From IMG/VR virus record IMGVR_UViG_3300042891_000530, positions 1-30,151 of that record: a stretch of 30,151 bases of DNA; one strand, written 5' to 3'. The stretch comes from a virus (taxonomy: Duplodnaviria > Caudoviricetes). The notes under the pieces were generated by a model, which was given only the letters and a program-made list of their open reading frames with translations, had not been told where the DNA came from and did no database searches. Each line of letters opens with the position of its first letter. Positions within the stretch are counted from its first letter, which is position 1. Below are positions 1 to 30,151 of this stretch, piece by piece. The translations under genes were made by a program, and so were the position numbers.

Positions 1-668
1 AGACGGCCATCCGCGCCGACGAAAACTTGCGCCGATGGCGCGGCTACTGGCGTAGCTGCGCACGTTTCGCCGTAACCGAACTTGCGCGACCCGTAGTACG
101 GGTTAGACCATCGGTCCATATAGTCCGGCAGGCTGTAGGTATTGGAGTACCACAGGCCGTCTATCCATTCGCCGGCATCCTCGTTAACGAGCGTAAACCG
201 GCCGGTATCCGCGTGCATGACTAGGAACTTGTTACCGTACCCGATCATGTCAGCGACCTTGCGCCAGTAATCGTAGTAGCCGCTGTCGGAATGGTCCGGC
301 GCAGATGGCAAGTATTGCTCACAAAAGAGCGCAGTGTCTGACAGTTCCTCTGTAGCTTCCGCAGCGGTAAGCGACAGTACACCGTTGTGCATCACGACCG
401 CGTCGGATGACGGCACAAAATGCGGATGTGTATTGCGGCGGCTGATACGGCCGTGCGTAGCGTAACGCCAGTGTACGCCGTATGGCTGGCCTGCATCCGC
501 CAGCGAACGCAGGTACCGTTTTGCACGCTTTTTGAACTTGCGGCCGATGAACTTCGCGACGCCGTCTAGCGACATGACGCCGATGCCATCCTCATTCTGC
601 GTAACGGCGGATTCGAAGACGTCGGCAGGGATTGCGCGTCCGGTAGGTGAGTAAGCGATCAAACACAT
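1..668 (-). CDS. Class II (Ntn) glutamine amidotransferase, 3' end runs off the window
   Basis: Not in the ORF track because it has no stop in the window. Manual translation MCLIAYSPTG...NEDGIG...VHWRYATHG...NTHPH...VMHNGVL...SDT shows the N-terminal Cys2 and the HxRxATHG, HP, HNG and SDT motifs of GATase-II. AGGA RBS upstream. Confidence 0.88.
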   Translation of the reverse strand, partial: MCLIAYSPTGRAIPADVFESAVTQNEDGIGVMSLDGVAKFIGRKFKKRAKRYLRSLADAGQPYGVHWRYATHGRISRRNTHPHFVPSSDAVVMHNGVLSLTAAEATEELSDTALFCEQYLPSAPDHSDSGYYDYWRKVADMIGYGNKFLVMHADTGRFTLVNEDAGEWIDGLWYSNTYSLPDYMDRWSNPYYGSRKFGYGETCAATPVAAPSAQVFVGADGR

Positions 669-702
669 GGTGTAAATTCCTATTCGATGAAGTGAAAACA
701 GA

Positions 703-2334
703 TTAGGCGTCGGTCAGCACGGCCAGCGGTTCGCCCTGGCGTCGCAGTACCTTATCTTGCAATTGGCGAAACCCGAAGACGCCACGCTCCGCAAGAAACC
801 GCACCAGCTGCGGATATTGCCCACGTTTGGCGATCAGCCAGCGCGAGAAGTTAGCCCACGACTCAACGTCACGCATGCTTACGTCGCGGCAGTACACGCA
901 AACGGCATGGACGAATTCAAGATTTTTCAACACTCGCTCGGGGCGCAAATTGCCTTTAAACAAGCGGAATTCCGCTGTCGGACGGCGAACGCCGACGTTC
1001 AGAATATCGTACCTGTCGTCGCTAAAGTATTTGCCGTCGCTAAGTTTCTTTGTCTTGCGCTTGCAATACGAGTTTTCCTGACGCTGCGCGACTGCGGTTA
1101 TGAGCGTGCGCAGTTCGGGCGAATTCATAAACACGAGCATTTTGCCGAGTTGTAGCGCCGTTAGCGCGCTGCGGTTTACATGAACATGCATACCGCAATT
1201 GTTAGTACCTGTGCCAGACATCGCGAGACGGTGCACGGCCGTGAGTCGCTGCCAGTTAAACTCTTTGCGATGTTGGTCAAGCGTAAACGGCATAGTACAA
1301 AGTTCTACGCCATAATCCAGCGATCCGTCATGCTTCAATATCGCGTTGTCGCAGACGTTACCGCCTAGTGCGTCGATAATCTCCCGTACTTGATCCTCGT
1401 TTTGGTCAACGGATTCCATCTCAAGTTCTACGCCCATCACTAGCGCATCGTGTGCGTTCGCCTTGTGCCATTTGAAATAGTCAAACGGGTTTGCGTTGTA
1501 GTCCAGCACGACGCTGTCGCCGCCGTAGTCGTCCGAATCCATTTCCGCCCGGTAGTCTTCTTCGGCGTGATCCCGTGCGGTTTCCGTTTCGTACAGGTGT
1601 CCGCGAGTGTCCATGTGCCAATGGTTACGCGCATACCCATTGCGAGCATACCGGCCTGTATCCTGTGCGCGCACGTGGTGCGCGGGCGCGAGCCGGATAC
1701 GTTCGCCAGTAATCAAGTTTATGTAGTTGTTATCGCAATGCCGACAAATGACCGTCGGTATAGCGTGCGGAGGCTCTACCCTGCGGAGGCTCAGCGGGTC
1801 GCCAATGTCGTGCGCGCGTTCGTCGCCGCCAGCAAGCGAATAGTGCATTGATCCGCAGTCACTGCACGCCGTGACGCTGTCAGCGTAGTTAGCGTCGAGC
1901 CATTGCGCCGCGAGCATGCCGTGCGCGACAGCGCAGCGGCGTACGGCAGTCGATTCTACGGCCTCGCTAACGCGCGCTCCGTTTACCCATTGGCGCGCGT
2001 CAGAGCGTGCGGCCTTGCGCGTCGCCAATGCGCGCAGTATCAACAAGTGCGAGTCCGTGTCATCGTGATCCGACAGCGCCCGCTCCCGGATGAACTGCGG
2101 AATAACGAGCGACCGCAGTAGCGCAGTCGGCGCGTCAGTCTCGTTATCAAACAGCGCGGCAAAGTCGTCCGACAGCGGATCAGACAATGCCGCGCAATCT
2201 GGGTTTGCATCGCGCAATGCGTCCACGAGTTGCGCGCATGACCATGCGAACCGCAGTTGCGTGCGTACGTAACTGCTAGTACCGCCATGCTCTACGAATG
2301 AATGCATAGCGGCTATGTGTTCCTGACTAAACAT
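703..2334 (-). CDS. Amidoligase (COOH-NH2 ligase, glutamine synthetase/glutamate-cysteine ligase-like fold) with N-terminal Zn-finger-like region
   Basis: Motifs GVELE, DGSL..GVE, CGMHVHV and EFR in the C-terminal half. CSDC and CRHC pairs upstream. GAGGA RBS. Adjacent to the GATase. Confidence 0.85.
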   Translation of the reverse strand: MFSQEHIAAMHSFVEHGGTSSYVRTQLRFAWSCAQLVDALRDANPDCAALSDPLSDDFAALFDNETDAPTALLRSLVIPQFIRERALSDHDDTDSHLLILRALATRKAARSDARQWVNGARVSEAVESTAVRRCAVAHGMLAAQWLDANYADSVTACSDCGSMHYSLAGGDERAHDIGDPLSLRRVEPPHAIPTVICRHCDNNYINLITGERIRLAPAHHVRAQDTGRYARNGYARNHWHMDTRGHLYETETARDHAEEDYRAEMDSDDYGGDSVVLDYNANPFDYFKWHKANAHDALVMGVELEMESVDQNEDQVREIIDALGGNVCDNAILKHDGSLDYGVELCTMPFTLDQHRKEFNWQRLTAVHRLAMSGTGTNNCGMHVHVNRSALTALQLGKMLVFMNSPELRTLITAVAQRQENSYCKRKTKKLSDGKYFSDDRYDILNVGVRRPTAEFRLFKGNLRPERVLKNLEFVHAVCVYCRDVSMRDVESWANFSRWLIAKRGQYPQLVRFLAERGVFGFRQLQDKVLRRQGEPLAVLTDA

Positions 2335-2346
2335 GCTTCGATCCTC

Positions 2347-2439
2347 TTACCGTGTGATGTAGAAACAAACGGACAACGCTAGCAAGCCTGACAGGCTCAC
2401 TAACGCAATGTAGCCCGGCACCAGTGACACGCGGGTCAC
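2347..2439 (-). CDS. Small hydrophobic (single TM) protein, about 30 aa
   Basis: GTG start overlaps the TGA of the upstream ORF (GTGA). Hydrophobic stretch YIALVSLSGLLALSVCFYI. Stop lies just before the amidoligase RBS. Confidence 0.45.
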   Translation of the reverse strand: MTRVSLVPGYIALVSLSGLLALSVCFYITR

Positions 2440-2648
2440 GCCGGCCCACTCGCGAGCCATTCGGCAGTCATGTGACGACGCGCTAGCGCAGCGTCGATAG
2501 CAAGGCCCGCTGTAATCCGTGACAGGCTCGCATCCTTGGCGTACTGCGTGATCGCTTGCTCGCGTGCGCTGCGCTCTGACAGCCCAAAGGTGCGGCATTC
2601 GTCAAACAGCGCGACCGCGTCGCGCAATGCGTTGCTAGGTATGCTCAT
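2436..2648 (-). CDS. Hypothetical early protein, about 70 aa (start re-assigned to MSIPSN)
   Basis: First ORF downstream of the leftward promoter. Helical-looking sequence, coupled to the next ORF. Confidence 0.55.
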   Translation of the reverse strand: MSIPSNALRDAVALFDECRTFGLSERSAREQAITQYAKDASLSRITAGLAIDAALARRHMTAEWLASGPA

Positions 2649-2689
2649 TGTGGGGCTACTCACTACCCGGCCGAATTGACCGTGCGTGC

Positions 2690-2717
2690 ATTCTCTTATG
2701 GTCCGGCATGCTGTCAA
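2690..2717 (-). promoter_or_regulatory. Leftward sigma70-like promoter
   Basis: Minus strand TTGACA-N16-GAGAAT, about 40 bp upstream of the 2648 ATG. Confidence 0.5.
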
Positions 2718-2749
2718 GCATGCATCGCACAGCATGACCACGTAGCGGA

Positions 2750-2880
2750 TGGCATGCTAATTGCCTAGCAATACCCATGCCGCAAGGCATGGCACAGACA
2801 TTGCATACCCATGCATACGCCATGCCATGACGCAATGCACCATGTTGTGCAACGCACCATGCTATGCATACCCCGCGCCA
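2750..2880. promoter_or_regulatory. Cluster of five sigma54 (RpoN) -24/-12 elements in both orientations
   Basis: Plus strand: TGGCATGCTAATTGCC 2750-2765 and TGGCACAGACATTGCA 2790-2805. Minus strand: CGGCATGGGTATTGCT 2767-2782, TGGCATGGCGTATGCA 2812-2827 and TGGCGCGGGGTATGCA 2865-2880. All have exact GG-N10-GC spacing. Confidence 0.72.
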
Positions 2881-2940
2881 TGTGCCATAATGCATGACTA
2901 GGATGCGGGTTATGACGTATATGAAGATGTCACATAGACT

Positions 2941-3062
2941 CGCACCATTTTGGTGCATTAACATAATGCATTGCCTGTTATGTTCATTTGACATAATGGA
3001 CACGAGCATAATCTATGCACCAATTCGGTGCATTTGACATAATCATGCACCATTCTGGTGCA
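2941..3062. promoter_or_regulatory. Three NtrC-type boxes (TGCACC-N5-GGTGCA)
   Basis: CGCACCATTTTGGTGCA 2941-2957, TGCACCAATTCGGTGCA 3016-3032 and TGCACCATTCTGGTGCA 3046-3062. Confidence 0.72.
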
Positions 3063-3072
3063 TTGAACATAA
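2956..3072. repeat. Repeated XerD-arm-like half sites (ATTTRACATAA); includes a 30-bp tandem duplication at 3015-3074
   Basis: ATTTGACATAA 2986-2996 and 3032-3042, ATTGAACATAA 3062-3072, CATTAACATAA 2956-2966 and inverted TTATGTTCATT 2978-2988. The E. coli dif XerD arm is TTATGTTAAAT. Confidence 0.55.
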
Positions 3073-3401
3073 TCGAGCCAGGTTATGGTAACATAGGGGG
3101 TATCCTCCTAATTGGGAACATTGATTTTGCTCCATGTGAGCTCACACGCGAGAAGTGAAAAACTGGAAAGTACAGGGTTTGCTGTTGCTAAAAAGCAACA
3201 GTATGTCATTGTTTCACAAGTGAAAAAGTGAAAATGATCGGTTTTACCTGTTCGCAAGCAGCTGGACGCTAGTCCAGGTAGCTGCGAAGCGAACTACGAG
3301 GCTCTATTGGCTGACTAAAGTAGGAAGGGGATGTAGGGGATGGTATCCCCTACGAGGCCGTAGGCCGTATCTAGCGTCCGCAGGACGATATTCTGTCAGA
3401 A

Positions 3402-3443
3402 GTGTAACAAAACGATGAAAAGTACTGATAACCGAGTAAGAGA
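3402..3443 (+). promoter_or_regulatory. Rightward promoter repeat, copy 1
   Basis: GTGTAACAAAACG-N12-GATAACCGAGTAAGAGA; contains GTAACA-N17-GATAAC. Confidence 0.55.
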
Positions 3444-3511
3444 CCACGAGTTTTCGTGGTTTATGGCTAAGTCTCGTGACACAGAGCAGCGTAGCTGCGT
3501 ATTCTGTTAAA

Positions 3512-3524
3512 AATCAGTCACTTA
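3512..3524 (+). promoter_or_regulatory. IHF consensus match
   Basis: AATCAGTCACTTA fits WATCAR-N4-TTR and lies between the two promoter repeats in an AT-rich context. Confidence 0.4.
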
Positions 3525-3554
3525 GCTTAAATCACGAATTATTTTTTACGTTTT

Positions 3555-3596
3555 GTGTGACAAAACGTAGCTTTTACTCGATAACAGAGTAAGAGA
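3555..3596 (+). promoter_or_regulatory. Rightward promoter repeat, copy 2
   Basis: GTGTGACAAAACG-N12-GATAACAGAGTAAGAGA; contains GTGACA-N17-GATAAC. The -35 lies inside palindrome 3547-3569. Confidence 0.55.
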
Positions 3597-3712
3597 TTAG
3601 AATAATATTACATGAAATTTATGTAATATCATGCATTTTGACAGCTTTGCTGTCTCATTCTGCCCTTCCCTTTGGGAAGGATGCAAGGAAACCCTTTACG
3701 GCAGGAGAGGCC

Positions 3713-3931
3713 ATGAGGTTCGAGGTTCAGCCCAACACTGCGGGTAACCAGTTTGCTGTCTACGCCAAGGCGGAAAAGCCTAACGCCGATGGCAAGTTCG
3801 AGCAGTCCCGGATGGGGGCTTTCGCTACGCGGCCCCCAGCAGACGAGCTAGCAGCTATTCTGTCCTACGCCGACCAGCTATACCAACTTGCGAAGCGCAA
3901 CGCTTACGGGGTCCCGCGACCCCGAGTCTAA
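3713..3931 (+). CDS. Hypothetical protein, 72 aa (start re-assigned to MRFEVQ)
   Basis: AGGAGAGG RBS just before ATG 3713; first ORF after the rightward promoters. Confidence 0.65.
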   Translation: MRFEVQPNTAGNQFAVYAKAEKPNADGKFEQSRMGAFATRPPADELAAILSYADQLYQLAKRNAYGVPRPRV

Positions 3932-3966
3932 CTTGAGACCCGGCTACTGCCGGGGGGACGAACCAA

Positions 3967-4164
3967 ATGGCCGATCAGAGAACCGACGATGACAACAGCA
4001 AGGCTGGCGATCCCAATGCGACAGGTCGCGGTGACGCTAAGCCTGTGCGCGATGTCCGTGCTGGCAGCAGTGTCGGCGGGACCGCTATGTGGGACCAGCC
4101 CTACAAGGATCAGTACAAGGATGCTGGTGTTTACCCCAGCTACCTGTCGGTGATCCGCCCGTAA
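3967..4164 (+). CDS. Hypothetical protein, 65 aa
   Basis: GGGGGA RBS; phage-like codon usage. Confidence 0.55.
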   Translation: MADQRTDDDNSKAGDPNATGRGDAKPVRDVRAGSSVGGTAMWDQPYKDQYKDAGVYPSYLSVIRP

Positions 4165-4171
4165 CCGGGGC

Positions 4172-4200
4172 TTGACATGCACGCCCAGGCGTGCTAGAGT
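4172..4200 (+). promoter_or_regulatory. Strong sigma70 promoter of the tRNA array
   Basis: TTGACA-N17-TAGAGT with extended -10 TG; 11 nt before tRNA-His. Confidence 0.8.
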
Positions 4201-4211
4201 TCAGTTTCTGC

Positions 4212-4284
4212 GGTGGTCGGGTGTTAGTACGCAGCATCGGCCGTGACCCGATCCTACTGGGAGCAAAACCCAGCGATCACCCCA
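4212..4284 (+). tRNA. tRNA-His(GTG)
   Basis: G-1:C73 8-bp acceptor, ATCGG-CCGTGAC-CCGAT anticodon arm, T-loop AGCAAAA, CCA. Confidence 0.85.
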
Positions 4285-4290
4285 AATTTC

Positions 4291-4376
4291 GTGTCGTTAG
4301 CCAGGGACGGACCCTGACCAGGCTGTAAATCTGGTGCCTTATGGCCTGCTTGGTTCGACTCCAAGACGATGCACCA
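4291..4376 (+). tRNA. tRNA-Tyr(GTA)
   Basis: CCAGG-CTGTAAA-TCTGG, long variable arm, TTCGA T-loop, ACCA. Confidence 0.9.
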
Positions 4377-4382
4377 AACAAT

Positions 4383-4452
4383 GGGTTGTGCTCAGGGAGC
4401 AGCGGAGCCTCCAAATCTCTGCAGCAAGGTTCGAGTCCTTGACAATCTGCCA
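4383..4452 (+). tRNA. tRNA-Trp(CCA), compact D-arm
   Basis: Loop CTCCAAA, CAAGG-TTCGAGT-CCTTG, GCCA. Confidence 0.8.
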
Positions 4453-4467
4453 ACTCAGTGCTACTAT

Positions 4468-4543
4468 TGATCTGTGGGTTGCTGGTATCCCAGTGACGCT
4501 CTGAACGTCGCCCACGCAGGTTCGATCCCTGCCGGATCATCCA
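4468..4543 (+). tRNA. tRNA-Gln(CTG)
   Basis: TGATCTG/CGGATCA acceptor, TGACG-CTCTGAA-CGTCG, TCCA. Confidence 0.9.
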
Positions 4544-4614
4544 AGCGCAGGCTTTTCGGTTCGCCCTCCATTGTCCTACGGGGCCGTGGTCACTAAAAGA
4601 ACCGTACGTCTTCT

Positions 4615-4703
4615 GGATGGTTATGCAGGCTGGGCCTGCCACGGTCTTGAAAACCGATGGAGTCCTCCGGGGCTTGGAGTTCGATTCTATCAGCCATCCG
4701 CCA
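4615..4703 (+). tRNA. tRNA-Ser(TGA)
   Basis: GGATGGT/GCCATCC, loop CTTGAAA, long variable arm, GCCA. Confidence 0.9.
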
Positions 4704-4707
4704 TTTT

Positions 4708-4782
4708 GGGCCTTCCGGGAGTTAGTCCCGGACTGCTGCGAGGGCAGCAGAAAGCGTTAGCCAGCATGCTTCCGGCCCGCCA
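4708..4782 (+). ncRNA. tRNA-sized four-way-junction RNA ending in GCCA, no anticodon loop
   Basis: GGGCC/GGCCC-G-CCA closing three hairpins: TCCGGGA/TCCCGGA, CTGCTGC/GCAGCAG and AAGCGT/ATGCTT. Confidence 0.65.
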
Positions 4783-4786
4783 TTTT

Positions 4787-4862
4787 ACGCCTATAGCTCA
4801 GAGAACAGAGCAGAGGGCTTCTACCCCTCAGTGCGTGGGTTTGAATCCTACTAGGCGTGCCA
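4787..4862 (+). tRNA. tRNA-Arg(TCT)
   Basis: GAGGG-CTTCTAC-CCCTC, T-loop TTTGAAT, GCCA. Confidence 0.9.
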
Positions 4863-4867
4863 TTTAT

Positions 4868-4943
4868 GCCCATTGCCCGAGGGAATTCGGGAGCGACGCT
4901 ACGAACGTCGACTGCGTAGGCTCGACTCCTACAGTGGGTGCCA
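4868..4943 (+). tRNA. tRNA-Arg(ACG)
   Basis: CGACG-CTACGAA-CGTCG, GTAGG-CTCGACT-CCTAC, GCCA. Confidence 0.85.
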
Positions 4944-4947
4944 ATTC

Positions 4948-5022
4948 GCGGCTTTAGCTGAGACAGATTAGCGGCTGGCTGAAAACCAGCAAAGCTAGGT
5001 GCGATACCTAGAGGCTGCACCA
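4948..5022 (+). tRNA. tRNA-Phe(GAA)
   Basis: GCTGG-CTGAAAA-CCAGC, T-loop TGCGATA, ACCA. Confidence 0.9.
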
Positions 5023-5027
5023 ATATT

Positions 5028-5104
5028 CGGCCCAGGAGGTTACTAGACAGCCTACCTGGCTCTTACCCAGTGATGTCTGAGTGCGAGACTCAGTGGGCCG
5101 ACCA
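5028..5104 (+). tRNA. tRNA-Lys(CTT)
   Basis: CGGCCCA/TGGGCCG, loop CTCTTAC, T-loop TGCGAGA, ACCA. Confidence 0.85.
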
Positions 5105-5108
5105 ATTT

Positions 5109-5201
5109 AGTCCTGTGGTGTAAAGCAGCACGGACGGACTTATAAGCCGTATTCCGCCAGATTAGCGGGCAGTCTCGGTGCGAGTCCGAGCAGGACGACC
5201 A
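5109..5201 (+). tRNA. tRNA-Ile(TAT) with long variable arm
   Basis: GTCCTG/CAGGAC acceptor, loop CTTATAA, V-arm TCCGC-CAGATTA-GCGGG, T-loop TGCGAGT, ACCA. Confidence 0.8.
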
Positions 5202-5207
5202 GACAAT

Positions 5208-5282
5208 GGTTCGTGATGCGACTGGTGTCGCAGGAAAGCTGTCTACTTTCTGAGACGAGTTCAATTCTCGTACGAATCGCCA
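5208..5282 (+). tRNA. tRNA-Asp(GTC)
   Basis: GAAAG-CTGTCTA-CTTTC, TTCAA T-loop, GCCA. Confidence 0.9.
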
Positions 5283-5286
5283 ATGT

Positions 5287-5362
5287 AGGCCCTTAACTCA
5301 GCGGGACAGAGACTCGCCTTTTAAGCGAAGTGATGTCGGTTCGATTCCGACAGGGCCAACCA
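5287..5362 (+). tRNA. tRNA-Lys(TTT)
   Basis: TCGC-CTTTTAA-GCGA, GTCGG-TTCGATT-CCGAC, ACCA. Confidence 0.88.
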
Positions 5363-5368
5363 GACTAT

Positions 5369-5442
5369 GCACCGTTGCGTCCGGTGACGCATGTGGGCTT
5401 TCAACCCACAATAGATCGGATCGACACCGATACGGTGTGCCA
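5369..5442 (+). tRNA. tRNA-Glu(TTC)
   Basis: GTGGG-CTTTCAA-CCCAC, T-loop ATCGACA, GCCA. Confidence 0.88.
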
Positions 5443-5447
5443 ATTAC

Positions 5448-5522
5448 GGGCTGTGGGCAGGGCACCCAGGCAATCCTTGCAAGATTGCAGCTTGGTGAGT
5501 TCGAGTCTCACACGGTCCACCA
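5448..5522 (+). tRNA. tRNA-Ala(TGC)
   Basis: G3:U70 identity pair, CAATC-CTTGCAA-GATTG, ACCA. Confidence 0.9.
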
Positions 5523-5587
5523 GAAACACACCCGGCCACGCCTCTACCGCAGGGCGGATATGCGCATCAGGGCCGGGTCTTTCACCA
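5523..5587 (+). ncRNA. Small structured RNA ending in ACCA, not a cloverleaf
   Basis: GAAA..ACCCGGCC pairs with GGCCGGGT.TTTC followed by ACCA; two small internal hairpins. Confidence 0.5.
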
Positions 5588-5599
5588 GTTAATGAATAT

Positions 5600-5673
5600 C
5601 ACGCAGTGGCCGAATGGCTAGGCACTGGATTGCAACCCCAGTCATGCAGGTCCGACCCCTGTCTGCGTGTCCA
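5600..5673 (+). tRNA. tRNA-Cys(GCA)
   Basis: CACGCAG/CTGCGTG, loop TTGCAAC, U73, CCA. Confidence 0.88.
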
Positions 5674-5679
5674 CTTTAT

Positions 5680-5763
5680 GCCCTGCTGGTGGAACAGCAG
5701 ACACACTGCGCTTAGAACGCAGCGACGCAAGTCGTACAGGTGCAACTCCTGTGCAGGGTACCA
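5680..5763 (+). tRNA. tRNA-Leu(TAG)
   Basis: CTGCG-CTTAGAA-CGCAG, V-arm CGAC-GCAA-GTCG, T-loop TGCAACT, ACCA. Confidence 0.9.
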
Positions 5764-5767
5764 ATTT

Positions 5768-5844
5768 CGACGTGTGATGGGAATAGCAGACCTCCCTAGC
5801 TCAAACCTAGGGGCTTGTAGGTGCAACTCCTACCATGTCGACCA
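5768..5844 (+). tRNA. tRNA-Leu(CAA), short variable loop
   Basis: CCTAG-CTCAAAC-CTAGG, T-loop TGCAACT, ACCA. Confidence 0.85.
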
Positions 5845-5850
5845 CTTTAT

Positions 5851-5927
5851 AGCGGAATGTGCGAAGATGGATTCGCTCCGGGCTCATAACCCGGCCAAGG
5901 CTGGATCGTTACCAGCTTCCGCTACCA
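5851..5927 (+). tRNA. tRNA-Met(CAT), initiator-like
   Basis: CCGGG-CTCATAA-CCCGG (three consecutive G-C pairs), xGCGG acceptor with weak A1:U72, ACCA. Confidence 0.88.
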
Positions 5928-5930
5928 AAC

Positions 5931-6043
5931 TAGGGCCGAGTCAGGCGAAAGCCCAACCAACGCCCGAGGTCCGCCGTAGTCACGAGGCGCTAATCGGGAC
6001 TTTGAATTGCGAGACGAGTCGCTTGCCCCAGGCAGCGCCCCTA
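5931..6043 (+). ncRNA. Putative multibranched structured RNA
   Basis: TAGGG/CCCTA closing stem, GGC-GAAA-GCC GNRA hairpin, CCCGA/TCGGG enclosing CGCC/GGCG, and GCGA/TCGC and TGCC/GGCA hairpins. Confidence 0.45.
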
Positions 6044-6058
6044 CATGCTCCAATCGCC

Positions 6059-6112
6059 CGGGCAGGTGTGGCGTAATATCCCTGCGCATGGGCATGCGTT
6101 AAATGCCCGCCA
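6059..6112 (+). ncRNA. Small structured RNA ending in GCCA
   Basis: GGGCA/TGCCC-G-CCA terminal stem with internal GCGCAT/ATGCGT hairpin; ends 1 nt before tRNA-Pro. Confidence 0.45.
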
Positions 6113-6113
6113 T

Positions 6114-6190
6114 CAGCCTGTTACGAGAAAGGGCAATCGTCCTGGCTTGGAACCAGGTACATGCAGGTTCGAGTCCTGCCGGGCTGACCA
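6114..6190 (+). tRNA. tRNA-Pro(TGG)
   Basis: C1:G72, CCTGG-CTTGGAA-CCAGG, ACCA. Confidence 0.9.
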
Positions 6191-6197
6191 ATTCAAC

Positions 6198-6272
6198 ACC
6201 AGTGTAGCTCAAGTAGAAGAGCGCTCGGCTGATAACCGAGGGATGCAGGGGCAGTTCCTGACTCTGGTACCA
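6198..6272 (+). tRNA. tRNA-Ile(GAT)
   Basis: CTCGG-CTGATAA-CCGAG, atypical T-loop GGCAGTT, ACCA. Confidence 0.85.
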
Positions 6273-6277
6273 CTTTC

Positions 6278-6354
6278 GCCCCCTAAGCATTGATAGCGAT
6301 GCAGCCGCCTTGTAAGCGGCAGACGGCCCGTGCAAGTCGAGGCAGGCGGCACCA
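6278..6354 (+). tRNA. tRNA-Thr(TGT)
   Basis: GCCGC-CTTGTAA-GCGGC, T-loop TGCAAGT, ACCA. Confidence 0.85.
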
Positions 6355-6359
6355 ATCAT

Positions 6360-6447
6360 GGATGGCTAACCCAGCAGGGCTGGGAGCCGGTTGCTAACCG
6401 AACTGGACCCTTCGGGGTCTGTGTTTCGAGTACACAGCCATCCGCCA
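6360..6447 (+). tRNA. tRNA-Ser(GCT)
   Basis: GGATGGC/GCCATCC, loop TTGCTAA, long V-arm with TTCG loop, GCCA. Confidence 0.88.
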
Positions 6448-6453
6448 CTTGTC

Positions 6454-6526
6454 GCGGGTACGCACGAGGCGTGCCGCCAGGTTTCCACCCTGTGCAGAGA
6501 GGGTTCGATTCCCTCTATCCGCTCCA
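6454..6526 (+). tRNA. tRNA-Gly(TCC)
   Basis: GCGGGTA/TATCCGC, loop TTTCCAC, U73, CCA. Confidence 0.88.
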
Positions 6527-6573
6527 TTACGCAGTGTAGTACGTATTTTTGAAATACGCACTAAATGCTGTAT

Positions 6574-6644
6574 GCCTTGGCCGTTGGACGGCAGCGGCTC
6601 TTACAAGGCTGCATGAGTCAGTTCGATCCTGACACAGGGTACCA
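6574..6644 (+). tRNA. tRNA-Val(TAC), compact D-arm
   Basis: CGGCT-CTTACAA-GGCTG, TTCGA T-loop, ACCA. Confidence 0.78.
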
Positions 6645-6648
6645 CTTT

Positions 6649-6722
6649 TGATCCTTCGTCTAATAGTAGGACGCCAGGCTTTGACCCTGGGAATCTACGT
6701 GCGAGTCGTAGAGGATCATCCA
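6649..6722 (+). tRNA. tRNA-Gln(TTG)
   Basis: TGATCCT/AGGATCA, CCAGG-CTTTGAC-CCTGG, T-loop TGCGAGT, TCCA. Confidence 0.9.
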
Positions 6723-6728
6723 TCTTAT

Positions 6729-6803
6729 TGTCATGAACGCACAAGGTGTGCGGCTCCGCTGTTAACGGATGCGAGCTAGGTTCGATTCCTAGCGTGACAG
6801 CCA
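6729..6803 (+). tRNA. tRNA-Asn(GTT)
   Basis: TGTCATG/CGTGACA, loop CTGTTAA, GCCA. Confidence 0.9.
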
Positions 6804-6807
6804 ATTC

Positions 6808-6880
6808 GCGGAGTTGGTCAAGGCGACCGGCATCGTTGCCAACGAGGCATAGACGGGTTCGATTCCCGTATTCCGCTCCA
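6808..6880 (+). tRNA. tRNA-Gly(GCC)
   Basis: GCGGAGT/ATTCCGC, loop TTGCCAA, U73, CCA. Confidence 0.88.
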
Positions 6881-6897
6881 CTAATAGGTAGTACCGC

Positions 6898-7074
6898 ATG
6901 TTTGACGTTCTTGCTGCGGCAACGCTCGTAGTTGTAACTGTCGCCACGACGCTAGGCGTCCAGTGGTTGATTAACCGGCAGCGCGAGAAGTCGCCAGCTG
7001 CCAAGGCTGCGCGAATGCTCAAGGAGCAGCGCCAGGCCCTGCGCGACGCGGTTAAGCCGTATCGGCTTGCCTAA
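6898..7074 (+). CDS. Small N-terminal TM protein, 58 aa (not in ORF track)
   Basis: MFDVLAAATLVVVTVATTLGVQWLINRQREK...; TAATG overlap with the next gene. Confidence 0.6.
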   Translation: MFDVLAAATLVVVTVATTLGVQWLINRQREKSPAAKAARMLKEQRQALRDAVKPYRLA

Positions 7075-7427
7075 TGGGGCTTCCTACTGCGGTTACATAC
7101 GGAGACACAACGTACCCACTCGTCGGCGTGCCTATCGACACGACCGGATCGGGTGATTTCACGCTTGTGCCTGCGGAAGCGGGCAAGGTCATCAAGATGT
7201 GGCGCGTGTTCGTCGTAGCAACTGTTGCTACCGAATTCCGCTGGAAGTCTGGTGCTGCCAACTCGCTATCAGGCAACCTGCCCATTCCGTCAGGTGCCGC
7301 GTTTGTGCTGGACGTAGGGCAGGCTCCGTGGTTTACCACGCTGCCAGGCGAGGCTTTGGTGCTTAACAACGCCACTGCAAGCGACCTAAACGGTATGCTA
7401 GCGTACACTGTCGAGCCGGCCTACTAA
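7074..7427 (+). CDS. Hypothetical beta-rich protein, probably virion-associated
   Basis: TAATG coupling at both ends; Thr/Val/Gly-rich. Confidence 0.7.
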   Translation: MGLPTAVTYGDTTYPLVGVPIDTTGSGDFTLVPAEAGKVIKMWRVFVVATVATEFRWKSGAANSLSGNLPIPSGAAFVLDVGQAPWFTTLPGEALVLNNATASDLNGMLAYTVEPAY

Positions 7428-8083
7428 TGTCGGGCTTGTTCTTTCTGACGTCAGGCGGTGGTGGAGCCCCTACCAACCTGAGCTACGTCGCAGCCACTCG
7501 CCTCCTTGAGAGCGACACTGGCGCGGACGTCACGCTACCACTGGTAAGCAGCGCCAACGCCGGGCTTGCGCCAGCTACAGGAGGCGGTACGTCAAACTTC
7601 CTGCGCGCTGACGGCGCGTGGGCTCTACCTCCTGGTATCACTAACCTGACGTACACAGCCGCGACGCGTGTGCTGGCTAGCGACACAGGCACAGACGTAA
7701 CCCTGCCGCTGTTCACGTCATCTGAGGCAGGCCTTGTGCCTCCTTCCGGTGGTGGAACTACCAACTTCTTGAGAGCGGACGGCACGTTTGCCGCGCCTCC
7801 TGGTGGTGGCGGAGGCGGCGCATCCCTTACTGCTGTAACCGCAACGCTACCGTACGGGTTTGGCACACGCAAAGTGACAGTGACGGACGCCGCCGTAACG
7901 GCAACGTCGAAGATCGTCATTGGCTGGGGCACAGTTCTCGACTCTGACGAGAATACGCCGGAAGAGCCTGTCGTGTTTTCGGCCATTCCCGCAACAGGCT
8001 CGTTCCGCCTGCTAGTAACGCCCACAAACGACCGCCAGCCGATGGGTGGCGCGATCAAAATTAACTACCTGGTAACTGCATAA
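7427..8083 (+). CDS. Fibre-like protein with an internal 56-aa tandem duplication
   Basis: Two copies of TNLxY.AATR.L.SDTG.DVTLPL....AGL.P..GGGT.NFLRADG..A.PPG. The FLRADG motif is typical of phage fibre shafts. Confidence 0.7.
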   Translation: MSGLFFLTSGGGGAPTNLSYVAATRLLESDTGADVTLPLVSSANAGLAPATGGGTSNFLRADGAWALPPGITNLTYTAATRVLASDTGTDVTLPLFTSSEAGLVPPSGGGTTNFLRADGTFAAPPGGGGGGASLTAVTATLPYGFGTRKVTVTDAAVTATSKIVIGWGTVLDSDENTPEEPVVFSAIPATGSFRLLVTPTNDRQPMGGAIKINYLVTA

Positions 8084-8889
8084 TGGCTGTACTTATTGAC
8101 CCGCGTGGTAATCCCTTTGTAGGGTCGATTGACACGATAACGGGCGAAACGGTCACCGACGGCCGCCCGATCAGCGCGGTTCTAGGTGCGCTGAACGCCG
8201 AAACCTTGATGGACGTACAGGGCAAGCTCACTGCCGCGTTTGACGTTCGTACAGCTGCCGGCGCGCTTACGTACGTGGCGGAAGGTACCGTCGACGGTAC
8301 CAACTACTTTGCCATTCCGATGTGGGCCAACTTCCAGCTGCTGGCCGCTGCAGCGGTAGCCGAACAGTACGTCGGGCAGGTTGTAGTAGCAACTACGCAC
8401 TCCGGGTACTACACGGTAGACTGCGCAGGCCTGCGCCGCGTCCGCCTTCGTGTCTCGGCTTACACGTCTGGCAACATCACGGTTTCTAGCCGCGCAACAG
8501 TCGCGGACAAGATCCTCTACGGACGCCAGATTCCTGCCACGCTTCACGTTACAGCTACAGGTGCGGCCAACACTGCCGTAACAGCTACGCTGCCAGCAGC
8601 CGGCCCTAGCCTGTTTCACTACATCACGTCTATCGAAATCACGCGAAACGCCACAGCCGCGCTAGCTGGTACGGCCACGCTGATCCACACGTCGACTAAC
8701 CTTCCTGGCTCCCCTGCGTGGTCTGTTGGCAACAACATTATCGCGGGCGGAACGGAACGAGACGTAAACTACACGCCTACCGCACCGCTCAAGTCTCTTG
8801 CAGCCAACACCGCCACAACAATCGTGGCGGCTGCTGCGGGCGCGGCGGTTCTAAGCCGCGTGAACGTGTCGTACTACGTTGGCGCGTAA
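8083..8889 (+). CDS. Hypothetical beta-sandwich structural/decoration protein
   Basis: TAATG coupling; Ala/Thr-rich, with EGTVDGTNY and RVRLRVSAYTSG segments. Confidence 0.7.
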   Translation: MAVLIDPRGNPFVGSIDTITGETVTDGRPISAVLGALNAETLMDVQGKLTAAFDVRTAAGALTYVAEGTVDGTNYFAIPMWANFQLLAAAAVAEQYVGQVVVATTHSGYYTVDCAGLRRVRLRVSAYTSGNITVSSRATVADKILYGRQIPATLHVTATGAANTAVTATLPAAGPSLFHYITSIEITRNATAALAGTATLIHTSTNLPGSPAWSVGNNIIAGGTERDVNYTPTAPLKSLAANTATTIVAAAAGAAVLSRVNVSYYVGA

Positions 8890-9304
8890 TTCAAAGGCTG
8901 CGAAAGCCGCACAGGCTGCAGCCGTAGAGGCACCCCGCCCGGCTGTGCGTAACGAGGCTGGGCAGTTCGTGCAAGGCGTGTCGGGTAACCCGCACGGCCG
9001 AGGGAAGGGCGTTAAGAACGCCATTACTGCCCACAAGCAGGAACTGGAACTCGCCGTACGTCAGAGCATGACGGTCGGCAAGATCACACGGATCGTAGAC
9101 AAGCTCGTAGAGCTTGCGGAAGAGGGGAGCGTCCCTGCCGCCAAGCTGCTGCTCGATAAGTGCGTCTCGAACGCACGCGACTCGGACGAAGTCGACAGTG
9201 GGGAGGGAGGCGTGACAATCGTCATCAAGAACGCCACGTTTGCAGCCGGCAAACAGCCGTCAATCATTGAGGCCGAAGAGGCCGAATTCACAGAGGTTAA
9301 GTAA
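8879..9304 (+). CDS. terS: Terminase small subunit (DUF5681-like)
   Basis: GQFVQGVSGNPHGR motif and A..G...AAKLLLDK helix; upstream of TerL. TTG start is uncertain. Confidence 0.7.
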   Translation: MARNSKAAKAAQAAAVEAPRPAVRNEAGQFVQGVSGNPHGRGKGVKNAITAHKQELELAVRQSMTVGKITRIVDKLVELAEEGSVPAAKLLLDKCVSNARDSDEVDSGEGGVTIVIKNATFAAGKQPSIIEAEEAEFTEVK

Positions 9305-9472
9305 ATGTCAACAGGCGCAGTACCAAGCAACCAGACGCGCACACAGGACTCGTCAGGCGGTAACGTCGTAGGCAAGGCTCCTTCTGGCCGTCTCCACCAG
9401 CCGCCCGCCTTCCTAGGCAAGACCGGCCAGTCCGACAACCAGACAACGTCGCGCCCCAAGGGTAGCACCTAA
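9305..9472 (+). CDS. Small low-complexity protein, 55 aa (not in ORF track)
   Basis: GAGG RBS, ATG directly after the terS stop, TAATG overlap with the next gene. Confidence 0.55.
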   Translation: MSTGAVPSNQTRTQDSSGGNVVGKAPSGRLHQPPAFLGKTGQSDNQTTSRPKGST

Positions 9473-9672
9473 TGGCTGACAAGCCAAAGCCGCGCTACCG
9501 TCGAGAAGTGTCCCCTGGCATCACAGGGGCACTCAAGGACGCGGGCAACGCTATCATTGACGCTACCGCGCCCCGCGCTGTGCGGCAGCGCCAGCGACGC
9601 TTGGAGCAGGAAATCAACGACATGAGCAGCGGCCGACAGCGGCAGAGCACAGACGCGGCTAACGGCTACTAG
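9472..9672 (+). CDS. Hypothetical protein, 66 aa
   Basis: Translationally coupled; lies between terS and terL. Confidence 0.6.
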   Translation: MADKPKPRYRREVSPGITGALKDAGNAIIDATAPRAVRQRQRRLEQEINDMSSGRQRQSTDAANGY

Positions 9673-9707
9673 GCTGTTAGTCGTGTCTTGTCGTTTAGGG
9701 GAGCTAA

Positions 9708-11045
9708 ATGACAGCCCGTACGTTCGAGATTAGCCTGCATCCTGGGCAGGCGGCTGTGTACAACAGCCCCGCCAGATTCAAGGTAGTAGCGGCCGGTCGC
9801 CGCTTCGGTAAGAGTCACTACGCCGCCGTTGTGCTTGGCATTGAGGCCATGCGCAACCGCAACGAAGCCGGCTACTCACTCACGCCGGAGCACGGCGTGT
9901 ACTACATCGCGCCAACCTTTGACCAGGCGAAGCGCGTCATGTGGCCCAAGCTGCGAGCGATCCTAGGATACGCCTCGCGTGGCGGCTACATCGTAAACGA
10001 AAACACCAACGACGGCTGGATCGAAGTCGTAGGTGGTCGCCGCATCTACATTAAGGGTGCGGACAACCCAGACAGTCTGCGAGGTATCGCGCTGTCGTAT
10101 GTCGTACTCGACGAGTACGCCGACATGAAGGCGAACGTATGGGAAGAGATTATCGACCCTGCGCTCATCGACGTCGAAGGTTCCGCCCTATTCATCGGAA
10201 CGCCGAAGGGCAAAAACCACTTCTACAAGCTGTTTATGGGTGCGCTAGAGAAGCCTATCAACGGGCAGACTGGCGATAACAGCAATTGGGCAGATTGGGA
10301 GGCGTTTCACTTCCAGTCATTCGACAATCCTTTTCTAAGCGAAAAGGAAAAGAAGCGCATGCTGACTGGCGGCAACAAGAGCCGCGAAGTCATCAAGCAG
10401 GAAATCGAGGCCAGCTTCATCAGCGGAGGCCAGAAGGTCCTAAAAGCCGAATGGTTCCCGATCATACCTGGCATCGGCAGCTTTAACGAGGGCAGCATCT
10501 ACATTACGGTAGACTTGGCTGGCTTCTCGAAGGAAGCCGGCAACAAGATACTGCGTACCGACGAGACGGCTATCTGTACTACGTACGTGACGCCTGACCA
10601 CTGGAACGTACTGGACATTGTGCATGGACGCTGGGACGTCCGCGAGACCGCCCTGCAGATCGTGCTAGCGTGCCGCAAGTACTCAGGCGCACGCCTGGGC
10701 ATTGAGTCTGGCGCGCTCAAGAACGCTGTAGGTCCGTACCTCGAAGACTACATGCGAGAGTACCAGCGCTACATCAACGTCGAGCCGCTGATGCACAATC
10801 AGCAGAAGAAGACTGATCGTATAGCCTGGGCGCTGCAAGGTCGCGCCGAACGCCAGCGCATCCGGCTGGTAAAGGGCGACTGGAACAGCTGGTTCCTGGA
10901 TCAGGCTGCGGACTTTCCAGACCCGCTTGCTCACGACGACGGTCTTGACGCTTTGGCGTACACAGACCAAATGGCTACCGTCTCGTACATGGACGAGAGC
11001 GAAATCACCGAATGGCAACCGCTTGACCTGGAATCTGGATACTAA
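9708..11045 (+). CDS. terL: Terminase large subunit
   Basis: Walker A AGRRFGKS, Walker B VVLDE, coupling motif GTP, nuclease VDLA and HDDGLDA. Confidence 0.96.
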   Translation: MTARTFEISLHPGQAAVYNSPARFKVVAAGRRFGKSHYAAVVLGIEAMRNRNEAGYSLTPEHGVYYIAPTFDQAKRVMWPKLRAILGYASRGGYIVNENTNDGWIEVVGGRRIYIKGADNPDSLRGIALSYVVLDEYADMKANVWEEIIDPALIDVEGSALFIGTPKGKNHFYKLFMGALEKPINGQTGDNSNWADWEAFHFQSFDNPFLSEKEKKRMLTGGNKSREVIKQEIEASFISGGQKVLKAEWFPIIPGIGSFNEGSIYITVDLAGFSKEAGNKILRTDETAICTTYVTPDHWNVLDIVHGRWDVRETALQIVLACRKYSGARLGIESGALKNAVGPYLEDYMREYQRYINVEPLMHNQQKKTDRIAWALQGRAERQRIRLVKGDWNSWFLDQAADFPDPLAHDDGLDALAYTDQMATVSYMDESEITEWQPLDLESGY

Positions 11046-11048
11046 CGA

Positions 11049-13088
11049 ATGAGTCTTGCTTACACACAGGGTAACAGCATTCTGGTCGATGACCCGGATA
11101 GCGCCAGCGCGCAGAAGGCGCGCATGGTGCAGCCCGGTGCTGAACTCGTGTCGTGGGTAGCTGACCGCACGCGCAAGTGGGAGCAGCACCGTAACCAGGG
11201 CTACCAGGCCAAGTGGGCGGAATACTGGCGCATGTGGCGCGGACAGTGGGCAGACGAGGATCGTAACCGGCTGTCTGAGCGCTCGCGCCTGATTGCTCCG
11301 GCGCTGTCGCAGGCCATCGAAATGACCGTGTCGGAAATCGACGAAGGTCTGTTCTCTCGCGACGTCTGGCTGGACATCACGGACGACATCAAGGACGAAG
11401 ACAAGGTCGACGCGCTCATCGTGCGCGACCAGCTTCTGGAAGACTTCGACTGCGCGGGCGTTAAGGACGCCTGCTCGGAAGCCGTGCTGAACGCTGCCAT
11501 CTTCGGCACGGGCATCGTCAAGATCAACACGACGGTCACAAAGGCCAAGTCGCTGTACCGAGACGAACGCACTGGCTCTGCCGCCGCGAAGGAACGCGAT
11601 CAGGTAGTCGTGGCCGTAGAGTCCATCCGTCCTGACGAGTTCATCCCTGACCCTGCCGGCCGTACCATTGCGGAAATGCTGGGCTGCGCTCACCGAGTGA
11701 GCCGCCCTAAGCACGTAGTGCTGGAGCGCATCGAGCAGGGCACGTACCGCAAGGACGCGCTAGACACTATCTCTGGAGTGAAGCGCCCGGACAACCCGGA
11801 CATTGACCGCCAGGACCCGCAGTCGTCAACGACTCCGGAAGCCTCTGAGTTGGTGGACATCGTGGAGTACCACGGCAAGGTCCCTCTTCGCATGCTTACG
11901 GCGGTGATGGAAAAGACGACCGCGCTGGATGACGTGCTGGCCGCAGAACCTGACACAGGGGCTAACGGAGCGCTAGTCGAGGCCATCGTGACTATCGCTA
12001 ACGGTACCGTGCTGCTACGCGCCATGGTCAACCCGTTCGTGATGACGGACCGCTCTATCATCGCGTTCCAGTTCGAGAAGGTTCCTGGCCGCTTCTGGGG
12101 TCGCGGTGTGGCCGAAAAGGGCTACAACCCGCAGAAGGCGCTTGACGCCGAAATCCGTGCACGTATCGACGCGCTAGGCTTTATTAGCTCGCCTATGCTT
12201 GGCGTCGACAGCGGCCGTGTGCCGCGTGGCTTCAAGCTCGAAGTCAAGCCGGGCAAGGTCTGGCTGACGCAGGGCAACCCTAGCGAAGTGCTGCAGCCTA
12301 TCACACTGGGCGACCTGAACCCTGCGACCTTCAACCAGGCGCAGGAAATGGAACGCATGGTGCAGATGGGCACTGGTGCCTTCGACACCGGGGCTGCGCT
12401 TAACAGCCAGAGCCAGTCGGGGGCCAACGGCGCGTCGTCGAACAGCATGATGATGGGTGCCTACGTGAAGCGTGCGAAGCGCGCTATCGCAAACGTAGAC
12501 CGCAATCTCGTCGTGCCTATGGTCGAGAAGGCCGTGTGGCGCTACATGCAGTTCGACCCAGAACGCTACCCGCGTGACTACAAGTTCCGCGCTCGTGCGA
12601 CTATGGGCATCATTGCTCGTGAACTGCAGAGCGTGCAGCTTACGCAGCTGATGGCGATGCTTCCTGAGCAGTTCCCAGGTGTAAGCCTGGCCGTTGCGCA
12701 GGGCATTATCGAGAACTCAGCTGTCAACAACAAGCTGGAAATCACGAAGGCCGTGAACGCGGCCCTGCAGCCGCCTCCGCCAGAAGAGCAGGAGAAGGCC
12801 AAGAAGATGCAGGAAGTCCTGTACGAAGCCGAGCTAGGCAAGGCGCAGGGTGTGCTGCTTGAAAACCAGCTAACCATTGCGCAGATTCGCAAGACGCTTG
12901 CCGACGCGCAGCTGTCGATCCGCAAGGCCGACGTTGCCGACGACCAGATTCTGCAGGAGCAGCAGCGCATTGGCCTGCAGCAGCAGGAAGTCGCCGCCTT
13001 CGCAGAACAGAATCAGATCGCGTTTAAGCGACTAGAACTTCAAGAGAAGCAGCTAAAGATCAAGCAATCAGAAGCTGCTAAGAAATAA
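11049..13088 (+). CDS. Portal protein
   Basis: 679 aa directly after TerL; FGTGIVK and FWGRGV segments; Gln-rich C-terminal barrel helix. Confidence 0.9.
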   Translation: MSLAYTQGNSILVDDPDSASAQKARMVQPGAELVSWVADRTRKWEQHRNQGYQAKWAEYWRMWRGQWADEDRNRLSERSRLIAPALSQAIEMTVSEIDEGLFSRDVWLDITDDIKDEDKVDALIVRDQLLEDFDCAGVKDACSEAVLNAAIFGTGIVKINTTVTKAKSLYRDERTGSAAAKERDQVVVAVESIRPDEFIPDPAGRTIAEMLGCAHRVSRPKHVVLERIEQGTYRKDALDTISGVKRPDNPDIDRQDPQSSTTPEASELVDIVEYHGKVPLRMLTAVMEKTTALDDVLAAEPDTGANGALVEAIVTIANGTVLLRAMVNPFVMTDRSIIAFQFEKVPGRFWGRGVAEKGYNPQKALDAEIRARIDALGFISSPMLGVDSGRVPRGFKLEVKPGKVWLTQGNPSEVLQPITLGDLNPATFNQAQEMERMVQMGTGAFDTGAALNSQSQSGANGASSNSMMMGAYVKRAKRAIANVDRNLVVPMVEKAVWRYMQFDPERYPRDYKFRARATMGIIARELQSVQLTQLMAMLPEQFPGVSLAVAQGIIENSAVNNKLEITKAVNAALQPPPPEEQEKAKKMQEVLYEAELGKAQGVLLENQLTIAQIRKTLADAQLSIRKADVADDQILQEQQRIGLQQQEVAAFAEQNQIAFKRLELQEKQLKIKQSEAAKK

Positions 13089-13106
13089 CCAATAGGAGGA
13101 GAGCCT

Positions 13107-13415
13107 ATGGATATGGAACTACTGCAACACTTGTCGGCAGAGCAGAAGGACAAGTACGCGAAGCTAGACCGGCTTTTCGGCTCTGAGGGCTGGGAGCTAG
13201 TCATGCAGTGGGCACGCCTCAACTTCGACGAGGCGTCGCTACGCTGCGCTACCGTTAACACCTGGGAGGAGAACCGCGTGGCTGTAGGCCAGCGGCTTGC
13301 CTTCTACAAGCTCGGCACGCTAGCCGAGACGACTGAAAACGAATTTACGGAGCTAGCCGCGCAAGCACGCGAGGCAGCAGTAAACAGTGCAACGAGCGTT
13401 GAAGATTTTGAGTAA
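13107..13415 (+). CDS. Hypothetical protein (conserved post-portal position, LF.SEGW motif)
   Basis: AGGAGG RBS; synteny. Confidence 0.75.
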   Translation: MDMELLQHLSAEQKDKYAKLDRLFGSEGWELVMQWARLNFDEASLRCATVNTWEENRVAVGQRLAFYKLGTLAETTENEFTELAAQAREAAVNSATSVEDFE

Positions 13416-13421
13416 CGACTG

Positions 13422-13721
13422 ATGTCCAAGCTCATGATGTTCGATTTTCGTTGCACAAACTGTCAGCACGTCTTTGAGGACCTGGTGCAGCCCCTAACGG
13501 GTAACCTGCCCTGCGTCCTATGCGGACACACTGCTAACAGAGTTATCTCGCCGGTTCGGATCGACCGTACCGCGATGGCCCTATCCGGCTCTGCCGGACC
13601 AGAAAGCATCGCGCATTTTGACCGAATTCACCGCGAGAAGAAGGCAATCGAAGACCGCTCATACGAGCGACACGGGGACTATGGCCCCGGTCACTACGAG
13701 TTGGCCCGCGACCCTCTATAA
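13422..13721 (+). CDS. Zinc-ribbon protein (FmdB-like)
   Basis: FDFRCTNCQHVFE...CVLCG...RVIS. Confidence 0.75.
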   Translation: MSKLMMFDFRCTNCQHVFEDLVQPLTGNLPCVLCGHTANRVISPVRIDRTAMALSGSAGPESIAHFDRIHREKKAIEDRSYERHGDYGPGHYELARDPL

Positions 13722-13763
13722 ACCTAAACACCGTAACCCCTTGTGGGCGGTAAGGAGCGATGT

Positions 13764-14606
13764 ATGGTATCTTTGGTCGATGTGAAGAACGATGTGGGCA
13801 ATCTTGCCCAGCTAGAAGCCGATCTGCGCGACGCGTCAACAGCAAAGCCTGCCGAAGAGCAGAAGCCTGGCGGAGACAAGGAAACGCAGCAGAACAACTC
13901 TGACGATGGCCTGCCTGACAAGTTTAAGGGCAAGTCTCCACAGGAAATCGCGCAGATGTACCAGGACTTGCACAGCGCCTACGGGCGCATGGCAAACGAC
14001 CTTGGCACTCAGCGAAAGTTGACTGACCGTCTTCTGGACCTTAAGCGCTCAGACGACCTTGTAAGCAACGACCCGGCACGTAAGAAGGTTACAGTGTCCG
14101 CGTCAGAACTGCTTGAAAAGCCAACCGAAGCCCTAGACACGTACTTTGACTCTGCCTTCCAGGCACGGGAGCAAGCCACCCTGCAGCGCGTAGCGCAGCT
14201 AGAGGCCTCTCTTGCACAGCAGACGTTCATGGCAAAGCACTCTGACTATCAGAGCATTGCCGAAAGTTCGGAGTTCCAGGCCTATCTGCAGAAGTCTCCG
14301 TACCGTTCGCGCCTTGCACAGCAGGCGTACAGCGGTGACTGGGGCGCAGCAGACGAGCTACTTTCAGACTGGAAGGCGATGCGTCCTGCTGCCGCGTCCT
14401 CTGCTACACAGCAGAAGGCCGATACAGAGGGAGCTCGCAAGGCCAGCCTGGAAGGTGGTAGCGGCAACGACGCCGCCGCTCCCACGGGCAAGGTTTACCG
14501 CCGTGCAGACCTAATCAGATTGAAGATGGAAAAGCCGCAGGTCTACGAAGACCCAGGCTTCCAGGCCGAAATCCTGCTAGCGTACGCGCAGGGCCGCGTC
14601 AAGTAA
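13764..14606 (+). CDS. Capsid scaffolding protein
   Basis: TAAGGAG RBS before ATG 13764; LPDKFKGKS motif, helical, C-terminal AYAQGRVK; precedes the capsid gene. Confidence 0.85.
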   Translation: MVSLVDVKNDVGNLAQLEADLRDASTAKPAEEQKPGGDKETQQNNSDDGLPDKFKGKSPQEIAQMYQDLHSAYGRMANDLGTQRKLTDRLLDLKRSDDLVSNDPARKKVTVSASELLEKPTEALDTYFDSAFQAREQATLQRVAQLEASLAQQTFMAKHSDYQSIAESSEFQAYLQKSPYRSRLAQQAYSGDWGAADELLSDWKAMRPAAASSATQQKADTEGARKASLEGGSGNDAAAPTGKVYRRADLIRLKMEKPQVYEDPGFQAEILLAYAQGRVK

Positions 14607-14644
14607 CCTACACTCTCCAACTACACACACAGGAATAAGAGACC

Positions 14645-15640
14645 ATGCCACTAGGCACAGATCACATCATTAAGAGTGAAGTTCCCAACTTCATTCCGTC
14701 GCTGTGGAGCGACGAAGTTATTGCCGGCTACAAGGCCAACCTTGTTATGGCGAACCTGGTTCGCAAGCTGAACCACAAGGGTAAGAAGGGCGACAGCATT
14801 CGTATCCCAACACCGACTCGCGGCGTAAGCAGCGCGAAGGTGGCTGAAACTCAGGTTAACCTGATTCAGCACGGCGCTGATGCTGGTATCACTATCAACA
14901 TCAACCGTCACCGCGAATACAGCCGACTGATCGAAGACATTGTCGACGTTCAGGCCCTGGAATCGCTGCGTCGCTTCTACACAGACGACGCGGGCTACTC
15001 GCTAGCTCGTCGTACGGACTACGACCTAATTATCGAAGCTGCGGCTTTCGGTAACGGTGGTGGTACGATTGTCGAAGAAGCCGTAACTGGCGAAATCGAC
15101 AGCACGTCGACGTTCACAAACGCCCGAATCGGTGACGACTCGGCGGCGTGGACACCGACAGCCAGCGCCAACGCCGGCAACGCGGTCGACTTGAACGACC
15201 TCGGTATCCGTCGATTCATCCGCCGTCTTGACGACGTGGATGCGCCGATGGCCGGACGCGTGCTGGTTGTGCCGCCTGTAACAAAGGCGGACATGATGGG
15301 TATTGCGCGATTCACGAACCAGTCGTTCACTGGTGAAGTGGGTGCGGGCAACACCATCCGCAACGGCCTTGTCGGCAACGTGTACGGCGTGGATGTGTTC
15401 GTAACATCCCAGATGCCGCTCGTTGAAGACGCGGGCACAAACAACGACCAGCAGCTAGCTCTGTTCTTCCAGCGCGATGCGCTGGTGCTCGTAGAGCAGC
15501 TGGGCGTACGTGTGCAGGAACAGTACAAGCAGGAATTCCTGGCTTCGCTGATGACTGCGGACATGATCTACGGTGTGAAGGGCGTGCGTAGCACGTCGAT
15601 CATCCCGATCGTTGTGCCGGTCGCGTTCACTGACGGTTAA
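14645..15640 (+). CDS. Major capsid protein
   Basis: FIPSLWS, KGDSIRIP, G.VYGVDVFVT and ADMIYGVK motifs; position after scaffold; followed by a terminator. Confidence 0.92.
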   Translation: MPLGTDHIIKSEVPNFIPSLWSDEVIAGYKANLVMANLVRKLNHKGKKGDSIRIPTPTRGVSSAKVAETQVNLIQHGADAGITININRHREYSRLIEDIVDVQALESLRRFYTDDAGYSLARRTDYDLIIEAAAFGNGGGTIVEEAVTGEIDSTSTFTNARIGDDSAAWTPTASANAGNAVDLNDLGIRRFIRRLDDVDAPMAGRVLVVPPVTKADMMGIARFTNQSFTGEVGAGNTIRNGLVGNVYGVDVFVTSQMPLVEDAGTNNDQQLALFFQRDALVLVEQLGVRVQEQYKQEFLASLMTADMIYGVKGVRSTSIIPIVVPVAFTDG

Positions 15641-15657
15641 TACCAAATAGTGAAACT

Positions 15658-15689
15658 GGCTGGGGGGCTTCGGCCCCCTAGCCTTTCTT
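15658..15689 (+). terminator. Rho-independent terminator after the capsid gene
   Basis: GGCTGGGGGGC-TTCG-GCCCCCTAGCC followed by TTTCTT. Confidence 0.8.
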
Positions 15690-15733
15690 AATGTTCATTG
15701 TTCACTGGGTAGTGAATATCAAGAAAGGTTCGC

Positions 15734-17272
15734 ATGAGTATTGAGCGTAGATACCCGCTGCTAAAGCACAACCACGAGGTTGCTGACCTGCGCGACGTCG
15801 ACATCGCCGCCATTGAAGACGGCGAGACACTAGTGTGGGACGAGGCGCAGCAGAAATTCGTGCCTGGCGTAGCCACTGGCGGCGGCGGCACAGACGTTGA
15901 CGCCGTTCTGACAACTAACGGTGATCTGCTGACACGCGCAGCAGGCGCGCTCGCACGGCTAGGCATCGGCAGCGAGGCGCAGGTGCTGACTGTTGCATCC
16001 GGCGCTCCTGTGTGGGCTACGCTTGCTGGCGGCAGCGGTAACGCGGATGTGCAGGTGTTTACCGCCGATGACACCTGGGAAAAGCCGCCGGGCGCCCAGC
16101 TTGTTTACGCATATTGCGTCGGCGGCGGAGGCGGTGGTGGCAGCGGTCGCGCGTCCATTTCCGGCAACGCAGCGGGCGGCGGTGGCGGCGGCGGCGCTGG
16201 GCGATCCGAAGCATTCTTTGCCACCTCTGGCCTGCCTGACACGGTGGCCGTGACCGTAGGTGCTCCGGGGGCAGGCGGCGCGGCACGCGCAGGTAACACG
16301 GACACAAACGGTGCGGGCGGCGGAGACGGCGGATCAAGCCGCTTCGGCGCGCTCGTAGCCGCGACTGGTGGGCAGGGCGGCGGCGGAGGCCTTACAGGCT
16401 CTGGCTCTGCGGGTACCATTGGCCGTGGCAGCATCACTGATGGGCTAGCCGGGGGCAGCGGGCAGAACACTTCGGGACAAGGCGCGAATAACACGGCCGG
16501 CACCGACCCACGCTTTGCGTGCGGAGGCGGCGGCGGTGGTGGTGGGGCAACTACGACTGCCAACGTAGCGCGGCCTGGCGGCCGCGCCAGCGACATTCAG
16601 TTCGACATCTACGACGACACCATGAACGTAGATGGTGCGGCCGGCCTGACAGGGGCAACCGGCACAGCTGGCGTTGCCAACACGCAGCACTTTGTCGGTG
16701 GTGGCGGTGGTGGCGGCGGCAACGGCACCAGCGGAAGCGGCGTGTCTGCTGGCGCGGGCGGCGCAGGAGGCGCTCCTGGTGGCGGCGGCGCTGGCGGTGG
16801 CGGCTACTGCGGCAACAACCCGGCTAACGCATCAGGAGCGGGAGGCAGCGGCGGCAGCGGCGTTGTCGTAGTTGTCACGTTTTTTGACGGCAGTGCCGGA
16901 GGCGGCACGACAAGCGGGACATTTACCGCGACGCTTACTGGCGTGGTCGGCACAGTCACGACGACCATTCGCTACACGCGAGTAGGCAGCCTCGTGTTCC
17001 TGCATTGCGACCAGCTAACTGGCACAAGTAACTCTACGGCCTGCACCATTACTGGGTTGCCGGTTGACCTGTGGCCTGCGCGTCTGCAGCGAGTAACAAT
17101 GGACAGCGTGTTCGACAACAGCAACTACATAGGACAGCCTACCATGCTGCGCGTCGAGACAACTGGCGTGCTGACGCTGGACATCACGACGGTTGTAGGC
17201 AGCGGACTATTTTCTGCATCCGGCACAAAGGGTGTCAACTACGGCTTTGCCGTTACTTACTCACTGGACTAG
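15734..17272 (+). CDS. Glycine-rich tail fibre / receptor-binding protein
   Basis: N-terminal fibre modules (L.DV...DG.TLVW; TTNGDLL..RLGIG..QVL), poly-Gly domain (GGGGGGGSG), C-terminal SGTFT...YTRVGSLV module. Confidence 0.8.
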   Translation: MSIERRYPLLKHNHEVADLRDVDIAAIEDGETLVWDEAQQKFVPGVATGGGGTDVDAVLTTNGDLLTRAAGALARLGIGSEAQVLTVASGAPVWATLAGGSGNADVQVFTADDTWEKPPGAQLVYAYCVGGGGGGGSGRASISGNAAGGGGGGGAGRSEAFFATSGLPDTVAVTVGAPGAGGAARAGNTDTNGAGGGDGGSSRFGALVAATGGQGGGGGLTGSGSAGTIGRGSITDGLAGGSGQNTSGQGANNTAGTDPRFACGGGGGGGGATTTANVARPGGRASDIQFDIYDDTMNVDGAAGLTGATGTAGVANTQHFVGGGGGGGGNGTSGSGVSAGAGGAGGAPGGGGAGGGGYCGNNPANASGAGGSGGSGVVVVVTFFDGSAGGGTTSGTFTATLTGVVGTVTTTIRYTRVGSLVFLHCDQLTGTSNSTACTITGLPVDLWPARLQRVTMDSVFDNSNYIGQPTMLRVETTGVLTLDITTVVGSGLFSASGTKGVNYGFAVTYSLD

Positions 17273-17280
17273 GATATCGC

Positions 17281-17988
17281 ATGTCTATTAACGTACGCTC
17301 CGCGCTAAACCGTGTGCTGCGCACTATTGGCGAAGCTGAGATTGCCGGCAGCGTAACCACGCTGACAGACACGTACCAGCTGCAGATACTGACATTCCTT
17401 AACCAGATTAAGGAGGAGGTAGAGGACGCGCACAACTGGCGCTCGCTGCACCAGACGGTTACTGTTACGATTGCTGGCGGAGCTAGCTCTGCTGCAGTCA
17501 GCGGGGCTAACGAGCGCAGCCGCCTTATCCGCATCCAGGACTCGCGGGAGGGACGTGAGATTCCTCTAGTGTTTGACGTGACAGACCCGGCTAACCCCAT
17601 TCCTCTGCACGAAGTGGATCATGCGCGCATGATCTACATGGACACTATCGACACCCAGACGGCTGTGGCTCCCTGCGCCTTTGTGCTAGACAACGGGACG
17701 GCAGGCAATTTGCGCCTGCGAGTATACCCAACTCCAGCGGCTGCCCGCACAATCCAGGTAAGCCTCATCATACCGCAGGCGCGGCTTGAAGCTGCTGACA
17801 TGGCAACCGTGCTACAGGTGCCTGTAACGCCAGTTGAAATGGGCACGACTTGGTACGCGCTAATGGAGCGCGGCGAGCAGCAGGGCGTATCAGGTATCTT
17901 CACGGAAGACCGATTCCGTACCGCGCTGGACAACGCCATTTCTCGCGATGCTGCCGAACAGGGCGGCTACGAACTGACATCAGCCTAA
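17281..17988 (+). CDS. Head-tail adaptor / tail tubular protein A-like
   Basis: Start re-assigned to MSINVR (AGGA RBS); LNRVLR.IGE, AHNW and VYPTP motifs. Confidence 0.75.
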   Translation: MSINVRSALNRVLRTIGEAEIAGSVTTLTDTYQLQILTFLNQIKEEVEDAHNWRSLHQTVTVTIAGGASSAAVSGANERSRLIRIQDSREGREIPLVFDVTDPANPIPLHEVDHARMIYMDTIDTQTAVAPCAFVLDNGTAGNLRLRVYPTPAAARTIQVSLIIPQARLEAADMATVLQVPVTPVEMGTTWYALMERGEQQGVSGIFTEDRFRTALDNAISRDAAEQGGYELTSA

Positions 17989-19550
17989 TGCCGTCACTAG
18001 CACGAACACCGCCTGACCAGACACTGCAGCCAGTCGACCTTGTCGCTCCTGGCTTCCGTGGGCTGAACCTATCGCAGGGCAACGCTCTGCTGGGGCAGGA
18101 GTACGCTACGATGGCGTCTAACGCCGTGATCGACGCCAGCGGGCGTCTGGCGGCTCGCAAGGGCGTGCTTCGTCTGACTGGTACGGCCATCGCGGGCACG
18201 CCTGTAGTGCGCACGCTGTTTGAGTACGCAGCTGCAGACGGGGCTGTAGTGCCGATTGTCGCCTGGGACGGCGGCATTGCGTCGTCTGTTACCGATCCTG
18301 TCGGCAACGACATTAGCGGGTCCGTTACTGACGCTAGCGGCAACTGGTGGTTCCAGAACTTCAACAACAAGCTTGTTGGGTTCCAGGAAGGCCAGAAGGC
18401 CATAGTGTTTACTGGTGCCGGCACCTTCGCGCCGGTAGCGGAGACATCGGGCGTTGCGCCGCAGGGCGGCGTGGGCACAGCGGCCTTTGGCCGTATCTGG
18501 CAGGCCGACCTAGACCGCACAACGATCAAGTACAGCGGCCTACTGGACGAGTCCGCGTGGGATGCAGGCGGTGCAGGCATCATCGACATGCGCAACATCT
18601 GGACGCAGGGCACTGACACGATCACGGCGATTGTAGGCTTTAACGGAGCGCTGATCGTCTTCGGAACAAACCATGTTGTGTTTTTTGTTGATGGCCGTGG
18701 TACTGCTCTGGGTATTGATCCTGACAATCTATATGTATCTGATATTATCGGTGGAGTAGGCTGCGTCAGCCAGCACTCTGTGCAGGCCGTTGGCGAGGCC
18801 GACTTGCTGTTCCTGTCCGGTGTTGGCGTGCAGAGCCTCAAGCGACTGCAGAACGAACGTAGTTCGCCAATCTCGAACCTGACTAAGTACGTTCGCGACG
18901 AGCTTGTGACGAAGCTTACTACCGAAAACCCAGCAGGCATCCGTAGCTCGTACAACGAGCTATACGGCTTCTACCTGCTGTCGTTCCCAGAAGCTGGCGT
19001 TACCTGGGTGCTCGACCAGCGCAAAAGATACCGCGACGTTGACGGCGACGAGTGCAGCATAGTGACTACCTGGGGCATCGCCCCTACCGCCCTGTACTCG
19101 CGCAGAAGCAACGCCCTGCTGCTGTCTATCAGCGGCGGCGTAGTTGGGCGCTATCTGGGCGACAACGACCTAGGTGTCGATTTTACTTTCGAGTACAAGA
19201 GCCCGTGGCTTGACCTAGGCGAAGACTTCGCTAACCGGCTAAAGATGCTAAAGCGCCTGGGCGCTATTCTGTTTGTTCGCGCCGGTGCTGTCGTGACCTT
19301 TAAGTGGGCTACGGACTTTAGCGAAGTAGAAAACAGCATTACGCGTACCATTGCAGGTACTGCCGGCAGCGAGTGGAACGTGGCGGAGTACGGCCTTGGC
19401 GAGTGGGGTAGCGGCATCAACCTGAGCATCCTAAAGGTGCCAGCACGCGACAGAGGGCAGTACTACAGAGTAGGCCTGTCGGTCAACGTAAGCTCTGAGT
19501 TCGCTATTCAGCAGCAGGAACTTTTCGTAAAGATTGGACGGCTAGCATAA
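17988..19550 (+). CDS. Tail nozzle / stabilisation protein (P22 gp10 / tubular B-like)
   Basis: Start at TAATG overlap (MPSLART); APGFRGLN and GVGCVSQHSVQ beta-propeller-type segments; synteny. Confidence 0.78.
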   Translation: MPSLARTPPDQTLQPVDLVAPGFRGLNLSQGNALLGQEYATMASNAVIDASGRLAARKGVLRLTGTAIAGTPVVRTLFEYAAADGAVVPIVAWDGGIASSVTDPVGNDISGSVTDASGNWWFQNFNNKLVGFQEGQKAIVFTGAGTFAPVAETSGVAPQGGVGTAAFGRIWQADLDRTTIKYSGLLDESAWDAGGAGIIDMRNIWTQGTDTITAIVGFNGALIVFGTNHVVFFVDGRGTALGIDPDNLYVSDIIGGVGCVSQHSVQAVGEADLLFLSGVGVQSLKRLQNERSSPISNLTKYVRDELVTKLTTENPAGIRSSYNELYGFYLLSFPEAGVTWVLDQRKRYRDVDGDECSIVTTWGIAPTALYSRRSNALLLSISGGVVGRYLGDNDLGVDFTFEYKSPWLDLGEDFANRLKMLKRLGAILFVRAGAVVTFKWATDFSEVENSITRTIAGTAGSEWNVAEYGLGEWGSGINLSILKVPARDRGQYYRVGLSVNVSSEFAIQQQELFVKIGRLA

Positions 19551-20242
19551 TGAGTGACTACGCACAGACAGTGTTCTTCGGCCCAAAGGACGCGCTGACT
19601 ACTGGAGACCCTAACAAGCGCATCGAAGGTACAGAGATTGACGTTGAACTGGACGCCATTTCTGATGCCATCGTAACTAAGTACGACAGCGTCGACCTTG
19701 CGTCGCAGGCCCAGGCCCGCGCTGGTACGTCCAACGTAGTGCTAATGACGCCGCTCCGCGTGGCAGACGCTATCCTTAACGGCCAGTTTGCCGGCTCTAC
19801 ACAGCGCAGAACGAAGACTGCCGACACGCTGCGGGCTTCGACTATTACCCTGGCAGACGACCCGCACTTGGCAGGGTTTACGCTGGTTGCTGACAGACGC
19901 TACGCGCTGCGCGGCGCGCTGCGCATCACTGCCGGCACTGTACCGCAGATGAAGCTGCGGCTTAACTTTAGCCAGGTGCCTGGTAGCGGAGCGTTCGGCT
20001 CGCTGGTGCAGACCCTGGCCGCTACGGCTACGCCGCACGGCGTACGTACGGATACATGGAATAGCGCCGACCTGCAGACCCCAGCAGCTGGGGCCGTTGG
20101 CGTGGCACACGTAGAGTCGTTCTTCCGTGCCAACGTGACCACGGGCGGCACGCTCGCCCTGCAGTGGGCGCAGGTAGTGTCTGACGCGACGAACATCACT
20201 ATCTTCGAGGGCAGCTACCTCGAACTGGTGCAGCTGGATTAA
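19550..20242 (+). CDS. Tail fibre/needle-like protein
   Basis: N-terminal anchor F.PKDAL.TGDP.K.I.GTEID.E..AI, beta-rich C-terminus. Confidence 0.7.
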   Translation: MSDYAQTVFFGPKDALTTGDPNKRIEGTEIDVELDAISDAIVTKYDSVDLASQAQARAGTSNVVLMTPLRVADAILNGQFAGSTQRRTKTADTLRASTITLADDPHLAGFTLVADRRYALRGALRITAGTVPQMKLRLNFSQVPGSGAFGSLVQTLAATATPHGVRTDTWNSADLQTPAAGAVGVAHVESFFRANVTTGGTLALQWAQVVSDATNITIFEGSYLELVQLD

Positions 20243-20245
20243 GCC

Positions 20246-20494
20246 GTGGCAGAAGCAGATAGAATCCACACGCTAGAGCGCGACGTAAGCGACCTAAGAG
20301 TGGCAAACGCCGCACTAGTGACCAGCATGGAGCACTTGTCGTCGACAATCGAAGAGTTGTCCGGCATCGTAAAACACCTAAGTTCTAGCATGACTTTCGG
20401 GAGAGGGGCAGCATGGGGCGTAATGGGACTAGTAAGCGCAGTGAGCGGCTTGATGGCGTTTGCGATAACGTCGTACTTCCAGCGAGGGTCGTAG
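20246..20494 (+). CDS. Small coiled-coil protein with C-terminal TM helix
   Basis: Heptad-like N-terminus and hydrophobic GAAWGVMGLVSAVSGLMAFAI. Confidence 0.6.
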   Translation: MAEADRIHTLERDVSDLRVANAALVTSMEHLSSTIEELSGIVKHLSSSMTFGRGAAWGVMGLVSAVSGLMAFAITSYFQRGS

Positions 20495-21060
20495 ACAGCT
20501 TCTTCACGAAGTTCGCCAACGTAGAGGACGTTGCGCGCAAGCTGACGTACCGCACTGAGGTATACCCTGCGGACAACACGGAGTATCCTGGCATTGCCAA
20601 GAACCTACCGTCCGGGCTTGTGCAGTCTATCGTAGCCAAGCTACGACATCTTGGCTTTTCCGAAGTAGAGCCTGTGCTATCGTTCTTCCGTCTGTCGGTG
20701 CCTGGGCCGCGTGCCCCACACTACGTGCATACGGACTACATGACCGGCCAGTATACGCTACTTGCGTACCTGTCCGAGCAGGAGGGAGCCGGCACAGGCT
20801 TCTACCAGCACAAAGAGACAGGCATGTACATGCACCCGACTACGCAGGAGGGCATCGAGGTCTGGGCTCGCGACCAGCGCGACCTGTCCCTGTGGGACCA
20901 GACGCACTTCGTGCAGATGAAGCGCAACCGTGCGCTGGTGTTTGACAGCCGCGCCATGCACTGTGCGCTGCCGACCGAAGGGTTCGGCTCGGACGTCAAG
21001 GACGGCCGACTTGTGCTGACTATGTTCTTCAACGGCAAGCTGTCCGATGGCTACCGTTAG
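20413..21060 (+). CDS. 2OG-Fe(II) dioxygenase (DUF6445-like)
   Basis: VVD.F, YPG, HxD (VHTD), YL, GTGFY.HKETG, NR.LVFD...H and GRL motifs. Start uncertain. Confidence 0.8.
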   Translation: MGRNGTSKRSERLDGVCDNVVLPARVVDSFFTKFANVEDVARKLTYRTEVYPADNTEYPGIAKNLPSGLVQSIVAKLRHLGFSEVEPVLSFFRLSVPGPRAPHYVHTDYMTGQYTLLAYLSEQEGAGTGFYQHKETGMYMHPTTQEGIEVWARDQRDLSLWDQTHFVQMKRNRALVFDSRAMHCALPTEGFGSDVKDGRLVLTMFFNGKLSDGYR

Positions 21061-21493
21061 ACTCGGCAGAGAGTCCGACTACGCGGCCCTGTTCCCTCTG
21101 GGGCAGGACTTCGCGGACTTCTCGCCGTTCGGCGGCACGGCCGACCCGGCTACATTGCGCAAGGTCTTCGATGCAAGCTCGGATTCGGGGCTGCTGATCG
21201 TCGCAGACGTTGACAGCACCGTGGCCGGGGCTCTGGTGGGCATGAGCGTGACGCAGTGGTATGACCCCAACATGCGCATTGCTGTAGAGCTAGCCTGGTG
21301 GCTATCTCCGGAGCACAGACACGGTTCGCTAGGGCTGCGCCTTGTGCGCGCCTTCGAGGCGCAAGCCAAGTCAACAGGGCACAAGTTCTGCACCATGATG
21401 ACTCTTAACACCCCAGATGCAGCCCGCCTGGGAGCGCTCTACGAGCGCAGCGGGTACCGATTGACCGAGACAGCATACATGAAGGCGCTCTAA
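21047..21493 (+). CDS. GNAT-family acetyltransferase
   Basis: W.SPEHR.GSLG.RL acetyl-CoA motif and LYERSGY. Confidence 0.82.
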   Translation: MATVRLGRESDYAALFPLGQDFADFSPFGGTADPATLRKVFDASSDSGLLIVADVDSTVAGALVGMSVTQWYDPNMRIAVELAWWLSPEHRHGSLGLRLVRAFEAQAKSTGHKFCTMMTLNTPDAARLGALYERSGYRLTETAYMKAL

Positions 21494-22803
21494 TGAGTTC
21501 AATTACGACCATTGCCACAGTAGCCGGCGCAGCCGCTGGCGTAGGTAGCGCGGTCAGCGGCGTGCGCGCAGCGCGTGACCAGTCACGCATGCAGCAGCAG
21601 GCGCTGGACCGCTCGACAACGCAGCTTAACCCGTTCACCTTTACTGGCGGAAACGGCATGTCTGCCAACTACCAGAACGGGCAGGGCGGTATCAACTTCG
21701 GGGCGCTGGACAGCCAGCAGCAGAACCTGCTGGGGCTTTCCGGTGGGGCGCTTGGCGCGGCCCAGAACCCGGCTAGCCAGATGGGGGGCTTCAACCAGGC
21801 CCTGAACATCGGCAACTGGTACGCAGGGGGCGGCTTGCCGCAGGACCCATCCCAGGCCGGCATCAACATGCAGGCGAACAGCCTACAGGGGCTATTCGGC
21901 AACACGCTACAGGGCGTGCAGGGCTTCCAGGGCGTGGGCGGAGGCCTAGCCTCTACGGCGTTCCGTGGAGCCGCTGACCAGGCTGTAGCGGCCTCTCAGG
22001 GCTTCTCAGACGTACAGGCCAACACCCTGTCACAGCTGCGCCAGCAGGCCCAGCCGTTCGAGCAGCGCCAGTTCGACAGCCTCCAGAACAACCAGTTCGC
22101 CACTGGCCGTCTGGGCACGTCTGGCGGTGCCCTACAGACCGAAGCGTTTGCCCGGGGGCTTGGACAGGCCGACCTGTCGCGCCAGCTAGCGTCAGCCCAG
22201 GAGGCGCGTAGCACGCAGCAGAACGCCCTTGGCCTGTCGCAGGGCCTTGCCGGCATCGGCGGCGGCGTACAGGGGCTGAACGACCAGCTGCTGCAGAGTG
22301 CCTTCGGGCGCTTCGCGCAGACCTCTGGCATGTTCGGGGACGTCAACCAGCAGCGTCTGGGCAACAGCATCCTGATGAACGACATCGGGTACCAGCGCAA
22401 CCAGCAGAACTTCGCCAACCAGCAGACTGCGGCCCTATTCCCGCAGCAGGTACAGGCGTCGTGGCTGCAGAACGCGCTGTCAGCGCTGCAGGGGCAGGCC
22501 GGTATCCAGAACCAGGGCCTCAACCTATTCAACACAGGGCTGCAGGCGGAGCAGGCGGCGGCTAACGCACGCCTTGGTGCGGGCGGCACGCTGGGCAACA
22601 TCGTGAACAACCCTAACTTCGGCGCAGCCGGGTACGGCGGTGCGCAGGCTCTTGGGCAGATCGCGCAGCAGTTCGCCCCTCAGGGCGGCTACGTAGGCGC
22701 GTTGCGTGACCTGTTTGCCCCTCGTCAGTCTACACCGCTGATGCAGGACGTGACAGGCAGCTTGCTGGGCAACGTACCAGCGCCGCGTATCGGAGGGCTA
22801 TAA
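21493..22803 (+). CDS. Internal virion / DNA ejection protein
   Basis: Ala/Gly-rich hydrophobic N-terminus, Gln/Gly/Ala-rich body, GRLG motif; position after the GNAT. Confidence 0.7.
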   Translation: MSSITTIATVAGAAAGVGSAVSGVRAARDQSRMQQQALDRSTTQLNPFTFTGGNGMSANYQNGQGGINFGALDSQQQNLLGLSGGALGAAQNPASQMGGFNQALNIGNWYAGGGLPQDPSQAGINMQANSLQGLFGNTLQGVQGFQGVGGGLASTAFRGAADQAVAASQGFSDVQANTLSQLRQQAQPFEQRQFDSLQNNQFATGRLGTSGGALQTEAFARGLGQADLSRQLASAQEARSTQQNALGLSQGLAGIGGGVQGLNDQLLQSAFGRFAQTSGMFGDVNQQRLGNSILMNDIGYQRNQQNFANQQTAALFPQQVQASWLQNALSALQGQAGIQNQGLNLFNTGLQAEQAAANARLGAGGTLGNIVNNPNFGAAGYGGAQALGQIAQQFAPQGGYVGALRDLFAPRQSTPLMQDVTGSLLGNVPAPRIGGL

Positions 22804-22806
22804 GCC

Positions 22807-23994
22807 ATGGCTAACGTAGCAGGGTTCAACATCCCTACGCCGCAGGAAGTGCAGCAGCAGGTGCGCCAGCAGCGCATGCAGCAGTTTGCCAGCCAGCAGC
22901 CGCTTCTTATTCAGAACGCCATTCTGGGCAACGCCCTGGATTCGCTGTTCGGCAACCCAGAAGTGCGCCGTGCGCAGAAGACCCAGGACAACATTGCGCG
23001 AGCTATCGCGGAAGCGCCGGAAGGTGCCGACGAGCTAGAGTCCGAAATGCTGCGGCTTAAGAGCGTGCGCGACAGCGTCGAGGACTTGTCGCCTGACGTA
23101 GCCGACCAGGTTCGCCAGCGCCTCGTGCAGCTGGAAGCGCAGCGCGTCGAGCGCAACAAGCTGCTTGCTGAGGAAAGCCGAGCAGAGGCGACGTTCCAGA
23201 CTGACCAGGCTGCTCGCGGCGTTAAGCTTGCGCAGGACGTGAACGACAGTTCTACTTGGTTCAAGGGCTCGGCAAAGCGCGAAGTCCTAAAGACAGACAC
23301 GGAAACCCAGCAGCAGCTTGCAGCAGCCGGATGGACTAAGGATGACGCGTCTACGGAAGCGGAAGCCGGAGCCATCTACGGCACAACCAAGAAGGTTGCT
23401 CAGGACCTTGAGACTGCGCTTATCGGTGTTGACAGCAACATCGCTGCTATGGGCTCCGCTGCCAGCAACTATGACCCGTCGTTCTCGACTCTGCCTACGC
23501 AGGCGCTGCTGTTTGCATCGGGCAAGCTAGACCGCCTAGCCCCTGGCGTGCTAAACGAATCCCAGGTGCGAACACTGGGCAAGTACACGGCGTGGAAGCG
23601 AGACACCACAGCCCAGCTGAACGCGCTTATCAAGCAGATCACTGGTGCCGCGATGTCCAACGCGGAAGCTGCGCGAATCATGTCGACAGCGCCTACGGCT
23701 GACGACAGCCCGGTGCAGTATATCTCGAAGTCCCGCGCCGTGCTTAAGGACCTTCTAGGTGCGCGCAAGCGCGCTTCGTGGGTGCTTGGCAACGGCTTTG
23801 GCGACAAGATCGAGGGACGCGACAGCTGGGACAAGTTTAGCCTGGACCAGTTCGGCAACGTGTCAGAAGAAGAAGTCGACGCCGTCATGATGAATATGTA
23901 CGGAACGACAGGCCGTGACGGCCAGCCGGCACGCAGCCGGGTAGGCACGAAGCAGACAAAGAGTGGCGTGAAGTTCACCGTTGAAGGAGAGTAA
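22807..23994 (+). CDS. Internal virion / ejection protein
   Basis: Helical, with a TGAAMS..E motif; synteny. Confidence 0.65.
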   Translation: MANVAGFNIPTPQEVQQQVRQQRMQQFASQQPLLIQNAILGNALDSLFGNPEVRRAQKTQDNIARAIAEAPEGADELESEMLRLKSVRDSVEDLSPDVADQVRQRLVQLEAQRVERNKLLAEESRAEATFQTDQAARGVKLAQDVNDSSTWFKGSAKREVLKTDTETQQQLAAAGWTKDDASTEAEAGAIYGTTKKVAQDLETALIGVDSNIAAMGSAASNYDPSFSTLPTQALLFASGKLDRLAPGVLNESQVRTLGKYTAWKRDTTAQLNALIKQITGAAMSNAEAARIMSTAPTADDSPVQYISKSRAVLKDLLGARKRASWVLGNGFGDKIEGRDSWDKFSLDQFGNVSEEEVDAVMMNMYGTTGRDGQPARSRVGTKQTKSGVKFTVEGE

Positions 23995-23997
23995 CGG

Positions 23998-26064
23998 GTG
24001 CCGACTATCACAGTACAGACAGCGCAGGGGCCTAAGCGCGTAACCGTCGACGACGGTGCAACGCAGGCGCAGATTGAGGAAGTCGCGGACATGGTAGCCG
24101 AGCAGTACGCTCGTCGTGAGCCAGCGCGTCCTCAAGAGCCCGTGGTAGGTGGTGCTGGCGAAATGACCGGCACTATCGACATGGACACAGCCCGTGGCAT
24201 TGCGGCTGGTGCCGGAGAAGCCTTGCAGCGAGGAATCGGCGCTGCCAAGCAAGCAGCCGGCAACTTTGCTGACGTGTTCACAGAGTTCGTCTACGGCACG
24301 CCGGCCGTGAATAGCCCGCGCACGCCTGTCGACCCGGCCAACAGCCGAGGTCGCCGTGCCACTATTGCGGAGCTAGAGCGCCGCACTGTAGCTAAGGAGC
24401 TTGCTGCCCAGGCTGGCGTACCTACCAAGCTGCGCGACGGCGCTGCGGCTGTGTTCAGCGCTGCCCCATGGGCGGCGGCTGGCCTTGTGGGGCCTATGGC
24501 TCGCGCCGAGACTATGGGCGGTGCCGTCCTTAAGAACTCCGTGCTAGCTGCGGGCGAAGCCTCGCTGCAGTTTGACGCTGACGGTTCGCGTCTAGACGAC
24601 GTGCTGGGAGCCACTGGCCTGACGGCTGGTGTTACTGCGGCGTCGGCCGCGCTGCCGGCCGGAGCCAACAAGGTAGTTCAGAGCGTCAAGACGATCACAG
24701 AAGGATCGCGTGCGGAAGCCGCGTACCAGCAGGCTGTGGCGGAGATTGGCCCGTTCTTCGTGTCCCTTGGACAGCGCACTGGCATCCCGTTCATTCGCGC
24801 CCTGGAGTCGCAGGGCTTCGACTCACAGCTACAGGAATTCTACGCCAAGCAGGCCGAAGGCATCGTAACGCGAACAGCGGAGCTTCTTAGACAGCCTGCG
24901 CTATCACCGTCGTCCAGCCTGGACGGTGCGTTCCTTGCTGCCCGCAGCAAGATGGAAGGCAACATTTCCGGTCTGCGCCAGGCGCGTAACCAGATATGGG
25001 TCGATGGTGCTAACCAGCTTAAGCTAAAGGCCGGGCAGGGCACAGGGTACAACCTGCTGCCTGCCGGCAACTTCCGCAGAACCGCAGCTGCCATCATCAG
25101 CGATGCGCGTAACCCTCTGCGCAACATCACTAGAGACATCCTGCCTCGCCGCGTAGCGGCTACGCTGGAGGGCGTAACTGGTAAGGCCGGCCCTATGCGC
25201 GTTACGGACGCGGCTGACTTGCTAATCGGCATCAACAAGCTGACAGGCAGCGGCGACCCGCAGCAGGTAGCCCTAGGTAGCCGTCTCAAGGACGCGATCT
25301 ACAAGGACCTGGAAGCGGTCGATCCTCAGATGTACTCTAAGGAAGCTGCCGACGCTGTTCTCAAGATGCGCGACGACTACGCTCGCGGAAGCGCGCTAAT
25401 CGTAGGCCTGCAGGACTCTGTCACTTACCGCATGCTGGGCTTGTCGCCTACGGTAGACGCGGCTCCTGTAGAGCCGCAGGCCATGCTTGACGCGTTTGCT
25501 GGCCTGGAGCCAGTGCGCCAGAACGAAGTGCGCAAGTGGATGGTACGCAATTCGCCAGAAACCCTGCTGCAGATGCGGCAGAGCCTGGTAGACTCGGCTG
25601 TGCGCCGCGCAGGCACGATTGGCCCAGCGTCCGAAGCGCAGATCGACTTGGAGAAGTTTGCCAACGCGCTGACCGCGCCGAAGGAAGGCAACGCCATCCG
25701 AGGGCTTAACCTGTTCACTCCTGGTGAGCAGAACCGCTTGAATGGCATTAAGCGTGCTCTGACGATCCTAAAGAACGTGGCCGAGCCTAACGCCGGAAAG
25801 GCGCGAGCGCCGGTCGGGCTGGACGACGTGGCTGGTGTGGCCGTGTCCCTGAGCCCTACGTTCTTCGCTCGCAACATCGGGCGTATTCTAACTGGCAACA
25901 AGAGCAGCGAGTTCTTGACTGACCCAGAAGCCTACGCCAAGCTGACTACGTACGTCAACACCCGCGCAGGTACGTTTAGCCGCCTGGAGCAGGACGGTGC
26001 TCGTCTTGCCCTTGCGGAGTACCTCCAGGATAATTACCCACCCGACGAGGAAACGCCGAAGTGA
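23998..26064 (+). CDS. Large internal virion / DNA transfer protein
   Basis: GAAGGAG RBS with GTG start; 688 aa, Ala-rich and helical, with hydrophobic segments. Confidence 0.65.
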   Translation: MPTITVQTAQGPKRVTVDDGATQAQIEEVADMVAEQYARREPARPQEPVVGGAGEMTGTIDMDTARGIAAGAGEALQRGIGAAKQAAGNFADVFTEFVYGTPAVNSPRTPVDPANSRGRRATIAELERRTVAKELAAQAGVPTKLRDGAAAVFSAAPWAAAGLVGPMARAETMGGAVLKNSVLAAGEASLQFDADGSRLDDVLGATGLTAGVTAASAALPAGANKVVQSVKTITEGSRAEAAYQQAVAEIGPFFVSLGQRTGIPFIRALESQGFDSQLQEFYAKQAEGIVTRTAELLRQPALSPSSSLDGAFLAARSKMEGNISGLRQARNQIWVDGANQLKLKAGQGTGYNLLPAGNFRRTAAAIISDARNPLRNITRDILPRRVAATLEGVTGKAGPMRVTDAADLLIGINKLTGSGDPQQVALGSRLKDAIYKDLEAVDPQMYSKEAADAVLKMRDDYARGSALIVGLQDSVTYRMLGLSPTVDAAPVEPQAMLDAFAGLEPVRQNEVRKWMVRNSPETLLQMRQSLVDSAVRRAGTIGPASEAQIDLEKFANALTAPKEGNAIRGLNLFTPGEQNRLNGIKRALTILKNVAEPNAGKARAPVGLDDVAGVAVSLSPTFFARNIGRILTGNKSSEFLTDPEAYAKLTTYVNTRAGTFSRLEQDGARLALAEYLQDNYPPDEETPK

Positions 26065-26507
26065 TTAACAACCTCCGAAAGCTATTGACGTTGCACGAGG
26101 GCCGTGTGGAACACGCGTACCAGGACAGCCTGGGCTGGTGGACCATCGGCATCGGCCACCTGATTGATAAGCGCAAGGGCGGTAAGCTGCCGGCGCACAT
26201 CATTGACGCGCTGTTCGAGTACGACCTACTCGTACACGAGCGGGCGCTTGTGCAGGCCATTCCGTGGGTAGCGCAGCTGGACCAGGTGCGTCACGCCGTC
26301 ATGGTAGACATGACGTTCAACCTGGGCATCGAGCCGTTTGACGGTGACGGCTTCAAGGACTGGCCTATCTTCGTGAACCAGGTGAAGACCGGCCAGTACA
26401 CCGCAGCTGCGGCCAACATGCGCAAGACTTTGTGGGCAAGGCAGGTAGGCAGACGCGCCACGCGCCTTGCTCTTATGATGGAAACCGGCCAGTGGCCGAA
26501 GGACTAG
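26061..26507 (+). CDS. Endolysin, T4-type (GH24) lysozyme
   Basis: HEG.....YQDSLG.WTIGIGH (E-D-T triad), M.FNLG and WARQV..RA. Confidence 0.92.
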   Translation: MINNLRKLLTLHEGRVEHAYQDSLGWWTIGIGHLIDKRKGGKLPAHIIDALFEYDLLVHERALVQAIPWVAQLDQVRHAVMVDMTFNLGIEPFDGDGFKDWPIFVNQVKTGQYTAAAANMRKTLWARQVGRRATRLALMMETGQWPKD

Positions 26508-26516
26508 GAGAGATAC

Positions 26517-26828
26517 ATGCCTGCAAATCCACAGAACCTAACATGGCGTCAGCCGGTAGACAACGTCGACGGCACGCCGTTTACACAGGCGCAGTTCGGC
26601 GGCTACGAGCTAGAGGTTAACGGCGCTGGTGCCGTAGCTATCCCTGCCGCGTGGGACGAAGACCGCCAGTACACGTTCCCTATCGCGTCACTTGGCCTTG
26701 CGCCAGGTACGTACACCCTGCGGCTGCGCACGGTTAACAGCGACGACTACGCGTCCGATTGGAGCAACCCGGCTACGCTGGTGCTTGGTCGTGTGCCGAA
26801 CCGCCCTTTGGACCTTTCGGTCGCCTAA
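26517..26828 (+). CDS. Stand-alone fibronectin type III-like protein
   Basis: LTW..P..N.DGT, GYEL, L.PGTY...LR.VN...S.WSN pattern; AGGAG RBS. Confidence 0.7.
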   Translation: MPANPQNLTWRQPVDNVDGTPFTQAQFGGYELEVNGAGAVAIPAAWDEDRQYTFPIASLGLAPGTYTLRLRTVNSDDYASDWSNPATLVLGRVPNRPLDLSVA

Positions 26829-26852
26829 TCGCGGCCATCAAGGAGTGGATCA

Positions 26853-27254
26853 ATGGGCTTCTTCAAAGACTTGGTAGCAGGGGCAGCTAAGCCTGTCTCG
26901 GACTACTTCATTCGCAGACAGGAAATCAAGGCACAGGACCGCCAGCAGGAGCGTGCCATCAAGGCCGCGCAGGTTGAGCGACAGATCGAGCTAATCAAGG
27001 AAGGTCTGCACGCAGACGCTACCTGGGAGCTAGAGAGCCTAAAGGCGCATTCTGGAGGATGGAAGGACGAGTTTGTCCTTATCATGTTCTCGACGCCGTT
27101 CGTGCTGTGCTTCGTGCCGCAGGCGGCACCATACGTGGCTGCGGGCTTCGACGCCCTAGCCAAGACGCCGACGTGGTACGTCATCGGCTCTATGTCGGTG
27201 TTCATGGCGACGTACGGCATCAGATGGTGGCGCAGAACGCAGTCGGACACCTAG
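26853..27254 (+). CDS. Holin (3TM/GTA-holin-like)
   Basis: WKDEF.LI...P.VL.F.P, GF.AL..P.WY and YGIR motifs; two hydrophobic segments; next to the endolysin. Confidence 0.7.
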   Translation: MGFFKDLVAGAAKPVSDYFIRRQEIKAQDRQQERAIKAAQVERQIELIKEGLHADATWELESLKAHSGGWKDEFVLIMFSTPFVLCFVPQAAPYVAAGFDALAKTPTWYVIGSMSVFMATYGIRWWRRTQSDT

Positions 27255-27258
27255 CCTC

Positions 27259-27786
27259 GTGCTAGACCGGCTGATTGACTTTGTCCTTGGCGTTCTGGAC
27301 CTGTTCCGTTTTTGGGAAGTCATTGACCACTACGAGCAGGGGGTCGTGCTGCGACTAGGCAGGTTCGACCGCACCATCACGCCAGGCTTCCACTGGATAC
27401 TGCCGTTCGGCATCGACTCGGTCTTGACGGACAACGTGGTGCCGCGCACAGTCAAGCTGGATGCGCAATCGCTGACAACCAAGGACGAGCGCAACGTCGT
27501 GGTGTCAGGAGTCATCACTGCGCGCATCAGCGACATCGAAAAGGCGCTGCTGAACGTCGAGGGCGTGGACCATGCGCTGCGCGACTCGACTTACGCAGCT
27601 ATCGCGTCTGGCGTGGCTACAGCCAGCTACTCGTCGCTGCACACGGACGAGTTCATGGACAGCCTGACTAAGGTTGCGCGCAAGCAGGCCTGGCGCTACG
27701 GCGTAGAGATTCTGCGCGTGCAGCTGGTTGACGTGAGCCTGTGTCGGTCGCTGCGCCTGTGGAACAGCGGTGGCGGAATAACCTAG
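27259..27786 (+). CDS. SPFH/Band-7 (stomatin-like) domain protein
   Basis: YEQGVVLRLGRF....PG.H...PF.ID, Q...TKD...V and YGVEI.RV motifs. Confidence 0.85.
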   Translation: MLDRLIDFVLGVLDLFRFWEVIDHYEQGVVLRLGRFDRTITPGFHWILPFGIDSVLTDNVVPRTVKLDAQSLTTKDERNVVVSGVITARISDIEKALLNVEGVDHALRDSTYAAIASGVATASYSSLHTDEFMDSLTKVARKQAWRYGVEILRVQLVDVSLCRSLRLWNSGGGIT

Positions 27787-27810
27787 AAGTGGCTTGACAC
27801 CAAAGCCTAG

Positions 27811-27838
27811 AAAAGAAAAGGCCCGCACTAGGCGGGCC
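27811..27838 (-). terminator. Rho-independent terminator of the leftward unit
   Basis: GGCCCGC-ACTAG-GCGGGCC preceded by AAAAGAAAA on the plus strand. Confidence 0.75.
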
Positions 27839-27876
27839 ATGTCTCTCCCCGACTCACAGCGGCTACTGTGAGATTC

Positions 27877-27914
27877 AGCCCTTGCCGTGGGTAACTCTGC
27901 GGCAGGGGCTTTTT
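27877..27914 (+). terminator. Rho-independent terminator of the late operon
   Basis: AGCCCTTGCCG...CGGCAGGGGCT followed by TTTT. Confidence 0.78.
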
Positions 27915-27919
27915 ATTGC

Positions 27920-28438
27920 CTACGCCTCCGCCATAGCAGCCGCCATGGCTTCCCACTTAACCAGCTTACGCTCGCACGTCTGGCGCTTCGCCGCAGCGTC
28001 ACTGGCTACCGCAGACCAGTGGTCGAACTCCTTGCGCAGCAGCGCAATCTGGGCATTGACGTGCTCGTCAGGGTCCTGCGTCATGTACGCCTCGCCTCGG
28101 TGCTCGTACTGCGCCGGAGTATCTATGGCGCGCTCAGGCGCGTACACTGCGGCCGTGTTCGCTGCTGCAGCCCGCTCCTCCGCCATACGCTCGATAGCGG
28201 CGCGCTTGGTGCGCAGCTGCTTGTCTTCGACGTTCGCAACGTGTGCATCACGGCACGCAGCAGTCCAGGCCATCATGCCCTTCTGCAGATCGAGCACCTG
28301 CGGTGCGTAGTCCGACACTACGGTCTTGTCATCATGCGGCAGGGCGTACACGAAGCGGAAGCCCTTGCCGGTCACAGACTCAACCTTCGTGTTCTCGATG
28401 ATGTGCTTGTCGGTGATGTCGCTGGATTCGATTGCCAT
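27920..28438 (-). CDS. Hypothetical protein
   Basis: TAATG coupling with the upstream gene; coiled-coil C-terminus. Confidence 0.7.
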   Translation of the reverse strand: MAIESSDITDKHIIENTKVESVTGKGFRFVYALPHDDKTVVSDYAPQVLDLQKGMMAWTAACRDAHVANVEDKQLRTKRAAIERMAEERAAAANTAAVYAPERAIDTPAQYEHRGEAYMTQDPDEHVNAQIALLRKEFDHWSAVASDAAAKRQTCERKLVKWEAMAAAMAEA

Positions 28439-29202
28439 TAGCCGTACTTCCTTCTCATGTAGTCGATAGACAAAGGCATGACGTCGTAGTTGCCGTCCTG
28501 AACCTCGTTCAGCACGACGATGCCTCGCCAGTGACCGTTACCCTGGGCTCCCTTGTACGCCTCATCGTGCAGATAGTAGCTCCCGGCCACGAGGCCATGC
28601 TTAACCTTGCCGGTAGGAAACGTGCGGTTACCGTATAGGAATCCCTGCTCGTGACCTTGCACGAAAGACTCTCCAATCCGGTTGAGCCGGTTGTCGATAC
28701 TTCCACCAATGCCCTTGCTGCTGTTGACGTTCTGAAAGTAATGAGAGTACCGTATTCCATCAATCTGCACTACCTTCAAGAACTCATGGACTTCCCAGTC
28801 CCGCGTGTCGCACTGGTGCGAGCCTAGCACGCCCTGTAGCTTAGGAGACTGCGCCGCAACTCGGTCGGGCCGAGTTTCGTGATTACCCTTAAGGAAGACC
28901 TTGCGCGGCTTCCAGCCCTTCTTCTTGTTACGGGCAAGTCGCGCTTCCTCGGCCTCCATAGGGGCAGACAGTTGGGCAAAGCCGACGTCTCCTGCCAGCA
29001 GATCGTCTTCGTACCGCTGCGTCTCCAGTTCCAGCGAGCCCGGAGCGCTGTGCGAACTCATGCTAGGGAAGTCCCAGTGGTCGCCCAGATGGATGACCAC
29101 GTCCGGCTTGTAGTCAACTATAGCGTAAGCGGCCCAGGTGAGATGGTCCGAGCTTACTCCCGGCCGAATCTGCGTGTCCGGAATGATTAGATGTCTGCGC
29201 AC
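28438..29202 (-). CDS. Calcineurin-like metallophosphoesterase
   Basis: IPDTQ, HLGDHWD, GNHE and QGH motifs; AAGGGAG RBS with GTG start. Confidence 0.85.
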   Translation of the reverse strand: MRRHLIIPDTQIRPGVSSDHLTWAAYAIVDYKPDVVIHLGDHWDFPSMSSHSAPGSLELETQRYEDDLLAGDVGFAQLSAPMEAEEARLARNKKKGWKPRKVFLKGNHETRPDRVAAQSPKLQGVLGSHQCDTRDWEVHEFLKVVQIDGIRYSHYFQNVNSSKGIGGSIDNRLNRIGESFVQGHEQGFLYGNRTFPTGKVKHGLVAGSYYLHDEAYKGAQGNGHWRGIVVLNEVQDGNYDVMPLSIDYMRRKYG

Positions 29203-29617
29203 TCGGGTCTCCCTTAGTGGTGCTGCATGCTACAGGTACGGCGGCGGGCCACCAGGCTAGCCAGTAGGCGGGGTTACCAGTTAGCTGCGGGCTTGGCGTT
29301 TGTGGAGTAGGCGACCTTTCCTGCTCGATCAGCAGCTGCAGTTCCGCCTGCAGTCGCCAGATGGCTTTAGCCAGATGGTACATGCCGTCCGTGTCCTTGT
29401 GGACACCGCGAGCGTAGTCCCACTGGTGCCGGAAAGCCGTGTCCATCTGGTTCATGGACTTGCCGCGAGCCCAGTGCAGCTTCTCGCCTGGGTTATGCTG
29501 CTCGTTGCCGGCTACGGCTACCTTGACCACTTCCTCGAACGCATCAGGGAAGTACTCGGTCAAGAACGTCCACATCTGCATGCGCTTGCGTTCGGTGTCA
29601 TCGGTCGGCAGACTCAT
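29114..29617 (-). CDS. DUF5664-like (dATP/dGTP diphosphohydrolase-associated) protein
   Basis: YFPDA..EV.KV...GN.QHNPG..LHW.RGKS......RH.......D.DG.YHLA...WR pattern. Confidence 0.72.
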   Translation of the reverse strand: MSLPTDDTERKRMQMWTFLTEYFPDAFEEVVKVAVAGNEQHNPGEKLHWARGKSMNQMDTAFRHQWDYARGVHKDTDGMYHLAKAIWRLQAELQLLIEQERSPTPQTPSPQLTGNPAYWLAWWPAAVPVACSTTKGDPSAQTSNHSGHADSAGSKLGPSHLGRLRYS

Positions 29618-29865
29618 TCCTTTTCCGCCTTGCGGTACGCCGCCAGCACGTCCTGCACCAGAGGCACGATGCCCGCCGAGCGGCGGTGCTTAAGCCAGCC
29701 AGTGGCCGTGCTCGGCTCCAGCGTGGCCGCGTCGTACTCCACAGCAGCCCACTTGTAGTCGCACGTATCGTGCGGCAAGCCCTCGACAGAGTCCGTGTAG
29801 CCCATGTTCTGGCCCACAACGGACACGATGACAGCCCCGTTGATCTTGACTTCGACGCTAAACAT
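29614..29865 (-). CDS. Hypothetical protein (start re-assigned to MFSVEV)
   Basis: GGAGGG RBS; ATGA overlap with the downstream gene. Confidence 0.65.
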   Translation of the reverse strand: MFSVEVKINGAVIVSVVGQNMGYTDSVEGLPHDTCDYKWAAVEYDAATLEPSTATGWLKHRRSAGIVPLVQDVLAAYRKAEKE

Positions 29866-30079
29866 CGCGGTTACCCTCCAGTGCATAGCCCGCACGAACG
29901 TAGATCGTGTTCTCCGTCTCGATACGTCCGTCACCATCCCACGACAGCACCTTGGACGTAATCACTTCCTGGGCGTTGCTCACCAAGCCCGCAGGATTGG
30001 GGTGATTGGTAGGCACCAGCAACGCGTGGCCCACGAACCGCGTGGCCTCGCCTACGTATTCGACAATTGGCTTGTTCAT
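29858..30079 (-). CDS. Hypothetical protein (start MNKPIV; conserved-looking TS.V......IETENTIY)
   Basis: ATGA overlap with the upstream ORF. Confidence 0.65.
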   Translation of the reverse strand: MNKPIVEYVGEATRFVGHALLVPTNHPNPAGLVSNAQEVITSKVLSWDGDGRIETENTIYVRAGYALEGNRDV

Positions 30080-30151
30080 AGCTGCACCGTCATGAACGCG
30101 TCCTGAACTCGAACGCGGTGGGTCTTGCCGAAGCCGCACTCGACCCGATTC
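30076..30151 (-). CDS. 3' end of a gene entering from the right edge
   Basis: Open frame NRVECGFGKTHRVRVQDAFMTVQL ending in TGA overlapping the next ATG. Confidence 0.4.
   Translation of the reverse strand, partial: NRVECGFGKTHRVRVQDAFMTVQL

Follow-up and report, generated by a model that had tools for sequence, protein, structure and literature searches.

The locus analyzed here raises the question of why a phage should keep sites for three unrelated host proteins (sigma54, NtrC, and XerD) close together in the non-coding gap between its early and late genes. The window, i.e., the whole stretch of DNA under analysis (30,151 bp), derives from an uncultured podovirus-like phage of lake-water metagenomes, and with a 43,269-bp contig from this phage the map could be closed at 43,112 bp. 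The left arm is transcribed leftwards from 2648 and encodes an amidoligase, a likely glutamine amidotransferase, a sigma70-type factor, primase, helicase, PolA, and a 5'-3' exonuclease. The right arm, transcribed rightwards, carries 17 tRNAs and the terminase, portal, capsid, tail, and lysis genes. The replication genes are T7-like, and no RNA polymerase was matched among 23 proteins scanned.

Judged by sequence comparison, this phage has no close cultured relative, and its layout is similar to those of LUZ24 and the Zobellviridae. The best cultured matches reached 34-37% identity over about half of the protein for TerL, 27% for the portal, and 29-31% for the capsid, and a DNA search of 2300-4200 against cultured phages returned two chance matches only. 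The original comparison with LUZ24/PaP3-type genomes does not hold at the sequence level, as LUZ24 and PaP3 are absent among the TerL, portal, and capsid matches listed. The phage resembles Bruynoghevirus (LUZ24/PaP3) in having two convergent arms, an amidoligase/amidotransferase pair, T7-like replication genes, and no RNA polymerase, but close terminase, portal, or capsid proteins are not shared, and LUZ24 itself has no such array in its whole genome. As for the host, a betaproteobacterium would fit both the XerD variant described below and the lake habitat. The putative amidotransferase had PHROGs matches of unknown function only, and PADLOC gave zero matches among 11 small proteins. Rfam detected nothing but tRNAs over 2300-7100, and a structured RNA was rejected; one extra tRNA was found at 6198-6269, and a match to the tRNA-Sec model at 4615-4699, exactly at the gathering score, is probably a Ser tRNA.

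Composition and spacing of the array

Sigma54 elements were searched as TGGCAC-N5-TTGC and NtrC boxes as TGCACCA-N3-TGGTGCA, strings that we take to be the consensus forms, and XerD arms were searched as TTATGTTAAAT. The XerD string was checked against Table 1 of PMC2731167 and the DnaA box against bioRxiv 10.1101/866236. All of the motifs originally listed are present between 2750 and 3072, namely five sigma54 elements, three NtrC boxes, and five XerD arms (Table 1). Compared with 2000 dinucleotide shuffles of 2740-3095, the real sequence has 8 strict matches against a mean of 0.17 and a maximum of 3; none of the 2000 shuffles attained the NtrC or XerD count, and 22 attained the sigma54 count. 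The description of the region as almost fully tiled was overstated: motifs occupy 174 of 356 bases (219 if loose XerD matches are included), and they are not intermingled, forming a sigma54 block at 2750-2880 and an NtrC/XerD block at 2927-3093. ORFs overlapping the array are short and have no coding support.

Table 1. Coordinates of sites and genes in the window (mismatches refer to the search strings)
Feature	Position	Strand	Basis or remark
Likely glutamine amidotransferase, truncated by window edge	3..668	-	N-terminal Met-Cys; amidoligase/amidotransferase pair also in MEP402 and LUZ24 records
Amidoligase, first large early gene	703..2334	-	PF12224, phrog_2443
Sigma70-like promoter of leftward (early) unit, inside array	2690..2717	-	TTGACA-16-GAGAAT, 10/12; consensus match only
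Sigma54 -24/-12 element, towards genome end	2750..2764	+	1 mismatch
Sigma54 element, towards early genes, facing the 2750 element (offset 18)	2768..2782	-	2 mismatches
Perfect sigma54 element, towards genome end, back to back with 2768 (offset 22)	2790..2804	+	0 mismatches
Sigma54 element, towards early genes	2813..2827	-	2 mismatches; exact TGGCAY-N5-WTGC
Sigma54 element, towards early genes, polymorphic	2866..2880	-	2 mismatches
NtrC box	2941..2957	.	1 mismatch
Three XerD arms (2956-, 2978+, 2986-), without XerC arm	2956..2996	.	2986-, 1 mismatch; 2956- and 2978+, 2 mismatches
Tandem 30-bp unit, two copies of an NtrC box (3016, 3046) joined to an XerD arm (3032-, 3062-)	3015..3074	.	
NtrC box	3016	.	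1 mismatch
XerD arms	3032, 3062	-	1 mismatch each
NtrC box	3046	.	0 mismatches
G-run, about 45 bp, then CAC and A-rich tail; candidate terminase cut/recognition site	3096..3170	+	Aligned in 35 relatives
17 tRNA genes, cluster opening late unit	4291..6880	+	ARAGORN
Likely small terminase (DUF5681) and large terminase	8879..11045	+	DUF5681 domain for small terminase

The elements at 2790 and 2750 are the only sigma54 matches with zero or one mismatch in the 30-kb window. Matches with two mismatches are common (44 in the window); the elements of the array keep GG and GC at fixed spacing, together with the extended consensus. The element at 2866 carries two linked population variants, at 2876 and 2879, and each allele is one step off the consensus at a different position. 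The three NtrC boxes are the sole matches in the window at up to three mismatches, and the arms 2986-, 3032-, and 3062- are the only three XerD matches with one mismatch. The tandem duplication originally noted (3015-3044 and 3045-3074) is real, its copies being 83% identical. The exact fused NtrC-XerD unit was found in IMG/VR in only two contigs, both of this phage, and a loose NtrC+XerD pattern gave 19 loci, none of which besides this phage has a comparable array. A weak NtrC-like palindrome and two overlapping PhaR-like words were also observed at 2836-2860, between the fourth and fifth sigma54 elements. No DnaA box was found in the window.

There is no XerC arm in the region, and the XerD arms are thus half-sites rather than parts of dif. 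XerD-only sites are known to unload SMC in Bacillus, which offers a parallel. A dif site was considered and rejected, given that an XerD arm is present without an inverted XerC arm across a 6-bp centre. Bacterial dif/XerCD sites (Carnoy and Roten 2009, PMC2731167) share the XerD arm, including the variant TTATGTCAAAT, which is identical to the Burkholderia dif XerD arm in Table 1 of that paper; here, however, inverted arms lie 10-11 bp apart and do not form a recombination site. The same phage has a second cluster of 5-6 XerD-arm-like TTATG units with a period of 15-16 bp (contig L534, 998-1092), about 540-630 bp past the left edge of the window and about 3.7 kb from the predicted early end. 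This cluster contains a PhaR-like word, is flanked by two sigma70-like promoters, and lies upstream of the gene for the phage sigma factor. The sigma70-type factor itself is encoded at 1245-1907 of that contig (PF04542). A similar TTATG cluster plus a perfect sigma54 element was seen in another locus (L052, 1346-1475).

Positions that had not been part of the search also fit the sigma54 consensus, with G at +6 in 74%, a purine at +7 in 85%, and A/T at +15 in 86% of 34 elements. Among 189 same-direction sigma54 pairs, 76% are at half-turn phase, compared with 48% for a uniform distribution and 40% for bacterial pairs, in a sample that includes related, and hence only partly independent, phages and that was confined by the search pattern to spacings of 20-50 bp; drawing one pair per locus gave 73-82%. 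Spacings of same-direction pairs peak at 25-29 and 33-41 bp, with three pairs at 30-32 and none at 42-44. Half-turn spacing places bulky neighbours on opposite faces of the DNA and therefore fits simultaneous binding. Face-to-face pairs peak at offsets of 18-22, so that each start site falls within the partner element, and back-to-back pairs peak at 22-25. The offsets in the window (18, 22, 23, and 53) belong to this set, and the offset of 18 between 2750 and 2768 is typical of such arrays, the largest of which has 21 elements. NtrC boxes in relatives are 20-22 or 28-31 bp apart, i.e., whole turns, as for cooperative binding.

Bacterial NtrC/sigma54 promoters of the glnAp2 type have one element pointing at a gene. 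The array shares with them the exact -24/-12 consensus and NtrC boxes at whole turns 95-200 bp upstream of an inward element, but differs in having five elements in both directions and face to face, and most arrays lack NtrC boxes. Two face-to-face pairs are found in the window instead of a single-element promoter with a free start site. The claim that the array goes beyond the needs of a promoter is supported in that its spacing fits simultaneous occupancy better than promoter use, but a promoter/enhancer geometry, overlooked in the original reading, does exist, with NtrC boxes about 95-200 bp upstream of the 2866 element.

Probable position of the genome ends

The original prediction had put the genome end at this site between divergent early and late units, and indirect evidence makes this the most likely position. 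Contig ends, rather than reads, suggest a direct terminal repeat of about 211 bp (2923..3133). In eight sequencing runs, of which two may be the window's own source, a left end falls exactly at 2923 in three runs and a right end at 3133 in two. These are the only coincident contig ends among those listed: 3 of 23 left ends listed are at 2923 (chance about 3e-4), and 2 of 25 right ends listed are at 3133 (chance 0.11 anywhere and 0.002 within 3100-3145), an edge confounded by a SNP at 3135, only 2 bp away. No variant is known at 2922, and no 15-mer is repeated within 2700-3300. Other contigs run straight through 2923 and 3133, as expected for a repeat or a concatemer.

The G-run/CAC module offers a second way of placing the end. 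In the deposited repeats of ICBM1, VpV262, LUZ24, and phiEco32, the outer edge at the early end is 0-13 bp before a CAC/TAC word; on this basis, the early-end terminus is predicted 0-13 bp before CACAC at 3143, i.e., at about 3130-3142. The terminal repeats of ICBM1 were mapped by PacBio, and the 5' part of cobavirus terminal repeats is described as G+C-rich (PMC6775973). The module is also found beside sigma54 arrays that had not been used as seeds, and it can be used for placing genome ends in phages of this family. In relatives, contigs start unusually often in the 300 bp to the left of the G-run (8 starts versus 7 in the next 1200 bp, p 0.004), a result given little weight because G-runs and repeats break assemblies. 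A sequencing adapter assembled into a contig was noted near the left end of one locus (L523).

The inferred 211-bp repeat holds the entire NtrC/XerD block and the G-run, and the NtrC/XerD block would thus be present at both genome ends; the sigma54 block lies 43-173 bp inward of the repeat. Host-factor sites are one-sided with respect to the module. The counts on its early and late sides are 14 and 0 for sigma54, 8 and 0 for NtrC, 9 and 2 for XerD, and 12 and 1 for DnaA, in the 21 of 49 gaps that a regular expression could anchor, a small number of these anchors being probably in error. Fur boxes were observed late of the G-run, upstream of the late sigma70 promoter, in six loci (L192, L194, L220, L522, L155, and L157), where iron control of late genes is possible. 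The late-side part of the gap in the window also contains AT-rich perfect-like inverted repeats (3602-3632 and 3180-3203).

Recurrence in relatives and in unrelated phages

Loci of relatives were collected through the similarity of their terminases. The first set comprised 29 early/late gaps (the window and 28 relatives, 38 kb); compared with 100 shuffles, it contained 27 sigma54 matches in 13 gaps (shuffle mean 2.7, maximum 10), 9 NtrC matches in 5 gaps (0.2), 15 XerD arms in 8 (1.8), 29 DnaA boxes in 10 (0.7), 17 Fur boxes in 8 (0.3), and 13 PhaR-like words in 4 (0.7), where palindromic Fur and PhaR matches can count twice. LexA (4 in 3 gaps) and CRP (6 in 5 gaps) were also enriched, and XerC (1 match in the 29 gaps, 0.7 expected), FNR, and matS were not. 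This set had been hand-picked after some arrays were seen, and DnaA, Fur, LexA, CRP, and PhaR were added after sighting; a second set was therefore defined blind. It comprised 63 new loci, of which 28 were redundant and 15 had no usable gap, leaving 20 gaps. Sigma54 (7 in 3 gaps; shuffle 0.88), NtrC (5 in 2; 0.07), DnaA (11 in 4; 0.47), Fur (4 in 2; 0.17), and PhaR-like words (2 in 1 gap) were replicated. XerD, LexA, and CRP had zero matches in these 20 gaps and were not replicated, FNR, matS, and XerC were again not enriched, and spacing controls were flat. The expectation that the same motifs would be enriched near the ends of relatives is thus borne out for the type of array, which recurs, but not for every relative or motif, since 11 of the 20 blind gaps are without any enriched motif and XerD was not replicated. 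Arrays are common in relatives and not universal, and their content differs from phage to phage.

Runs of NtrC boxes in L151, L517, and L522 are not accompanied by a good sigma54 element. The 12 closest relatives show the XerD-like arms most clearly, with TTATG extending as T-n-A-A-A-T above background, and XerD arms occur without XerC arms in relatives as well as in unrelated phages. Five gaps of phages with distant terminases gave zero strict matches.

Beyond the family, a tandem sigma54 pattern was detected in about 1200 IMG/VR stretches (estimated from 7 of 64 parts), and a control pattern with one extra base between the boxes in 18. The tandem sigma54 pattern itself was found about 430 times in a 596-Gb prokaryote collection. 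None of 75 dereplicated viral loci lies inside genes, and 36 are between divergent genes, compared with 25 of 80 bacterial loci inside genes. A terminase gene is present within 6 kb in 41 of the 75 sigma54-selected loci, comprising 20 loci of this family and 21 of 46 others (61 of 110 listed proteins given). About 140 stretches, an uncontrolled count, matched a tandem XerD-arm pattern; 74 of 79 examined are non-coding, and only 4 are near a terminase like that of this phage. Long XerD-arm arrays without XerC arms were seen in unrelated viral contigs (L546, L563, L567, L577, L589, and L612); several of them have perfect arms beside G-runs, and in L612 and L563 the arms are fused to sigma54 elements, comparable to the NtrC-XerD fusion in this phage. 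The same kind of array is therefore shared by relatives and unrelated phages.

Among the 17 records of cultured phages that were checked, an array is present in only one. This is Vibrio phage VpV262 (Zobellviridae; NC_003907, L318), whose sigma54 array at 173-346 is unannotated in the record; all four genome-wide sigma54 matches (six if two mismatches are allowed) are 35-208 bp inward of the repeat. Its early end resembles that of our phage in having four to six sigma54 elements in both directions inward of a mapped 138-bp repeat, but it has no NtrC or XerD block, and its terminase is not close. No array was found in the whole genomes of LUZ24 and MEP402, in the whole records of RIO-1, CW02, ICP2, CVT22, Neko, Kuura, Tiera, HMO-2011, and CRP-1 (sigma54 only), or in the end stretches of ICBM1, phiEco32, nickie, T7, and PaP3, where the PaP3 stretch may miss the gap. 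The T7 record (V01146) shows the leftward host promoter A0 at 224, an outward-facing site for host polymerase at a comparable place.

What the array might do

Because the sites are real, keep a fixed position while changing identity, and are spaced for dense occupancy, they point to host proteins acting as bulk at the DNA ends. The purpose of this bulk may be shielding. Our preferred reading, which we hold tentatively, is that host proteins serve as a structural cap for the phage ends: the sites would recruit sigma54-RNA polymerase, NtrC, and XerD of the host, and these proteins would form a bulky cover likely to shield free ends from end-loading nucleases and sensors before phage gene expression. 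The proteins would act by bulk, and any abundant tight binder with a conserved site would suffice. The early end would enter the cell first; NtrC and XerD would sit at both ends, and the sigma54 holoenzyme additionally at the first-injected early end only. A broader version, in which many unrelated tailed phages possess a telomere-like cap built from interchangeable host-protein sites (sigma54, NtrC, XerD, DnaA, Fur, and LexA), is more doubtful. There, sites phased for dense co-occupancy would guard the end at once without any phage protein, leaving no mark of phage end-binding proteins for defences such as Gabija. Phage-made end-binding proteins are reported to sensitise phages to Gabija (bioRxiv 10.1101/2025.08.30.673261), which is a possible reason for borrowing host proteins.

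Evidence in favor of a structural cap includes interchangeable motif content at one place and on one side of the G-run module, half-turn packing, the outward direction of the best elements, runs of NtrC boxes alone, XerD arms without XerC, the frequency of tandem sigma54 elements in viral stretches and their absence from genes in the 75 loci, and the placement of all four VpV262 matches just inward of a mapped repeat. RecBCD strips bound proteins in vitro, which counts against such a cap, as does the absence of a host site from the last 40 bp before the predicted end, where a nuclease could still load. Pure bulk would not need the bias of 26 of 34 sigma54 elements towards the early genes, nor does it account for the second XerD-arm cluster about 3.7 kb inside or the Fur boxes near the late promoter, and 11 of 20 blind relatives and 16 of the 17 cultured records have no array. 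In E. coli, sigma54 binding is stable and transcriptionally inactive at most sites, which favors a cap, but RNAP-sigma54 was no roadblock to a transcribing polymerase, which counts against one (PMC4591121). The functions of cap, regulation, packaging, entry, and decoy need not exclude each other.

An alternative that we regard as rather unlikely, yet as the strongest competitor, is control of early transcription by host state: the NtrC boxes would be enhancers for the inward sigma54 elements, and genes for entry would follow nitrogen status. In relatives, Fur, LexA, CRP, PhaR, and DnaA sites would report other host states, a form of lytic deferment as described for CtrA. The geometry is suitable, since NtrC boxes precede the predicted start of the 2866 element by about 95, 170, and 200 bp, with 30-bp spacing at whole turns, and the same NtrC/sigma54 order is seen in L080, L155, and L064. 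The bias towards early genes would also be expected, most factors are global physiological regulators, and CtrA sites are reported to cluster in phage gaps or terminal repeats and to regulate transcription (PMC9437464). However, the two best elements of the window (2750 and 2790) point outward to the genome end, face-to-face pairs would block each other's start sites, and arrays of up to 9-21 elements are found. Of the first 80 loci selected by sigma54, just two, including that of this phage, have an NtrC box within 500 bp. A sigma70-like promoter is located inside the array, XerD arms are no sensor, NtrC-only and XerD-only arrays are unaccounted for, and the common allele at 2879 loses the G of the -24 box.

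Less probable is a role at the concatemer junction, where bound host proteins would mark the cut that initiates packaging or form a barrier limiting resection and strand displacement. A paused T7 RNA polymerase marks the T7 concatemer junction, and this phage has T7-like replication genes with no RNA polymerase match. The sigma54 block begins 43 bp inward of the inner repeat edge here and 35 bp inward in VpV262, arrays end abruptly at the G-run module, and a terminase is often nearby (41 of the 75 loci). On the other hand, this nearness follows from end position alone, the T7 mechanism needs specific protein contacts that interchangeable factors cannot supply, and many relatives, as well as LUZ24, ICBM1, and RIO-1, package without such sites.

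It is improbable that the array works as an entry ratchet or brake, in which proteins bound to the first DNA to enter would keep it from sliding back or halt injection for a time, and the internal cluster would provide another stopping point. The pressure in the capsid peaks while the first few hundred bases are injected, so that a ratchet is least needed at the leading end. The sites are on the first-entering side, relatives have DnaA boxes, and XerD-arm clusters are found 3.7-4 kb in; the window itself has zero DnaA boxes. In phage T5, the injection stop has 7-8 DnaA boxes (Davison, bioRxiv 10.1101/866236), a model that is itself a proposal. T5 is similar in that host-protein sites in non-coding terminal-repeat DNA are proposed to act physically on entry, but its sites are about 9.3-9.6 kb in, at the pause point, compared with 40-400 bp from the predicted end here; the paired DnaA boxes in inverted repeats typical of T5 were not found, the internal cluster consisting of XerD-like arms.

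More improbable still is a decoy, in which replicated genomes would titrate sigma54, NtrC, or XerD from host sites, e.g., to blunt sigma54-dependent stress responses. Strong sites at high copy, spaced for co-occupancy, are in line with this idea, and hundreds of phage copies would compete with the 135 sigma54 sites mapped in E. coli (PMC4591121), but it leaves the fixed position at the terminus module and the one-sidedness unexplained. Finally, that the motifs are sites of phage proteins, hairpin-forming sequence, or chance can be nearly dismissed: the strand folds better than shuffles (z -3.0) because the sites are palindromic, and many TTATG repeats are degenerate, some in relatives being plain start codons (L035, 4319), but unsearched positions match the sigma54 consensus, spacing controls are not enriched, and perfect TTATGTTAAAT copies in tandem were seen in unrelated phages.

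Survival of the leading linear end in the face of host nucleases, before phage gene expression, is a question in its own right for phages with short terminal repeats. A host-made end cap would, if shown, be categorically new, and sequence-encoded, protein-free recruitment of host proteins would, if true, represent a new counter-defence. Should the sites serve to sense host state, lytic deferment would no longer be limited to CtrA but would include signals of nitrogen, iron, and damage. In both cases, the arrays are common and help to place genome ends and hosts of metagenomic phages, and VpV262 is a cultured phage in which an array can be tested.

Precedents with a single factor are known from CtrA arrays (PMC9437464) and the T5 DnaA boxes (bioRxiv 10.1101/866236). 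In the literature searched, with incomplete coverage of subscription papers, no description of sigma54, NtrC, or XerD half-site arrays at phage ends was found. What is new is that array content is interchangeable among members of one family, that spacing follows half turns, that the arrays are tied to a terminus module, and that a cultured phage can serve as a test case. CtrA arrays of pili- and flagellotropic alphaproteobacterial phages (Mascolo et al. 2022, PMC9437464) are similar in placing dense host-factor sites in a gap or terminal repeat, and they arose in several phage lineages. They involve one factor, for which binding and promoter control were shown, whereas this phage and its relatives carry predicted sites of several unrelated and interchangeable factors, including sigma54 elements and recombinase half-sites, packed against a terminus module. 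In the terminal repeat of ICBM1 (L317, 50-130), repeated TGT-N10/12-ACA words were also observed, which are possibly sites of an alphaproteobacterial regulator.

Follow-up and report, generated by a model that had tools for sequence, protein, structure and literature searches.

The closest published kind to the RNA described here is the pair of T4 RNAs RNAC and RNAD, non-tRNA small RNA units in a phage tRNA region whose role is unknown (PMC3014915). The YrlA and Y RNAs (RF02553) resemble tRNAs that have no anticodon; in YrlA a Ro60-binding module accompanies the D and T arms, and the Ro60 gene lies near (PMC4201824, available in part, as are all sources so marked below). Bacterial Y RNAs also occur in phages, and among them are some that RNase P cuts and that acquire a CCA tail (PMC4201824, in part). 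tRNAs themselves, together with the 8/4 and 9/3 allo-tRNAs (RF00005; PMC5389517, in part), set a standard of length, four-arm order, discriminator, CCA end, and operon slot. Finally, RNase P, toxSAS, and MenT1 all recognise minihelices, synthetic constructs that offer a short helix and NCCA (PMC11143913; bioRxiv 10.1101/2024.07.05.602228; PMC10435456; all in part). Element X, which lies in the tRNA operon of an uncultured phage, recalls each of these kinds and departs from each.

The source is an uncultured podovirus-like phage of ~43 kb. The window (the whole stretch of DNA that was analysed, 30,151 nucleotides) carries genes for terminase, portal, major capsid protein, lysozyme, and amidoligase. 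A second record of 43,269 bases, about 99.9% identical to the window, supplies the rest of the phage, including a sigma-70-like protein, primase, helicase, and DNA polymerase A. The closest cultured terminase matches have <37% identity. Many of the operon tRNAs are easily missed: default ARAGORN finds 17 of the 27 and Rfam 9, while relaxed ARAGORN finds 22 and the rest were recognised by fold and inspection. The features needed for what follows are these, the internal parts of X coming from fold prediction:

4172..4200, + strand: sigma-70-like promoter site just before the operon, 10/12, with extended -10 TG (consensus match only)
4213..6880, + strand: tRNA operon, 27 tRNAs that all encode their CCA and together cover the 20 amino acids
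4615..4703, + strand: tRNA-Ser(UGA), upstream neighbour of X, with an 8-bp acceptor stem
4704..4707, + strand: U4 leader or spacer between tRNA-Ser and X, so that position -1 of X is U
4708..4782, + strand: element X, a tRNA-like acceptor end on a predicted four-way-junction RNA
4708..4712, + strand: 5' strand of P1, partner 4774-4778, pairs G1-C, G2-C, G3-C, C4-G, C5-G
4714..4732, + strand: P2 hairpin, 7 bp, 5-nt loop
4733..4750, + strand: P3 hairpin, 7 bp, tetraloop, no gap to P2
4752..4771, + strand: P4 hairpin, 6 bp, 8-nt loop without T-loop consensus
4774..4782, + strand: 3' strand of P1, discriminator G4779, and encoded CCA 4780-4782 (RCCA motif)
4783..4786, + strand: U4 trailer or spacer between X and tRNA-Arg(UCU)
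4787..4862, + strand: tRNA-Arg(UCU), downstream neighbour of X

Sigma-70-like sites numbered 4, compared with 2.5 +/- 1.3 in shuffles. A second such site, at 4439-4467 (+), has its -35 within tRNA-Trp, while its extended -10 takes up the spacer that, at 15 nt, is longer than usual; transcription from this site would begin within tRNA-Gln. The operon has other peculiarities. Both tRNA-Ser genes (4615-4703 and 6360-6447) have 8-bp acceptor stems, in this resembling the 8/4 tRNA-Ser known from phages (PMC5389517, in part). A tRNA with a UAU anticodon, found in the window at 5109-5201 and in L202 at 7184-7277, has a long variable arm, an A1.G72 mismatch, and A73, and its identity may be other than Ile. 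Several tRNAs have G55 T-loops (4948-5201, 5680-5844, 6279-6354, 6649-6722), and the tRNA-Leu(CAA) at 5768-5844 is short-armed. Open reading frames run over X at 4571-4957 (+) and 4757-5023 (-); we rejected both as genes because they overlap tRNA genes and have no Pfam match.

X is 75 nt long and occupies one tRNA-sized slot between tRNA-Ser(UGA) and tRNA-Arg(UCU), directly preceding the two tRNA-Arg genes. TTTT stands on both sides of it, and the spacers between adjoining tRNAs in the operon measure 4-7 nt, apart from a single one of 15 nt. From its 5' end, the element runs through the 5 bp of P1, one U, P2, P3, one A, P4, CC, the return strand of P1, and G-CCA. P1 consists of five G-C pairs and is then interrupted by a U.C mismatch, short of the 7 bp (or 8/9 bp) of a tRNA acceptor stem, and the discriminator and CCA extend from a paired 5' end as they do in tRNAs. 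The sequence-only reading had delimited X at 4708..4782, with tRNA-like 4-nt T-rich spacing, and had described a 5-bp terminal stem with discriminator G and CCA, two 7-bp hairpins, and one 6-bp hairpin; the TTTT flanks and the predicted fold agree with that description throughout, the hairpins being P2, P3, and P4. Among the predicted pairs, 24 of 25 are Watson-Crick and one is G.U, every pair has a probability of at least 0.75, and the fold is retained when X is folded together with its neighbours. The minimum free energy is -40.5 kcal/mol (z -3.97), a stability equalled in none of 200 shuffles, and a second, independent set of shuffles gave z -3.31. We also asked how often a gap takes the geometry of this slot, i.e., a CCA no more than 8 nt before the next tRNA and a Watson-Crick terminal stem of at least 5 bp that begins no more than 8 nt after the previous tRNA; with these thresholds, which were picked after the data were seen, 202 of 200,000 gap shuffles (~0.1%) did so. 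X is a genuine, non-random, uncatalogued unit.

How far, then, does X resemble a tRNA? ARAGORN makes no call at X. Of the six 7-nt loops that X could form, none has U33. Formally, P2 would allow a 7-nt loop centred on UUA, again without U33, and as X has no T-loop either, we ruled out P2 as an ochre suppressor. The P4 loop lacks the T-loop consensus, and a T-loop-like pentamer of the type used by several operon tRNAs lies at X positions 30-34, buried in the P3 stem. The sequence-only reading was thus right that X has no anticodon loop and, as regards P4, no T-loop consensus. It had also depended on X belonging to no known Rfam family, and the Rfam scan gave no match at E ≤ 10, with the tRNA covariance model (RF00005) included. 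Its term "tRNA mimic" suits the acceptor end and does not extend to the elbow and anticodon features, which are absent.

The same features separate X from the described kinds. Unlike tRNAs and allo-tRNAs, it has a 5-bp acceptor, a 2-nt linker to a 6-bp last arm, and no U33 anticodon loop, T-loop, or D-loop GG. YrlA (RF02553) has no match at X, which has no module with D and T arms; X further differs from YrlA in lacking a T-loop and any Rfam match, and a search for TROVE (Ro60) found no match among the 63 phage ORFs scanned with Pfam. In contrast to T4 RNAC and RNAD, X is a compact predicted four-way junction of 75 nt, known from sequence alone, and blastn of phage records found no sequence homology to the T4 RNAs. 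Whereas minihelix substrates are synthetic, X is genomic, with a branched body and a stem sequence unlike the FaRel2 determinants. No repeat family of X was found in the operon, where it is single copy, as opposed to the tandem repeats of type III and AbiF RNAs. By the features tested, X is not a tRNA, an allo-tRNA, a YrlA, or a type III antitoxin.

The near-identical records L001 and L003 carry X unchanged, and elsewhere in the operon each departs from the window at a single position. Related phages were collected via capsid and terminase alignments, with a metagenome terminase scan that covered 24 of 64 parts, and nine other operons with at least five tRNAs were obtained (L017, L020, L094, L142, L174, L202, L388, L401, and L422). 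X is absent from all nine by blastn, nhmmer, and covariance model. Blastn against 50,697 phage records gave three partial matches only (E ≥ 0.7), and blastn against plasmids gave short chance matches only; over L001-L452, blastn and nhmmer found full-length matches to X itself only. The exact P3 pattern occurs at five loci in viral contigs, two being X itself and three lying in unrelated contexts. A gapped acceptor pattern, run over 16 of 64 collection parts, gave 119 loci, and tRNA context was seen only for two copies of X and two true tRNA-Arg. A single-sequence covariance model of X searched against 100 sources (1.41 Mb) returned X itself and matches at E 2.7 and 3.2, and against whole records it gave 0 of 50 at E ≤ 0.1, with no positive control among the 50. 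With filters off, at eight loci, its best match was L388 629-696 on the minus strand (24.4 bits, rough E 0.0015); we rejected this as a homologue because the match is antisense to a tRNA-like RNA of 154 nt, lacks a CCA, and has a fold unlike that of X. The covarying homologues for which the sequence-only reading had proposed an Infernal search thus did not appear: BLAST, patterns, and the covariance model yielded no divergent homologue, and for this reason there is no evidence of selection on P1, G73, or the CCA. A literature search that covered few subscription papers found no account of X or of RNA decoys for CCA-targeting toxins. tRNA-like candidates from IMG/VR are reported in PMC10690425 (in part), and four contig sample ids were absent from six of its supplementary files.

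Other CCA-ended RNAs that are not tRNAs occur in related operons, at L174 7193-7260, L094 807-908, L142 6702-6777, L388 633-786, and, in L422, 1088-1192, 2247-2313, and 2476-2522; beside X, the window has Y1 (5523-5587) and Z (ends 6112). Those of the related operons are 47-184 nt long, with differing bodies, and are mutually unrelated. In a census of 30 hand-curated non-tRNA gaps from 10 related operons, which omits ORF-bearing gaps, gaps <40 nt, and both L142 6702-6777 and L388 633-786 (ahead of the first tRNA), a CCA falls within 8 nt of the next tRNA in 8 gaps, compared with 4.1 expected (P 0.046); without X there are 7 (P about 0.11). A closed stem fills the slot in 2 of the 30, compared with 0.04 expected. 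Perfect hairpins are frequent in the spacers of these operons. The class of CCA-ended non-tRNAs is real, and its enrichment is modest.

Several of these RNAs and spacers have further features. Y1, on the + strand, is a second CCA-ended non-tRNA (z -2.4), for which we found no full-length phage match. Its 5532-5577 portion aligns weakly with the Rfam abiF RNA (22 bits where the gathering score is 37; E 1.2 over 3.2 kb and 0.029 in a post-hoc search of 79 bases). Judged by its sequence, Y1 would be a better candidate antitoxin mimic than X, though single-copy and below threshold. Element Z (window 5928-6113, +) has relatives at L017 37-96 and L020 1242-1302, with a conserved core in which 20 nt are invariant within about 35 and a pseudoknot is possible. 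After the core comes a terminal hairpin that varies in sequence and keeps its pairing, followed by G; the CCA is encoded in the window and L017 and not in L020. Z has no Rfam match and no cultured-phage match; having homologues, it may merit separate study. The RNA at L388 633-786 (+), which heads its tRNA operon, is 154 nt long (z -4.7), with a 7-bp acceptor, a D-like arm, a T-arm, ACCA, and a multibranch domain in place of the anticodon arm. By inspection, the tRNA-Cys at L094 506-583 apparently has a 9-bp acceptor and a 3-bp T stem, and it has no encoded CCA. A motif of about 14 nt is common to the CCA-less spacers L202 5651-5746 and L401 424-505, both of which precede tRNA-Arg(ACG) and are possibly another conserved RNA. 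Lastly, a spacer between tRNAs at L102 2477-2550 has a motif that may resemble the helix-8 loop conserved in SRP RNA.

Position and anatomy give good support for X as a tRNA-ended, processed non-coding RNA. The same position and anatomy support the earlier proposal of a processed tRNA-like RNA, the processing itself being what we infer from them, and X is likely a discrete RNA released by host tRNA processing. X would probably be co-transcribed from the operon promoter and released. By established tRNA processing, an RNase P cut at the 5' side of the next tRNA, with 3' trimming back to the CCA, would yield the CCA end of X, however X itself folds. At the other end, U-1, G+1/C, and RCCA would permit 5' cutting. 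The determinants of bacterial RNase P include RCCA, N-1, and G+1/C+72, and the enzyme also cuts non-tRNA substrates, including the phage M3 and C4 RNAs (PMC11143913, in part). The 12-bp ruler and the T-loop contact of RNase P are missing from X. Chen et al. ascribed the lack of cleavage of some Y RNAs to a missing 7-bp stem (PMC4201824, in part), and by analogy X, with a 5-bp stem and no T-loop, may be a poor RNase P substrate.

Once released, X would be mostly uncharged and unable to decode, because arginine identity requires A20 and C35 (PMC9976931, in part) and X has no anticodon loop. Arginine charging of X is therefore unlikely. Serine charging is possible but doubtful: X has the G1-C72, G2-C71, and G73 of a serine-accepting mimic, but the tertiary core is absent.

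What might such an RNA do? Our main reading, to which we give a probability of roughly one in three, is that X acts as an uncharged decoy of the tRNA acceptor end and titrates CCA-targeting toxins (toxSAS, MenT), since X keeps the part of a tRNA that these toxins read. In this last and weakest step of the proposed mechanism, the exposed CCA-3'OH and five pairs of X would titrate host defence enzymes, namely, toxSAS pyrophosphokinases and MenT/AbiEii nucleotidyltransferases, and its hairpins would stabilise the RNA and give anticodon nucleases no target. In structural models, toxSAS touch the CCA together with acceptor pairs one to five; minihelices are modified by FaRel2, and toxSAS specificities differ (bioRxiv 10.1101/2024.07.05.602228, in part). 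MenT1 modifies an isolated acceptor stem (PMC10435456, in part). A decoy for tRNA-targeting toxins, as suggested in the sequence-only reading, would fit these modes of recognition. The X acceptor has exactly five pairs, the number contacted in the toxSAS modelling. We also count in favour of a decoy that the operon already covers 20 amino acids. The five 3' acceptor bases of X recur in only two of 222 tRNA calls, both tRNA-Arg with G73 and both ascertained, having been retrieved by a pattern built on the X stem. Against a decoy, X has one of the four FaRel2 determinant pairs, and the 27 real tRNAs already provide many CCA ends, to which one extra unit adds little unless X binds better or persists uncharged. 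In addition, CCA-ending of non-tRNA gaps is weakly enriched, and Z has no CCA in L020. The negative search for divergent homologues and the short stem, possibly ill suited to RNase P, also count against it. It is unlikely, in our estimation, that the decoy reading can be widened to the clade, with its phages filling tRNA slots with diverse CCA-ended RNAs and X serving as a minimal RNA anti-defence decoy rather than a replacement tRNA.

It is possible, on the low side of possible, that X is instead a small RNA with an unrelated job, a passenger of the operon whose loops bind protein or RNA and whose stem and CCA are only a maturation or stability tag. The many unrelated CCA-ended RNAs of related operons would fit this, as would the three of four X helices that are not tRNA-like in sequence. 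There are also precedents, as CCA and a tRNA fold have been proposed to protect YrlA from nucleases (PMC4201824, in part), and T4 RNAC and RNAD derive from a tRNA region (PMC3014915). However, no conserved loop is demonstrable in X, the longest stretch it shares with the rest of the genome, both strands considered, is 11 nt, and the phage ORFs scanned revealed no partner gene.

Rather unlikely is a remodelled or decayed tRNA gene, e.g., a third tRNA-Arg or one of Cys or Ser type, with little or no present function. X does have tRNA length and four-arm order, and its acceptor equals, in all five pairs and G73, that of two phage tRNA-Arg. The best global match is the tRNA-Cys of L094, whose D and anticodon arms align with P2 and P3. 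Moreover, perfect hairpins are common in operon spacers, and no related operon holds an X homologue. Yet the likeness to 173 phage tRNAs falls short of significance: its score is reached by 17 of 300 randomisations that preserve the structure, or by 46 of 300 with the acceptor fixed. There is no tRNA covariance-model score at E ≤ 10, and canonical pairing at 25 of 25 positions is not expected from decay. By sequence, descent of X from a tRNA gene is plausible, and such an origin is compatible with a new function.

We consider it very unlikely that X is a D-armless type II tRNA mimic that accepts serine, with P3 as the variable arm, acting as an amino-acid carrier for a non-ribosomal reaction or as bait for charged-tRNA toxins. 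By inspection, P3 is placed like a variable arm, i.e., as an arm of 7 bp with a tetraloop, immediately ahead of the last arm; X has G1-C, G2-C, and G73 and follows a tRNA-Ser. The aminoacyl-donor role suggested in the sequence-only reading is unsupported, in that no aminoacyl-transferase or synthetase gene or family was detected among the phage ORFs scanned, and the phage amidoligase, a member of an ATP-dependent family, also counts against this reading. Serine identity is independent of the anticodon and rests on the variable arm, but E. coli SerRS reads tertiary structure (PMC9976931, in part), and in X the acceptor is limited to 5 bp and a D/T core is absent.

A purely cis-acting part, as a processing or folding spacer, is highly improbable: X does fold on its own in context, but most operon tRNA pairs need only 4-7 nt, and the spacer after the Ser(UGA) orthologue of L094 is a different one that lacks a CCA. 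Mimicry of a type III or AbiF RNA antitoxin, also suggested from the sequence, is scarcely tenable, for although X is a small structured phage RNA whose P2 and P4 loops have 5-bp complementarity and could form a pseudoknot, that complementarity has P 0.093 by chance, X is single copy with no repeat and no Rfam match, it has no A-rich pseudoknot loop, a type III antitoxin feature (PMC12283969, in part), and PADLOC found no defence-system gene among 23 phage ORFs.

X is a singleton, which limits its value, and units like it are invisible to ARAGORN and Rfam. Phages beat tRNA-targeting defences by supplying resistant tRNAs. If the decoy reading of X is true, an RNA that does not decode, and of a tRNA retains just the portion that CCA-targeting toxins recognise, would be a different anti-defence strategy. 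It would also give a handle on an old question, i.e., what job is done by the non-tRNA RNAs in phage tRNA clusters, such as T4 RNAC and RNAD.
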